IMG/VR virus record: IMGVR_UViG_2778261571_000008
Reading direction: 5' to 3' (one strand)
From: a virus
Lineage: Duplodnaviria > Heunggongvirae > Uroviricota > Caudoviricetes
DNA: 5,990 bases
Shown one piece after another: positions 1 through 5,990 of this stretch. The notes beneath the pieces were generated by a model, which saw nothing but the letters and a program-made list of their open reading frames with translations, searched no databases and was not told where the DNA came from. How positions within the stretch are numbered: the first letter of the stretch is position 1; the number at the start of each line of letters is the position of its first letter. The translations under genes were made by a program, and so were the position numbers.

Positions 1-16
1 TTTTTGTGAAGTCGTC
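1..16. repeat. Left copy of 16-bp terminal direct repeat TTTTTGTGAAGTCGTC
   Basis: Exact 16/16 identity with positions 5975-5990, read directly from the sequence. Chance identity at both exact termini is negligible. Confidence 0.9.
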
Positions 17-322
17 TAATTCATCGCCGAAATATTCTCGATAATCTGGAACGCGCTGTTCTGAAATTGCGTTTGTGGCGATGTCTGGTTTATCGGCTTG
101 TAGTTTATCGACGTTTGCCAGATATACGCCCAGCGACCCAGCTGACCCCATTACCGCCAGCATTCTGCTACGTTCTGCGGCATTGGGAGCGATTGAGGCC
201 AATTGCGCTTTAATTTTGCTTACCTCTTCATCAATGACCCTCTGAATAAGCGGGCCGTTTGCCTGAAGAACTTCCTTAGTAATTTCCTGTGCCAACTGGC
301 GAATATATTCTTTGCGTGTCAT
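1..322 (-). CDS. Hypothetical acidic protein (orfA), N-terminal segment; runs off the window start with no stop
   Basis: ATG at 322-320 with a GGAG-like SD about 10 nt upstream. Open for 107 codons (MTRKEYIRQLAQEITKEVLQ...YREYFGDELDDFTK) to position 2. Absent from the ORF track because it has no stop in the window. Frame-continuous with the ORF entering at 5990 (see 5868-5990). No family recognised. Confidence 0.55.
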   Translation of the reverse strand, partial: MTRKEYIRQLAQEITKEVLQANGPLIQRVIDEEVSKIKAQLASIAPNAAERSRMLAVMGSAGSLGVYLANVDKLQADKPDIATNAISEQRVPDYREYFGDELDDFTK

Positions 323-343
323 TTCTTGTTATCTCCGTTCATC

Positions 344-655
344 TTATTTCTGAAGAAAACTCATACCGTGCCCGATCTTGTTCGCAACCTTTCCGGCAAG
401 CATCCGCCTAATATGGGTTTCATTTAATACGTCGTGAGTCACACTATCTTCGCCTGCCATACATTCCGGCATCTGGCTGAATAACGCGGCGGCGGATTCG
501 TCGAGAATTTCACTGAGTAAATCAGGCAGCATGTCAACGATACGATCTGCCTCGGCGCTCATTGCTTTATCAAAAGAGCGTTTATCTAATGTTTCCTGTG
601 AAGGCTTGTAATTATTACCAACCCGATTAAGGTAACTATTATTTGGGTAGTACAT
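344..655 (-). CDS. Hypothetical small acidic protein (103 aa)
   Basis: ORF-track ORF; ATG at 655-653 preceded by GAGGAAA SD with about 9-nt spacing. Stop TAA at 346-344 lies 21 nt before the orfA ATG, same strand, so operon context. No recognisable motif. Confidence 0.55.
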   Translation of the reverse strand: MYYPNNSYLNRVGNNYKPSQETLDKRSFDKAMSAEADRIVDMLPDLLSEILDESAAALFSQMPECMAGEDSVTHDVLNETHIRRMLAGKVANKIGHGMSFLQK

Positions 656-681
656 GATAAATTTCCTCGATTAATTAGTTT

Positions 682-1200
682 CTATAAAATGGCGTTGCTA
701 CATGAAAAATATGATCTTGCTGCGTATAATCGCCGTGGTTTTTCACCAGAACACGGCATCAACATCCAGCGCGGTTTGTGTTTAGTTAGCGCCTTGCGCG
801 GCTGCTGATGCGGCTTGCGCGGGCTGGCGGCGTTCTCTGCTACTGATACGATCTCAAGATTTGAAAGGCGGTTATCAGTGCCGTTGCCATTTTTATGATT
901 TACGCAAAAACCGGGTTTAATCGCATCAAAACCGCAAGTCAGCCAGATCACAATATTATGCGCTCTGAATAGTTTCTTTTTGCCGTTAACTGTTACGACA
1001 ACCCTGTAATAACGGTGCTTGTTACGGCATTTATATTTACGACCATCACGCTTAATTTTGTATTTCTTTTCAGACGGCTTAAGGCATAGCTCATGACCGT
1101 CACGATCTAAACCTGTTTGCGATCTGCTGTTTACTGTAAAGCGCCGTTTAATTTCTTCCTGATACTCAGGCGGCGGTATTAGTGGCGTTGGCATTGACAT
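682..1200 (-). CDS. HNH endonuclease (HNH_3-type motif)
   Basis: Translation contains RAHNIVIWLTCGFDAIKPGFCVNHKNGNGTDNRLSNLEIVS, the classic H...N...HxNGNxxDNRxxNL HNH signature; the His of VNH is encoded at 897-895. Preferred start is ATG at 1200-1198 (SD GAGTGAGGT, 5-nt spacer) rather than the track's GTG at 1212, which lies inside the SD. Stop TAG at 684-682. Confidence 0.8.
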   Translation of the reverse strand: MSMPTPLIPPPEYQEEIKRRFTVNSRSQTGLDRDGHELCLKPSEKKYKIKRDGRKYKCRNKHRYYRVVVTVNGKKKLFRAHNIVIWLTCGFDAIKPGFCVNHKNGNGTDNRLSNLEIVSVAENAASPRKPHQQPRKALTKHKPRWMLMPCSGEKPRRLYAARSYFSCSNAIL

Positions 1201-1215
1201 GTTTAACCTCACTCA

Positions 1216-1404
1216 TTAACGTTTACGTCCGCGATAGAAATATTCCAGGACTTCACTACGAATAAAGCGGAGCGGCGTTCCTTCAGGGCTAACAGGAATT
1301 GGAAAGCCGGGGATTTTATCTACCCACCTGAGAATCGTGCGCTTGCTTACACAAAAAAGTCGAGCGACTTGTTCGCAGCTTATCAATTCGGGAAAGTCGT
1401 TCAT
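1216..1404 (-). CDS. AlpA-family / excisionase-like HTH DNA-binding protein (about 62 aa)
   Basis: Translation MNDFPELISCEQVARLFCVSKRTILRWVDKIPGFPIPVSPEGTPLRFIRSEVLEYF fits the AlpA/Xis-type HTH pattern (helix, TIyrw, FP-P, then W/E-rich tail). Strong SD AAAGAGGTGA 6 nt before ATG at 1404-1402; the track's start at 1413 is GTG and overlaps the SD. Stop TAA at 1218-1216 is 15 nt before the HNH start. Confidence 0.75.
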   Translation of the reverse strand: MNDFPELISCEQVARLFCVSKRTILRWVDKIPGFPIPVSPEGTPLRFIRSEVLEYFYRGRKR

Positions 1405-2310
1405 TTTCATCACCTCTTTAAAAAAGAGCGGTGGCTGAAAAATATGGAGGAAACAACCACCGCCGTGAACGAAAATAGGCTATATCGGAGAAGTTGATAT
1501 AAATATTTTAATCCCCGCGTCGTACGTGTGCAAACACGGCTTCATTGTCGAATATGGCGTTTTTGTGTAATTAGCAGATCTGGTTTTGATACCCGTCATC
1601 GATATTCAGTCAACTAAAAGGCTGGTTTTGGCCTAAGTGTTGAATGGCACTTTTGGAACGCGTCCGATTTCCACGGTTAATCAGCCACCACGATCCAGAC
1701 GGTAGAATGCGGCTTTCAGCCTGCTGAAATGTGTAACATTCCTGCGCTTTAACAAGATCGGGCTATCTGGTACAGATGGCGGCGGCGATCTGTATTTGGT
1801 GGCGGACTAATCTGCGCAGAATCCCGCTGATTTCTTGATGGCAATAAAGCTAACCATAGCGATTCTAAGCGCCTCATCTTTGCCGGTATGCAAACGGTCA
1901 GCCATGTCACATTGAGCGCGTCAGAGGCGCTACTGTGAAGCGGTGCTATAGCTGCGGCGTATCATTGCCAGCGTCATCGTCGTCACGGGAAAAGCTGTAC
2001 ATGCGGGGATCGAGATAGTCGATACAGAAAACCCCGTCATACAGGAAAGCGAGTGCCGTAGCGCAAGCGAAGGCACCAGGCATGTAGCTACGCGCTGAAT
2101 GCGAGTCACAACAGCTTAACAAAAGCACATACATCGCGATAACGCGGTAACACATCCGGCACCACATGCGTAACTGTGTGTTACCCCAGACGTGGCGCGG
2201 CTCTCAGGCTGATTTTGTCTTTTCCGGTCCCACATCTCGGGTACTTTCCAAAACTTTCTACTTTATAAAAATGGAGTAGAAAACAGAGTGAAATCTTTTT
2301 TTTCTGATTT

Positions 2311-2330
2311 ATCTGGTACCATCTGGTACC
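2311..2330. repeat. Perfect tandem 10-bp direct repeat ATCTGGTACC x2 (forward iterons)
   Basis: Read directly: atctggtacc atctggtacc. Each unit contains a GGTACC hexamer. Confidence 0.85.
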
Positions 2331-2366
2331 CATAGAATATATGTAACTACATCAATAACTTAAGTT

Positions 2367-2400
2367 GGTACCACATCCGGTCCCACATCGGTCCCACATC
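2367..2400. repeat. Three tandem inverted-orientation iterons (GGTACCACATC-C-GGTCCCACATC-GGTCCCACATC)
   Basis: Read directly; 11-12-bp periodicity, about one helical turn. The reverse complement GATGTGG(T/G)ACC matches the forward iteron ATCTGGTACC at 8-9 of 10 positions. Confidence 0.85.
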
Positions 2401-2423
2401 CTGCATCTGGTACCATTTTGACC

Positions 2424-2451
2424 AAAAAAAAGCCAACCCCGAAGGATTGGC
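2424..2451 (-). terminator. Rho-independent terminator downstream of the replication gene
   Basis: On the minus strand: hairpin GCCAATCC-TTCG-GGGTTGGC (8-bp stem, one mismatch, tetraloop) at 2451-2432, followed by eight T (plus-strand A-run 2424-2431). It lies 23 nt after the stop codon at 2477-2475. Confidence 0.75.
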
Positions 2452-2474
2452 GTGTTAAAAGTTAAACAATCTGT

Positions 2475-4064
2475 TTACTTGCTCGTAACCTCAGTCATCA
2501 CGTCACTTGCGCTTGCCATTTTGGCTACTTTCGCACGGTCACGCGCTGCCCTTAGTTCGTCGGCAACCTCAAACGGTTTTGCCTGTAGCCAGCGAACGTG
2601 ATTGCGGATAATCCATCCTCGCACTGGTTTTCCGTCAACCTTAACTTGTGGCGCGGCTACCATTCCCGCATCCTCAAACATACGGCGCTGTTTGTTCGTG
2701 ATCTGCGCGTCCACGTCTTCCAGAATGTACTCAGACAGATCTCTGTTGCTGATAATGTCAGAAGGCCAGTCAGCGATCAGTTCATCAAGATATACGCGTT
2801 CCAGCGGTTTGGCTGAGTTAATTGCCCGTAACTTATCCTCATCACACACAGGCGGCTGTTTAATATCGAACCCGCTCAGGTCACGCGTTGCCAGTTGCCA
2901 TCCTAACGCGTTAATCGCTTTGGGATCGCTTATCAGGTCATCAATGCGCTTCGCCATCTCCCTTGCCGCTTCCTTGCCGTATACATCCGCGTATTTGCCT
3001 GAGGTGTGACGGATGACAAACCAGCGGCGATCATGTTCGTCTATTGGCAGTGGGTTGTCATGGTTAGAACACACAAACCAGCGGCACGCGTTCCATTCTT
3101 CATACTTCGCGCCATATTTCACATTAACGCTGCGTACTGGCTCCGTTATCATCGCTTTAAGGCGATTAGCTGTACGGTATTGGCTGTTATCACCTTCCCG
3201 CACTTCGTCGCATGTTGCCAGAACCGCGCCAGCCAGTTCGCTGTTGAACTGCCCTTCAAGTAGCGCATGGATATTAACGCCAGATGCGCAGTTACGTCCT
3301 AACAGGTGTTTTAGGATGTCGCAGAAAGTTGTTCGACCAACGCCCTGAGTTCCGTTTGTGTAATGAAGAATGCCCCAGTGCGGTAGTACCTCAGGGTGCT
3401 GGATCATGTGCGCAATCCAGTTCACTACCGTTACCCACTTGTCACCGAAAAGCCAACGGCAATCATCATAGAATGCGCTGACGTCCGTTTCATTGTCTGG
3501 AAGCCAGATACGCTTTTTCCACAGGTTGAGGCATTTACGACCGCGCGGATCTTCGCAAATTACCGGGCGACCAGGTGCGCAGGTCAGGGCGTCAACAATC
3601 ATGCGCTTATCGCTCTCACGCCAGAGGCTAGTTGTCGGGACGGCCTTCATTTTCAACCCAGCACCCGCGCCGCCGCCAACGTCGATCATCGTTTTACTGG
3701 CGGCATTCATGTTTTTAAACTCTGACCATTTGAAATTACGGTAAGGCTCATCAAGATAAGCAACGCGTTCGCCGTCAGCCACCCAGACACATTTGGTCAG
3801 CATTTCATCCAACGTCATGATCTGCGGCTTCATGGCGTCAACGTCAAGCTGTTGCGGCTCCGTAGCTTTGACTGCGTTTTCCGCAATGCGCTGGCGTTCA
3901 GCTTCGCGCTCTTTGATCTGTTGTTCGGCGATCTCTACGACGCTGGCAAGCTCCTCGTCAGTAGGGCTAATGCGCACACCTGCGCTATTTAGCGGTATTA
4001 CATTTGCGATATTTTTTTCAGCTCTGACCTGGTCATCCGGGCCGTTTTGTGGCATATTAATCAT
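2475..4064 (-). CDS. Replication initiator: SF3 (D5/P4-alpha C-terminal-like) helicase-type protein, 529 aa, with atypical Walker A
   Basis: Motifs in canonical SF3 order and spacing: Walker-A-like HYTNGTQGVGRTTF (R codon at 3335-3333), Walker B AVLATCDEV (DE at 3209-3204), motif C WFVCSNH (N at 3065-3063). SD AAAGAGG 9 nt before ATG at 4064-4062. Followed by terminator and iteron origin. No separate primase domain was recognised by eye. Confidence 0.8.
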   Translation of the reverse strand: MINMPQNGPDDQVRAEKNIANVIPLNSAGVRISPTDEELASVVEIAEQQIKEREAERQRIAENAVKATEPQQLDVDAMKPQIMTLDEMLTKCVWVADGERVAYLDEPYRNFKWSEFKNMNAASKTMIDVGGGAGAGLKMKAVPTTSLWRESDKRMIVDALTCAPGRPVICEDPRGRKCLNLWKKRIWLPDNETDVSAFYDDCRWLFGDKWVTVVNWIAHMIQHPEVLPHWGILHYTNGTQGVGRTTFCDILKHLLGRNCASGVNIHALLEGQFNSELAGAVLATCDEVREGDNSQYRTANRLKAMITEPVRSVNVKYGAKYEEWNACRWFVCSNHDNPLPIDEHDRRWFVIRHTSGKYADVYGKEAAREMAKRIDDLISDPKAINALGWQLATRDLSGFDIKQPPVCDEDKLRAINSAKPLERVYLDELIADWPSDIISNRDLSEYILEDVDAQITNKQRRMFEDAGMVAAPQVKVDGKPVRGWIIRNHVRWLQAKPFEVADELRAARDRAKVAKMASASDVMTEVTSK

Positions 4065-4132
4065 GTTGAGTAGCCTCTTTTCGTTGCCTATTCACAGCCG
4101 TTCGATTCAGCACCGTAAACGGCTCCAACATT

Positions 4133-4161
4133 GCCCCGGTTGCGACGGGGCTTTGTTATTT
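4133..4161 (+). terminator. Terminator-like GC hairpin plus T-rich run, plus-strand orientation, in the leader between the second alpA-like gene and the replication gene
   Basis: GCCCCG-gttgcga-CGGGGC (perfect 6-bp GC stem, 4133-4151) followed on the plus strand by TTTGTTATTT (4152-4161). It overlaps the stop codon of the 4156-4401 gene. On the minus-strand mRNA the same hairpin forms but is not followed by a U-run. Confidence 0.3.
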
Positions 4162-4401
4162 CTGGTCTATGTATCTTCCGCATTGCTGTAAATCCCTCAT
4201 TAGCTCGTCTCTATGGATTTCGTACCACGCAAGCATGTCGGCTTTTAGCCATAACATCATGTTTCCGCGCCCTCGTGTCATAGGTTCCGGGAAATCCGGG
4301 TAACGACGCATTACGTGGTAAACTGAGCGCCGTGAGCGGTTAAGTAGTTCGCTGACATCTCTTACTGTCATGATGAAATCCTTCACCGTTTGGCCTTTCA
4401 T
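4156..4401 (-). CDS. AlpA-family / excisionase-like HTH DNA-binding protein (81 aa, or 71 aa from internal Met)
   Basis: Translation ...MTVRDVSELLNRSRRSVYHVMRRYPDFPEPMTRGRGNMMLWLKADMLAWYE fits the AlpA/Xis HTH pattern. SD AAAGAGGG 7 nt before ATG at 4401-4399; an alternative ATG at 4371-4369 has a GAAGGA SD. Stop TAA at 4158-4156 is 91 nt upstream of the replication gene. Confidence 0.7.
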   Translation of the reverse strand: MKGQTVKDFIMTVRDVSELLNRSRRSVYHVMRRYPDFPEPMTRGRGNMMLWLKADMLAWYEIHRDELMRDLQQCGRYIDQK

Positions 4402-4714
4402 GGTTCTGCCCTCTTTGTTAAAACTACACGATCACTGTAACCCATATTTTTAGCTATTCACAACTTTTCCCCATTTCAGCGACCATAAACGCAAAAACCC
4501 AGCGCTATGGCTGTTCGATGAATTGTTATCAGGATGTTTCCTATCCGACCAGTTAAACCAGCGACAGGTCAACATGTGACTATTGAGTTGCGTAATGATT
4601 TACTGCTGGAAAGGATAAACTCAGCTTCAGTGGCTCAATTTCCCGTTTTGCGTCTGTCAGGGCTATAAAATTCGTCTCAATTCTGTGAGATGCATCACAC
4701 TTTATGCCTGATAT

Positions 4715-4733
4715 TTATACAGTAACTGTATAA
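4715..4733. repeat. 19-bp perfect palindrome TTATACAGT-A-ACTGTATAA overlapping the LexA-like box
   Basis: Read directly. 9-bp arms with a 1-bp centre; chance expectation in 6 kb is about 0.02. It shares the ACTGTATAA arm with the LexA-like site, giving three alternating ATACAG/CTGTAT half-sites across 4717-4741. Confidence 0.8.
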
Positions 4734-4743
4734 CCATACAGGC
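4724..4743. promoter_or_regulatory. LexA-box-like site (SOS box), CTGTAT-N4-ATACAG
   Basis: aaCTGTATaaccATACAGgc: CTGT at 4726-4729 and ACAG at 4738-4741 with an 8-nt spacer; both 6-bp arms CTGTAT/ATACAG are perfect. It matches 14 of 20 positions of the E. coli consensus TACTGTATATATATACAGTA, including the whole invariant core. It is the only CTGT-N8-ACAG in the window. Confidence 0.45.
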
Positions 4744-5094
4744 CGAAAACCCGCTGTTTTACTGCCTATTTACCATAATGGATCTTGTGCGCACCATTTT
4801 CCGGTGATTGATTTCTGACCCTGTTTCGACGATAAAGCCATCCATTTTTCTCTGACTCGTAAAAGCTGGCATGAAATTTGATGTGGCGTGATTTGTTATG
4901 ATTGTGTTACCGCCAGTCTTGCCGCTGACGTCGGCTACGCGCGCGCATGTACATGTCCGAAAATTACCCCCATAAAAGCGCCCCTCATATAGTGCAAAAA
5001 CCCGGATGGCGCGGCTTTCGGCGGTTTTAGCATTGAAAACTAACTTCAAAAACGGCCCGCTATCGTTCGCTAACTACTCGCTAACCTCTCTGGC

Positions 5095-5388
5095 TTACTC
5101 GTCGATGTCAGCGCCACATGCCCTCAACTGGGCGTGTATATCCGCTTTGATTAACTTCAATCGACGGACGAAGCGCTGTTCATCATCGTTGCAGTTGTAC
5201 AGGCTGCCGTTTTCGCCTGTTGCCTTCATCGAAATCAATTTGTTGATCGTGCCTATAACAAGCTCACCAAAGCATCGAAGGGCGGTGCGTTTGGCTGGCA
5301 GTTGGCACGCTGGGCAAGAATGAAGGATATAAGCTGACCTTTCTGCGATCTCGCGGGCCATGCCGGTGATGATTTTTAAGCACAACAT
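5095..5388 (-). CDS. Hypothetical Cys-containing small protein (97 aa)
   Basis: ORF-track ORF with good SD GGAGAG 6 nt before ATG at 5388-5386. Contains HSCPAC (a CxxC pair) plus three further Cys. Preferred over the overlapping plus-strand ORF 5006-5323, which has no SD and a low-complexity translation. Confidence 0.5.
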   Translation of the reverse strand: MLCLKIITGMAREIAERSAYILHSCPACQLPAKRTALRCFGELVIGTINKLISMKATGENGSLYNCNDDEQRFVRRLKLIKADIHAQLRACGADIDE

Positions 5389-5480
5389 GATTTACTCTCC
5401 GGTCGCTGTATAATTAACGTGATTTAAAACATTGTTCCGATGTCACCACTTAACTTGTTGTCAACGATTTCGCATTGTTT

Positions 5481-5506
5481 GCCCGGTAGTGATTGCCGGG
5501 CTTTTT
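5481..5506 (+). terminator. Terminator-like hairpin plus T5, plus-strand orientation, in the intergenic region between orfB and the 97-aa gene
   Basis: GCCCGG-tagtgattg-CCGGGC (6-bp GC stem, 5481-5501) followed by TTTTT (5502-5506). A perfect TATAAT hexamer lies on the plus strand at 5409-5414, about 70 bp upstream. Confidence 0.3.
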
Positions 5507-5517
5507 CTTGCCTGTGA

Positions 5518-5862
5518 TTAGTCGAAGTAGCTGCCAATATCCGGTGTCCGGGTATCAGTTTTCCGGGTAGGCGTGGAGAAGTACGACTCCAGATCCGGCG
5601 TTTTAGGCCCGCGCTGGGCGTTGGCGGCGGGTTGCTTTTCTTCTGGCTGTTCCGGCTGTTTACCAGCGAAACGGCGCTCCAGTTGGTCCATCAGCACCAC
5701 CATCATTTCCTGGACCAGCTTTTCATCGGCTTTGTCCAGGCTTTCCAATACCATCGCCATCCCTTTGCGAAATTTAAGCTCAGCGGCGTCCGGTTCCGGT
5801 GCTGATTCGTTTGCTTTAACTGCCAGGGCGATCCGGCGTTTTGCTTCATCTAAAAAACTCAT
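5518..5862 (-). CDS. Hypothetical small acidic protein (orfB, 114 aa), translationally coupled to orfA
   Basis: ATG at 5862-5860 lies 5 nt after the orfA stop (TAA 5870-5868); its SD GGGGGA (5877-5872) is inside the end of orfA. C-terminal tail ...PDLESYFSTPTRKTDTRTPDIGSYFD carries two SYF motifs. No family recognised. Confidence 0.6.
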   Translation of the reverse strand: MSFLDEAKRRIALAVKANESAPEPDAAELKFRKGMAMVLESLDKADEKLVQEMMVVLMDQLERRFAGKQPEQPEEKQPAANAQRGPKTPDLESYFSTPTRKTDTRTPDIGSYFD

Positions 5863-5867
5863 TTTGT

Positions 5868-5990
5868 TTATTCCCCCATATAGAAATAGTCATCTAATTG
5901 ATCGCGTAGTTCTTTTGGTCCGTTAAACCATTCATCAATGGTCGCATTAAATACCGGATCGCCATCGAAGTAGGTTTTTGTGAAGTCGTC
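5868..5990 (-). CDS. orfA, C-terminal segment (enters window at 5990; stop TAA at 5870-5868)
   Basis: Reverse-complement translation from 5990: DDFTKTYFDGDPVFNATIDEWFNGPKELRDQLDDYFYMGE-stop. The first five codons are encoded by the 16-bp repeat and are in the same frame as the final DDFTK of the 1-322 segment. Joined product is 142 aa. Confidence 0.55.
   Translation of the reverse strand, partial: DDFTKTYFDGDPVFNATIDEWFNGPKELRDQLDDYFYMGE
5975..5990. repeat. Right copy of 16-bp terminal direct repeat TTTTTGTGAAGTCGTC
   Basis: Exact identity with positions 1-16. Confidence 0.9.

Follow-up and report, generated by a model that had tools for sequence, protein, structure and literature searches.

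Satellite-plasmids (PISP and cf-PISP) were reported in 2026, in Vibrio only (V. crassostreae), and set the precedent for satellites of this kind; PISPs measure 11–16 kb and carry parA/repA and capsid genes together with MerR/Stl-type regulators (Nat Commun 2026, PMC13230959). The stretch of DNA analyzed here (the window, 5,990 nucleotides) resembles PISPs and cf-PISPs, by description rather than by sequence, in being a small integrase-less extrachromosomal circle that is related to PICI-type satellites and has a phage-type regulator. A small terminase is a further likeness, carried in the window's family by sister elements only, and for both groups plasmid inheritance and spread in helper-phage particles have been proposed. 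Unlike PISPs, the window is 6 kb long, comes from E. coli, replicates with a DUF5906 helicase-type Rep and iterons, uses host XerCD (a resolvase in relatives), and has neither partition genes nor a capsid gene, in place of which its larger siblings have a tape-measure protein.

Two other satellite systems are close in organization. Gram-negative PICIs such as EcCICFT073 (Fillol-Salom 2018, PMC6092414; 2019, PMC6739421) share unidirectional transcription, a small AlpA-type regulator heading the operon, an iteron origin immediately after the replication gene, variants with and without a terminase, an occasional HNH nuclease, and close relatives integrated beside a tyrosine integrase. The window differs from them in having no integrase or att site and in its gene order, with rep-ori ahead of alpA on the circle; sequence searches detected no Rpp-like protein in it, and no lambda-type cos site was recognized. 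Satellite phage P4 is likewise able to persist as a multicopy plasmid; its replication protein, alpha, is of the primase-helicase type, and its regulator is of the AlpA/Vis type. The window, however, lacks the integrase, the capsid-size genes (sid, psu, and delta), and the P2-type cos site that P4 carries, and no primase domain was detected in the window's Rep with Pfam or PHROGs.

The window represents a whole circular E. coli plasmid of 5,974 bp, with 16 bases written twice. Positions 1–16 and 5975–5990 hold the same 16-mer (TTTTTGTGAAGTCGTC), which has no further copy within the window; 16 is the sole overlap length found at its ends, and two specified 16-mers would match by chance with a probability of about 2e-10. 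The window is the entire E. coli contig NLNA01000074.1, and a second, independent assembly (k = 31; L005) reproduces the 5,974-bp unit without a mismatch; it has a 30-bp (k−1) overlap and another break point, and is continuous across the window's 1/5974 junction. Because the identical unit is broken elsewhere in an independent assembly, the 16-mer is a linearization artifact rather than an att site or a target duplication. The initial annotation was therefore right that the two ends are identical, but its "direct repeat" is no biological repeat and occurs once per molecule. Related elements also close into circles, of 5,581, 6,009, 8,178, 8,903, and 9,166 bp (the 8,178-bp unit from three assemblers). 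One of the relatives (L003) closes end to end at window position 2304/2303, and the sequences formed by joining the ends of L011, L018, and L027 occur unbroken in relatives. Just one relative was found among finished plasmids, pRHB04-C06_4, deposited at 8,873 bp and lacking orf142. The plasmid state of the element is well supported: the second assembly, the closed relatives, a multimer-resolution site, and the sizes of Rep-bearing contigs all favor the circular, integrase-less, self-replicating element that the annotation had preferred over an att-flanked integrated island.

The same junction runs through a gene. On the minus strand, orf142 begins at ATG 322, continues past the left end (1–322, the N-terminal 107 codons), re-enters at 5974, and reaches its stop codon at 5868–5870 (C-terminal part 5868–5990, of which 5975–5990 repeats 1–16), giving 142 aa in frame that end 5 nt before orf114 (5862–5518), the next gene. 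As the annotation had proposed on joining the ends, this is a real gene: the identical 142-aa protein is called on the contig that is unbroken at the junction (P0017/L005), homologues form 332 clusters, and dN/dS is 0.20 against L029. The 16-mer sits within a 36-bp unit (ELDDFTKxYFDG), of which most homologues (154–156 aa) have two tandem copies, and the window carries the one-copy allele. We ruled out assembly collapse as the origin of this allele, since L005 reads through without interruption and, in close relatives, just 13–26 nt are common to both copies. An AF2 model of the protein was all-helical with a pLDDT of 53, too low for use.

The replicon has a compact anatomy. The initiator gene rep (2475–4064, minus strand) encodes a 529-aa SF3-helicase-type protein (Pfam DUF5906, E 9e-22) that also matches phrog_1156 (E 1e-28), with the match confined to profile positions 434–781 of 855; the DUF5906 region is the equivalent of the C-terminal part of primase-helicases, and dN/dS for rep is 0.07. 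Directly upstream, in the window as in all DUF5906-type relatives, lies orf81 (4156–4401, minus strand; dN/dS 0.06 against L002), a small excisionase/MerR-like HTH protein (Pfam HTH_17 E 1.4e-4, under the curated cutoff) and a probable regulator of the replicon. The 91-nt leader between orf81 and rep holds two hairpins (4095–4151, minus strand) whose bases are near-invariant across Rep variants that are 80–91% identical. A terminator scan marks 4133–4151 on the plus strand, the second hairpin being a terminator-like hairpin plus T-run. The compared Rep variants show no covariation in these hairpins, so their structure is unproven, and they are a possible copy-control element.

Beyond rep, an intrinsic terminator found by the same type of scan (GCCAATCCTTCGGGGTTGGC then T8; 2432–2451, minus strand) is invariant in relatives and is followed by the replication origin (2146–2414), in which eight iterons of the form [GC]AT[GC]TGKKDCC lie in both orientations round an AT-rich core at about 2237–2366. 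Within the window the motif is confined to this interval, and among relatives its variable dinucleotide (GG, TA, GT, or TC) shifts together at every repeat, in step with the Rep allele. A non-coding spacer, conserved in the alignment of relatives (1414–2145), separates the origin from the alpA-like gene and contains a promoter-like site upstream of that gene (promoter scan; 1505–1534, minus strand); the rep-to-alpA distance of about 1.06 kb is constant in all DUF5906-type relatives. An ORF of 69–73 aa in the spacer is probably not coding, since 1-nt indels cross it in the alignment.

All eight credible genes lie on the minus strand, and dN/dS of 0.06–0.20 across the window's genes indicates purifying selection. 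The first operon gene (1216–1404, minus strand) encodes a small HTH regulator of 62 aa (from ATG 1404) or 65 aa (from GTG 1413) with matches to HTH_17 (E 3e-5, under the cutoff) and to phrog_66, "excisionase and transcriptional regulator" (E 4e-7). We term it AlpA-like from its position, size, and sub-threshold HTH_17 matches, and not from membership of Pfam's AlpA family. Next comes a homing-endonuclease-type HNH endonuclease (682–1200, minus strand; 172 aa from ATG 1200), with matches to Pfam HNH_3 (E 4.6e-7, over the cutoff), phrog_59 (E 4e-17), and the PADLOC HEase model (E 3e-9). The remaining genes, orf142 among them, encode small proteins. The conserved orf103 (344–655, minus strand; dN/dS 0.18) is a predicted helical hairpin (AF2 pLDDT 80) whose homologues form 71 clusters, all from Escherichia; a fold search returned no match at E ≤ 0.001. 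The likewise conserved orf114 (5518–5862, minus strand; dN/dS 0.13) is helical in its N-terminal half and ends in a disordered tail with SYF motifs; no family or PDB match was found for it. Finally, orf97 (5095–5388, minus strand; dN/dS 0.15) is a homologue of K-12 YffM of CPZ-55, with identities of 55% to yffM, 58% to L002, and 37% to L003; a plus-strand ORF that overlaps it (5006–5323) was rejected. None of the four small proteins has a relative of known function in Pfam, PHROGs, NCBIfam, PADLOC, PDB sequence and profile searches, or the fold search, and we infer rather than observe their roles and that of the HNH nuclease.

Domain searches of the window (Pfam, PHROGs, NCBIfam, PADLOC) found no integrase, recombinase, capsid, tail, or terminase domain, and no known interference gene is present. 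The gene content is thus as first described, with every credible gene on one strand, a helicase-type initiator, an HNH nuclease, and no integrase, recombinase, or structural genes. This set had also been called unusual. It is less odd than supposed because it is a reduced form of a recognizable satellite-like family.

That family takes two forms, as its main operon is common to small plasmids, apparently undescribed, and to integrase-bearing, chromosomal, allelic IntZ islands at eutA/eutB, including the cryptic prophage CPZ-55 of K-12. The shared genes are the alpA-like gene (76% identical to the same-position gene of IntZ island L001), orf103 (94%), orf142 (60%), orf114 (89%), and orf97 (yffM). 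K-12 yffM, yffO, yffP, and yffS are all homologues of family genes, with yffO the counterpart of the family's small terminase (TerS) and yffP that of the TerS partner. The islands rely on IntZ for integration and have TerS and a tape-measure homologue without the DUF5906 rep or iteron origin, whereas the window has the converse set. Sister plasmids of 6.6–11.2 kb carry in addition an Sf6-type TerS (L003, L004, L015, L017, L018, and L023–L029) and a full-length tail tape-measure protein (L011, L015, and L029; phrog_1538 E 5e-108), both closest to mEp021-group phages. The helper assignment draws on 30–60% amino-acid identity of genes that are absent from the window.

Because the operon is common to integrase-bearing islands and larger members have packaging and tail genes, the family is probably one of plasmid-borne phage satellites, and on balance the window itself seems to be a minimal, terminase-less member of this E. 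coli satellite-plasmid family. On such a model, Rep would bind through its SF3-helicase core to the eight iterons flanking the AT-rich stretch downstream of rep, replication would initiate there, and copy number would probably be set by the small HTH protein and the conserved structured leader that precedes rep. Apart from this replicon and the Xer site, the plasmid is one operon, of the AlpA-like regulator, the HNH nuclease, and four small proteins, forming the conserved core of a family that exists as IntZ islands and as small plasmids with interchangeable replicons and resolution systems. Larger members extend this operon with their own small terminase and tape-measure protein, closest to those of mEp021-like temperate phages. 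The circular topology, the anatomy of the replicon, the Xer site, the lack of an integrase, and the kinship within the family are shown by the analysis. Phage induction, packaging, and phage dependence enter the model as presumptions, as does the identity of the helper: the AlpA-like regulator might switch the element on during helper phage growth, and the element might then spread in helper capsids, with the terminase small subunit probably coming from a related element or phage. That the window has no terminase, capsid, tail, or known interference gene counts against a satellite reading, as do the lack of any phage-like stretch in it, the absence of the family from the IMG/VR viral contigs, the small proteins' want of relatives with known functions, the sub-threshold basis of the AlpA-like label, the modest identities behind the helper assignment, and the single relative among finished plasmids.

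The element could also be an ordinary cryptic plasmid, with the replicon and Xer site as described but with the AlpA-HNH-small-gene operon as inert or selfish cargo, acquired from CPZ-55-type islands by recombination, and with chance transduction or transformation in place of a phage-dependent life cycle. We regard this as unlikely, though worth serious consideration. It accords with the window's lack of TerS, tape-measure protein, and a recognizable packaging site, with the recurrence of terminase-less minimal forms (5,581, 5,974, and 6,009 bp), and with clear mosaic boundaries at 652 and 4962, where cassettes have been swapped by recombination. Furthermore, no family members were found in the IMG/VR viral contigs searched, and no stretch of the window resembles phage DNA, distant mode included, and thus neither a cos nor a pac site was identified. 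However, inert cargo is difficult to square with purifying selection on the operon genes (dN/dS 0.13–0.20), with a gene order that stays the same in the integrated and the plasmid forms and with three or more replicon types, and with the presence of TerS without TerL, a satellite hallmark, in sister plasmids whose backbone is 99.9% identical.

Defense functions are often carried by satellites and small mobile elements. An anti-phage plasmid, in which the AlpA-like regulator senses infection, the HNH nuclease and small proteins attack or block the phage, and particle transfer plays no part, would fit an HNH nuclease that lies directly behind a phage-type regulator and matches PADLOC's homing-endonuclease model. 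We nevertheless consider it improbable: PADLOC matched no known defense system beyond the generic HNH, and the TerS and tape-measure genes of siblings are left unexplained. Moreover, one element could combine interference with satellite transfer. Head-to-tail tandem copies, which the initial annotation had entertained, or chromosomal integration (at dif via the Xer site as an IMEX, or as an excised form of a eut-site island) in place of a stable plasmid are very improbable. In their favor, a cyclic assembly graph alone cannot separate a circle from a tandem array, the element has a dif-like site, and the same 28-bp site is found unchanged in the eut-site island L010. Against them, 5,426 complete E. 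coli genomes contain no locus that matches as much as 25% of the unit and no match to the rep/ori module (distant mode included), all 74 members of the Rep cluster lie on contigs of at most 19 kb with no chromosomal flanks seen, eut-site islands have 60–94% amino-acid identity to the window and no DUF5906 rep, and one relative has been deposited as a closed plasmid.

The element relies on host XerC and XerD to resolve its multimers at a psi-like site. The XerC/XerD core site (GGTGCGCACAA-GATCCA-TTATGGTAAAT; 4768–4795, minus strand), of psi/cer type by pattern match and by comparison with psi and cer, is the only match in the window and had 0 matches in 200 shuffles. Its 28 bp comprise an 11-bp XerC arm, a 6-bp central region as in psi, and an 11-bp XerD arm as in cer. 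With both references read from their own records, 26 of 28 positions agree with pSC101 psi, including the same central hexamer, and the XerD arm equals that of ColE1 cer. Across relatives the site and a resolvase are mutually exclusive, the site being kept in resolvase-less elements and missing from resolvase-bearing ones. The flanks are dissimilar to psi and cer accessory DNA, with no ARG box found in them, so position alone suggests that the DNA on the XerC side of the core (4796–4962, minus strand), where cer and psi have accessory sequences, may be an accessory region. This interval ends at the module-exchange boundary at 4962 and includes a non-coding 37-bp motif (4909–4945) that is 100% identical in K-12 CPZ-55.

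Assembly evidence and related elements strongly support the window as a circular plasmid written as a line. The window is the entire contig NLNA01000074.1 of assembly GCA_002229155.1, and near-identical proteins are assigned to Escherichia coli in their source records. Positions 1–16 and 5975–5990 are both TTTTTGTGAAGTCGTC, a 16-mer found at no other position, and there is no other terminal overlap; removing one copy leaves a unit of 5,974 bp. Across the joint, orf142 reads on the minus strand from an ATG at 322 to a stop at 5868–5870 (142 aa), and the next gene begins 5 nt downstream. The initial annotation had described these identical ends, the in-frame rejoining to 142 aa, the 5-nt gap and the placement of all credible genes on one strand (8/8 on the minus strand), and each of these observations stands. 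In an independent Logan k=31 assembly of SRR3989754, the same unit appears as a 6,004-bp contig whose ends overlap by 30 bp (k−1); the 5,974-bp unit in it matches that of the window with 0 mismatches, and the break point lies 919 bases away. Recovery of the same unit with another break point means that the sequence across the window joint is real and contiguous, and that the 16-mer occurs once per molecule. The 16-bp repeat is thus a linearisation artefact, neither an att site nor a target duplication, and its earlier description as a direct repeat must be dropped.

Relatives of the window show the same topology. The sister contig L003 (6,797 bp), on a near-identical backbone, closes on itself, ending at window position 2304 and beginning at 2303, and other relatives close as circles of 5,581, 6,009, 8,903 and 9,166 bp. 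One 8,178-bp relative was recovered as a 100% identical unit from three assemblers with overlaps of 141 bp, 30 bp and none, relatives carry continuous sequence across the artificial joints made by placing the ends of three further contigs together, and another relative, pRHB04-C06_4, has been deposited as a finished E. coli plasmid of 8,873 bp. With the second assembly in agreement, relatives closing as circles and Rep relatives confined to contigs of ≤19 kb, the circular, integrase-less reading of the initial annotation is upheld, and we regard a circular plasmid as highly probable.

The joint falls in a variable part of orf142. Most orf142 homologues are 154–156 aa long and carry a tandemly duplicated 12-residue unit, ELDDFTKxYFDG; the window has one copy, and its 16-mer encodes the DDFTK inside it. 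The possibility that assembly collapsed a 36-bp tandem repeat to give the 142-aa form was rejected, as the k=31 contig is unbroken there. The one-copy allele is carried by both assemblies, and in close relatives the two copies have only 13–26 identical bases in common (<31 nt), so that k=31 cannot merge them and the one-copy allele is real. The contig break lies within the 36-bp unit (window 1–36 and 5940–5990, orf142 codons ~100–115), where a random break would land with a chance of ~0.6%. An overlap of 16 bp also departs from the usual k−1 values.

Chromosomal alternatives find no support in genome collections. The initial annotation had allowed for head-to-tail tandem copies, which would also give identical ends; the complete-genome and contig data give no support to chromosomal arrays of this kind, to integration at dif or to an excised island. 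The 90%-identity Rep cluster (74 members) and twelve related clusters at 74–91% identity include 0 members on contigs >19 kb. Across 5,426 complete E. coli genomes, coverage of the window at any one place is at most 21%, the orf81-rep-ori module has no match (sensitive blastn, distant mode), and no copy is integrated at chromosomal dif in the manner of an IMEX. No ORF in the window has an integrase or recombinase domain (Pfam, PHROGs, NCBIfam), as had been claimed from the sequence. Searching PLSDB with orf142 gave no match, and scanning IMG/VR viral contigs with Rep and an orf142 profile gave no family member.

The window carries what appears to be a plasmid replicon. The rep gene (4064–2475, minus strand) encodes a 529-aa protein with a DUF5906 domain (E 9e-22) that matches positions 434–781 of the 855 in the phrog_1156 profile, i.e., only the C-terminal helicase part of phage primase-helicases; no primase domain was detected in it (Pfam, PHROGs, NCBIfam), and its match to TIGR01613 (E 3e-4) is far below the model cutoff and reflects only a distant helicase-domain resemblance. 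A strong terminator (2451–2432, minus strand) follows rep directly, and 3′ of it lies the putative origin (2146–2414), where [GC]AT[GC]TGKKDCC is repeated eight times, in both orientations, around an AT-rich core. This motif is confined to 2146–2414 within the window, and the repeat positions are conserved in alignment with relatives whose Rep is 80–91% identical. The variable dinucleotide of the iteron is GG in the window, TA in plasmid relatives L002, L016 and L018, GT in L011 and TC in L020. All the repeats switch together, as would be expected if Rep reads the iterons. The rep gene, its adjacent Rep-specific repeats and the AT-rich region together have the predicted organisation of an iteron-type theta replicon.

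Regions on either side of this core are also conserved. Upstream of rep come orf81, an HTH gene of 81 aa, and a leader of 91 nt containing two predicted hairpins that hardly vary between relatives. The orf81-rep leader (4095–4151) is more conserved than the genes on either side, and its second hairpin, on the plus strand, is followed by TTTGTTATTT and resembles a terminator; these features suggest antisense or leader-based control of rep. The hairpins show no covariation and are predicted structures only, and a role for them in copy control is only a guess. On the other side, DUF5906-type members keep a spacer of ~730 bp (1414–2145) from the iterons to the alpA promoter, with its length and part of its sequence conserved. 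This spacer appears to be non-coding, with 1-nt indels in relatives across its only sizeable ORF (69–73 aa, 1946–2167), which we treated as non-coding; the same map position holds int and att in integrated relatives.

Maintenance as a plasmid is further suggested by a candidate Xer recombination site. Searching the window and 200 shuffles with a degenerate XerC/XerD pattern gave 1 match in the window and 0/200 in the shuffles. This core (4768–4795, minus strand; GGTGCGCACAA-GATCCA-TTATGGTAAAT) was compared with reference sites read from their own records, psi of pSC101 (GGTGCGCGCAAGATCCATTATGTTAAAC) and cer of ColE1 (GGTGCGTACAATTAAGGGATTATGGTAAAT). The full core, GGTGCGCACAAGATCCATTATGGTAAAT, agrees with psi at 26/28 positions, central hexamer included, and its XerD arm is that of cer; it thus has the predicted layout of the cer/psi family, a 28–30-bp core consisting of a XerC arm, a 6–8-bp centre and a XerD arm. 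A TTG-initiated ORF (4759–5049) overlies the Xer region and was treated as non-coding. Across the family, the Xer site is present and a resolvase absent in the window, its sister plasmids L003 and L004, and plasmid relatives L019/L020 and L030; a resolvase (PF00239) or annotated "recombinase family protein" is present and the Xer site absent in L002, L016–L018 and L023–L028. Xer site and resolvase are alternative answers to the same plasmid problem, which argues for a plasmid life style.

A motif near the Xer core is more conserved than its surroundings. The accessory sequences of cer and psi span ~180 bp on the XerC side and bind PepA together with ArgR or ArcA. The XerC-side flank in the window does not resemble the accessory DNA of cer or psi and contains no ARG box; at the accessory position there is conserved DNA that includes a non-coding 37-bp motif (4909–4945; ACCGCCAGTCTTGCCGCTGACGTCGGCTACGCGCGCG) 114 bp from the XerC arm. 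The motif is 100% identical in every Xer-bearing plasmid member, though the surrounding DNA has diverged, in Klebsiella plasmid NZ_KY751926.1 and in 213 E. coli genomes, where in K-12-type CPZ-55 it lies just downstream of yffP. It could be an Xer accessory site, an operator or a pac/packaging signal.

The remaining genes form an accessory operon on the minus strand. A promoter-like site (1534–1505) heads the operon, followed by a gene for an AlpA-like HTH protein (1404–1216), an HNH_3 nuclease gene (1200–682) and then orf103, orf142, orf114 and orf97 in that order. The AlpA-like protein (62–65 aa) matches HTH_17 at E 3e-5, below the Pfam cutoff, and phrog_66 at E 4e-7, and has no match to Pfam's own AlpA family. 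The last four genes have dN/dS values of 0.13–0.20 against diverged homologues and are therefore real genes, and their products have no match in Pfam, PHROGs, NCBIfam, PADLOC, or PDB phmmer and profile searches. No capsid or scaffold family was found among window ORFs (Pfam, PHROGs), and no match to an Rpp-like function was found against PDB by sequence or profile. The structure model of orf142 (pLDDT 53) was too poor for comparison, and that of orf103 (pLDDT 80) gave no Foldseek match to PDB or BFVD at E ≤ 0.001. A plus-strand ORF at 5006–5323 was rejected; the minus-strand orf97 is preferred there, as it has conserved counterparts in L002, L003 and K-12 (yffM). No tRNA was found, and Rfam at E ≤ 1 gave a chance match only.

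Two sequence features of the operon stand out. The gap between orf114 and orf97 keeps its length (~125–130 nt) in relatives and contains, at 5481–5501, a hairpin with a 9-bp stem followed by T5 on the plus strand, antisense to the operon; on the coding strand a perfect TTGACA follows ~20 nt further downstream, and an internal promoter or regulatory site may lie here. The C-termini of orf142 (5868–5990 and 1–40) and orf114 (5518–5600) are both acidic with repeated Y-F motifs (YFDG and DDYFYMGE in orf142, LESYF and GSYFD in orf114), and these may act as short linear motifs for binding to the same partner.

Comparison with sister plasmids shows that part of this operon is exchanged as a unit. L003 and L004 share window 652–4962, containing the HNH gene, alpA-like gene, spacer, origin, rep, orf81 and Xer region, at 99.9% identity, which falls to 89% or less exactly at 652 and 4962. 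These sharp boundaries indicate that the whole orf103-orf97 cassette has been swapped as a block on an otherwise identical backbone. The cassette of L003 and L004 includes an Sf6-type small terminase subunit (TerS) and a 109-aa partner; in L003 this pair (960 bp) sits precisely at window position 4962. No small terminase or Rpp was found in the window. Larger plasmid relatives L011, L015 and L029 (10.6–11.2 kb) add a 787–788-aa tape-measure protein (8129–10495, 7494–9857 and 501–2867, respectively) that matches phrog_1538 over its full length (E 5e-108), and TerS is also present in L015 and L029. The plasmid tape-measure protein is closest to those of the mEp021 group of temperate E. coli phages (44–61% identity), and family TerS proteins match TerS of the same phages. 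The DNA of the window has no match among 50,697 phage records (megablast and distant blastn), and hence no cos or pac site can be named in it. The same operon is kept on at least two other replicon types in other members. The orf142 family comprises 332 clusters; among the 120 listed, the longest contig is ≤12 kb in ~4/5 and chromosome-sized in ~1/5.

Chromosomal relatives of the operon are found at the CPZ-55 site. E. coli chromosomal DNA matching the operon runs across the window joint and sits in islands between eutA and eutB, beside the tyrosine integrase IntZ. In one such island (L001), the AlpA-like, orf103, orf142 and orf114 proteins are 76%, 94%, 60% and 89% identical to those of the window. 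Further along the operon, these islands carry genes for an Sf6-type small terminase and a partner, and then a gene of 2.2 kb. The product of this last gene, a "hypothetical protein" (L001 8298–10487; 7742–9922 in a second island, L010), is not a replicase: it is a full-length homologue of tail tape-measure protein, 38% identical to the plasmid-borne one. No DUF5906 rep or other Pfam replication domain was found in the eut-site islands. In K-12 (strain BW25113), yffM resembles orf97 (55%), yffO the family TerS (38–41%), yffP the ~195-aa TerS partner (34–37%), and yffS a 214-aa family protein whose gene precedes the HTH-rep pair in resolvase-type plasmids; the likeness of YffO to Sf6 gp1 was noted in 2023 (PMC10380284). 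From these similarities, CPZ-55 looks like a decayed member of a satellite-like family rather than the remnant of a full phage. We found no paper that treats CPZ-55 as a satellite or describes PICI-type plasmids lacking an integrase in E. coli. L010 also carries, at its positions 10145–10172, the 28-bp Xer core of the window; the core lies immediately upstream of the tape-measure gene, inside 180 bp at 96% identity, and may mark recombination between plasmid and island lineages.

Gene content suggests that the family is probably one of phage satellites. The members share the logic of PICIs: unidirectional genes, a putative AlpA-type regulator, rep followed by an iteron origin, an optional TerS with no large subunit (TerL) beside it, in some cases an HNH nuclease, and relatives that carry an integrase. 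What sets the window and its plasmid kin apart from PICIs is that they have no integrase and live as plasmids. Compared with PICI components, the window has the replicase and iteron origin, though the primase half is absent; no integrase, chromosomal copy, TerS, Rpp-like gene or capsid-morphogenesis gene was found. Phage-inducible satellite-plasmids (PISP and cf-PISP), named in 2026 in Vibrio and in no other genus reported, carry parA/repA and capsid genes (PMC13230959). The window resembles them in assembling as an extrachromosomal circle without an integrase, but is maintained by DUF5906 Rep, iterons and an Xer site with no parA or repA, and lacks the hallmark capsid protein, protease and small terminase genes; TerS and tape-measure genes occur in its sisters only. 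It thus fits the satellite-plasmid concept with different parts, in E. coli. The window is not P4-like: psu-delta-sid, epsilon, the alpha primase-helicase and integrase were not found in it.

More doubtful is that this 5,974-bp member is still phage-mobilised, which we put somewhat short of even because it has no TerS, tape-measure protein or recognisable packaging site, because neither phage DNA similarity nor an IMG/VR member was found, and because four small proteins are unannotated by every method tried. Terminase-less minimal forms recur (5,581, 5,974 and 6,009 bp), a pattern compatible with decay into plain plasmids as well as with reliance on TerS in trans. A more elaborate version of the latter seems to us unlikely: these would be undescribed E. 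coli plasmid-borne tailed-phage satellites, the minimal ones of which parasitise parasites, being packaged only via TerS from a related element. That TerS would come from a chromosomal CPZ-55-type island or a TerS-bearing sister plasmid and would recognise a shared cis site, for which the 37-bp motif is a candidate, with the helper phage supplying everything else; larger family members would bring their own TerS and even their own tape-measure protein.

A satellite family of this kind would bear on how E. coli plasmids move. No transfer route is known for more than 10% of E. coli plasmids, only one satellite, inovirus-dependent, was known as a plasmid in 2025, and satellites living as plasmids "may exist and remain unknown" (PMC12282955); the first tailed-phage satellite-plasmids were reported in 2026 from Vibrio only (PMC13230959). 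If the satellite reading is correct, 5.6–11 kb E. coli plasmids with a PICI-like operon would extend the satellite-plasmid idea to the bacterium that has been studied most, for which both helper phages and genetic tools are available. One accessory operon would then ride alternative maintenance modules, either an integrase or a replicon with an Xer site or resolvase, and the K-12 cryptic prophage CPZ-55 (yffL-yffS) would gain a biological context. Both forms of the family would have been missed because the PICI model of SatelliteFinder has the integrase as core and forbids tail genes (de Sousa 2023, PMC10085698); a second cause is that finished-plasmid collections hold a single relative.

If this is a satellite family, one must also ask why a satellite should need a tape-measure protein of its own. 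When plasmid-borne, this protein might ease DNA entry into helper lysogens. The 9–11 kb plasmids encode a complete tape-measure protein but no other tail gene, and the distant Proteus plasmid pW47-1, whose DUF5906 Rep is 33% identical, has its own psi-like site and a tape-measure gene (912–3203) alone.

Follow-up and report, generated by a model that had tools for sequence, protein, structure and literature searches.

The stretch of DNA analysed here, referred to as the window (5,990 nt), carries a string of co-directional genes, a replication module and several predicted regulatory elements (Table 1). An earlier note on this DNA had described five co-directional genes (alpA-like, HNH, orf103, orfA, and orfB), and all five were found on the minus strand at the coordinates it had assigned, each with a Shine-Dalgarno (SD) sequence at good spacing before its start. 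Likewise, orfA, which had been read across the junction of the two ends, is an uninterrupted ORF of 142 aa (322..1, then 5974..5868). The terminal 16 bases of the window are identical at both ends, and the true circle therefore measures 5,974 bp; positions 5975-5990 duplicate positions 1-16. The same circle is represented by Logan contig L016, whose 6,004 nt include a k-mer overlap of 30 nt, in a permutation that leaves orfA in one piece. After orfB, the string has a sixth conserved member, orf97. The 6-kb forms comprise only eight genes, all of them belonging to the operon or the helicase module, and no integrase or recombinase ORF is present in the 5,974-bp circle.

Table 1 Positions of genes and predicted elements in the window.
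Feature	Position	Strand	Description
orfA, first 107 codons	1..322	-	long N-terminal helix, then start of the acidic YF-motif array
SD of orfA	before 322	-	GGAGAT
orf103	344..655	-	103-aa acidic helical hairpin protein of no known family
SD of orf103	before 655	-	GAGGAAA
HNH	682..1200	-	HNH_3 endonuclease, I-HmuI type; 172 aa, pI 10.2
SD of HNH	6 nt before ATG 1200	-	GAGG
alpA-like	1216..1404	-	62-aa excisionase-family HTH protein
SD of alpA-like	1418-1411	-	AAGAGGTG, 6 nt before ATG 1404
Leader hairpin	1420..1464	-	predicted intrinsic terminator (fold, covariation)
Operon promoter	1505..1534	-	predicted sigma-70 type (consensus scan): TTTGCA 1534-1529, 18-nt spacer, TAAAAT 1510-1505
Iteron-like repeats	2146..2416	.	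ATCTGGTACC (3-4 copies) and GGTCCCACATC (about 5 copies) around an AT-rich stretch
Terminator after helicase	2451-2432		predicted
SF3 helicase	2475..4064	-	529 aa; DUF5906 (C-terminal part of P4-type primases)
Second HTH_17 protein	4156..4401	-	81 aa; heads the replication operon
Conserved cis element	4910..4965	-	about 55 nt, AATTTTCGGACA..GCGCGCGCGTAGCCGACGTCAGCGGC..GACTGGCG; marks the 3' end of the operon
orf97	5095..5388	-	97-aa basic protein, 129 nt after orfB
orfB	5518..5862	-	114 aa; helical N-terminal half, Q/E/P-rich linker, two PD(L/I)xSYF motifs
SD of orfB	before 5862	-	GGGGGA
orfA, last 35 codons and stop	5868..5974	-	end of the YF array, including C-terminal DDYFYMGE

The operon genes are more than chance ORFs. 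Comparing 9-13 distinct alleles gave median dN/dS values of 0.11-0.19, with 0.11 for the alpA-like gene and 0.13 for orfB, indicating purifying selection. One further ORF, orf96 (TTG start, 5049-4759), was rejected as a gene, its conservation being limited to an internal 55-nt noncoding element.

Sixteen family loci were compared. What stays constant in this hitherto undescribed Escherichia family is its core, the alpA/HNH/orf103/orfA/orfB/orf97 string; the family exists either as IntZ islands integrated between eutA and eutB or as circles of 6-12 kb without an integrase. The alpA gene, an HNH gene, and orf103 were present throughout and a homologue of orf97 was found in most loci, while replicons, recombinases, and downstream genes varied. 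In the window and eight relatives, k-mer overlaps between the two ends mark the contigs as circular; a search for relatives among IMG/VR viral contigs and phage genomes found none. Members of the family are maintained in three ways (by the SF3 helicase, by a Rep-like HTH_36 protein together with a resolvase, or by IntZ-mediated integration into the chromosome), and the operon thus does not depend on any single replicon. The operon of larger relatives runs on into an Sf6-type small terminase (Pfam 38.6 versus 27 bits; PHROG 1482, 6e-14) that is 99% identical to K-12 YffO, followed by a protein that is 94% identical to YffP. In two of them, L006 and L002, it extends further to a full-length tail tape-measure protein (PHROG 1538, 4e-100). 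Through this synteny, the operon is linked to the packaging and morphogenesis of virions. The window itself is the smallest family type, with its own SF3-helicase replicon, and stands for a recurrent 6-kb lineage without a terminase. No terminase, recognisable pac or cos site, or capsid-related gene was found in this lineage, and searches of Pfam, PHROGs, and the PDB recognised no terS, ppi, rpp, or helper cos site in the window.

The first gene of the operon had been labelled AlpA-like, and this holds at the superfamily level only: its product matched PHROG 66 ('excisionase and transcriptional regulator') at 8e-7 and Pfam HTH_17 at 3e-5. However, the HTH_17 score of 24.6 bits lies under the 27-bit cut-off, and Phage_AlpA (PF05930) was not matched in Pfam. 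Judged by these similarities, the protein is probably the regulator of the operon.

The second gene had been called an HNH endonuclease from its motif, and profile searches bore this out. The catalytic motif VNHKNGNGTDNRLSNLE (residues 100-116; nt 903-853) is present with His102 and Asn114, and the protein matched Pfam HNH_3 (PF13392, 29.9 bits versus a cut-off of 24.8) and PHROG 59 (6e-17), with I-HmuI as its sole relative in the PDB (1U3E, E = 1.3e-4). It is thus an I-HmuI-type HNH_3 protein, the type of the satellite nickase NixI, and is predicted to nick DNA. The Vibrio satellite PLE deploys NixI, an I-HmuI-like HNH/N nickase, against its helper; NixI homologues of other satellites are very divergent, and NixI is toxic when expressed alone (PMC9410903). 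The HNH slot is filled in 16/16 family loci, by no fewer than four HNH types, each very divergent from the others. The earlier suggestion that the enzyme works with terminases in cos-type packaging found no support, because it matched only HNH_3 and not PF01844, the type of HK97 gp74, because four or five genes separate HNH and terS in the relatives, and because the window has no terminase.

An HNH_3 gene beside genes of a mobile element could simply be a homing endonuclease, and there might then be no system at all: a selfish gene would have inserted next to a regulator, and the small ORFs would be unrelated, lineage-specific travellers. HNH_3 is a classic homing-endonuclease family, very divergent HNH genes swap at one site as in homing-endonuclease turnover, and the small proteins are ORFans. 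Nevertheless, we consider this explanation very unlikely, given that none of the 16 family loci showed an 'empty site' lacking HNH, that gene order, short gaps, and the shared leader are conserved, and that every gene is under purifying selection. Pairing the HNH protein with its neighbour, as a basic toxin with an acidic orf103 inhibitor in the manner of colicin DNases and Im proteins, would instead make the locus a plasmid addiction module. Such a pair would fit the charges of the two proteins (pI 10.2 and 5.2), the 26-nt gap between their genes, the acidic helical character of orf103, and the toxicity of NixI on its own. Yet orf103 keeps 92-96% identity between elements with HNH proteins that lack detectable mutual similarity, near-identical HNH types accompany diverged neighbours, and neither Pfam nor the PDB revealed similarity to Im or other immunity families. 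The HNH/immunity pair was rejected because orf103 does not covary with HNH, as a specific inhibitor should, which leaves a toxin-immunity function highly improbable.

The small proteins encoded downstream had been described as D/E-rich and without recognisable motifs. They are moderately acidic, with pI values of 5.2 (orf103), 4.5 (orfA; 4.05 for its C-terminal half), and 5.1 (orfB) and 15-18% D+E, and neither they nor orf97 matched any family in Pfam, PHROGs, NCBIfam, or PADLOC. Searches of the PDB with single sequences and profiles gave nothing under E = 0.09 for the small proteins. Fold searches were likewise without a match, including that with the orfA model, itself a poor AF2 prediction (pLDDT 66, pTM 0.29). 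By tblastn against 50,697 phage records, no match was obtained for orfA at E <= 1 or for orfB at E <= 10, and orfB had none in PLSDB; the 259 homologues of orfB are all from Escherichia. A profile of orfA run against 1.84 billion representative proteins retrieved only 7 representative clusters, three of which are fragments or frameshifted copies and one a spurious repeat protein; real relatives of orfA in this set number only about four.

What orfA and orfB have in common is an array of short aromatic motifs. In orfA, four [YW]F motifs were counted where 0.34 are expected from composition (P < 5e-5), and the number of its repeats varies. orfB is also enriched in YF motifs over composition (P = 0.0015), and both of its PD(L/I)xSYF motifs, the second of which lies at the C-terminus, were invariant in the alignment. 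In plasmid CP058022.1, the orfA/orfB slot is occupied by a non-homologous 126-aa protein that is also enriched in YF motifs (P = 3e-4), and hhalign aligned only the motif unit YF-x3-LD-x5-YF-x-G. A stand-in with the same motif array points to a selected function at the orfA/orfB position, and argues against the small ORFs being unrelated travellers beside a homing endonuclease. Among the relatives, orf103, orfA, and orfB did not covary with the terminase or with the HNH type; their partner is therefore not one of these element-encoded proteins. As a matter of speculation, and by eye, the aromatic-acidic YF tails resemble the C-terminal peptides of SSB (DDDIPF) and FtsZ (DIPAFL), as well as the tail SPFGDD in which the terminase of the family ends.

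Upstream of the operon, the predicted promoter is followed by a hairpin with an 11-bp stem, formed by the 5' arm GGCGGTGGTTG (1464-1454) and the 3' arm CAGCCACCGCT (1437-1427) around a 16-nt loop (1453-1438) that includes CCTCCATAT. A T6 run (1425-1420) comes after the hairpin and abuts the alpA SD. The fold of the leader has an energy of -28.8 kcal/mol (z = -3.4). Using individual folds together with a count across leaders anchored on the 3' arm, we found hairpin and T-run kept in 15/15 family leaders, with compensatory changes on both sides in 8/9 stem columns and all pairs canonical. RNAalifold on a MAFFT alignment of the leaders, in which the 5' arms were misaligned, predicted no structure. 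In the relatives' leaders, the -10 element TAAAAT is nearly invariant and the -35 element is conserved. A GC-rich hairpin with a U-run thus lies between promoter and first gene and is structurally conserved, as expected of a rho-independent terminator. No Rfam model, including those of C4 and isrK, matched anywhere in the window at E <= 1, and a comparison of the leader with phage DNA, seeking mimicry of a helper late promoter, returned no match. A boxA-like CGCTCTT at the terminator was dismissed, as it is not conserved in the relatives. In lambdoid late control, the PR' promoter yields a short terminated transcript until the Q antiterminator acts. The leader is analogous in architecture, with a constitutive-looking promoter, a conserved -10-like element where transcription begins, and a terminator less than ~80 nt further on, ahead of the operon, but it has no similarity to phage DNA and no Q-binding site was identified in it. 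Plasmid-type attenuation, or a small RNA ending at this point, would account for the leader terminator equally well.

At its other end, the operon is followed in most aligned relatives by the conserved cis element, located 0-35 nt past the last operon stop (mostly within ~2 nt); one might guess at a role as pac or res site. Of this element, 37 nt are 100% identical to a sequence downstream of yffP in the K-12 'cryptic prophage' CPZ-55. By tblastn, orf97 is 55% identical to CPZ-55 yffM and 34-58% identical to most relatives, whereas the window's orf97 as query had no match in relatives L002, L005, and L014. A reading of orf97 as an Ogr/Delta-type zinc finger was discarded, since conservation of the cysteines breaks down in L001 and L002. 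CPZ-55 (intZ, yffL-yffS) is a deleted relative of the family: it shares the attachment site of the integrated relatives, homologues of YffM, YffO, and YffP, and the identical 37-nt cis element, but lacks alpA, HNH, orf103, orfA, orfB, and any replication module. In the literature searched, CPZ-55 is only called a cryptic prophage, and no paper ties it or the yff genes to satellites.

The helicase of the window matched Pfam DUF5906 (9e-22) and PHROG 1156, the latter at positions 434-781 only, and no primase domain was detected in it with Pfam or PHROGs. The iteron region, which is conserved with plasmid CP058022.1 carrying the same helicase, is the probable replication origin. A replication module of HTH_17 and DUF5906 proteins is of the P4/PICI type (PMC10111431), and with the DUF5906 helicase and iterons the window possesses the primase/replicase module with its own origin by which PICIs are recognised.

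The earlier note had looked for phage-directed functions in this operon rather than in the replication module, an idea that gains support from the relatives, whose operon enters terminase and tape-measure genes. This link to packaging comes from the relatives and not from the lineage of the window. On balance, we give roughly even chances to the operon being a hijack and packaging-interference module of a phage satellite that is switched on by terminator read-through, with the roles of the small proteins inferred. In this model, the sigma-70-type promoter would fire and the intrinsic terminator before alpA would stop the transcript; because of the position of the terminator between promoter and alpA, the operon would be off until RNA polymerase reads through. 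The signal might depend on the phage, as an antiterminator of the helper or some comparable cue would, and read-through would yield the HTH regulator, the I-HmuI-type nickase, orf103, orfA, and orfB, plus orf97. The nickase may cut helper or competing DNA or process the element's own DNA, as NixI does in Vibrio PLE. orfA and orfB, with acidic YF arrays on flexible tails, may bind and divert a multimeric phage packaging or assembly protein, in a role analogous to that of PLE Gpi, GpsA, and GpsB, SaPI Ppi, or PICI Rpp. A precedent for the control of packaging by a cluster of small ORFans is provided by the PLE proteins Gpi, GpsA, and GpsB (bioRxiv 10.1101/2024.04.22.590561).

An operon kept off by its leader terminator would also suit an anti-phage defence payload of the abortive-infection type, in which HNH would be the effector and the small proteins sensors or inhibitors releasing it on infection; such an element need not be packaged. 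The HNH protein matched the 'homing endonuclease' candidate model of PADLOC (3e-9), the HNH types are as highly diversified as an arms race would produce, and defence genes are a frequent cargo of satellites and small mobile elements (PMC10085698). However, no known defence system emerged with PADLOC-DB 2.0: the generic model was matched by HNH alone, and the other operon proteins matched nothing. Furthermore, the operon is an invariant core and not a variable cargo slot, the small proteins do not covary with the HNH type, and the relatives co-transcribe the operon with a small terminase and a tape-measure gene, which serve transfer and not defence. We therefore regard a defence payload as quite improbable.

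Distinctly unlikely, too, is a role in plasmid housekeeping or establishment, with the acidic proteins acting in replication, copy control, partition, or entry and the leader terminator as ordinary attenuation. The proteins could, for example, be DNA mimics against restriction, or adaptors recruiting host proteins through their SSB- or FtsZ-like aromatic-acidic tail motifs, and it would suit this role that the elements are free circles and that the 6-kb form holds the operon and the helicase module only. Against it, the same operon is paired with three different maintenance systems and is syntenic with virion genes in the relatives, and Pfam and NCBIfam revealed no similarity to families of the ArdA, Ocr, Par, or Rop type.

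Comparing the locus with known satellites showed partial likeness to several. The PICI type, which the earlier note had invoked, is not supported for the window, a free circle without an integrase; a plasmid state is reported to be absent from PICIs (PMC6092414). Gram-negative PICIs such as EcCICFT073 (PMC6092414) share with it an E. coli host, co-directional genes, a P4-type helicase module, and a main operon that is headed by a small HTH protein, AlpA-type in PICIs and of the excisionase family in the window, and needs, or in the window would need, triggering for expression; integrated relatives of the window also have the integrase at one end. In contrast, the window is half their size or less, has no recognised Rpp, Ppi, or cos site, and carries an HNH_3 nickase and YF-motif proteins in its core, and its relatives carry an Sf6-type terminase and in some cases a tape-measure gene. 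Vibrio PLE, compared by description only and not by protein sequence, is similar in its I-HmuI-like HNH/N enzyme, very divergent between elements (PMC9410903), in the three small ORFans that manipulate the helper packaging motor (bioRxiv 10.1101/2024.04.22.590561), and in lacking its own terminase, as the window lineage also does. It differs in its host and in being integrated, and descriptions of it do not place NixI and the packaging genes together in an AlpA-type-led operon.

P4 can live as a plasmid, and its left operon (Vis-Eta-CI-epsilon-alpha) is headed by the AlpA homologue Vis, ends in the alpha helicase, and is controlled by premature termination near the promoter (PMC10111431). The window, however, has no C4/isrK-type immunity RNA (Rfam), Sid, Psu, Delta, or cos site, its helicase has no primase domain, and the proteins are unrelated. 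As in SaPIs, larger relatives encode their own small terminase after small proteins that may block the helper terminase; SaPIs differ in their Gram-positive host and repressor-based control, and the window lineage has neither a terminase nor similarity to Ppi. PICMIs of Vibrionaceae (PMC10803314) are likewise very small, with an AlpA-type regulator, no capsid-remodelling genes, and concatemer packaging, but they are integrated with an integrase and have other gene content, marine hosts, and virulent helpers.

A bolder version of the satellite reading, which we find rather unlikely as a whole, would make the family a new class of plasmid-state, integrase-less E. coli mini-satellites whose universal core would consist of the I-HmuI-type nickase and acidic YF docking-peptide arrays instead of a terminase or a gene for capsid remodelling. 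The YF peptide might mimic the tail of the phage small terminase, or of another partner, that binds the packaging motor, and thereby capture the helper machinery, and the operon would be wired to the helper late antiterminator through its promoter-proximal terminator. CPZ-55 would then be a fossil of the class, and the terminase-less 6-kb lineage would either be a minimal satellite or parasitise its larger siblings.

Should the satellite reading be wrong, the family would still be a widespread, unannotated small replicon of E. coli. If it is true, a plasmid-state, integrase-less branch would be added to the phage satellites of the best-studied bacterium; current satellite finders require an integrase and would therefore miss such elements. 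The yff genes of K-12 CPZ-55 would gain a function and an origin, with YffO being a small terminase, and read-through of a conserved leader terminator would offer a testable mechanism for how a helper switches on alpA in Gram-negative PICIs. The short acidic YF peptide would be a possible handle on phage packaging and assembly proteins, and the eight-gene, 6-kb forms would rank among the smallest self-replicating phage parasites, easily accessible to genetic dissection.

The ends of the window are identical over 16 bases, which gives a circle of 5,974 bp. The same circle was recovered as a Logan contig (L016, run SRR3989754; 6,004 nt with a 30-nt overlap), in which the sequence is permuted and orfA is unbroken. 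All operon genes lie on the minus strand, with intergenic gaps of 15, 26, 21, and 5 nt from alpA to orfB and a Shine-Dalgarno sequence at each of these five starts. Median dN/dS values of 0.11–0.19 (9–13 distinct alleles from related loci) indicate that alpA, orf103, orfA, orfB, and orf97 are real genes. Coordinates, Shine-Dalgarno sequences, and dN/dS confirmed the five co-directional genes of the earlier note, to which orf97 has to be added.

Table. Operon genes, leader elements, and other features of the window
Feature	Coordinates	Strand	Remarks
alpA-like	1404-1216	minus	62 aa
HNH	1200-682	minus	172 aa
orf103	655-344	minus	103 aa
orfA	322..1 then 5974..5868	minus	142 aa
orfB	5862-5518	minus	114 aa
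orf97	5388-5095	minus	added member of the conserved gene string
Promoter upstream of alpA	1534-1505	minus	sigma-70-type; TTTGCA, 18-nt spacer, TAAAAT
Leader hairpin, 5' arm	1464-1454	minus	GGCGGTGGTTG
Leader hairpin, loop	1453-1438	minus	16 nt; TTTCCTCCATATTTTT
Leader hairpin, 3' arm	1437-1427	minus	CAGCCACCGCT
T-run	1425-1420	minus	T6, after spacer C
Noncoding element	4910-4965	minus	~55 nt; AATTTTCGGACA..GCGCGCGCGTAGCYGACGTCAGC..GACTGGCG
orf96	5049-4759		TTG start
TATAAT, orfB-orf97 gap	5409-5414	plus	perfect match
Terminator-like hairpin	5481-5509	plus	GCCCGGTAGTGATTGCCGGGC + T5
Iteron-like direct repeats	2146-2416		ATCTGGTACC (3-4 copies), GGTCCCACATC (~5 copies)
Helicase terminator	2451-2432		
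'Primase-like' protein	2475-4064		529 aa

Upstream of alpA, we located a putative promoter whose -10 element is nearly invariant across the family and, ~35 nt past its likely start site, a hairpin with a T-run directly 5' of the Shine-Dalgarno sequence and ATG (1404) of alpA. The loop holds the conserved CCTCCATAT, with an anti-Shine-Dalgarno-like CCUCC inside. The hairpin is a predicted, textbook intrinsic terminator between promoter and operon, and it was present in all 15 family leaders (15/15) with stems of seven different sequences. When the leaders were anchored on their 3' arms, the pair type varied in eight of nine stem columns, all eight including a change on both sides, and all pairs were canonical; this count was fitted to individually predicted stems and is biased toward pairing, but compensatory changes are evident in the raw leader sequences despite this bias. 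Automatic alignment followed by RNAalifold found no structure, the 5' arms of the leaders being misaligned, and the leader showed neither an Rfam match nor similarity to phage DNA. Because the terminator lies between promoter and alpA, the operon would be expressed only via read-through. In lambdoid late control, a promoter, a short terminated transcript, and an operon follow one another in the same way. P4 immunity has this layout as well (PMC10111431). Based on these likenesses, we infer that a phage-dependent antitermination signal may switch the operon on; the leader terminator could alternatively serve simple attenuation or belong to a small-RNA gene.

Of the label 'AlpA-like' given to the first gene product, the excisionase-family HTH assignment stood (PHROG 66 at 8e-7), whereas the HTH_17 match remained just under the cut-off (24.6 bits) and a profile search gave no match to Phage_AlpA. 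Because the circle carries no integrase, the protein is hardly an excisionase and can sensibly be taken as a regulator. The second gene product was assigned to HNH_3 (29.9 bits vs. a cut-off of 24.8; PHROG 59 at 6e-17), and, among solved structures, it is related only to I-HmuI, a homing endonuclease that nicks DNA (1U3E, E = 1.3e-4). The HNH motif noticed earlier was found at residues 100–116, with catalytic residues His102 and Asn114 in place. The idea that this protein works with terminases in cos packaging was not borne out, since the HNH that helps cut cos in HK97-like phages is of another type, PF01844. Each of the 16 family loci under comparison has an HNH gene after alpA, yet the HNH types in this slot number at least four and differ greatly from one another (mosaic table and translations of annotated genes). 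Constant presence combined with sequence turnover argues against casual homing-endonuclease insertion, and a selfish endonuclease accompanied by unrelated ORFans is a rather improbable reading of the operon. The pattern recalls NixI, an I-HmuI-like nickase with which the Vibrio satellite PLE attacks its helper; NixI homologues from other satellites share just 20–25% identity (PMC9410903).

The downstream proteins had been described as acidic and devoid of recognizable motifs. Indeed, orf103, orfA, and orfB are moderately acidic (pI 5.2, 4.5, and 5.1), and searches of Pfam, PHROGs, NCBIfam, and PADLOC with these three and orf97 returned no match. The PDB held no match to orf103, orfA, or orfB by sequence or profile, and orfA and orfB were unmatched among 50,697 phage genomes. 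That the operon carries a defence payload, as the earlier note had allowed, appears unlikely to us. AF2 predicted a confident helical hairpin for orf103 (pLDDT 85) and, for orfA (pLDDT 66), a long N-terminal helix followed by short, poorly defined helices; fold searches with both models found no relative. Homologues of the small proteins were limited to Escherichia (332, 259 (orfB), and 71 clusters at 90% identity). When the orfA profile was searched exhaustively, just 7 representative clusters among 1.84 billion came up, 3 of them fragments or frameshifted copies and 1 spurious. According to the mosaic table, orf103, orfA, and orfB vary independently of both HNH type and terminase type. This absence of covariation with the HNH type rejects a nuclease-immunity pair and leaves a toxin-immunity pair with hardly any probability; together with the independence from terminase type, it also indicates that the partner of the three proteins is neither the HNH protein nor the terminase of the element.

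Both orfA and orfB carry [YW]F peptide motifs. Four of these lie in an acidic context in orfA (REYFGDE, KTYFDGD, DEWFNGP, and DDYFYMGE), and the copy number of the orfA unit ELDDFTKxYFDG differs among alleles, with the window allele one unit below most. In its C-terminal part, orfB has a linker rich in Q, E, and P as well as two PD(L/I)xSYF motifs, both invariant; the latter of them sits at the very C-terminus. Compared to composition-preserving shuffles, the motifs were enriched in orfA (P < 5e-5) and orfB (P = 0.0015). In place of orfA and orfB, the plasmid CP058022.1 (L003) encodes a 126-aa protein (1668-2048) without BLAST similarity to either, which is nevertheless built alike, with a helix at the N-terminus and then three DYF motifs (P = 3e-4); hhalign with this stand-in aligned just the unit YF-x3-LD-x5-YF-x-G. 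The adjoining 91-aa protein ends in NDYF, and acidic-aromatic tails recur on several more of the family's small proteins (IEDEF, SDKFDC, and SPFGDD of the terminase). Where flexible tails display arrays of a short conserved peptide, they typically bind an oligomeric partner multivalently, and the YF arrays may act in the same way.

Megablast and exact-protein look-ups revealed the gene string as the constant part of a mosaic family with three forms. The first comprises islands between eutA and eutB that adjoin the integrase IntZ (e.g., L001, L002, and L007); the orf103-orfB segment occurred in 36 of 5,426 complete E. coli genomes, every time on the chromosome. Circles of 8–12 kb, with terminal overlaps that match assembler k-mers, make up the second form. 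In L009-L015, the operon comes with genes for a serine recombinase and a Rep-like protein (HTH_36), while the finished plasmid CP058022.1 (8,873 bp) has the window's helicase instead (81% identity). The third form consists of circles of ~6.0 kb like the window; independent finds with different orfA alleles (L017, SRR10691982; L020, GCA_054832635.1) indicate that it is a lineage rather than an assembly accident. Plasmid housekeeping or establishment functions, as another reading of the operon, are weakened by the attachment of the same operon to three different maintenance systems, and we hold them to be unlikely. No match to orfB turned up among 72,556 PLSDB plasmids, and the module was solely chromosomal wherever complete RefSeq E. 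coli genomes carried it; small circles seem to be systematically absent from finished assemblies and plasmid databases. Among draft-assembly contigs, circular 6-12-kb forms are common (L009-L015, L006, L016, L017, and L020).

Past orf97, the operon of the islands and the larger circles goes on with a variable small gene, a small terminase of the Sf6 type (Pfam, 38.6 bits vs. a 27-bit cut-off; PHROG 1482 at 6e-14), and a YffP-like protein. Likeness of this terminase to phage terminases is confined to the N-terminal DNA-binding part (32–50% identity; F116-like, Sf6, and mEp021-like phages), and the comparison points to no particular helper phage. Two relatives additionally carry a full-length tail tape-measure gene (726–729 aa; PHROG 1538, 4e-100) in the order terminase, 128-aa protein, tape measure: the 12.2-kb circle L006 (5243-7423) and the IntZ island L002 (8298-10487). 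No other tail or head gene was recognizable beside it in either locus, and a lone tape-measure gene is unusual on a small element. The window's lineage is without the variable, terminase, YffP-like, and tape-measure genes.

The eutA/eutB islands share their site with the K-12 cryptic prophage CPZ-55 (L004; NC_000913.3, 2,558,691-2,565,480). CPZ-55 is devoid of alpA through orfB. It retains YffM (an orf97 homologue, 55% identical), YffN, YffO, and YffP, as well as 37 nt of noncoding sequence that match exactly. The small terminase of the family matches YffO at 99% identity, and the protein encoded next matches YffP at 94%. From these sequence matches, CPZ-55 looks like a deleted member of a satellite-like family rather than a full-phage remnant; our literature search found no paper tying CPZ-55 or the yff genes to satellites.

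The 37 nt, 100% identical to CPZ-55, belong to a ~55-nt element that also occurs at L004 7118-7168, at L003 8337-8395, and in the circle L012 (8651-8704), and they explain ~213 of the E. coli genome matches. In most relatives aligned, the element starts at, or at most ~35 nt from, the stop codon of the last operon gene, and in relatives with a resolvase gene it lies 230–260 nt upstream of it, making it a candidate pac or res site. The overlapping orf96 is probably no gene. Opposite the orfB-orf97 gap, a strong terminator-like hairpin lies ~70 nt beyond a TATAAT, and the pair could specify an antisense small RNA of ~85 nt; Rfam gave just a weak terminator-type match in this region (E = 0.63). 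Just downstream of the helicase terminator, iteron-like repeats around an AT-rich stretch, conserved with CP058022.1, mark a probable origin of replication. The 'primase-like' protein matched the helicase part alone (DUF5906; PHROG 1156 positions 434-781) and no primase domain was detected in it, so priming must come from elsewhere.

Taken together, we see about an even chance that the operon serves a satellite-like element to exploit a helper phage. It would be off by default until a phage cue leads to read-through, which would yield the regulator, a nickase resembling NixI, and small proteins serving as adaptors or inhibitors. These last would act on phage packaging or assembly proteins via their YF tails; larger relatives also encode a small terminase and, in some cases, a tape-measure protein. 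Against this stand that no helper phage is known, that the IMG/VR viral contigs searched held no packaging evidence, and that the window's lineage has no terminase, the packaging link coming from relatives only.

The closest functional precedents are NixI and the three small packaging proteins Gpi, GpsA, and GpsB of PLE, SaPI TerS with Ppi, and PICI Rpp. With PLE, compared by description, the window's HNH protein has the nickase idea in common. In common with P4 are the plasmid state and the logic of a termination-controlled operon running from AlpA to helicase, but no genes. From PICIs, the element is set apart by having neither integrase nor packaging component and by existing as a plasmid, and its AlpA family assignment is sub-threshold. 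The element is satellite-like in the way it would work, and we rate it as representing an integrase-less, plasmid-state, very small satellite-like E. coli family with an ORFan core and CPZ-55 as its probable relic. To a specialist, the tie of the family to CPZ-55 and YffO, the recurrence of a 6-kb form lacking the terminase, the covariation in the leader terminator, and the YF-motif arrays would come as a surprise, and these points are directly testable.

Follow-up and report, generated by a model that had tools for sequence, protein, structure and literature searches.

The 5,990-nucleotide stretch of DNA analyzed here (the window) closes to a 5974-bp circle, a plasmid-like E. coli element with eight ORFs and no structural genes, which raises the question of how so small an element is replicated and whether it is maintained as a plasmid or as a phage satellite. 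An earlier note had placed a satellite-type replication module at 2146-4401. This region is likely to be the replicon of the circle, which is plasmid-like, and to operate in the manner of the SaPI/PICI satellites, because the layout of the module, the fold of its Rep protein, the co-variation of Rep with the origin repeats and the circular occurrence of the element all point to a replicon of the SaPI/PICI type carried by a plasmid-like element.

Layout of the module and its origin

The module lies on the minus strand and its order, as well as its coordinates, proved to be those given in the earlier note: a small HTH gene (HTH81, 81 aa; 4401-4156) directly upstream of rep, the rep gene (2475-4064) for an initiator-helicase of 529 aa, a terminator, and then the iterons. 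Read from the sequence, AAGAGG(G) stands 7-9 nt ahead of the ATG of both HTH81 and rep. The intrinsic terminator (2451-2424, minus strand) is situated between the rep stop (2475) and the first iteron and consists of a stem of eight pairs (2451-2432) capped by a UUCG-type loop, behind which a T8 run reaches 2424. Its folding energy of -13.6 kcal/mol (z = -4.05) was equalled by none of 200 shuffles, and the hairpin is kept in relatives, where the changes from A-T to G.T and from T.G to T-A preserve pairing. The small HTH gene and rep would be transcribed as a single unit ending at this terminator.

The iterons follow the 11-mer consensus GGTMCCACATC, which, with up to two mismatches allowed for the base count, has ten matches in the window, against 1.7 expected and with ten reached in 0 of 200 shuffles; nine of the matches lie within 2146-2414 (~270 nt). 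The core GGTMCCA also has ten matches, all within 2226-2415, against 0.77 expected. Allowing three mismatches adds an inverted iteron (2175-2185) at a position conserved in relatives, for a total of ten copies, six of them in the plus sense (starting at 2146, 2158, 2226, 2367, 2379 and 2390) and the remainder in the opposite sense (2175-2185, 2310-2320, 2320-2330 and 2404-2414). The proposed iteron cluster therefore stands in number and extent, but as repeats in both orientations rather than as direct repeats alone.

Nearest to rep is an inverted-type iteron (2404-2414), reading GGTACCAGATG on the rep (minus) strand, that has the same position in all relatives, with its core switched. It is followed by three tandem plus-strand iterons (2367-2377, 2379-2389 and 2390-2400; spacing 12 and 11 nt), all without mismatches, which read GGTACCACATC once and GGTCCCACATC twice and whose core change in relatives is concerted. 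These three and a pair of inverted minus-strand iterons (2310-2320 and 2320-2330; 10-nt spacing), conserved in position and switched in core in relatives, bracket an AT-rich stretch at 2331-2366 (78% AT, the window overall having 52%), which thus lies between convergent iteron sets. A second AT-rich stretch (2241-2310; 74% AT), which contains a T8/A8 tract, is highly conserved in the closest relatives and is the candidate unwinding element, is bracketed by the same inverted pair and a single plus-strand iteron, GGTCCCACATC, at 2226-2236. AT-rich DNA flanked by iterons, as previously described, is thus present, as two stretches and not one. Beyond it a GC-rich spacer, TGGCGCGGCTCTCAGGCTG (2193-2211), lies between iteron groups and is conserved family-wide whatever the iteron type, and the distal iterons (2146-2156 and 2158-2168, plus; 2175-2185, minus) are degenerate, with one to three mismatches, yet keep their positions in relatives while their cores switch.

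Other origin signals were also sought. There is no DnaA box (TTATCCACA, up to one mismatch) in 2100-2470, the origin contains neither an IHF site nor a GATC, and no other repeat cluster is present in 4402-5094 or 1414-2145. Since a permissive Rfam search yielded nothing beyond one 19-bit chance match and the tRNA search yielded none, a ColE1-type RNA origin and a tRNA att site can be set aside. Apart from this module, neither a replication gene nor a repeat cluster nor an RNA-type origin was found in the 5974-bp circle, and in this sense the module is self-contained as claimed, provided that dependence on host primase and polymerase is understood.

Several further candidates were rejected. Three copies of a repeat spaced 251 nt apart are attributed to chance because the units align at only 51%, a lambda-cosN-like sequence, GGCGGCGATCT, at ~1786-1796 is not conserved in relatives, and a 37-nt identity at 4909-4945 is not an att site because it falls in the interior of CPZ-55, between yffQ and yffP, away from the ends of that element. 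A gene in 1414-2145 was likewise dropped, as this region holds short ORFs only, in frames that shift between relatives and with indels whose lengths are not divisible by three. It is treated as non-coding or decayed on the basis of its sequence and, with ~730 nt that are partly conserved and adjoin the iterons, could hold more origin functions.

The Rep protein and its mode of action

By profile and structural model, Rep is an SF3/D5-type (DUF5906) helicase in family and fold class, in agreement with the SF3-helicase initiator of the earlier note. Searches with the 529-aa protein gave a clear replication-family match to Pfam PF19263 (DUF5906; 9.3e-22, 78.3 bits against a cut-off of 27.6), in which residues 238-347 cover positions 3-114 of the 114 in the profile, together with weak matches to a VapE-like profile (3.6e-4) and to TIGR01613 (primase_Cterm, P4 family; 19.8 bits against a cut-off of 108.7). 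The refuting outcome named in the earlier note, a protein that matches no replication-initiator family, thus did not occur. The phrog_1156 profile, named 'DNA primase', also matches (1e-28), the aligned part being its C-terminal portion only. Rep aligns with just the C-terminal ~450 residues of primase-helicases of 700-1000 aa, and no primase, TOPRIM or Prim-Pol domain is present in any of the eight ORFs of the circle. In the AF2 model (pLDDT 82), a disordered or coiled N-terminus (residues 1-80) and a beta-rich collar (85-190) precede the predicted SF3 ATPase core (~210-355; 3000-3437, minus strand), a helical linker and a C-terminal winged helix (421-485; 2610-2804, minus strand) with helices at 421-432 and 440-447, a strand at 437-439, a recognition helix at 457-465 and a wing at 474-485. 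The best Foldseek match to the model is the NrS-1 helicase (6k9c; 3.4e-17, TM 0.52/0.65), which is also detected by sequence (phmmer, 3e-12), and solved SF3 replicative helicases from satellites, SaPI5 PriRep (7ola; 5e-8) and SaPI1 PriRep1 (7pds; 1e-7), are matched as well, along with MPXV E5, vaccinia D5 and ASFV PrimPol. The winged helix of Rep alone gave no significant Foldseek match.

The Walker B (hhhhDE; D286-E287), motif C (S-N; S333-N334) and arginine finger (R346-R347) features of SF3 helicases are all found in Rep, but its P-loop (G238-T245, GTQGVGRT) does not match the canonical Walker A GxxxxGK[ST], as Arg244 replaces the usual Lys. In classical NTPases the change of the Walker A Lys to Arg impairs hydrolysis, and the helicase activity of Rep is not assured because of this Arg (GVGRT). 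A conservation alignment of 149 Reps (that of the window and its 148 nearest cluster representatives) has Arg at this position in every sequence, mostly as GxGRN, whereas distant DUF5906 proteins have GxGK. In the same alignment no variation is seen at G241, G243, R244, E287, S333, R346 and R347, 148 of the 149 sequences share N334, and D286 hardly varies. That the GxGR P-loop is clade-wide while the other catalytic residues are invariant stands against a loss of activity.

The unusual P-loop makes it conceivable that Rep, as an initiator, binds and melts the origin but has lost its motor activity, and that host DnaB is brought in once the AT-rich DNA is open, in the way of classical iteron plasmids; SaPI Reps, moreover, need no ATP for binding and melting their origins (PMC9371898). 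The iterons would remain Rep sites in that case and Rep would not be the replicative helicase. This is unlikely, however, given that the conservation of the catalytic residues argues for an ATPase site under selection, that the origin region lacks a DnaA box and that Rep resembles active replicative helicases of the SF3 class in its fold. In the preferred reading Rep would be a hexameric SF3 helicase of the D5/NrS-1/SaPI-Rep type whose C-terminal winged helix reads the 11-bp iterons directly 3' of rep, which are arranged in opposed sets around the two AT-rich stretches. Rep bound on both sides would melt the AT-rich DNA and then load itself as the replicative helicase and, with neither a primase nor a polymerase encoded by the element, synthesis would be carried out by host DnaG and Pol III.

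Occurrence of the element and co-variation of Rep with its iterons

The element is plasmid-like, as supported by its being a small closed circle with relatives that are likewise circles or complete plasmids. Sibling circles of 5581-9166 bp are known, and the relatives include the complete plasmid pRHB04-C06_4 of a cultured E. coli and further complete plasmids from four other genera, which are small, non-mobilizable and enterobacterial; the PLSDB record of a complete-plasmid relative gives a mobility call and no replicon type. Among 5426 complete E. coli genomes, the rep-origin DNA has no chromosomal match, and the only chromosomal matches are at 1414-1567, the promoter end of the HTH65 operon, and at 1659-1969, which is short and non-coding. 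Phage records matched neither the whole window nor 1414-2145, the genome contig collection scanned contained no relative and the viral contig collection one, at 25% identity, and no close one. Profile searches found no integrase anywhere in the circle, which also has no att site, and domain and PHROG profiles revealed no TerS, resolvase or partition ATPase in the window, while PADLOC returned generic HTH and homing-endonuclease matches only. The accessory genes (HTH65, HNH, orf103, orf142, orf114 and the YffM-like orf97) are common to elements integrated at the intZ/eutB (CPZ-55) site, and larger relatives carry a TerS-like gene. Of the satellite-like or plasmid-like lifestyle suggested earlier, the plasmid-like part thus holds, and a satellite lifestyle we infer only from the relatives.

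These shared accessory genes, the TerS-like gene and a small HTH regulator placed upstream of rep, like AlpA in PICIs and PICMIs, would also fit a module that stays inactive in the carrier until a helper phage induces it, as in a true satellite, the circle seen in assemblies then being an induced or packaged form or one maintained by another function. This explanation appears distinctly improbable for a circle without integrase or attachment site that carries a perfect Xer site, a site that is perfect in both resolvase-less mini-circles, and whose relatives are complete plasmids in cultured E. coli and four further genera and not close members of the viral contig collection or phage records.

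That Rep itself reads the iterons is suggested by comparison of 12 related elements, in which the iteron positions are kept and the core switches as a set between GGTACC, GTAACC and GTCACC. The residue at Rep position 473 (Gln in the window; codon 2646-2648, minus strand), at the start of the wing, is Q with G(G/T)ACC, V with TAACC and R with TCACC iterons, and this is the sole column of the Rep alignment that splits three ways with iteron type. The rule was derived from eight sequences and then checked on five new ones, in all of which it held, and it was matched by 0 of 5000 label permutations, the 13 sequences representing perhaps three to four independent switches. Wing residues neighbouring 473 vary too. 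Residue 473 lies within a mosaic patch (residues 461-500) of 60-68% DNA identity, the rest of the genes being 90-100% identical, and iteron-type switches are seen between Reps that are 91-92% identical. For each of the more distant Reps (29-35% identity), a separate repeat array follows immediately 3' of the gene. The wing around 473 is accordingly a candidate for the part of Rep that largely sets specificity for the variable dinucleotide (GATGTG-NN-ACC), with 473 the candidate specificity residue, and the wing segment may be exchanged between relatives along with the iterons.

HTH81 keeps its place upstream of rep in all relatives and is presumed to be a regulator of the replication module. 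Its description as alpA-like holds for this position and not for its sequence, which matches HTH_17 below threshold (1.4e-4; 22.5 bits against a cut-off of 27), does not match the Phage_AlpA profile (PF05930) and has weak excisionase/regulator matches in PHROG. The HTH proteins were considered as iteron readers and rejected, as no column of the HTH81 or the HTH65 alignment follows iteron type and HTH81 shows 98.8% identity between the window, L011 and L015, which differ in their Reps and iterons (three types). It is for the same reasons most improbable that the repeats serve one of the two small HTH proteins as operators or as partition or incompatibility sites, or form a packaging or recombination site, instead of a Rep-bound origin: two HTH genes flank the region and short repeats near gene ends can be operators or centromere-like sites, but no TerS, resolvase or partition ATPase is at hand, and the repeats bracket AT-rich DNA and co-vary with a Rep residue.

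A broader proposal is made tentatively. The window may represent, in minimal form, a family of episomal phage satellites in Enterobacteriaceae that has not been described, 5.6-11 kb in size and kin of the K-12 cryptic CPZ-55. Its members would persist as plasmids by means of a primase-less helicase Rep with a deviant GxGR P-loop, whose specificity would be re-programmed by joint swaps of a short wing cassette (Q, V or R at 473) and the iteron core. If this is true, a simple recognition code would allow co-resident relatives to escape incompatibility. The module itself is a replicon type without a name in plasmid typing schemes, and it links an E. coli replicon to the PICI/SaPI replication strategy. 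The natural series of Rep/iteron variants is a compact, testable case of the evolution of initiator-origin specificity, with one wing residue paired with two base pairs, and the pairs could serve to build mutually compatible mini-replicons. The finding also suggests that the K-12 cryptic 'prophage' CPZ-55 belongs to a satellite-like family with integrated and plasmid forms.

Comparison with known replication systems

In SaPI replicons the origin is directly 3' of rep and contains 6-12 short iterons, two or more of which flank an AT-rich region on either side, in opposite directions (PMC9371898), and the layout found here fits that description, as had been claimed. The resemblance to SaPI1 (Rep1) and SaPI5 (PriRep5) of Staphylococcus aureus extends to an initiator-helicase of the SF3 class that carries a winged helix in its C-terminal part, to an origin immediately 3' of rep (stop 2475; iterons 2414-2146), also in relatives, to opposed iteron sets around AT-rich DNA, with ten copies in the window element, and to the solved PriRep5 and PriRep1 structures being among the best fold matches. 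Sequence identity, on the other hand, is only 12-15%, the iterons are 11-mers and not penta- or hexanucleotides, Arg occupies the Walker A Lys position, and SaPIs are chromosomal islands, whereas the window element is an integrase-less 6-kb circle in Enterobacteriaceae. SaPI, PICI and P4 modules, moreover, mostly carry a primase, while this element has none, either separate or fused.

The PICIs and PICMIs of Gram-negative bacteria have a DUF5906 or DUF3987 'primase' after alpA (PMC10803314, PMC10111431). The window element is similar in its DUF5906 replication protein and in the small gene of AlpA/HTH_17 type that precedes it on the same strand, and enterobacteria are within their host range. 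PICIs and PICMIs are, however, integrated and excise by means of int and alpA, whereas the window element has no integrase, its HTH protein falls under the AlpA and HTH_17 thresholds, and its Rep is without the N-terminal primase part found in most relatives. The C-terminal helicase of the NrS-1 primase-polymerase (PDB 6k9c, 6lrb) is the best match in structure and sequence (17-20% identity), extending over the C-terminal domain, but the NrS-1 protein is the replicase of a phage and has a prim-pol domain at its N-terminus, which Rep does not have.

The P4 alpha protein belongs to the same helicase superfamily and binds its origin through a C-terminal winged-helix domain specific for short repeats, and P4 can persist as a plasmid. 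Rep differs in its TIGR01613 score (19.8 against 108.7) and in having no primase domain, and the P4 origin comprises separate ori and crr sites instead of one directly 3' of rep, such that 'P4-like' applies loosely, by a weak P4 primase C-terminal match that is under the cut-off. Vibrio PISP and cf-PISP, proposed to be plasmid phage satellites, are similarly small, integrase-less and episomal with satellite-type gene content (PMC13230959), but they carry parA/repA and capsid or terminase genes, while the window element has a PICI-type helicase Rep and no structural genes. Classical iteron plasmids (Rep_3/RepA, pi, TrfA) have a WH-WH initiator, direct iterons of 17-22 bp and adjacent DnaA boxes, none of which is found in the window element (for DnaA boxes, in 2100-2470), where the Rep_3 profile also has no match. 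The rep-origin layout of the window element, in contrast, is one already known from phage satellites.

Gene content of the circle and architecture of the repeat region

The same 16 nt stand at both ends of the window (1-16 and 5975-5990), which yields a circle of 5974 bp, and alignments of E. coli chromosomal relatives run unbroken across both ends. All credible genes of the circle lie on the minus strand. ORF calling placed on it orf114 (5862-5518), orf97 (5095-5388), which comparison identifies as a YffM homologue (55% identical), and, beyond 693 nt of non-coding DNA, the gene of an 81-aa HTH protein (HTH81, 4401-4156) and rep (4064-2475), which encodes the 529-aa Rep; AAGAGG-type ribosome-binding sites precede both of the latter genes, as the earlier note had proposed. 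The repeat region lies 3' of rep, with its iterons at 2146-2414, and is followed by some 730 nt that contain no convincing gene (1414-2145), the gene of a 65-aa excisionase-type HTH protein (HTH65, 1413-1216), an HNH endonuclease gene (1212-682; HNH_3 and PHROG HNH families), orf103 (655-344) and orf142, which starts at 322 and is made whole across the junction (322..1 joined to 5974..5868). Profile searches of the ORFs found no integrase, recombinase, primase, polymerase, partition or structural gene in the circle, in agreement with the earlier observation that structural genes are absent.

The terminator previously claimed at 2451-2424 is a strong one, consisting of an 8-bp stem (2451-2432), a four-base loop and eight T down to 2424 (−13.6 kcal/mol, z = −4.05). 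The iteron, GGTMCCACATC, is far more abundant than chance would give: with up to two mismatches the window has 10 matches where 1.7 are expected (0/200 shuffles), 9 of them inside 2146-2414, and within the window its 7-mer core is confined to 2226-2415. Ten iterons in mixed orientations (six versus four) are present in total when a degenerate inverted copy at 2175-2185, the position of which is conserved, is counted, and this bears out the proposal of at least ten copies at 2146-2415. Starting at the terminator and following the rep strand, the array comprises one inverted copy, three tandem copies spaced by 11-12 nt, 36 nt at 78% AT, two inverted copies spaced by 10 nt, 70 nt at 74% AT with an A8 tract, one further copy, a conserved GC-rich spacer and, finally, three degenerate copies, one of them inverted and two direct. 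There is no DnaA box, IHF consensus or GATC within the repeat region, and no comparable repeat cluster elsewhere in the 5974-bp circle.

Next to the iterons, the ORF frames in 1414-2145 shift between relatives, yet the stretch contains conserved blocks, such as ATGCCTGGTGCCTTCGCTTGCGCTACGGCAC at approximately 2046-2076, found too beside the 29%-identical Rep of contig L016, and these blocks persist even beside an unrelated Rep type. A (GAY)4 run is located at approximately 1964-1975. The stretch may be a decayed gene or may carry additional signals for origin function, priming or packaging. Further on, the HTH65 gene overlaps or abuts the HNH gene. The promoter region upstream of the HTH65 gene (1414-1567) and its counterpart in chromosomal relatives share about 80% identity, which makes the HTH65-HNH operon a separately conserved module.

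The circle also carries a perfect dif/cer-type Xer site, GGTGCGCACAA-GATCCA-TTATGGTAAAT, on the minus strand at 4768-4795 (0/200 shuffles). The other mini-circle that lacks a resolvase has this site too (L011, 2425-2452; L012, 3094-3121), as does the chromosomal element L004 (10145-10172); relatives with a serine recombinase lack it. The site probably serves plasmid multimer resolution by the host XerCD.

The Rep protein and a proposed initiation mechanism

The profile comparison that the earlier note had suggested for Rep gave a match to DUF5906 well over threshold and weak ones to VapE-like and P4-family primase C-terminal models, while PHROG "DNA primase" families match Rep through their C-terminal parts only. 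The AlphaFold model of Rep (pLDDT 82, pTM 0.68) has as its nearest solved structure the helicase region of the phage NrS-1 primase-polymerase (3e-17), which is also the sole PDB match by sequence, followed by SaPI5 PriRep5 (5e-8) and SaPI1 PriRep1 (1e-7), with further matches to poxvirus D5/E5 and the ASFV primase-helicase. Together with the DUF5906 match, this predicted fold favors the earlier description of the protein as an SF3-helicase initiator. At E ≤ 1e-30, 361 proteins match Rep among 1.8 billion representatives searched, most of them primase-helicases of 700-1000 aa to which Rep aligns only over their C-terminal ~450 residues; hence Rep consists of a helicase and a winged helix and lacks the primase part.

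Walker B (D286-E287), motif C (S333-N334) and an arginine finger (R346-R347) are all present in Rep. Its P-loop (238-245), however, reads GVGRT, with Arg244 (codon 3333-3335) in place of the Walker A Lys. An Arg occupies this position, mostly as GxGRN, in all 149 aligned sequences, namely Rep and the 148 cluster representatives (50% identity) nearest to it, for the most part primase-helicases of 700-1000 aa, and GxGK is found in more distant DUF5906 proteins. This replacement makes the motor the main uncertainty of the mechanism and provides the case for a minority alternative, in which Rep would be a non-motor initiator that recruits DnaB. Against this stands the rest of the site, as E287, S333, R346 and R347 are invariant across the 149 sequences and 148 of them share N334, which argues that the ATPase site is under selection.

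With Rep as the motor, Rep hexamers would use their winged helices to assemble on the opposed iteron sets, would open the DNA at 2241-2366 and would load as the replicative helicase, and DNA synthesis would be carried out by the host DnaG and Pol III, both of which would be needed since the circle encodes neither. HTH81 probably regulates the HTH-rep transcript, by analogy with PICIs and PICMIs, where alpA precedes the gene of the DUF5906 "primase". We regard this scheme as a whole as likely. The element and its relatives occur as closed circles and deposited plasmids, and since the circle has no other replication function, this argues that the module is sufficient for maintenance.

Co-variation of the Rep wing with the iterons

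Within one element all repeat copies carry a single core, which on the rep strand is GGTACC in six elements, GTAACC in four and GTCACC in two, and the window mixes GGGACC with GGTACC. This concerted change of the core at fixed positions is how the binding sites of a co-evolving protein would behave. When eight Reps are aligned, a single column splits three ways with iteron type. It is residue 473, where G(G/T)ACC goes with Gln, TAACC with Val and TCACC with Arg. This residue stands at the start of the wing, directly after the invariant recognition helix KQRRMFEDAG. No label permutation out of 5000 yielded any three-way column, neither HTH protein, upstream or downstream, has an alignment column that tracks iteron type in three ways, and five elements added later fit the rule (GGTACC with Gln in four, GTAACC with Val in one).

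The partition by iteron type cuts across the Rep tree. The window Rep (Gln473) is 91% identical to that of L011 (Arg473), and the Reps of contigs L026 (Val473) and L028 (Gln473) are 92% identical; in both pairs DNA identity drops to 60-68% solely at rep nt 1381-1500 (residues 461-500) and in the iteron region. Divergence so sharply restricted points to a cassette-like exchange of origin specificity, comprising a wing patch of ~120 nt and the iteron cores. HTH81 is ruled out as the specificity reader, since its versions in the window, in L011, which has different iterons, and in contig L015, which has a 35%-identical Rep and a different origin, are 98.8% identical. The new point is a demonstration by sequence comparison that the Rep wing and iteron specificity appear to be paired.

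Related plasmids and known replicons

In curated collections, the nearest relative at the DNA level is pRHB04-C06_4, a complete E. coli plasmid of 8873 bp with the same gene order and 77% identity over 1855-4071. Contigs of 5.6-10.9 kb were found via Rep homologues of 74-91% identity, and terminal overlaps indicate that several are circles of 5581, 8660, 8853, 8903, 9012, 9114 and 9166 bp. In all of these relatives the terminator, AT-rich stretches and spacer are conserved and the repeats are at identical positions. Other small elements encode more distant Reps, among them the contigs L015 and L016 and complete plasmids of Proteus (8955 bp) and Klebsiella (6535 bp), and in each a short repeat array of its own lies directly 3' of rep.

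The accessory genes (1-1413, 5518-5990 and 5095-5388) are shared with small elements (L002, L003, L004) integrated next to intZ in the eutA-eutB interval, where E. coli K-12 has the cryptic prophage CPZ-55, and 37 nt (4909-4945) are identical to CPZ-55 DNA between yffQ and yffP. The rep-ori module is absent from these chromosomal elements. Larger relatives of 8.7-10.9 kb (L005, L008-L010, L013-L016, L027, L030, L031) have in addition a TerS-like (Sf6_terminase) gene, a YffP-like gene of 195-197 aa and a serine recombinase, some also encode a 726-788-aa protein, and the annotation of the Proteus plasmid pW47-1 includes a phage tail tape measure protein. The gene content of the family suggests phage-related, possibly satellite, plasmids. 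Of the satellite-like or plasmid-like lifestyle put forward earlier, the plasmid-like part is upheld by the closed circles and by complete plasmids among the relatives; the phage-satellite part is plausible, given the TerS-like and other genes of the larger relatives and the HNH gene, but unproven.

The element is not a Rep_3-type iteron plasmid. The earlier label P4-like fits the module only loosely, since Rep falls below the P4-alpha threshold and the circle has no primase, and so does the label alpA-like for the HTH81 gene, as its product misses both the AlpA and HTH_17 thresholds. Rep agrees with the SF3/DUF5906 helicases except for the canonical Walker A Lys, and DUF5906 proteins already serve to mark replication in Gram-negative PICIs and PICMIs (PMC10803314, PMC10111431). 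In SaPI replicons the origin lies immediately downstream of rep and has six to twelve short iterons around an AT-rich centre, with at least two per side in opposite directions, which are read by the C-terminal winged helix of a Rep whose helicase self-loads (PMC9371898). The order of regulator, rep, terminator, iterons and AT-rich DNA proposed for 2146-4401 agrees with this layout, although the element differs from SaPIs and PICIs in being without a primase and outside any integrase-bearing island. Plasmid-borne satellites have been proposed in Vibrio (PMC13230959). The comparison supports the assignment of 2146-4401, by function and layout, to the SaPI/PICI-type replicons, and the resulting link from such a replicon to a family of untyped small enterobacterial plasmids is also new.

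Follow-up and report, generated by a model that had tools for sequence, protein, structure and literature searches.

A probable replication origin built of iterons in both orientations, behind the SF3 helicase-initiator gene of a small circular enterobacterial element

The region between positions 2146 and 2414 of the window, which is the whole stretch of 5,990 nucleotides analyzed here, is very probably the vegetative replication origin of a circular, plasmid-like element of about 5.97 kb, recognized by a 529-amino-acid (aa) self-loading SF3 helicase-initiator (Rep) that the element itself encodes. The layout matches that of the origins of SaPIs and of E. coli PICIs, and on this basis the 529-aa protein is read as the initiator-helicase and the region as the origin. 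The first 16 nt of the window are identical to its last 16 nt, so that it closes on itself into a circle of about 5,974 bp, with an overall GC content of 48%. All of the plausible genes lie on the minus strand, and they comprise a gene for an 81-aa HTH protein (positions 4156 to 4401) upstream of rep, rep itself (2475 to 4064), which encodes the SF3 helicase/initiator with a DUF5906 domain and no primase domain, and, beyond a gap of 1.07 kb, genes for a 65-aa AlpA-like HTH protein (1216 to 1413) and an HNH endonuclease (682 to 1212), in addition to several small ORFs without family matches. The order of HTH gene, rep, a noncoding gap of about 1 kb, AlpA-like HTH gene, HNH gene, and small ORFs is common to all relatives of the element. 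Domain, family, and PHROG searches found no integrase among the ORFs of the window, and neither the origin nor the 1.07-kb intergenic region gave an Rfam match. A 73-aa, lipobox-like ORF running from 2167 to 1946, which overlaps the left-hand iterons, was dropped because the 5' end of its frame is unconserved in the relatives.

The array consists of ten copies of a 10- to 11-bp unit with the rep-sense consensus 5'-GATSTGKKACC-3', six of them in the rep sense (D1 to D6) and four inverted (I1 to I4). The original prediction had described two repeat types as reverse complements of one another, and they do form one iteron family in both orientations. Each copy that it listed is present at the position given, and nine are real, but a further copy at 2176 to 2185 (GTGTGTTACC on the plus strand) had been missed. 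Among the six copies that had been written as GGT(A/C)(A/C)CACATC, five are exact, whereas the one at 2158 to 2168 (D5; plus strand, GGCACCACATG) departs from this motif at two positions; it is nevertheless a genuine copy, because the relatives have a perfect iteron at the aligned position. Over the whole window, the motif ATSTGKKACC with at most one mismatch occurs 12 times against 1.38 expected, a number reached in none of 200 shuffles, and 10 of these 12 matches fall inside 2146 to 2414, the only two outside (1765 and 4902) being one-mismatch matches. Exact GGTMMCACATC is found five times (2146, 2226, 2367, 2379, and 2390; 0.28 expected; a count of 5 arose in no shuffle of 200), and exact ATCTGGTACC is found three times (2311, 2321, and 2405), where 0.16 matches with at most one mismatch are expected. 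The short length of the unit is all that would suit an explanation by chance or by nonfunctional low-complexity repetition, which these shuffles refute together with the conserved positions and the concerted core changes seen in 11 relatives, and its probability is negligible.

The array begins directly behind the rep terminator, a strong intrinsic one (GCCAATCCTTCGGGGTTGGC and then T8; 2424 to 2451, minus strand) that is conserved in all relatives, and its first iteron lies 60 nt past the rep stop codon. I1 (ATCTGGTACC; 2405 to 2414, plus strand) makes a near-palindrome with D1, which is followed by D2 and D3 on the minus strand (D1, 2390 to 2400, and D2, 2379 to 2389, both GATGTGGGACC in the rep sense; D3, 2367 to 2377, GATGTGGTACC in the rep sense), with start-to-start spacings of 11 and 12 bp. 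AT-rich spacer 1 (2331 to 2366; 22% GC) leads to I2 (2321 to 2330) and I3 (2311 to 2320), both of which read ATCTGGTACC on the plus strand and are 10 bp apart. AT-rich spacer 2 (2237 to 2310; 28% GC) is the candidate melting site and contains a T8/A8 tract (2296 to 2303) and a box, GATAAATCAG..A8, that is almost invariant among the relatives. No IHF site is claimed at this box, where only half of the consensus was matched, by eye. D4 (GATGTGGGACC in the rep sense; 2226 to 2236, minus strand) is followed by a GC-rich conserved box (GCCTGAGAGCCGCGCCA in the rep sense; 2193 to 2209), which is present in 8 of 12 origins irrespective of iteron class, takes a variant form in L012, L014, and L015, and differs by one base in L016. 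The leftmost copies are the degenerate I4 (GTGTGTTACC; 2176 to 2185, plus strand), D5 (CATGTGGTGCC; 2158 to 2168, minus strand), and D6 (GATGTGTTACC; 2146 to 2156, minus strand); D5 and D6 are 12 bp apart and are the most divergent of the array. Adjacent copies are thus spaced by 10 to 12 bp, which is about one helical turn. D1 to D3 on the minus strand face I2 and I3 on the plus strand over spacer 1, and I2 and I3 face D4, D5, and D6 over spacer 2, so that the iteron groups at 2367 to 2414 and 2146 to 2236, with I2 and I3 between them, flank the AT-rich stretches. No DnaA box is present in 2146 to 2415, and the whole window contains eight matches against 5.5 expected.

Close homologs of Rep are few, amounting to 12 clusters with 74 to 91% identity. 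The contigs of the related elements are 5.6 to 11 kb long, and seven have terminal overlaps of the assembler type, which are a mark of circles. A deposited E. coli plasmid, pRHB04-C06_4 (8,873 bp), with an origin of the GTAACC class, is among the relatives; its record gives it as non-mobilizable and shows no replicon or relaxase typing. The circular relatives, this plasmid, and the 16-nt overlap of the window's ends are indirect indications of autonomy. The region 3' of rep was aligned in 12 elements, the window and 11 relatives. I1, D1 to D4, I2, I3, and D5 align at identical positions in all 12 elements, whereas I4 and D6 are found in most, D6 being absent in L016, L002, and L010; conservation in related elements, which the original prediction had set as a test of its reading, therefore holds for 8 of the 10 sites in all 11 relatives. 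At I1, D1 to D3, I2, and I3, the core also co-varies in all 12 elements, and conservation within the array is lowest among the left-hand copies. Within each relative, all copies have the same 2-nt core, and this set differs between elements: the core is GGTACC (GATGTG-GT-ACC) in L007, L013, L016, and L024, GTCACC (GATGTG-TC-ACC) in L005 and L012, and GTAACC (GATGTG-TA-ACC) in L002, L010, L014, L015, and L027. Concerted change of this sort, at about ten sites whose scaffold is conserved, would be expected if one protein head read them all. The cores of the window itself are mixed, with GGGACC at three sites (D1, D2, and D4), GGTACC at four (D3 and I1 to I3), GTTACC at two (D6 and I4), and GGTGCC at one (D5). 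This mixture may stem from a specificity that is relaxed at core position 8, from a state of transition, or from left-hand copies that are vestigial; either one reader head must tolerate the mixed cores, or some of the copies are weak or vestigial.

Part of the putative Rep-binding set could serve mainly in copy-number or incompatibility control, by titration or handcuffing, with the degenerate copies on the left (D5, D6, and I4) as the likeliest candidates. Such a role, which would be additional to the function as an origin and not exclusive of it, is rather unlikely, as we know of no SaPI-type origin that uses handcuffing; the weaker conservation of the left-hand copies, the apparently plasmid-like lifestyle of the element, and the occurrence among its mosaic relatives of at least three mutually exclusive core classes, as incompatibility groups would give, speak for it.

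The central part of Rep is an SF3-type P-loop helicase (Pfam DUF5906, 9e-22), and it matches in sequence the helicase region of the NrS-1 primase-polymerase (6k9c, 3e-12). The match to PHROG 1156 ("DNA primase") covers its C-terminal half only, and the P4-family model TIGR01613 gave 19.8 bits, below its cutoff of 108.7; Rep is for these reasons taken to lack a primase domain, and a domain search found no primase or Toprim domain in it. The AF2 model of Rep (pLDDT 78) was matched by Foldseek to NrS-1 (7e-15), SaPI5 PriRep (1.5e-6), and SaPI1 Rep1-dsDNA (4e-6), and, after these SaPI structures, to poxvirus D5/E5 and ASFV PrimPol. The C-terminal domain (aa 409 to 529; positions 2478 to 2840, minus strand) is predicted to be a winged helix, an assignment of modest strength, with a recognition helix at aa 457 to 465 and a β-hairpin wing at aa 474 to 485. 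In an exhaustive search, the Rep-type domain was found as the C-terminal domain of 81 protein clusters, mostly of 700 to 1000 aa.

The class of the iteron core cuts across the overall identity of Rep, as the Rep of L005 is 91% identical to that of the window, yet its element has the core GTCACC, while the Rep of L016 is 71% identical and its element has GGTACC. The only columns of Rep that separate the three iteron classes are 471 to 473 and 479 and 480. When nine Rep sequences, split 3/2/4, were relabeled in all 1,260 possible ways, at least five class-separating columns were obtained in only 5 of the 1,260 labelings, and the other labelings that give at least five columns map to a mosaic N-terminal segment of Rep. 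In the model, residues 471 to 473, 479, and 480 would lie in the β-hairpin wing, after the putative recognition helix at 457 to 465. Residue 473 corresponds to the core in 12 of 12 elements, being Q with GG(T/G)ACC, R with GTCACC, and V with GTAACC. Two further homologs served as a test: for P0007, the wing PAPV..KA predicted the core GTAACC, which was found on its contigs, and in P0005 a new wing, PCRQ..AP, goes with contigs that have GGTACC. The proposed specificity segment, aa 470 to 481, reads AAPQVKVDGKPV (AAPQ..KP) in the window, is encoded at 2622 to 2657 on the minus strand with the codon of Q473 at 2646 to 2648, and is unique among the homologs found. Among the 11 relatives sampled, several of which are closely related to one another, this co-variation shows that wing segment and iteron class travel together in sequence, which does not imply contact of residue 473 with a base. 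The choice of the 529-aa protein as the best candidate binder, which had been proposed from the window alone, gains support here from the joint variation of the core and one segment of the protein.

The repeats could alternatively be operators of the 65-aa AlpA-like or the 81-aa HTH protein that control transcription and not replication. Both proteins are HTH_17/excisionase-like DNA binders that are present in every relative, and repeats in two orientations are typical of operators too. However, neither protein has any class-separating column, and the 81-aa protein of the window is almost identical to that of L005, while the iteron cores of the two elements differ. In addition, a terminator precedes the array, the only promoter-like site of the next operon lies about 610 nt downstream of it, and ten sites flanking AT-rich DNA constitute the anatomy of an origin and not of an operator, all of which makes control by either small protein very unlikely. 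For an array read by Rep, it is conceivable, and we propose it tentatively, that the wing at aa 470 to 481, with residue 473 as its marker, sets which core is read (GG/GT, TC, or TA), and that all of the roughly ten iterons of an element convert in concert, giving rise to incompatibility groups, with the window representing a state of relaxed specificity or one in the middle of a switch. If this is true, the family would be a natural series of origin-specificity switches in elements that otherwise recombine, are plasmid-like and probably satellites, and are related to the E. coli cryptic prophage CPZ-55.

SaPIbov1, SaPI1 (Rep1), and SaPI5 (PriRep5) share the origin layout and the type of initiator with the element. 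SaPI origins lie immediately 3' of rep and have 6 to 12 short, opposed iterons on both sides of an AT-rich center, which are read by the C-terminal winged-helix domain of an SF3 helicase, and this self-loading helicase needs no ATP to bind and melt the origin (PMC9371898). The SaPI Rep structures 7ola and 7pds match the fold of the window's Rep model, whereas there is no detectable sequence similarity between the proteins, which are 13 to 16% identical in structural alignments. The iterons of the window are also longer (10 to 11 bp versus 5 to 6 nt), and, unlike SaPIs, the element carries neither an integrase nor a primase gene or domain, and its host is an enterobacterium; without a primase in its Rep, it is not self-sufficient in the manner of a SaPI pri-rep pair. 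In EcCICFT073, the AT-rich region lies between two iteron sets, on the 3' side of the initiator gene, and the rep-ori cassette drives plasmid replication (PMC6092414). By this published description, the pri-rep-ori region of EcCICFT073 has its host group and organization in common with the element. EcCICFT073 also shares with it a unidirectional gene order and an alpA-like gene. PICIs are integrated and have an integrase and an att site, whereas the element is a free circle without an integrase, and its larger relatives have a serine resolvase in place of one. Lacking both an integrase and an att site, the element does not qualify as a strict PICI; it is a free circle with a PICI-type replicon.

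The α protein of P4 resembles Rep in being a D5/SF3-type helicase with a C-terminal winged helix, which in α is origin binding, and α binds short repeats that occur in both orientations; the P4 repeat, TGTTCACC, resembles GATGTGTCACC. The α protein has an N-terminal primase, which the window's Rep lacks, and the repeats of P4 fall into two distinct regions, ori and crr, in contrast to the one compact array of the element. No second, distant, crr-like cluster of repeats was found in a window-wide search, which outside 2146 to 2414 gave two one-mismatch matches, a number at the level of chance. The element is therefore not a P4-type α replicon. Classical iteron plasmids (pPS10, R6K, F, and RK2) also have initiator-binding repeats beside an AT-rich unwinding element. 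Their initiators, of the RepA/π/TrfA type, are WH1-WH2 proteins of the Rep_3 type that recruit DnaA and DnaB, and their iterons are direct repeats of 17 to 22 bp. In contrast, the initiator of the element is itself a helicase and the repeats are 10 to 11 bp long in both orientations, and a domain search of the window gave no match to Rep_3; the element is not a Rep_3-type iteron plasmid. NrS-1 (6k9c/6lrb) gives the best sequence and fold match to the helicase and the C-terminal region of Rep, but the NrS-1 protein is phage-borne and fused to a prim-pol domain, and to our knowledge no iteron origin has been described for it.

By analogy with the SaPI and PICI origins, we infer how Rep would bind and melt the origin and a double-hexamer geometry. 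The C-terminal winged-helix domain of Rep would read the 10- to 11-bp iterons GATSTGKKACC, and their 10- to 12-bp spacing and two orientations would position oligomers of Rep, probably a hexamer on each side, around the AT-rich stretches. The duplex would melt at 2237 to 2310 and 2331 to 2366, where the Rep helicase would load itself, and primers would have to come from a host enzyme, because Rep has no primase domain. The origin is of the expected kind, with an architecture that is already known and a mechanism that is not new.

A packaging site (pac or cos adjacent), bound by a small terminase or by the HNH protein together with a helper phage, would be another explanation of the repeats. 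Terminase small subunits often bind repeated sites, an Sf6-type small-terminase-like protein is encoded by the larger relatives, and an HNH endonuclease is encoded by all of them. The window and L005 nevertheless have the full array and no terminase-like gene, the class-specific core co-varies with Rep, and the position directly 3' of rep with an AT-rich center fits an origin, so that packaging is an extremely improbable function of the array.

The heptamer ATCTGGT occurs five times in the window, all between 1578 and 2411, as had been noted before (0.56 expected), and three of these copies are inside iterons. The two others, at 1578 and 1765, are at the level of chance (P of at least 2, about 0.11 for a Poisson mean of 0.56). 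Positions 1765 to 1774 (ATCTGGTACA) align to GATACCAAAT, a sequence shared by relatives from each of the three iteron classes, and the segment around them is deleted in L005, the closest relative; 1578 to 1584 is identical in L005, whose iterons have the core GTCACC. With neither co-variation with the core nor an excess over chance, the two copies were rejected as iterons. The original prediction had placed them in the leader of the alpA/HNH operon, where they could couple initiator binding to its expression. The only promoter-like site for this operon is at 1534 to 1505 on the minus strand, so both copies lie upstream of the likely promoter and not in the leader, and the proposed coupling is unsupported on this ground as well as by their chance-level number and lack of co-variation.

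In searches for wider relatives, a single-protein scan of genome contigs found nothing, a profile scan gave only relatives of about 30% identity in unrelated MAGs, and a scan of viral contigs found nothing. In a phage collection, there was no DNA match, and the protein matches were confined to the helicase domain, with at most 26% identity. In the literature searched, no paper linking CPZ-55 to satellites was found. This small family of plasmid-like elements is undescribed, and its proteins are listed as hypothetical in databases; the probable origin and initiator are now marked in these previously unannotated circular enterobacterial elements of 5.6 to 11 kb. With three clean iteron classes, one mixed case, and a proposed determinant of about 12 residues, the family offers a compact test system for origin reading by a self-loading SF3 helicase; of what the analysis yielded on the side, this natural series of specificities is the most useful.

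The larger relatives carry, besides the Sf6-type small-terminase-like gene and the serine resolvase, a gene for a protein of about 787 aa. That terminase-like gene and the HNH gene are the only hints of induction and packaging by a helper phage. Two CPZ-55-like chromosomal islands at eutA/eutB (L001 and L023) have the small-ORF module in common with the family; they were rejected as rep-ori relatives, since a different gene without iterons occupies the rep-ori place. In more distant relatives, with 33 to 35% identity, repeats in two orientations again lie 3' of rep, reading TTGTAAGG in L017 and CGGTTACAAC in the Proteus plasmid pW47-1.

The first and last 16 nt of the window are identical (1-16 = 5975-5990), which makes the window a closed circle of approximately 5,974 bp. 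A minus-strand ORF starting at 322 crosses the circle junction.

A 37-nt stretch of the window (4909-4945) is 100% identical to an intergenic region of CPZ-55, a cryptic prophage of K-12, where its counterpart lies in the yffQ-yffP interval (L022, E. coli K-12 MG1655). Matches to this part of the window occur in 217 E. coli genomes, and in 213 of them the identity is 99% or higher. The related chromosomal islands are located at eutA/eutB and carry intZ, and they have the small-ORF module in common with the window but not the rep-ori module. The window's family appears to be a relative of CPZ-55 that exists as a free circle; the literature searched contained no paper tying CPZ-55 to satellites. 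The larger relatives (L010 to L013 and L015 to L017) possess an Sf6-type small-terminase-like gene and a serine resolvase gene, and L007 and L013 additionally encode a protein of approximately 787 aa. The window and its closest relative, L005, are minimal versions that lack all three.

Within the origin, a GC-rich box (2193-2209; GCCTGAGAGCCGCGCCA in the rep sense) is flanked by the iteron D4 on one side and the iteron I4 on the other. The box is kept in 8 of 12 origins, independent of the iteron class defined by the core type; L012, L014, and L015 have a variant form, and that of L016 has one base changed. A conserved block of approximately 290 nt (1855-2145) adjoins the origin and is kept in most relatives, with L007 and L013 carrying unrelated sequence in its place. 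A hairpin (GGTGCC..GGCAC) lies within it, as does a reading frame encoding DYLDxxxYxYxxDDDD, in which the poly-Asp run shows 3-nt indels and the 5' part is not conserved. This block may specify a small protein or an RNA. In Rep, the proposed initiator, an N-terminal segment predicted to be disordered (aa 19 to 33; window positions about 3966-4010) is mosaic across relatives, and the distribution of its variants follows neither the backbone nor the iteron class.

A LexA-box-like site, CTGT-N8-ACAG (4724-4743; AACTGTATAACCATACAGGC), matches the consensus at 14 of 20 positions and sits approximately 325 nt upstream of the operon comprising an HTH gene and rep. L005 has a better site (16 of 20) at the matching relative position, and a weaker one is also present in the chromosomal island L023, while none was found in the larger relatives. 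The site hints that the replication module could be under SOS control. On the minus strand, the AlpA-like gene has a G+C-rich hairpin (1428-1465; GGCGGTGG..CCACCGC) just before its ribosome-binding site; the loop is long, and a T-run follows the stem. The hairpin is retained in at least 8 of 10 relatives, the exceptions being L013 and L015, and the relatives show compensatory stem changes (GGCGGC/GCCGCC and GCGGCAAC/GTTGCCGC). This hairpin could be an attenuator or a terminator that gates the AlpA/HNH operon.

Follow-up and report, generated by a model that had tools for sequence, protein, structure and literature searches.

Can a replicative ring helicase work with an arginine where its P-loop should carry a lysine? 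The Walker A lysine is among the most invariant of catalytic residues, and the usual laboratory route to an ATPase that binds nucleotide but does not hydrolyze it is to put arginine in its place. The question is raised by a replication gene on the 5,990-nt stretch of DNA analyzed here (the window), whose product reads GTQGVGRTT at this site. The original prediction left several readings side by side: a family-specific P-loop, an ATPase-impaired or regulatory initiator, and a lesion or sequencing error. We consider the identity of the loop, the history of the arginine, the replicon on which it is found, and what the residue may do.

The protein and its P-loop

The gene and its product have the following features; motifs were read directly on the minus strand unless another basis is given.

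2475-4064, minus strand: replication helicase gene, 529 aa, DUF5906/D5-type SF3, without a primase domain (ORF list; stop codon at 2475-2477)
3465-3827, minus strand: N-terminal beta-rich domain, approximately aa 80-200, ahead of the ATPase core (AF2 strands 92-180, pLDDT 85-92)
3327-3353, minus strand: Walker A/P-loop, G238-T-Q-G-V-G-R244-T-T246
3333-3335, minus strand: CGA codon of Arg244, at the Walker A lysine position
3204-3209, minus strand: Walker B Asp286-Glu287 (LATCDE; GAC GAA)
3117-3119, minus strand: Lys316 (VNVKYG), the DNA-binding beta-hairpin lysine, by alignment to INRKN of NrS-1
3096-3134, minus strand: hairpin strands with Arg311 (3132-3134) and Glu323 (3096-3098), AF2 strands 310-314 and 320-324
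3063-3065, minus strand: motif C, sensor-1 Asn334 (FVCSNH; AAC)
3024-3029, minus strand: arginine-finger pair Arg346-Arg347 (DRRW)
2478-2840, minus strand: C-terminal domain, approximately aa 409-529, helices and then a wing of three strands (AF2)

The coordinates originally assigned to the P-loop, the CGA codon, Walker B, and motif C are all correct on this reading, and the two downstream motifs are intact, as had been claimed, with D286-E287 and N334 in place.

Is GTQGVGRTT the true nucleotide-binding loop? It departs from the canonical GxxxxGK[ST]: in G238-xxxx-G243-R244-T245 the glycines and the threonine at +1 are kept, and lysine is replaced by arginine. The Pfam family DUF5906 (PF19263) matches aa 238-347 at profile positions 3-114 of 114, scoring 78.3 bits where the cutoff is 27.6 (E = 9e-22). 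In a phmmer alignment covering aa 213-352 (E = 3e-12), GTQGVGRT lies opposite GKQGTGKG of the NrS-1 helicase (6k9c), and the C-terminal part of PHROG 1156, “DNA primase,” matches aa 69-451 (E = 1e-28). The match to TIGR01613 (primase_Cterm) is weak, at 19.8 bits, far under the cutoff of 108.7. In the AF2 model (pLDDT 82), strand 231-236 leads into loop 237-243 and helix 244-258; R244 opens the helix, and its modeled surroundings have canonical strand/P-loop/helix geometry. The best Foldseek match in the PDB is the NrS-1 CTR (6k9c, E = 5e-17, ~440 columns), followed by SaPI5 PriRep (7ola, E = 6e-8), with poxvirus D5, E5, and ASFV C962R at E-values of 1e-5 to 1e-6. Together, AF2 and Foldseek bear out an ASCE alpha/beta fold with a DNA-binding beta-hairpin, like that of solved SF3 helicases. 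That the motif is a chance look-alike and the real loop lies elsewhere is therefore scarcely credible: no further G-x-G-[KR] motif occurs elsewhere in the 529-aa protein, the alignments to Pfam, NrS-1, and PHROG agree in putting the P-loop at GTQGVGRTT, the AF2 geometry fits, and Walker B, sensor-1, and the arginine fingers come at canonical spacing. The loss of the Walker A lysine does not put homology in doubt, since the Arg clade described below fits the DUF5906 profile throughout (55 of 55 proteins).

The remaining features also have counterparts in known proteins. Lys316 corresponds to Lys525 of NrS-1, in what is called the “KN hairpin,” and to Lys506 of E1 (for the role of the hairpin, see PMC7102993); Arg346 and Arg347 correspond to Arg555 and Arg556 of NrS-1 (PMC7102993). 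Arg311 and Glu323, on the two strands of the hairpin, are probably cross-strand partners. The N-terminal beta-rich domain is the counterpart of what in primase-helicases is the D5_N-like collar, or “Head,” region. The C-terminal domain is predicted by AF2 to contain helices 409-432, 440-448, and 457-465 and a strand at 474-485 (pLDDT 80-92), and by analogy with the CTD of SaPI Rep (PMC9371898) it is a candidate winged-helix origin-binding domain.

Breadth and conservation of the arginine clade

How far does the arginine extend beyond this gene? An exhaustive phmmer search of 50%-identity representatives from 1.84 billion proteins gave 10,955 matches, 361 of them below 1e-30. Among the best 150 of the 10,955 representatives (E <= 1.7e-47), all 150 have arginine, mostly within G-x-G-R-N-W, and the R244 column is invariant in the aligned representatives (149/149). 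At 50% identity, no fewer than 150 protein clusters, and probably several hundred, have the Arg-type P-loop. This breadth came from the exhaustive search; further word-indexed homologue searches added just P0026 and two fragments, and the GRNW clade did not surface in them. Nearer to the window, all sampled E. coli relatives at 71%-91% identity read GVGRTT, and the P-loops of other relatives read GVGRST (P0013 and P0014), GTGRGW (P0015), or GIGRN[WL] (the PrimPol fusions P0016 and P0026). The census starts from an Arg-type query, and its contig-scan pattern comes from Arg-clade sequences, so its counts describe breadth and not frequency within DUF5906: GTDB genomes hold 52 Arg-type loci, mostly in Beta-, Gamma-, and Alphaproteobacteria, with just the four weakest matches being Lys-type, and IMG/VR holds 22 Arg-type contigs, many of them 45-48 kb, and 15 Lys-type matches, every one of which is weaker. 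Arg-type genes also occur on four small enterobacterial plasmids and in one temperate E. coli phage. Roseobacter phage RDJL3 and Burkholderia phage AH2 were considered as further Arg-type cases and set aside, both being Lys-type on inspection.

A simple neighbor-joining distance tree of 263 cores, midpoint-rooted and without support values, groups all 236 Arg-type sequences in one clade that includes the window protein and places the 27 Lys-type sequences outside it, indicating a single origin of the arginine within the sampled sequences. Because the nearest Lys-type relatives read G-x-G-K-N-[LA], a route from GKN to GRN is suggested. Judged by sequence, the clade forms a large, monophyletic branch within the DUF5906/D5-P4-type SF3 modules, fused to varied primase domains or to none, and its core is G-x-G-R, usually extended to G-x-G-R-N-W and, in the E. 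coli branch, G-V-G-R-T-T. Integrative islands (mostly proteobacterial) carry its members, as do phage satellites, small plasmids, and temperate phages. Six arginine codons are used in the clade (CGC, CGT, CGG, CGA, AGA, and AGG), and no reversion to lysine was seen in it, although the AGR codons are one transition away from lysine. The pattern argues for selection on the residue Arg244 itself.

The proposed check by homologue alignment thus has a clear outcome: arginine is invariant in all 236 close and moderately distant relatives sampled, lysine appears only in a separate, farther branch, and the reading as a family-specific P-loop is borne out. Could the residue still reflect a lesion, the decay of a pseudogene, or an error of sequencing or assembly? 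The only point for this idea is the general rarity of arginine here among P-loop NTPases, and we give it practically no weight. NCBI has an identical 529-aa protein (WP_089632867.1/EHI0956411.1), on two contigs. Its cluster has 74 members; among those listed, the motif is covered by 14, every one of them with GVGRTT, and arginine is likewise present in all 12 sister clusters. A relative at 88% identity (L001) and plasmid CP058022 (81.5% identity) use CGC instead of CGA. The 529-codon ORF is unbroken, with full-length homologues down to 28% identity. A sequencing error is excluded even without raw reads, because the identical NCBI protein, the cluster members, and the synonymous codons all speak for arginine.

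What has been kept around the arginine, and what has changed with it? Within the Arg clade, conservation is 96% for D286, 99% for N334, and 100% for E287, K316, R346, and R347. The Walker B D/E is common to the clade and its Lys-type relatives, K316, R346, and R347 are invariant in both, and the sensor-1 asparagine stands at 99%-100% in both. Specific to the Arg clade is a pair of residues in the hairpin, R311 (96% vs. 4% in Lys-type relatives) and E323 (99% vs. 0%), and the window protein carries all three clade marks, R244, R311, and E323. N-W follows the arginine at +1/+2 in 177 of 236 Arg-type cores, and W246 is found in no Lys-type relative. Most clade members combine N-W with E221; the window protein has I221 and T245-T246. 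A strict coupling of E221 to N245/W246 was considered and rejected, since several Arg-type lineages pair a hydrophobic residue at 221 with N-W; for the same reason, R244 is independent of E221. A compensating lysine elsewhere was likewise rejected: no lysine within aa 181-370 shows conservation specific to the Arg clade, and “GKGR” variants are a minority. A Pfam scan of the N-terminal regions of 55 Arg-type proteins identified Prim-Pol in nine, PriCT_2 in eight, Toprim_3 in five, and RepB_primase in two. For example, the Arg-type gene of Dyella encodes a Toprim-DUF5906 protein and adjoins a P4-type integrase.

The only PDB relative found by sequence, NrS-1, is Lys-type, and the literature searched holds no description of a natural arginine at the Walker A lysine position in SF3 helicases, primase-helicases, or DUF5906 proteins. 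The “Walker A arginine” of the literature is a different residue, within the P-loops of terminases.

The replicon and its putative origin

What does the protein replicate? The window closes into a 5,974-bp circle, its genes all lie on one strand, and the circle has no integrase gene. Three features next to rep are relevant.

4156-4401, minus strand: AlpA/excisionase-like HTH_17 gene, immediately upstream of rep in the same orientation
2424-2451, minus strand: terminator-like hairpin GCCAATCC-TTCG-GGGTTGGC followed by T8, straight after the rep stop codon (terminator scan)
2146-2414, no strand assigned: putative origin, nine 10-bp iterons GGTMCCASAT in both orientations (pattern search)

The iterons flank an AT-rich center at ~2237-2310, where GC content drops to 0.39, and the putative origin begins 60 bp 3' of the rep stop codon. 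The pattern GGTMCCASAT has 10 matches in the window, nine of them clustered, against 0.75 expected, and 10 or more were seen in 0 of 200 shuffles. The label “replication protein” given to the gene agrees both with its fold and with this adjoining iteron origin, and the 529-aa protein is the sole recognizable replication protein of the PICI-like circle. For the upstream gene, the Pfam HTH_17 match has an E-value of 1.4e-4, under the curated cutoff, and the match to NCBIfam Xis_Gifsy_1 is weak. Scans of the remaining window with Rfam, tRNA, and PHROG models returned nothing.

The rep gene is absent from 5,426 complete E. coli genomes searched by blastn, which match only the flanking satellite genes of the window. 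A 37-bp exact match to E. coli K-12 was considered as an att core and rejected, as it lies inside CPZ-55, between yffP and yffQ, and not at a prophage border. Chromosomal relatives adjoin intZ, at the eut locus. Elsewhere, an Arg-type gene is the only recognizable replication gene on the complete circular plasmids pRHB04-C06_4 (E. coli, 8,873 bp), pW47-1 (Proteus), and pC277_3 (K. pneumoniae), and in Escherichia phage vB_EcoM-683R1 an Arg-type gene lies between cro and Q. With a small 529-aa E. coli protein and a 270-bp candidate origin adjoining its gene, the function of the arginine is open to direct test.

The role of the arginine and comparison with known systems

What might a P-loop built on arginine do? 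The explanation we consider probable is that a Walker A arginine, fixed long ago and defining its clade, serves a working initiator-helicase in which the Arg244 site hydrolyzes NTP. The C-terminal winged-helix-like domain would bind the inverted iterons around the AT-rich stretch just 3' of rep, and the protein would load itself there, self-assembling into hexameric rings like those of SaPI Rep/PriRep and P4 alpha. The Lys316 hairpin would carry translocation on single-stranded DNA, driven by NTP hydrolysis at a site made up of the Arg244 P-loop, Asp286/Glu287, Asn334, and the Arg346/Arg347 fingers acting in trans. At this site the guanidinium of Arg244 would replace the lysine amine at the beta/gamma-phosphate contact. 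On this explanation, Arg-type proteins in general would form a hexameric ring with NTPase activity and 3'-5' unwinding. The strict conservation of Walker B, sensor-1, the fingers, and the hairpin lysine argues against a dead ATPase. Whether the Arg-type P-loop is fully catalytic, such that a whole clade of ring helicases hydrolyzes NTP and unwinds DNA with arginine for the Walker A lysine, we regard as an evenly balanced question.

Engineered Lys-to-Arg changes in Walker A, such as RecA K72R, Rad51 K191R, and many others, usually leave nucleotide binding in place and remove most hydrolysis; hence, a natural arginine cannot simply be assumed to be catalytically competent. These mutants speak for a second explanation, the ATPase-impaired initiator of the original prediction: a nucleotide switch poor in hydrolysis, in which ATP binding would promote ring or filament assembly and origin melting, turnover would be slow, and unwinding would be handed over to host DnaB or a helper-phage helicase. 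Initiation need not hinge on hydrolysis, because origin binding and melting by SaPI Reps proceed without ATP (PMC9371898). With its primase domain lost, the E. coli branch already relies on the host for priming, and the element resembles a satellite living beside helper phages. Selection for nothing more than ring assembly with ATP, or for a slow switch with a single turnover, would also be expected to preserve Walker B, sensor-1, and the arginine fingers. However, Glu287, Asn334, both arginine fingers, and Lys316 are 99%-100% conserved in over 220 diverged Arg-type sequences, a pattern more in keeping with a translocating motor, the module is joined to primases in just the way that Lys-type replicative helicases are, and the 6-9 kb plasmids carry no second helicase or loader gene. 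We therefore consider a slow switch rather unlikely. More doubtful still, and in our view improbable, is an active but non-classical site, with the arginine reflecting a preference for another NTP or dNTP, or a phosphate site that is metal-independent or differently coordinated. The frequent N-W at +1/+2, with its tryptophan never seen in Lys-type proteins, is compatible with such a change. NrS-1 hydrolyzes ATP and all four dNTPs with a glycine at +1 (PMC7102993), meaning that the family is loose at the Mg-ligand position, and Torsins function with GKN (PMC5628414). Against altered chemistry, the branch of the window has T-T after the arginine, with the classical residue at the Mg-ligand position, so the arginine does not need N-W. 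No sequence feature points to a different ligand, and the idea is speculative.

What are the implications of a working, arginine-based site? The replacement is natural, ancient, and strictly kept, with the other catalytic residues preserved, and plasmids, satellites, and at least one temperate phage seem to have no replication protein besides their Arg-type one. If the site is fully catalytic, the clade would be a natural counter-example to the rule that the lysine is indispensable and that its change to arginine kills hydrolysis. An active site would show that a P-loop can be refashioned to work with a guanidinium, with the co-evolved N245/W246 and E221 showing how, and would warn against annotating arginine for lysine as “dead” in genomes. 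If the proteins are instead slow switches, they would constitute a class of initiators, linked to primases, that must pass the work on to another helicase, and the picture of how these satellites and islands replicate would change.

NrS-1 (PMC7102993), whose hexameric SF3 helicase is divided into head, body, and tail, is the closest solved structure to the window protein by sequence and by fold, although identity is only ~19%. The two proteins share the same order of motifs: a WLAxxxQ helix, the P-loop, Walker B, the lysine hairpin, the sensor-1 asparagine, and the RR fingers. In NrS-1 (PDB 6k9c, 6k9e, and 6lrb), Lys453 of GKQGTGK453G is catalytic and touches the bound phosphate in the crystal (PMC7102993). 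NrS-1 thus has a catalytic lysine and an N-terminal Prim/Pol domain, whereas the window protein has an arginine and no Prim/Pol domain. The fold relatives NrS-1 and the SaPI proteins are experimentally verified NTPases/helicases that need their Walker A lysine (PMC7102993, PMC9371898).

SaPI Rep and PriRep (7ola, 7om0, and 7pds) share the fold of the window protein at 12%-14% sequence identity, and the helical/winged C-terminal domain present in SaPI Reps is predicted in it as well. As in SaPI origins (PMC9371898), the iterons of the window lie in opposite orientations about an AT-rich center right after rep. In Gram-negative PICIs, the “ori is downstream of pri” (PMC10111431), which agrees with the layout of the window; also like PICI pri-rep modules (PMC10111431), the window has an alpA-like HTH gene upstream and unidirectional genes. 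PICI contexts include int, which the 5,974-bp circle lacks, and PICIs are inducible by a helper phage. The sharper difference is at the P-loop: SaPI Reps keep the Walker A lysine, and changing K186 or K521 to alanine abolishes replication (PMC9371898), whereas the window protein has arginine.

Torsins (GxxxxGKN; PMC5628414) have asparagine at +1, as in most of the Arg clade, yet they keep the lysine. P4 alpha, poxvirus D5-E5, and ASFV C962R belong to the same superfamily and have the same motif set as the window protein, but all of them read GxxxxGK[ST], whereas the window protein has arginine and no primase domain; the Toprim-helicase architecture of P4 alpha recurs in the Dyella relative. 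RecA K72R and Rad51 K191R represent the same chemical change as the arginine of the window, but these are laboratory mutations that, as is generally known, cripple hydrolysis. In the Arg clade, by contrast, the arginine is natural and invariant, and the other catalytic residues are intact.

Arginine at the Walker A lysine position

The replacement of the Walker A lysine by arginine in this replication protein is real. Direct reading of the minus strand (2900-3500) in the frame of the 529-codon ORF (2475..4064) gives HWGILHYTN-G238-T-Q-G-V-G243-R244-T245-T246-FCDIL, and the coordinates and residues in the original prediction for the P-loop, R244, D286/E287 and N334 are all correct.

Motifs of the helicase by direct reading, with conservation in the Arg clade, the branch of DUF5906 helicases with a G-x-G-R P-loop (n = 224, close E. 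coli duplicates removed)
3353-3327, minus strand: Walker A/P-loop G238-T246 (GTQGVGRTT)
3335-3333, minus strand: R244, codon CGA
3209-3204, minus strand: Walker B D286/E287, GAC GAA (D286 96%, E287 100%)
3134-3132, minus strand: clade-specific R311
3119-3117, minus strand: lysine K316 of the DNA-binding hairpin, codon AAA (100%)
3098-3096, minus strand: clade-specific E323
3065-3063, minus strand: sensor-1 N334, codon AAC (99%)
3029-3024, minus strand: arginine pair (Arg fingers) R346/R347, CGC CGC (each 100%)

What kind of protein carries this motif? Pfam places DUF5906 at aa 238-347 (E 9e-22, above the curated cutoff), weak profile matches are to VapE-like and P4-family primase C-terminal families, and the PHROGs match is to the C-terminal half of “DNA primase” families; profile searches including Pfam detected no primase domain. 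Sequence searching found a single relative of solved structure, the helicase part of the NrS-1 phage primase-polymerase (6k9c/6k9e/6lrb, E 3e-12). Its catalytic lysine, Lys453, makes contact with a bound phosphate; Arg555/Arg556 serve as its fingers, and its ssDNA-binding element is a “KN” hairpin (PMC7102993). GTQGVGRT aligns with NrS-1 GKQGTGKG. The AlphaFold2 model (pLDDT 82, pTM 0.69) has a strand at 231-236, a loop at 237-243 and a helix at 244-258, an order that puts R244 exactly at the Walker A lysine site, as well as an N-terminal collar rich in beta strands (about aa 80-200) and, at the C-terminus, a helical/winged domain (about aa 409-529). Foldseek against the PDB returned, in order, the NrS-1 helicase region (E 5e-17), SaPI5 PriRep and SaPI1 PriRep1, ASFV C962R, and poxvirus D5/E5. 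Together, the profile, alignment, AlphaFold2 and Foldseek results indicate a D5/P4-type SF3 helicase without a primase. The protein has the profile, fold, Walker B, sensor-1, Arg-finger and hairpin of the family, and lacks the Walker A lysine. A P-loop elsewhere in the protein is refuted, since Pfam, the NrS-1 alignment and the AlphaFold2 geometry all put it at GTQGVGRTT.

Spread of the arginine form

Is the arginine a lesion or a family trait? The identical 529-aa protein is in NCBI (WP_089632867.1, EHI0956411.1) on two contigs. GVGRTT is found in every listed motif-covering member of its 74-member 90% cluster and in 12 of 12 E. coli sister clusters (71-91% identity), and two relatives of the gene encode the arginine with CGC instead of CGA. 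These observations exclude a sequencing error or private lesion at R244, one of the options originally offered; another of them, a family-specific P-loop, is right. More distant homologues include P0013 and P0014 (38% identity, GVGRST), P0015 (31%, GTGRGW), and the PrimPol fusions P0016 and P0026 (GIGRNW/GIGRNL); matches with E > 1e-15 (P0017-P0025) carry lysine instead (G-x-G-K). Searched exhaustively with phmmer, 1.84 billion 50%-identity representatives yielded 10,955 matches (1,886 below 1e-10, 361 below 1e-30). Among the best 150 of these (E <= 1.7e-47, 30-40% identity, mostly 700-1000 aa), arginine is present in all 150, overwhelmingly as G-x-G-R-N-W. In the homologue alignment proposed with the original prediction (MAFFT, 149 sequences), the R244 column does not vary and N245 reaches >90% conservation. 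R244 is thus almost certainly a clade trait, and one far wider than a single gene.

GTDB, with one genome per species, returned 57 loci, of which 52 are Arg-type and four, the weakest matches, are Lys-type (G-x-G-K). The Arg-type loci are mostly from Beta-, Gamma- and Alphaproteobacteria, including Stenotrophomonas, Variovorax, Paraburkholderia, Dyella, Cupriavidus, Stutzerimonas, Sphingomonadales and Rhodobacterales. IMG/VR viral contigs gave 22 Arg-type sequences, many on 45-48 kb contigs, and 15 Lys-type sequences, all scoring much weaker. Neighbour joining of 263 ATPase cores with midpoint rooting, which gives a simple distance tree and no support values, put the 236 Arg-type sequences in one clade with none of the 27 Lys-type sequences inside. 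The peptide pattern for both contig scans came from Arg-clade sequences. Scans and tree show the breadth and coherence of the arginine form, not its frequency within DUF5906. All six arginine codons (CGC, CGT, CGG, CGA, AGA, AGG) are in use across loci, so the residue has been maintained through extensive synonymous turnover; it is kept even in AGR-codon lineages, one transition away from lysine. The Lys-type sequences nearest the clade have G-x-G-K-N-[LA], which suggests GKN to GRN as the route to the arginine form. In most GRNW proteins the first glycine of GxxxxG(K/R) is missing, and the stretch before G-x-G-R seems to be one residue shorter (e.g. “ANKTGTGRNW”). G-x-Q-G-x-G-R is retained in the E. 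coli branch and a minority of the clade, and in the best-150 motif table the invariant part is the G-x-G-R core only.

D286, E287, K316, N334, R346 and R347 are common to Lys-type relatives too. Conserved in the Arg clade only are W246, E221, R311 and E323, among others; R311 is found in 96% of Arg-type versus 4% of Lys-type sequences, and E323 in 99% versus 0%. In the AlphaFold2 model the K316 hairpin has R311 on one strand and E323 facing it on the other. From these positions and their clade-specific conservation, the two probably pair across the strands, with no relation to the P-loop, and likely form a clade-specific salt bridge across the DNA-binding hairpin. R244 can occur without E221 or N-W: I221 and T-T take their place in the window's branch, and the states are mixed in several lineages. 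The ATPase core of the Arg clade has no clade-specific extra lysine.

The N-terminal domains of 55 Arg-type proteins are Prim-Pol (9), PriCT_2 (8), Toprim_3 (5), NrS-1-type HBD (3), PriCT_1 (2), RepB_primase (2) and AEP-TOTE (1), and in many of the proteins none is recognised. Dyella acidisoli has a Toprim-DUF5906 Arg-type gene after a P4-type integrase. These varied fusions and the Dyella locus show that the Arg-type module is employed like the Lys-type helicase modules of primase-helicases.

The element, its relatives and a putative origin

The ends of the window overlap by exactly 16 bp (1-16 = 5975-5990, TTTTTGTGAAGTCGTC). When they are joined, the result is a circle of 5,974 bp in which a minus-strand ORF of 142 codons (5868..5974 + 1..322), without known family, is completed across the junction; E. 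coli chromosomal matches also set the two ends side by side. All genes are on one strand.

Features of the element
4401-4156, minus strand: alpA/excisionase-like HTH gene (HTH_17), upstream of rep
4064-2475, minus strand: rep, 529-codon ORF
2451-2424: predicted terminator-like hairpin directly after rep
2146-2414: iteron array directly 3' of rep, nine GGTMCCASAT copies in both orientations
about 2237-2310: AT-rich centre within the array
after rep, before the second HTH_17 gene: ~1 kb without long ORFs
1413-1216, minus strand: second HTH_17 gene (AlpA/excisionase-like), upstream of the HNH endonuclease gene
1212-682, minus strand: HNH endonuclease gene
after the HNH endonuclease gene: small ORFs without known family

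GGTMCCASAT occurs 10 times in the window versus 0.75 expected, with nine of the 10 at 2146-2414, and this array is the probable origin of replication. The circle has two separate small HTH_17 genes and no integrase. A 37-bp stretch (4909-4945) is 100% identical to the yffP-yffQ intergenic site inside, and not at the border of, cryptic prophage CPZ-55 of E. coli K-12, and explains >=99%-identity matches in 213 complete E. coli genomes; the flanking sequence is unrelated or shows no more than ~80% similarity. Conservation this strict points to a functional site, e.g. a regulatory or packaging signal, common to CPZ-55-like elements.

In complete circular plasmids, the same or a related Arg-type gene is the only recognisable replication gene: E. 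coli pRHB04-C06_4 (8,873 bp, 81.5% identity, same gene order, GVGRTT), Proteus pW47-1 and E. coli pECQ4552_IHU03 (771 aa, GTGRNW), and K. pneumoniae pC277_3 (GSGRSK). K. pneumoniae pKP-2683-1-6.5 is replicated by a Lys-type relative (GTGKGF). Escherichia phage vB_EcoM-683R1 has a 753-aa Arg-type gene between cro and Q (AHGTGRGW, codon AGA). The larger relatives (8.7-11 kb), namely a 10.9-kb contig (L001, encoding P0004), pRHB04-C06_4 (L060) and pW47-1 (L061), have phage-type extras (Sf6-type small terminase, a 787-aa protein, a tail tape-measure gene, or a serine recombinase), and are plasmid-borne, satellite-like elements built around an Arg-type rep. Chromosomal relatives of the flanking genes adjoin intZ at the eut locus. 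One such case is the E. coli E47 chromosome (L059, NZ_CP121151.1, 1,707,800-1,713,500), with relatives of the HNH, HTH and small genes in an island beside intZ at eutB, the CPZ-55 site; its annotation gives a frameshifted pseudogene at the position of rep. P0019, another putative replication protein (318 aa, PF13730 helix-turn-helix type) from a contig of 5,989 bp, has no more than its first ~48 residues (68% identity) in common with the helicase (3921-4064, minus strand). In the AlphaFold2 model of the helicase this stretch falls in the disordered N-terminal part and the beginning of a helix. This segment appears to be a module swapped between unrelated replication proteins of similar ~6-kb elements.

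Possible mechanism and known systems

How might a helicase function with arginine at this position? We favour, with some caution, a self-loading initiator-helicase that hydrolyses NTP via Arg244. The C-terminal domain would recognise the iterons, hexamers would assemble on the AT-rich centre and translocate via the K316 hairpin, and at the hydrolysis site the Arg244 guanidinium would replace the lysine amine as beta/gamma-phosphate ligand. Full conservation of the other catalytic and DNA-binding residues, the fusion of Arg-type modules to primases, and the reliance of persisting plasmids and a phage on an Arg-type protein as their only replication gene all argue for this mechanism. Engineered K-to-R Walker A mutants typically bind nucleotide and hydrolyse it poorly, and fit the main alternative, which takes up the ATPase-impaired initiator of the original prediction: a switch that binds ATP, hydrolyses it poorly, melts the origin and depends on another helicase. 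This alternative, which we consider rather unlikely, is also favoured by the ATP-independent origin melting of SaPI Reps (PMC9371898). Altered nucleotide or metal chemistry, tied to the N-W after the arginine, is weakened by the T-T in the window's own protein and is highly improbable.

We found no description of an Arg-type Walker A in DUF5906, SF3 or primase-helicases in the literature searched, in which few papers mention DUF5906; one may exist beyond that search. The nearest documented natural deviations are at +1, in Torsin (GKN; PMC5628414) and NrS-1 (GKG; PMC7102993). The interest of the finding is that it offers a testable exception to a textbook rule in a small, tractable E. coli replicon. 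The protein is homologous to the helicase modules of NrS-1, D5 and P4 and, by analogy, may act like SaPI/PICI Rep and P4 alpha. The iteron layout is that of SaPI origins, where iterons lie directly downstream of rep around an AT-rich centre and point opposite ways (PMC9371898), and the order of rep and then array fits Gram-negative PICIs, in which “ori is downstream of pri” (PMC10111431).

Follow-up and report, generated by a model that had tools for sequence, protein, structure and literature searches.

A probable cis-acting control region of modular build in a circular, plasmid-like relative of the CPZ-55 family

The element and its 693-bp gap

The window, i.e. the whole stretch of 5,990 nucleotides analysed here, closes into a circle of 5974 bp, its termini overlapping by 16 nt, and an identical circle (L010; relatives are referred to by such locus numbers) was present in a separate assembly from a different data set. 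Its genes include those of an 81-aa AlpA-like protein of the HTH_17 type and of a 529-aa DUF5906/primase-like protein, and origin iterons are located at 2223-2416. The family context is formed by an AlpA-like regulator, a DUF5906 replication protein and an HNH nuclease; the relatives comprise chromosomal islands at the eutA/eutB-intZ locus, including CPZ-55 of E. coli K-12, as well as complete plasmids of 9 kb. On sequence grounds, the element is a plasmid-like circle related to the phage-satellite-like E. coli islands of the CPZ-55 family. As in phage-inducible chromosomal islands (PICIs), an alpA-type regulator gene is followed by a replication gene and an origin in the same direction, and structural genes are absent; the integrase and the att sites at the island ends that mark PICIs are lacking. 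None of the eight ORFs codes for an integrase, whereas the chromosomal relatives do carry intZ. The viral contig collection yielded no related element, and a search with the replication-protein locus returned one distant match from that collection and none from the genome collection. A link of CPZ-55 to satellites or PICIs was not found in our literature search.

The gap under study comprises exactly 693 bp (4402-5094). On the minus strand, it begins after the stop codon of a 97-aa gene (5097-5095) and extends to the start codon of the 81-aa AlpA-like gene (ATG, 4401-4399). The first-pass annotation had described it as a region of about 690 bp without a convincing ORF in a gene-dense element. 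The first part of this description is borne out by the lack of family matches and gene calls and by the instability of the small ORFs, but the coding fraction of the element is only about 66%, and a second, larger gap occurs at 1414-2474. The two ORFs named in that annotation do exist (minus strand, 4759-5049, with a TTG start; plus strand, 5006-5323), but neither is credible as a gene or has a match in Pfam or PHROG. The former crosses a junction at about 4962 and is impossible in L013 and L014, since its frame is closed there by a stop codon; the latter is antisense to the 97-aa gene. The gene caller of the collection placed no gene in the gap of L010, L011, L013 and L014. When all ORFs of six relatives were compared with the gap by tblastn, only spurious ORFs over DNA-conserved blocks were retrieved and no protein aligned across it. 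A decayed gene was rejected on the basis of this result and of the TerS protein of phage mEp021, which aligns over at most 12 codons.

A stretch of about 180 bp (4512..4693), which falls outside all modules described below, is conserved in very close relatives only, with just four differences between the window and L014 and with homology to L001 beginning at 4621. Its small ORFs (plus strand, 4534-4668; minus strand, 4450-4575) are unstable, as their ends shift between the window and L014; likewise, smaller ORFs of the gap change from 37 to 56 aa and from 41 to 34 aa, one of them with a 1-nt indel. A tandem 251-bp duplication, considered as a source of three equally spaced motifs, was discarded, the residual similarity being weak (z 0.9-2.9).

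At the end next to the AlpA-like gene, a candidate promoter of this gene (4402..4463, minus strand) consists of a -35 hexamer TTGTGA (4463-4458), an 18-nt spacer and a -10 hexamer TACAGT (4439-4434), matching 8 of 12 positions in a relaxed scan. It is accompanied by an invariant operator-like 11-mer, GTGATCGTGTA (4435-4425, minus strand), and by the Shine-Dalgarno sequence GAGGG (4413-4409, minus strand). Hexamers and 11-mer are conserved in L012, L014, L015 and the 78%-identical pRHB04 (TTGTTA-18-TATTGT), and the segment presumably acts as a promoter. Upstream of it, a weak hairpin with a T-run, CAGC..GCTG (GGTTTTTGCG; 4482..4511, minus strand), falls below the threshold of the terminator scan. 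In the same place of alignment A4, L012 and L015 have CCCCGC-CGCCGCA-GCGGGG-TTTT and pRHB04 has CCCGGT-TTAAAC-ACCGGG-TTTTTT. Because the relatives possess a clear intrinsic terminator there, the hairpin of the window probably shields the promoter of the AlpA-like gene against transcription coming from upstream.

Leader of a missing terminase gene and a phage-like core

The opposite end of the gap has a different origin. The segment 4974..5094 (minus strand) shows 86-93% identity to the DNA located directly upstream of terS in L002, L003, L013 and L014. It contains a hairpin followed by a T-run (arms at 5032-5023 and 5002-4993, minus strand) and three phased TAGCG repeats (minus strand; CGCTA at 5058, 5068 and 5079 on the plus strand), which are expanded in L013 and PEC145. 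These repeats were dismissed as replication iterons, the origin iterons differing in sequence and the repeats not being significant in the window alone. The segment leads into a remnant of the terS start (4935..4986, minus strand), made up of the Shine-Dalgarno sequence GAGGGG (4986-4981), an ATG (4973-4971) and a reading frame of 12 codons (MGVIFGHVHARA) which ends with TAG at 4937-4935. In alignment A2, L013 and L014 read GGAGG..ATGGGGGAATTGACG into terS; the window has ATGGGGGTAATTTTCGGACA instead. Both terS and the gene after it, X, exist in these two elements and are absent from the window, where the DNA found downstream of X in the siblings is joined on at about 4962-4964 (BLAST breakpoint at 4962 in both L013 and L014). 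The same junction occurs in the chromosomal island L003, at 86% identity. As identified by these alignments, the right 130 bp of the gap constitute the leader of a terminase gene which the window lacks. The mosaic nature of the gap and its terminase-gene leader had been overlooked in the first-pass annotation.

Adjoining this leader is a core of about 57 bp (4909..4966, minus strand), which is conserved in the family even where its flanks do not align, namely in K-12 CPZ-55, pRHB04, pRHB34 and L012-L014. Each element has a single copy, invariably in non-coding DNA and starting 0-5 nt past the end of gene X; the copies differ in length by numbers not divisible by three. The core has two halves. 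The family-specific half (4910-4932) contains an inverted repeat (CGCCAG, 4911-4916; CTGACG, 4925-4930). The other half, the 26-mer CGCGCGCATGTACATGTCCGAAAATT at 4940-4965 (plus strand), is identical in 25 of 26 positions to a sequence inside terS of mEp021-group E. coli phages (six listed phages of this group, among 14 Escherichia phage records with a match). For the L012 copy, the similarity to phage terS extends to 34 of 37 positions (E 2e-5, seven phages); the pRHB34 copy gave no significant match to phages. Two decamers, TTTTCGGACA (4963-4954) and AGACTGGCGG (4919-4910; both minus strand), are invariant in six elements. L001 and L032/L033 retain just 12 nt of the phage-like motif. Scans of viral contigs and species-representative genomes with the DNA pattern of the core yielded only chance matches in unrelated GC-rich DNA.

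The small terminase gp1 of Sf6, a phage with headful packaging, is closely homologous to TerS of the mEp021 group, and the latter belongs to one Pfam family with the satellites' own TerS proteins. Comparison of mEp021 TerL with solved structures gave no match, and the paper on the mEp021-group phages does not describe their packaging mechanism. The pac site of P22 lies inside its terS gene (PMC9611059), and satellites which carry the packaging site of their helper are established (PMC6092414). The core may thus be a mimic of a packaging signal, i.e. a candidate site of the pac type; the matched phage segment is an internal piece of terS. Of the packaging (cos/pac) site suggested in the first-pass annotation, the pac-type candidate is retained in view of the homology of the core to phage terS, while a cosN site of the lambda type is absent: the best match to GGGCGGCGACCT has two mismatches and is located outside the region, and the number of matches is that expected by chance.

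It is conceivable, but unlikely, that the phage-like core is instead a scar of recombination between an ancestor of the family and terS of a helper phage, which has since hitchhiked behind gene X. Such an origin would fit the constant start of the motif 0-5 nt past the stop codon of gene X, the range of retained lengths from 12 to about 57 nt, and the boundaries of family modules, which coincide with or adjoin the motif; moreover, several synonymous differences occur in the motif among the phages, so that extra constraint on its synonymous sites is not visible there. However, the same short segment of terS persists in ten or more diverged elements in which the rest of the supposed copy is gone and the flanks are unalignable, and the invariance of the two decamers across six elements is not a pattern expected of neutral decay. 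Since the motif is absent from the elements' own terS genes, it is not a remnant of these either.

An Xer-type site and a putative LexA operator

Between the two ends of the gap, a XerC/XerD core was identified at 4768..4795 (minus strand; GGTGCGCACAA-GATCCA-TTATGGTAAAT). Compared with reference sites taken from the literature (dif, cer and psi, with the full psi sequence for the centre), the XerC arm GGTGCGCACAA (4795-4785) matches each of the three in 10 of 11 positions, the 6-bp central region GATCCA (4784-4779) is identical to the centre of psi, and the XerD arm TTATGGTAAAT (4778-4768) is identical to that of ColE1 cer (11/11). The XerC arm, the centre and the XerD arm thus all conform to the cer/psi type. 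The pattern GGTGCGYRYAA-N6-8-TTATGKTAAAY occurs once in the window and in none of 200 shuffles; the core is found at the homologous place in L001, L010, L013, L014 and L032/L033, and over 20 small mobilizable plasmids of enterobacteria have cores that agree with it in 26-27 of 28-29 bases. Judged by these matches, 4768..4795 has the sequence of a XerC/XerD plasmid dimer-resolution site of the cer/psi type, which the first-pass annotation had overlooked. A link of Xer sites to phage satellites was not found in the literature search.

The site resembles cer and psi in its 28-bp core with two 11-bp arms and a 6-bp centre, in its location on a small circle of the multicopy type, and in conserved DNA which adjoins the core on the XerC side. 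Sites of this type have about 180 bp of accessory DNA on that side, bound by PepA together with ArgR or ArcA. In the window, the putative accessory region (4796..4909, minus strand) is near-invariant from 4796 to 4887 among the window, L014, L001 and L032/33. It contains a palindrome, CATGAAATTTGATG (4870-4883), and a direct repeat, TGTTA-N6-TGTTA (4894-4909), in an ArcA-type arrangement. The centre of the repeat is 106 bp from the XerC arm; in psi, TGTTG-N6-TGTTA is found at 88 bp on the same relative strand, and unrelated cer-like sites have a palindrome resembling an ARG box about 108 bp away. The accessory region contains no ARG box and has no similarity to the accessory DNA of psi (PepA sites have no usable consensus), and the host element is satellite-like rather than a plasmid of the ColE1 or pSC101 type. 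In L012, the place of the window's Xer module, between the core and the gene of the AlpA-like protein, is taken by a resolvase gene; L004 and L005 carry a recombinase gene downstream of the core.

A putative LexA (SOS) operator is located at 4724..4743, 27 bp from the XerD arm; we know of no LexA box beside the Xer core of cer or psi. Its central part CTGTATAACCATACAG (4726-4741) is an exact CTGTAT-N4-ATACAG. When one mismatch was tolerated, this pattern was matched in one of 200 shuffles. The box scores 17.3 bits, above all 300 shuffled windows and within the range of known boxes; the matrix was compiled for this analysis from SOS boxes, and the shuffle test with the consensus pattern is independent of it. 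The LexA-like box reported in the first-pass annotation is real. A weaker neighbouring site (4705-4724) has only its right half in register. In L014, the box (CTGTATAAATATACAG, 22.1 bits) has intact half-sites and a changed spacer and flanks, the half-sites being spared within a cluster of 15 substitutions. L001 retains CTGT-N8-ACAG and L032/L033 have lost the box (CCGT), so that it is kept in three of four variants.

The standard promoter scan found no promoter at the LexA box, and only a weak candidate from the relaxed scan fits the position: ATCACA-18-TACAGT (4694..4723, plus strand; 8/12). Taken alone, this match is not significant, as 900 bp contain five that are equally good. Its hexamers are unaltered in L014 and L001 despite 3-4 changes in the spacer, and the -10 hexamer is weakened to CACAGT in L032/L033. 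Transcription from this rightward candidate promoter would start within the LexA box and proceed through the Xer site, antisense to all genes.

The product could be a regulatory RNA, running under SOS control from about 4730 through the Xer site and the core and acting in the manner of Rcd or as an antisense RNA to packaging genes of the element or to the terS mRNA of the helper. We consider this reading quite improbable. A small RNA made from inside an Xer site has a precedent in Rcd of ColE1 cer (PMC4393325). The LexA box would cover about +1 to +18 of the candidate promoter, whose hexamers are unchanged in three variants; an A-to-G exchange in L014 turns one pair of the plus-strand hairpin at 4740-4767 into G-U, leaving the hairpin intact; 4762-4887 is almost invariant; and because of the orientation of the motif, RNA of the plus strand would be antisense to terS of the phages, with 25 of 26 positions complementary. 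Against this, the promoter fits the consensus poorly, at a level often reached by chance, a plus-strand terminator is missing, most of the family members which bear the motif have no LexA/Xer module, and both the box and the -10 hexamer are damaged in L032/L033. A covariance-model search with Rfam, proposed as a check in the first-pass annotation, gave a single sub-threshold match in the whole window, located outside the region, and none inside it at E values up to 1. None of three gap segments folds more stably than its shuffles (z +1.72, -0.82 and -0.07, the last bearing on the proposed transcript), and the single conserved hairpin shows one-sided changes only, with no compensatory pairs. 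A long structured leader or an immunity RNA of the P4 type, as envisaged in the first-pass annotation, is thus not supported. In a more specific form, an SOS-induced plus-strand RNA from about 4730 would pair with mEp021-group terS mRNA (25 of 26 positions) and disrupt the small terminase of the helper. This would tie the LexA box to the phage-like motif, SOS being also the condition that induces a helper prophage; known satellites interfere with the small terminase of the helper by proteins. We regard this form as very improbable.

A small protein gene concealed in the gap is more doubtful still, whether the plus-strand 44-aa ORF at 4534-4668 or a short SOS-induced toxin, although E. coli has small toxin genes under SOS control and the ORF is preserved in L014 with a single amino-acid change. 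A usable ribosome-binding site is lacking, as AGGA directly adjoins the ATG; the ORF has neither a family match nor a gene call, and only its last third is present in L001, where the sequence upstream of 4621 is different; plus-strand ORFs downstream of the LexA box have just 6-9 codons or cross the junction. Equally implausible is an integrative element exploiting Xer (IMEX) that uses the Xer-type site as attachment site and inserts at dif like CTX-type phages, which employ XerC/XerD for this purpose: despite the perfect Xer core, the lack of an integrase and the chromosomal location of some relatives, its centre GATCCA differs from that of dif (TGTATA) in five of six positions and equals that of plasmid psi, the core matches those of small plasmids, the chromosomal relatives are found at eutA/eutB beside a tyrosine integrase gene and not at dif, and the element, which was a free circle in two assemblies, is provided with iterons and a replication protein of its own. 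The attachment site suggested in the first-pass annotation likewise found no support, as there is no integrase and nothing in common with the ends of integrated relatives; att repeats were not found in the sampled flanks of the latter by a crude search that could miss a short core.

Proposed function and comparison with known systems

Taken together, the gap is probably a cis-acting control region of this plasmid-like, 5974-bp circular relative of the CPZ-55 family, composed of separable DNA modules and encoding no protein. Of the first-pass view that a non-coding block of this kind probably has a function, the non-coding character stands, and modules of probable function are recognizable by their sequence, but a structured RNA and an attachment site are not among them. 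In the mechanism we propose, the leader of the terS operon would have stayed behind as a ribosome-binding site, an ATG and 12 codons after terS and X were no longer present. The core, as a copy of a segment of mEp021-group terS, would serve as recognition signal for the headful terminase of a helper, which would package concatemers of the element. Host XerC and XerD would resolve plasmid dimers at the cer/psi-type site, in the position where related elements carry a serine resolvase gene. The LexA operator beside the Xer site might place a local transcript, probably a weak rightward non-coding one, under SOS control, and the terminator, promoter and operator-like element would serve the AlpA-like regulator and the replication gene.

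Among the closest known systems are Gram-negative PICIs such as EcCICFT073 (PMC6092414), which likewise have an AlpA-type regulator gene followed by a replication gene and origin, with all genes co-directional; genes for capsids are absent, and packaging-related DNA of the helper is present as a short non-coding copy. Integrase-bearing islands are also among the family members of the element described here. However, EcCICFT073 carries copies of a lambda-type cosN, whereas the window has none and its copy derives from inside terS of a presumed headful phage. The window is moreover without an integrase, apparently plasmid-borne and equipped with an Xer site, and a LexA box lies nearby, while alpA of EcCICFT073 is not SOS-controlled (PMC6092414). 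Dependence on a helper phage is presumed for the family. The core resembles pac of P22 (PMC9611059) as a short asymmetric sequence of a small-terminase gene, the phage group having a TerS of the Sf6 type, but in the element the segment belongs to no gene and adjoins an inverted repeat that is specific to the family. In CPZ-55 of K-12 (intZ, yffL-yffS), the core directly follows yffP, and YffO is an Sf6-type TerS as in the siblings of the window; in contrast to the window, CPZ-55 sits in the chromosome between eutA and eutB and has an integrase gene, but no Xer/LexA module, and it shares little other DNA with the window. PICMIs, the minimalist satellites of Vibrio phages (PMC10803314), likewise measure about 6 kb, with a small gene set that includes an AlpA-type regulator and nothing for capsid remodelling, but they are chromosomal islands of Vibrionaceae with an integrase; a sequence relationship was not found in this brief comparison.

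Since modules of all these kinds are familiar, the gap as such has ceased to be puzzling; the novelty lies in how the modules are combined and in the links which this combination suggests. The "cryptic prophage" family of CPZ-55 also exists as plasmids of 6-9 kb that resemble phage satellites and that, on our reading, are kept monomeric by the Xer system of the host or by a resolvase of their own. The non-coding terS copy names both a candidate packaging signal and a candidate helper, namely phages of the mEp021 (mEpimmI) group, which have been reported to be common in the human gut. If true, packaging by such helpers would explain the spread of small plasmids regarded as "non-mobilizable".

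A circular element with a real non-coding block

The window is a circular contig of 5974 bp, bases 1–16 being identical to bases 5975–5990; it corresponds to NCBI contig NLNA01000074.1, and independent assembly of a second sequencing run, SRR3989754, gave an identical circle (L010). All eight credible genes are located on the minus strand. Pfam and PHROG assignments identified an HNH_3-type nuclease gene (682–1212), which is conserved across the family and adjoins the gene of a 65-aa HTH_17 excisionase/AlpA-type protein (1216–1413), as well as genes for a 529-aa DUF5906/primase-like replication protein (2475–4064) and an 81-aa HTH_17 AlpA-like protein (4156–4401). The 97-aa and 114-aa proteins (5095–5388 and 5518–5862, respectively) match no family in either database; the other two genes code for proteins of 103 aa and 142 aa, the latter reading across the contig junction (about 5871 to 328). 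The HNH nuclease might serve in interference with a helper, in packaging or in homing.

The first-pass annotation had described positions 4402–5094 as a block devoid of convincing ORFs within a gene-dense element. This 693-bp gap is bounded by the start of the 81-aa gene and the stop codon of the 97-aa gene; in none of four contigs did the gene caller of the collection place a gene in it. The ORFs named in that annotation are present, but without any Pfam or PHROG match; one crosses a junction that is missing from sibling elements, and the other overlaps the 97-aa gene in antisense orientation. Sequence changes accumulate in the gap: of those that separate the window from its sibling L014, the gap contains 24 (one of them a 1-nt indel), the replication gene, at 1590 nt, contains a single one, and the 81-aa gene is unchanged. 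The small ORFs of the gap vary in length. Taken together, these observations confirm that the gap is non-coding. The description of the element as gene-dense did not hold, because only about two-thirds of it is coding and a second, larger non-coding region (1414–2474) is located downstream of the replication gene. This region, which contains iteron-like repeats, namely four copies of ATCTGGTACC (1764, 2310, 2320, and 2404) and three to four of CCGGTCCCACATC (2223, 2376, and 2387), is probably the replication origin.

The gap is a cluster of cis-acting sites, with about 180 bp (4512–4693) left unassigned. A Xer core, a LexA box, a terS remnant and a segment of phage homology are observed in the sequence itself, from which we infer their functions. 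A structured leader or immunity RNA, as proposed previously, is not supported, as the gap matches no Rfam family and contains no unusually stable fold in three segments examined. Comparison with integrated relatives, including the flanks sampled from them, gave no evidence for an attachment site.

Searches with the whole window yielded partial matches only, in E. coli chromosomes. Parts of the gap have matches in non-coding stretches of islands that are inserted between eutA and eutB, beside the integrase gene intZ, where the cryptic prophage CPZ-55 of K-12 is located. Two E. coli plasmids deposited as complete, 9-kb and “non-mobilizable” (L004, CP058022.1; L005, CP057168.1) have a common backbone with the window, to which a serine recombinase is added, and a look-up of the 81-aa protein retrieved further contigs of 6–7 kb (L012, L013, L014), most of them with terminal overlaps. 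The family thus occurs as chromosomal islands, 9-kb plasmids, and 6–7 kb circles. Its AlpA-type regulator, replication protein and origin, HNH nuclease, frequent small terminase, and absence of capsid genes resemble Gram-negative phage-inducible chromosomal islands (PMC6092414); unlike these, the element of the window lacks an integrase. YffO of CPZ-55 (positions 7641–8057 of the K-12 sequence L006; yffP, 7051–7644) is an Sf6-type small terminase (PF20901). No link of CPZ-55 to phage satellites was found in the literature searched.

The conserved core and the missing terS gene

The block most widely common to the family is a core at 4909–4966, found in both plasmids, in L012–L014 and in K-12 CPZ-55, where it directly follows yffP; its flanks are not alignable. 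Six elements have the decamers TTTTCGGACA and AGACTGGCGG (minus strand) without any change; the spacing between them varies by non-multiples of three, and a 6-bp inverted repeat has been preserved, the changes in it being one-sided throughout, a pattern which fits protein-binding DNA rather than coding sequence or structured RNA. Part of the core, 4940–4965 (CGCGCGCATGTACATGTCCGAAAATT), matched phages mEp021, mEp010, mEp013, mEp044, mEp554, and MagusPhagus at 25 of 26 positions in a short-query search of a phage collection. The matching site is located inside terS, at about codons 64–75, in the same orientation as the genes of the window. The E value is only 0.05 for the copy in the window; the core of L012 matches the same site in seven phages of the mEp021 group with 34 of 37 bases (E = 2e-5). 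The TerS proteins of this group are close homologues of Sf6 gp1 (E = 8e-28) and belong to one Pfam family with the satellites' own TerS, including YffO. The motif is absent from the satellites' own terS genes; each element carries one copy, in every case non-coding and 0–5 nt past the stop of gene X. A decaying terS copy was rejected as an explanation of the core, as the similarity to phage terS never exceeds 12 codons.

A packaging site, one of the candidates put forward in the first-pass annotation, would be in line with this homology; a λ-type cosN does not occur in the window. In P22 and similar headful phages, the pac site is located within terS (PMC9611059), and there are well-known examples of satellites with the packaging site of a helper (PMC6092414); by analogy, the core is probably a packaging-signal mimic, with mEp021-group phages as candidate helpers. 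Because the mEp021-group phages themselves show no unusual conservation of the motif, just 12 nt of it are left in L001 and L032/L033, and cosN is missing, a packaging function is something we infer rather than assert.

Up to position 4962, the window is 99.97% identical to L013 (1457–4962) and 98.7% identical to L014 (1984–4962), both matches ending at the stop codon of the 109-aa gene X. From there, 4962–5083/5139 matches the DNA that directly precedes the Sf6-type terS gene of L013/L014, together with a few codons at the start of this gene. The window has retained a terS remnant on the minus strand (ribosome-binding site GAGGGG, 4986–4981; ATG, 4973–4971; 12 codons; stop, 4937–4935), but lacks terS and X; near 4962, a short ATT repeat marks the join. 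The same terS-less join in the chromosomal island L003 (86% identity) shows this form to be an established lineage and neither an assembly error nor a one-off deletion. In the retained leader (4974–5094), a hairpin and its T-run are accompanied by three phased copies of TAGCG; these repeats differ from the origin iterons and are present in more copies in relatives. Weak similarity (80–84%, E 0.6) of 4984–5026 to the 58–60 kb Salmonella phages Salmp-p7, sal2, and sal3, about 500 bp from the record start (2.5 kb in sal3), may merely reflect terminator-like sequence.

A putative Xer recombination site

Positions 4795–4768 (minus strand) read GGTGCGCACAA-GATCCA-TTATGGTAAAT. Published sites are GGTGCGCATAA-TGTATA-TTATGTTAAAT (dif), GGTGCGTACAA-TTAAGGGA-TTATGGTAAAT (ColE1 cer), and GGTGCGCGCAA-GATCCA-TTATGTTAAAC (pSC101 psi); the XerD arm of the window is identical to that of cer, and its centre to that of psi. 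A degenerate Xer pattern matched once in the window, in none of 200 shuffles, and at the homologous position in L001, L010, L013, L014, L032, and L033. The Xer core recurs, with 26–27 of 28–29 bases, in more than 20 mobilizable plasmids of small size from enterobacteria, where it invariably falls in unannotated DNA, and no part of the gap is better conserved than the block around it (4762–4887). A plasmid Xer site additionally requires accessory DNA next to its XerC arm, to which PepA binds together with ArgR or ArcA. In the window, the DNA there (4796 to about 4909) shows neither an ARG box nor similarity to psi; a hint of accessory DNA, and no more, is given by a repeat, TGTTA-N6-TGTTA, which lies 106 bp away from the XerC arm and is comparable to one on the same strand in psi, 88 bp from the arm.

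Family members without the Xer module have a serine recombinase in its place. In the 6.9-kb circle L012, the position of the module in the window is taken by a resolvase gene, with the core on one side and the AlpA-like gene on the other, and in the 9-kb plasmids the recombinase gene is also downstream of the core. Both arrangements would fit a common need for multimer resolution. Three unrelated metagenomic elements (L030, 2804–2831; L031, 3696–3723; L034, 41–68) have the same Xer arms with the centre CAGGAG and one common accessory region, in which TGCATAGTTATGCA, a palindrome resembling an ARG box, lies at a distance of about 108 bp from the XerC arm, whereas their XerD-side DNA differs, as might be expected from exchange at Xer sites.

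The LexA box and the left end

The LexA-like box noted previously, CTGTATAACCATACAG (4726–4741), matches the SOS-box consensus exactly at both half-sites. The pattern occurred in one of 200 shuffles, and only with one mismatch allowed; with a matrix built from SOS boxes, the box scored 17.3 bits, higher than every shuffled window. In L014, the box has an altered spacer and reads CTGTATAAATATACAG, for a score of 22.1 bits. L001 retains CTGT-N8-ACAG, and L032/L033 have lost one CTG; the box is confined to elements that also carry the Xer module. Its only correctly placed promoter candidate, ATCACA-18-TACAGT (4694–4723), is weak and rightward, and would yield an antisense transcript with respect to all genes. 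The alpA gene of EcCICFT073 is not under SOS control (PMC6092414). Over 2.5 kb, L014 shows 25 differences from the window, of which fifteen are clustered in the 100-bp stretch 4664–4761 around the box, none of them in its half-sites; this cluster could be due to local hypervariability or a recombination patch.

Directly upstream of the 81-aa gene, a candidate promoter, TTGTGA-18-TACAGT (4463–4434, minus strand), and the invariant sequence GTGATCGTGTA have been retained even in plasmid pRHB04, which is 78% identical. Ahead of them, a hairpin and T-run occupy the site of a clear terminator in relatives, so that the left end reads as a putative terminator, promoter and operator of a regulator-replication operon. 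Three GGGTTTT(T)GC..TATGG motifs (minus strand; 4482–4503, 4733–4754, and 4986–5004) are spaced by exactly 251 bp; the units between them are barely similar, and the motifs may be weak terminators.

Every module of the gap is of a known kind, and what is new is their combination in a relative of CPZ-55, which would be a Xer-resolved, satellite-like plasmid with a mimic of a helper's terS. This reading yields directly testable predictions on the helper phage and the packaging signal.

What the first reader, a model, noticed from the sequence alone, without database searches (positions are those of the whole stretch)
4715..4743. LexA-box-like site fused to a 19-bp perfect palindrome in the large leader upstream of the alpA-rep operon
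Seen directly: CTGTAT-aacc-ATACAG at 4726-4741 satisfies CTGT-N8-ACAG with perfect 6-bp arms, and TTATACAGT-A-ACTGTATAA at 4715-4733 overlaps it, giving three alternating half-sites. Established knowledge: CTGT-N8-ACAG is the LexA operator in E. coli and relatives, and prophages and satellites often place induction genes under LexA. Inference: the element may be SOS-inducible without encoding its own repressor. The site is about 325 bp upstream of the alpA-like ATG at 4401 and I found no strong sigma-70 promoter next to it, so the regulated transcript is unclear.
Basis: partly seen in the sequence, partly recalled or inferred. Interest (0 to 1): 0.6.

Follow-up and report, generated by a model that had tools for sequence, protein, structure and literature searches.

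The report
LexA box beside a plasmid Xer site
The reported sequence is a genuine-looking SOS (LexA) operator, but it belongs to a small portable block of host-protein binding sites built around a plasmid dimer-resolution (XerC/XerD) site and a CRP site on a 6-kb circular satellite-like plasmid, so it is an optional extra control and not the master switch of the replication genes.

Summary
CTGTATAACCATACAG (4726-4741) is the only CTGT-N8-ACAG in the window. It scores like real E. coli SOS boxes and above all 300 shuffles. The 19-bp palindrome (4715-4733) is the back-to-back junction of this box with one extra LexA half-site. A second box cannot form, because its outer half-site is one base out of register.

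The "large leader" is a psi-type Xer dimer-resolution site. Its XerC-GATCCA-XerD core lies at 4768-4795, with an ArcA-like box at 4894-4909 on the XerC side. The LexA box and a perfect CRP core (4684-4699) lie on the XerD side.

The window is a complete 5,974-bp circle without a recombinase gene. LexA and CRP sites occur only in relatives that carry the Xer core. Nine relatives with a serine resolvase in that slot have none of the three sites, although one of them has an identical HTH gene. Across lineages the CRP and Xer cores are constrained. The LexA core varies at the background rate and is broken in two lineages.

No convincing promoter was found, so the regulated transcript is unresolved. 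LexA probably binds here and exerts an accessory, dispensable SOS control.

The parts
4726..4741 (.). Canonical LexA (SOS) box CTGTATAACCATACAG; the 20-mer spans 4724-4743
   Evidence: It is the only CTGT-N8-ACAG in the window. PWM 18.1 bits, heterology index about 8.4, above all 300 shuffles. Intact in the window/L015/L017, L016/L035/L036 (CTGTATAAATATACAG, 22.6 bits) and C41 lineages; broken in L020/21 and L031-34.
4717..4722 (.). Orphan LexA half-site ATACAG, 3 bp from the box. Together with the box it forms the junction ...ACAG-TAA-CTGT...
   Evidence: Read directly. The same junction is found in tandem LexA operators of other proteobacteria, e.g. upstream of lexA-like and recN-like genes.
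4715..4733 (.). 19-bp perfect palindrome TTATACAGT-A-ACTGTATAA, a by-product of the two back-to-back half-sites
   Evidence: The full 19-bp form occurs only in the window lineage (shared by L015 and L017). The relatives keep only the inner part, 4720-4733 CAGTAAC(T/C)GTATAA.
4707..4722 (.). Out-of-register pseudo-box CCTGATATTTATACAG (CTG-N9-CAG instead of CTG-N10-CAG)
   Evidence: Read directly. As a 20-mer (4705-4724) it scores 11.7 bits and a heterology index of about 12. The one-base-short spacing is shared by all lineages.
4684..4699 (.). Perfect CRP core TGTGA-GATGCA-TCACA; its centre is 42 bp from the centre of the LexA box
   Evidence: One match, 0 of 200 shuffles. Across the aligned variants the core is 0/10 variable columns while its N6 spacer is 5/6 variable, with four different spacers.
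4768..4795 (-). Xer recombination core GGTGCGCACAA-GATCCA-TTATGGTAAAT (XerC arm, 6-bp central region, XerD arm)
   Evidence: One match to a cer/psi/dif pattern, 0 of 200 shuffles. The central region is identical to pSC101 psi and the XerD arm is identical to ColE1 cer (table in PMC2410131). An unbiased blastn of 4700-4800 against plasmids matched 45 records; the 30 listed hits all align to the Xer-core part of the query except one Bacillus hit (H37), and they include psi itself.
4796..4965 (-). Putative accessory sequences on the XerC side
   Evidence: 4796-4887 is shared with C41 at about 95% identity. Published accessory sequences are about 200 bp long and lie next to the XerC arm (PMC11724359).
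4894..4909 (+). ArcA-like direct repeat TGTTA-TGATTG-TGTTA, 98 bp from the XerC arm
   Evidence: It is the only TGTT[AG]-N6-TGTTA in the window. The only match in pSC101 lies in the psi accessory region, about 80 bp from the core, on the same strand relative to the core. It lies in a segment of about 58 bp that C41 lacks.
4624..4887 (.). 264-bp block shared at 95.5% with an integrated island in E. coli C41 (eut/intZ locus)
   Evidence: also in metagenome contigs L020/L021.
4699..4726 (-). Candidate weak gene-direction promoter: -35 GTTACT (4726 to 4721), 16-bp spacer, -10 TAAAGT (4704 to 4699), start near 4692
   Evidence: PWM 5.5, below the median best score of shuffles (9.0), so it is not statistically supported. 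The hexamers are kept in all lineages (the -10 is GAAAAT in L031). Inference only.
4694..4734 (+). Candidate weak promoters pointing to the Xer core: ATCACA-18-TACAGT (4694/4718) or CTGATA-15-TATAAC (4708/4729)
   Evidence: PWM 6.0 and 6.1. TACAGT loses its A at -11 in L031, and TATAAC/TATAAA never has T at -7. Inference only.
4402..4500 (-). Proximal leader of the HTH gene, shared with relatives that lack the block; candidate promoter TTGTGA-18-TACAGT (4463/4439)
   Evidence: Alignment with L014/L019; PWM 6.7.
4156..4401 (-). 81-aa HTH protein (the 'alpA-like' gene)
   Evidence: Weak HTH_17/HTH_23 hits, no Phage_AlpA hit; PHROG excisionase/regulator families.
2475..4064 (-). 529-aa DUF5906 primase-helicase-like replication protein
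   Evidence: Homologues at 74-91% identity lie on contigs of 5.6-11 kb, many of them circular.

Best explanation
The feature is one canonical E. coli-type LexA box (4726-4741) plus an orphan LexA half-site (4717-4722). The 19-bp palindrome is only their back-to-back junction and is not a separate operator.

The box is one component of a block of about 340 bp made entirely of host-protein sites. In gene direction the order is: ArcA-like box, accessory sequences, a psi-type XerC/XerD core, the LexA box, then a CRP site. The block serves a 5,974-bp circular plasmid-like satellite that has no recombinase of its own.

Proposed mechanism. In undamaged E. coli, LexA binds the box and occludes a weak promoter that overlaps the junction. 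My preferred promoter points in the gene direction, with -35 GTTACT abutting the box, -10 TAAAGT, and a start inside the CRP site. DNA damage would then add transcription running into the HTH-rep operon (or into the tape-measure-like gene in C41). This would come on top of a proximal promoter that all family members share.

The control is accessory and dispensable. It has been lost twice, and it is absent from relatives that use a serine resolvase instead of the Xer site.

What is shown: the sites, their quality, their linkage to the Xer core and their conservation pattern. What is inferred: LexA binding (about 0.75) and the direction and promoter (about 0.35).
For: Box quality and rarity. The junction is typical of tandem SOS operators. 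Xer core verified against cer and psi, and by unbiased blastn. ArcA-like repeat placed as in psi. Circularity and independent recovery of the element. A deposited plasmid relative exists. LexA and CRP sites are present only where the Xer core is present (the window/L015/L017, L016/L035/36, L031-34, C41 and L020/21 lineages) and absent from 9 resolvase-type relatives. The resolvase gene occupies the same slot. The intact box is ancestral, and a spacer change in L016 brings it closer to consensus (22.6 bits). The hexamers of the gene-direction candidate promoter are kept in all lineages. A LexA-to-ATG distance of this order is known for an SOS gene (tisB, 236 bp, in PMC8072944). There is precedent for LexA control of a satellite operon (SaPI operon I, cited in PMC6092414). 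The larger relatives carry Xre-type HTH genes upstream of HTH-rep that the small Xer-type elements lack.
Against: No promoter near the box scores above shuffled sequence. The preferred promoter would place CRP on its own start site, which is an unusual logic. The LexA core columns vary at the block's background rate (2/8 against about 27%), so purifying selection is not detectable, unlike for the CRP core (0/10) and the Xer core. The box is broken in two successful lineages. The HTH-rep operon functions in many relatives without any LexA box. The strict co-inheritance with the Xer core could instead mean that the box serves the Xer site or a transcript crossing it. My LexA matrix is built from remembered sequences, so the scores are approximate.
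Confidence: 0.45

Rival explanations
1. The LexA box gates a promoter on the + strand. This promoter would point away from the HTH-rep genes, run straight through the XerD-XerC core 27 bp away and on into the accessory sequences. SOS induction would then drive transcription across the recombination site or make an antisense RNA, and would not induce the replication genes.
For: The most conserved stretch of the region is CAGTAAC(T/C)GTATAA (4720-4733). It combines a LexA half-site with a TATAA -10-like motif, as in many SOS promoters (that comparison is from memory). With -10 TACAGT or TATAAC, the box would cover -10 to +10, the commonest LexA position. In the two lineages with a broken box, the TACAGT hexamer is also damaged (CACAGT, TCCAGT), which fits joint decay. 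LexA and CRP sites are strictly co-inherited with the Xer core. Published work argues that transcription entering a Xer site from the XerCD side would displace XerCD (PMC2831885).
Against: There is no ORF and no structured RNA downstream on the + strand (z about 0), and no terminator. TATAAC/TATAAA never has T at -7. The spacers are 15 or 18 bp. The CRP centre would sit at -38.5 or -49.5, neither of which is an activating position. Promoter scores are below shuffles. Sampled cer/psi-type sites in other plasmids have nothing comparable.
Confidence: 0.2
2. The box is a decaying relic. LexA may bind it, but this has no present regulatory consequence. The block acquired the site from an earlier context and it now drifts neutrally.
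For: Core columns vary at the background rate (2/8). There have been two independent losses at critical bases. No promoter is detectable. The family does well without the box.
Against: A 12/12 match of both 6-bp arms is very unlikely by chance (about 4e-4 per 6 kb; shuffles). Three lineages keep the box intact, and one improved it through spacer changes. With only 8 columns, the test for constraint has little power.
Confidence: 0.2
3. The palindrome is the operator of a protein encoded by the element or by a helper phage, such as the 81-aa HTH protein or a phage repressor. Under this reading the resemblance to LexA boxes is incidental.
For: The arms are perfect over 9 bp, and two HTH proteins are encoded on the element.
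Against: The full palindrome exists only in the window lineage, and its outer arms vary in the relatives. L014 carries an identical 81-aa HTH but has no such site. C41 carries the site but has no close homologue of that HTH or of the Rep protein. The 14-mer is not repeated elsewhere in the window. The palindrome decomposes exactly into LexA half-sites.
Confidence: 0.07

Closest known systems
E. coli SOS boxes of the sulA / recA type (CTGT-N8-ACAG LexA operators)
   Same: Both 6-bp arms, CTGTAT and ATACAG, are perfect. The score lies within the range of validated boxes.
   Different: No recognisable core promoter overlaps the box. The nearest start codon is 325 bp away. The box sits 27 bp from a XerD-binding arm.
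Tandem LexA operators (lexA, recN, colicin genes; marine proteobacterial examples L003, L004, L010, L013)
   Same: The junction ...ATACAG-TAA-CTGTAT... is identical.
   Different: The outer half-site of the would-be second box is one base out of register in every lineage (CTG-N9-CAG), so only one box is canonical.
Colicin E1 (cea) promoter, co-regulated by LexA and cAMP-CRP on a 6.6-kb plasmid that also carries a Xer site (cer)
   Same: A small plasmid, a LexA operator plus a CRP site, and a Xer site on the same replicon.
   Different: ColE1 has a clear TTGACA-17-TAGCTT promoter followed by two overlapping boxes. Its CRP-like site lies about 69 bp upstream of the first box, and cer is about 1.1 kb away. 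Here the CRP-to-LexA distance is 42 bp, there is no strong promoter and no colicin gene, and the Xer core is adjacent.
pSC101 psi and ColE1 cer (Xer multimer-resolution sites with ArcA/ArgR + PepA accessory sequences)
   Same: The core is 11 + 6 + 11 bp with the psi central region GATCCA and the cer XerD arm. An ArcA-like repeat lies on the XerC side in the same orientation. The host replicon is small and has no recombinase.
   Different: The LexA and CRP sites flank the XerD side. The six cer/psi-type sites examined have neither within -260 to +200 bp. The ArcA-like repeat lies about 18 bp further from the core than in psi.
SaPI operon I (LexA-repressed packaging operon of staphylococcal satellites; Ubeda 2007, cited in PMC6092414)
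   Same: A phage-satellite-like element wired directly to the host LexA.
   Different: It uses the Gram-positive LexA motif, the element is integrated, and the operon has a defined promoter. Here the target is unknown.
Gram-negative PICIs such as EcCICFT073 (int-alpA-rep)
   Same: A small HTH gene followed by a primase/helicase-type rep gene and a downstream iteron origin; HNH and TerS genes in the family.
   Different: There is no integrase, and the element is a free circle. The HTH protein does not hit Pfam Phage_AlpA. EcCICFT073 alpA is induced by the helper phage, not by SOS.

Membership tests
Gammaproteobacterial LexA operator (SOS box) | Palindrome CTGT-N8-ACAG with an AT-rich spacer | tested here: met
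   CTGTATAACCATACAG at 4726-4741, the only such site in the window.
Gammaproteobacterial LexA operator (SOS box) | Score or heterology index within the range of experimentally bound E. coli boxes | tested here: met
   18.1 bits and a heterology index of about 8.4, against 13.6-26.6 bits for 25 remembered boxes; above all 300 shuffles. The matrix is approximate because it was built from memory.
Gammaproteobacterial LexA operator (SOS box) | Overlaps or abuts a promoter (about -50 to +20) | tested here: inconclusive
   No sigma-70 promoter scores above shuffles. There are only weak candidates on both strands.
Gammaproteobacterial LexA operator (SOS box) | Core bases conserved among relatives more than the flanks | tested here: inconclusive
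   Intact in 3 of 5 lineages. Core columns are 2/8 variable against a background of about 27%. Low power.
Gammaproteobacterial LexA operator (SOS box) | LexA binding and DNA-damage induction | not testable with these tools
   Needs EMSA or footprinting, and expression assays in lexA(Ind-) and lexA(Def) hosts.
Tandem (double) LexA operator | A second complete box at canonical CTG-N10-CAG spacing | tested here: not met
   4707-4722 is CTG-N9-CAG in all lineages.
Operator of the element's own HTH protein | The site co-occurs with the protein across relatives | tested here: not met
   The identical HTH gene in L014 occurs without the site. C41 has the site without that HTH gene.
psi/cer-type plasmid Xer site | 11-bp XerC arm, 6-8 bp central region, 11-bp XerD arm | tested here: met
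   GGTGCGCACAA-GATCCA-TTATGGTAAAT. The XerC arm is 10/11 to psi, the central region is identical to psi, and the XerD arm is identical to cer. The blastn hits fall on plasmid Xer cores.
psi/cer-type plasmid Xer site | About 200 bp of accessory sequence on the XerC side, with an ArcA or ArgR site at a defined distance | tested here: inconclusive
   An ArcA-like repeat lies 98 bp from the arm, against about 80 bp in psi, in the same orientation. It is absent from the C41 variant. PepA sites have no recognisable motif.
psi/cer-type plasmid Xer site | Carried by a small circular replicon that lacks its own resolvase | tested here: met
   A 5,974-bp circle with no recombinase ORF. Relatives without the site carry a serine resolvase in the same slot.
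psi/cer-type plasmid Xer site | XerCD-dependent dimer resolution | not testable with these tools
   Needs a two-site reporter or dimer-resolution assay in xerC, xerD, pepA and arcA mutants.
CRP binding site | TGTGA-N6-TCACA, with the core conserved and the spacer free to vary | tested here: met
   Perfect core, 0 of 200 shuffles. 0/10 core columns variable against 5/6 spacer columns.
CRP binding site | Centred near -41.5 or -61.5 of a promoter | tested here: inconclusive
   The only compatible geometry is -61.5 relative to an invariant but poor -10, GAAATT (4642 to 4637), in the gene direction (worked out by hand; conservation).
Colicin-type SOS + CRP promoter | A strong -35/-10 followed by two overlapping LexA boxes and a colicin operon | tested here: not met
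   Comparison with ColE1. There is no such promoter and no colicin gene.
PICI (phage-inducible chromosomal island, EcCICFT073 type) | An integrase and att sites, with chromosomal integration | tested here: not met
   No integrase. The element is a closed circle recovered independently. A relative is deposited as a plasmid.
PICI (phage-inducible chromosomal island, EcCICFT073 type) | An AlpA regulator (Pfam PF05930) | tested here: not met
   Only sub-threshold HTH_17/HTH_23 hits.

The most novel reading that the evidence does not exclude
The LexA and CRP sites may be regulatory parts of the Xer site itself. Bound LexA and CRP on the XerD flank, or LexA-gated transcription across the core, would couple dimer resolution to the SOS and cAMP state. 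On DNA damage, when a helper prophage is induced, a plasmid-like phage satellite would stop resolving multimers. It would then accumulate the concatemers that a terminase needs for packaging. This would be a new class of accessory control for Xer recombination, alongside ArgR, ArcA and PepA.
Probability: 0.1. Interest if true: 0.8.

Novelty: new variant of a known kind. Interest (0 to 1): 0.45.

Why it matters
LexA boxes on mobile elements are well known, from colicins, integron integrases, CTX phage and SaPI operon I. On its own, therefore, the box is ordinary.

What is unusual is its setting. It is a psi-type Xer dimer-resolution site whose XerD flank carries a LexA box and a strongly constrained CRP site. 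The replicon is a family of 5.6-10 kb circular E. coli plasmids with the gene content of a phage satellite (HTH, primase-helicase, HNH, small terminase). These plasmids have no integrase, and they swap the Xer block for a serine resolvase.

If LexA or CRP really act on this block, it would link plasmid multimer control or satellite replication directly to host stress and carbon signals. The finding also corrects the annotation of the 'large leader' and shows that the SOS link is optional in this family.

Tried and rejected
- Rfam scan of the whole window: nothing relevant; one sub-threshold chance hit.
- Sigma-70 and terminator consensus scans and my own PWM scan: no promoter above shuffles and no convincing terminator.
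- RNA folding of 4738-4900 on both strands: z about 0, so no structured sRNA.
- Small ORFs. A 28-aa ORF at 4759-4845 on the - strand loses its stop codon in L016. A 10-12-aa mini-ORF inside the CRP site has no ribosome-binding site. + strand ORFs of 9 aa or fewer were also seen. All rejected as coding features.
- Phage database, viral contigs and the E. coli complete-genome collection for the element: no phage match, no viral contig, and only C41 shares the block.
- Second LexA-like site at 2174-2189 (CTGTGTGTTACCCCAG): 7.2 bits, at the level of shuffles; rejected.
- ARG box in the accessory region (CATGAAATTTGATG 4870-4883): poor match by eye; not pursued.
- Class II CRP geometry on either strand: no acceptable -10 at the required distance.
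- Literature search for LexA or CRP acting at plasmid Xer sites: nothing found.
- A heterology-index matrix from the literature was not available as text, so the matrix was rebuilt from remembered sites.
Full report
OBSERVATION. The window reads ...gatatTTATACAGTAACTGTATAACCATACAGgccg.... The 19-bp palindrome TTATACAGT-A-ACTGTATAA occupies 4715-4733. CTGTAT-AACC-ATACAG occupies 4726-4741. The three alternating half-sites are ATACAG 4717-4722, CTGTAT 4726-4731 and ATACAG 4736-4741.

CTGT-N8-ACAG occurs once in the window, with 0.07 expected. The palindrome occurs once, with 0 of 200 shuffles matching. I built a position weight matrix from 25 E. coli LexA boxes that I recalled from the literature, so it is approximate. 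With it, the 20-mer at 4724-4743 scores 18.1 bits and a heterology index of about 8.4. That is within the range of the training sites and above the best site of all 300 shuffled windows.

A second box using the left half-site (4707-4722) has CTG-N9-CAG spacing, one base short, in every lineage. The site is one competent box plus an orphan half-site.

WHAT THE PALINDROME IS. I scanned species-representative genomes for ATACAGTAACTGTAT-N6-ACAG and found 12 hits, 11 of them in Gamma- or Betaproteobacteria. In several of these a complete first box precedes the junction: CTGT-N8-ACAG-TAA-CTGT-N8-ACAG. Some sit directly upstream of lexA-like (MIKLTDRQQ) and recN-like (MLTLLSIRNF) genes. The palindrome is therefore the ordinary back-to-back junction of LexA half-sites and not a separate operator. 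Among relatives, the window lineage (shared by L015 and L017) is the only one with the full 19 bp. What is conserved is the inner CAGTAAC(T/C)GTATAA, 4720-4733.

WHAT THE ELEMENT IS. All plausible genes lie on the - strand:
- an 81-aa HTH protein (4156-4401; sub-threshold HTH_17, no Phage_AlpA hit);
- a 529-aa DUF5906 primase-helicase-like protein (2475-4064);
- a 65-aa HTH protein;
- an HNH endonuclease;
- several small ORFs.

The window is an entire contig with a 16-bp terminal overlap. Sister contigs from independent sequencing runs have 30-bp overlaps (k-1) and are circular permutations of it. The window maps at 100% identity, without a break, onto the doubled 5,974-bp circle of L017. There is no integrase or other recombinase gene.

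Rep homologues at 74-91% identity lie on contigs of 5.6-11 kb with the same gene order, many of them circular. Many also carry an Sf6-type small terminase. One relative is deposited as a complete 8,873-bp E. coli plasmid, pRHB04-C06_4. Iterons and an AT-rich inverted repeat at about 2140-2430, downstream of rep, look like the origin. This is a family of small plasmids with satellite-like gene content.

WHAT THE 'LARGE LEADER' IS. On the - strand, 4795 to 4768 reads GGTGCGCACAA-GATCCA-TTATGGTAAAT. I extracted the reference sites from the records themselves:
- ColE1 cer is GGTGCGTACAA-TTAAGGGA-TTATGGTAAAT;
- pSC101 psi is GGTGCGCGCAA-GATCCA-TTATGTTAAAC.

These agree with a published table (PMC2410131). 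The window's site therefore has a XerC arm 10/11 to psi, the psi central region, and the cer XerD arm. None of 200 shuffles matches a cer/psi/dif pattern.

An unbiased blastn of 4700-4800 against 72,556 plasmids matched 45 records. Apart from one Bacillus hit (H37) on the far end of the query, the 30 listed hits align only to the Xer core, and they include psi itself.

On the XerC side lies the window's only TGTT[AG]-N6-TGTTA repeat (4894-4909), 98 bp from the arm. The only such repeat in pSC101 lies in the psi accessory region, about 80 bp from its core and in the same orientation. Published work places about 200 bp of accessory sequence next to the XerC arm, bound by ArgR or ArcA plus PepA. 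It also shows that small enterobacterial plasmids use either such sites or their own recombinases (PMC11724359). Consistent with this, relatives that lack the site carry a serine resolvase gene in the same slot.

THE LexA BOX IN THAT CONTEXT. In gene direction the order is:
- ArcA-like box;
- accessory region;
- XerC-central-XerD core;
- 26 bp of linker;
- LexA box;
- orphan half-site;
- a perfect CRP core TGTGA-N6-TCACA (4684-4699; 0 of 200 shuffles);
- about 280 bp;
- the HTH gene.

A 264-bp block (4624-4887) containing the Xer, LexA and CRP sites is 95.5% identical to an intergenic block in an integrated island of E. coli C41 (eut/intZ locus). There it lies 79 bp upstream of a tape-measure-like gene and just downstream of TerS and a 133-aa gene. 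Two metagenome contigs share that arrangement.

Across all loci examined, LexA-like and CRP sites occur only where the Xer core occurs. The lineages with the Xer core are window/L015/L017, L016/L035/L036, L031-L034, C41 and L020/L021. Nine resolvase-type relatives (L014, L028, L029, L030, L038, L043, L047, L049, L050) have no LexA site of 12 bits or more, no CRP core and no Xer arm.

L014 has an 81-aa HTH protein identical to the window's but lacks the block. C41 has the block but no close homologue of that HTH or of the Rep protein. The box is therefore linked to the Xer site, and neither to the HTH-rep operon nor to the element's own HTH protein. Six other cer/psi-type sites have no LexA or CRP site within -260 to +200 bp, so this flank is particular to the family.

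CONSERVATION. I aligned six variants representing five lineages and counted variable columns.
- CRP core: 0 of 10 variable, against 5 of 6 in its spacer (four different spacers).
- Xer central region: 0 of 6. Xer arms: 3 of 22.
- LexA core (CTGT/ACAG): 2 of 8, equal to the block's background of about 27%.

The box is intact in three lineages. In L016/L035 spacer changes bring it closer to consensus (22.6 bits). It is broken at critical bases in L020/21 (ACAG to ACGG; 9.6 bits) and in L031-34 (CTGT to CTAT). The intact state is evidently ancestral and has been lost twice. CRP and Xer are under clear constraint. For LexA, constraint is not detectable, although eight columns give little power.

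WHICH TRANSCRIPT? No sigma-70 promoter in 4402-5094 scores above shuffled sequence. The best local candidates score 5.5-6.1 against a median best-of-shuffle of 9.0. No intrinsic terminator or structured RNA is evident. The candidates are as follows.
- (a) Gene direction: -35 GTTACT (4726 to 4721) abutting the box, 16-bp spacer, -10 TAAAGT (4704 to 4699), start near 4692 inside the CRP site. The hexamers are kept in all lineages.
- (b) + strand: ATCACA-18-TACAGT or CTGATA-15-TATAAC, with the box over the start site, reading through the Xer core. TACAGT is damaged in exactly the two lineages that have lost the box.
- (c) Gene direction: an invariant GAAATT (4642 to 4637) placed so that CRP is at -61.5 and the start falls at the end of the shared block. 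This could be the CRP-dependent outward promoter, but it would put LexA at about -103.

A proximal promoter-like TTGTGA-18-TACAGT (4463/4439) lies in the roughly 100 bp shared with relatives that lack the block. I prefer (a), because protein-coding genes lie only in that direction and its hexamers are the best conserved. This is inference with modest confidence.

COMPARISON WITH KNOWN SYSTEMS.
- As a sequence, the box is a normal member of the E. coli SOS-box class.
- As a double operator it fails, because the second box has the wrong spacing.
- It is unlike the colicin E1 SOS+CRP promoter. That has a strong core promoter, two overlapping boxes, a CRP site about 69 bp upstream and cer about 1.1 kb away.
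- Direct LexA control of a satellite operon has a precedent in SaPI operon I. In the model Gram-negative PICI EcCICFT073, however, alpA is induced by the helper phage and not by SOS (PMC6092414).
- The element is not a PICI by definition. It has no integrase, it is a free circle, and it has no Pfam AlpA domain.
- I found no paper that links LexA or CRP to plasmid Xer sites.

VERDICT. The box is very probably a real LexA target, about 0.75. It is an optional component of a portable psi-type Xer + CRP block on a circular satellite-like plasmid, and not the conserved switch of the replication operon. Its regulated transcript is unresolved.

My estimates for the readings are:
- gene-direction promoter, about 0.35;
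- transcription across the Xer core, about 0.2;
- relic, about 0.2;
- foreign operator, about 0.07;
- direct role in Xer control, about 0.1.

The last is the most novel reading that the evidence does not exclude.

Noticed in passing
window 1-5990 (ends 1-16 = 5975-5990): The window is a complete 5,974-bp circular element. It is 100% identical to an independently assembled circle (L017) and has no integrase or resolvase gene. It belongs to a family of 5.6-10.6 kb E. coli plasmids with satellite-like content (HTH, DUF5906 rep, HTH, HNH, and TerS in the relatives). One member is deposited as plasmid pRHB04-C06_4 (CP058022.1). I found no description of this family as phage-satellite plasmids.
   Followed up: partly
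window 4768-4795 (- strand), 4796-4965, 4894-4909: A psi-type XerC/XerD core (central region GATCCA as in pSC101 psi, XerD arm as in ColE1 cer), with an ArcA-like TGTTA-N6-TGTTA repeat on the XerC side. The 'large leader' is mostly a dimer-resolution site.
   Followed up: yes
window 4684-4699: A perfect CRP core TGTGA-N6-TCACA, invariant in five lineages with four different spacers. It is the most strongly constrained motif of the region, yet it is not at a standard class I or II distance from any good -10.
   Followed up: partly
L014 4391-5017; L028, L029, L030, L038, L043, L047, L049, L050: Relatives carry a serine resolvase gene in the slot where the window has the Xer block. This is a functional swap between a host-dependent and a self-encoded way of resolving dimers.
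   Followed up: yes
window 2140-2430: Origin-like region downstream of rep: TCCGGTCCCACATC x3, CATCTGGTACC x3, and an AT-rich inverted repeat (2298-2321 / 2408-2431).
   Followed up: no
L001 (E. coli C41, eut/intZ island) 8001-8264; L020, L021, L022: Integrated islands in the eut operon (intZ, CPZ-55-like) share TerS, a 109/133-aa gene, the HTH65 homologue and, in C41/L020/L021, the Xer-LexA-CRP block. In those three it lies just upstream of a 726-aa tape-measure-like gene. L022 has the same proximal sequence but no block. A Xer site inside an integrase-bearing island is unexplained.
   Followed up: partly
window 4888-4945: A segment of about 58 bp is present in the plasmid lineages but absent from C41/L020. 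It carries the ArcA-like repeat and sits inside what in C41 is a hairpin followed by a T-run (AGCTGGC...GCCAGCTTTTT), a likely terminator of the upstream operon.
   Followed up: no
window 4951-4965 and 5095-5388: The window lacks the TerS and 109-aa genes that precede the block in L015/L016. A remnant (TAATTTTCGGACATG) marks the deletion point next to the 97-aa gene.
   Followed up: no
window 2174-2189: A second, weak LexA-like site CTGTGTGTTACCCCAG in the rep-downstream intergenic region. It is conserved in close relatives but scores only 7.2 bits, which is chance level.
   Followed up: yes
L028 2081-2725, L038 5530-6171, L025 1647-2081: The larger relatives have an extra gene of about 144-214 aa, with a weak Xre-type HTH, just upstream of the HTH-rep pair. 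This may be the element's own regulator, and it is missing from the minimal Xer-type plasmids.
   Followed up: no
L003, L004, L007, L010, L012, L013: Marine Gamma- and Betaproteobacterial genomes hold tandem LexA operators with a 19-bp period (box-TAA-box), e.g. upstream of lexA-like and recN-like genes.
   Followed up: no
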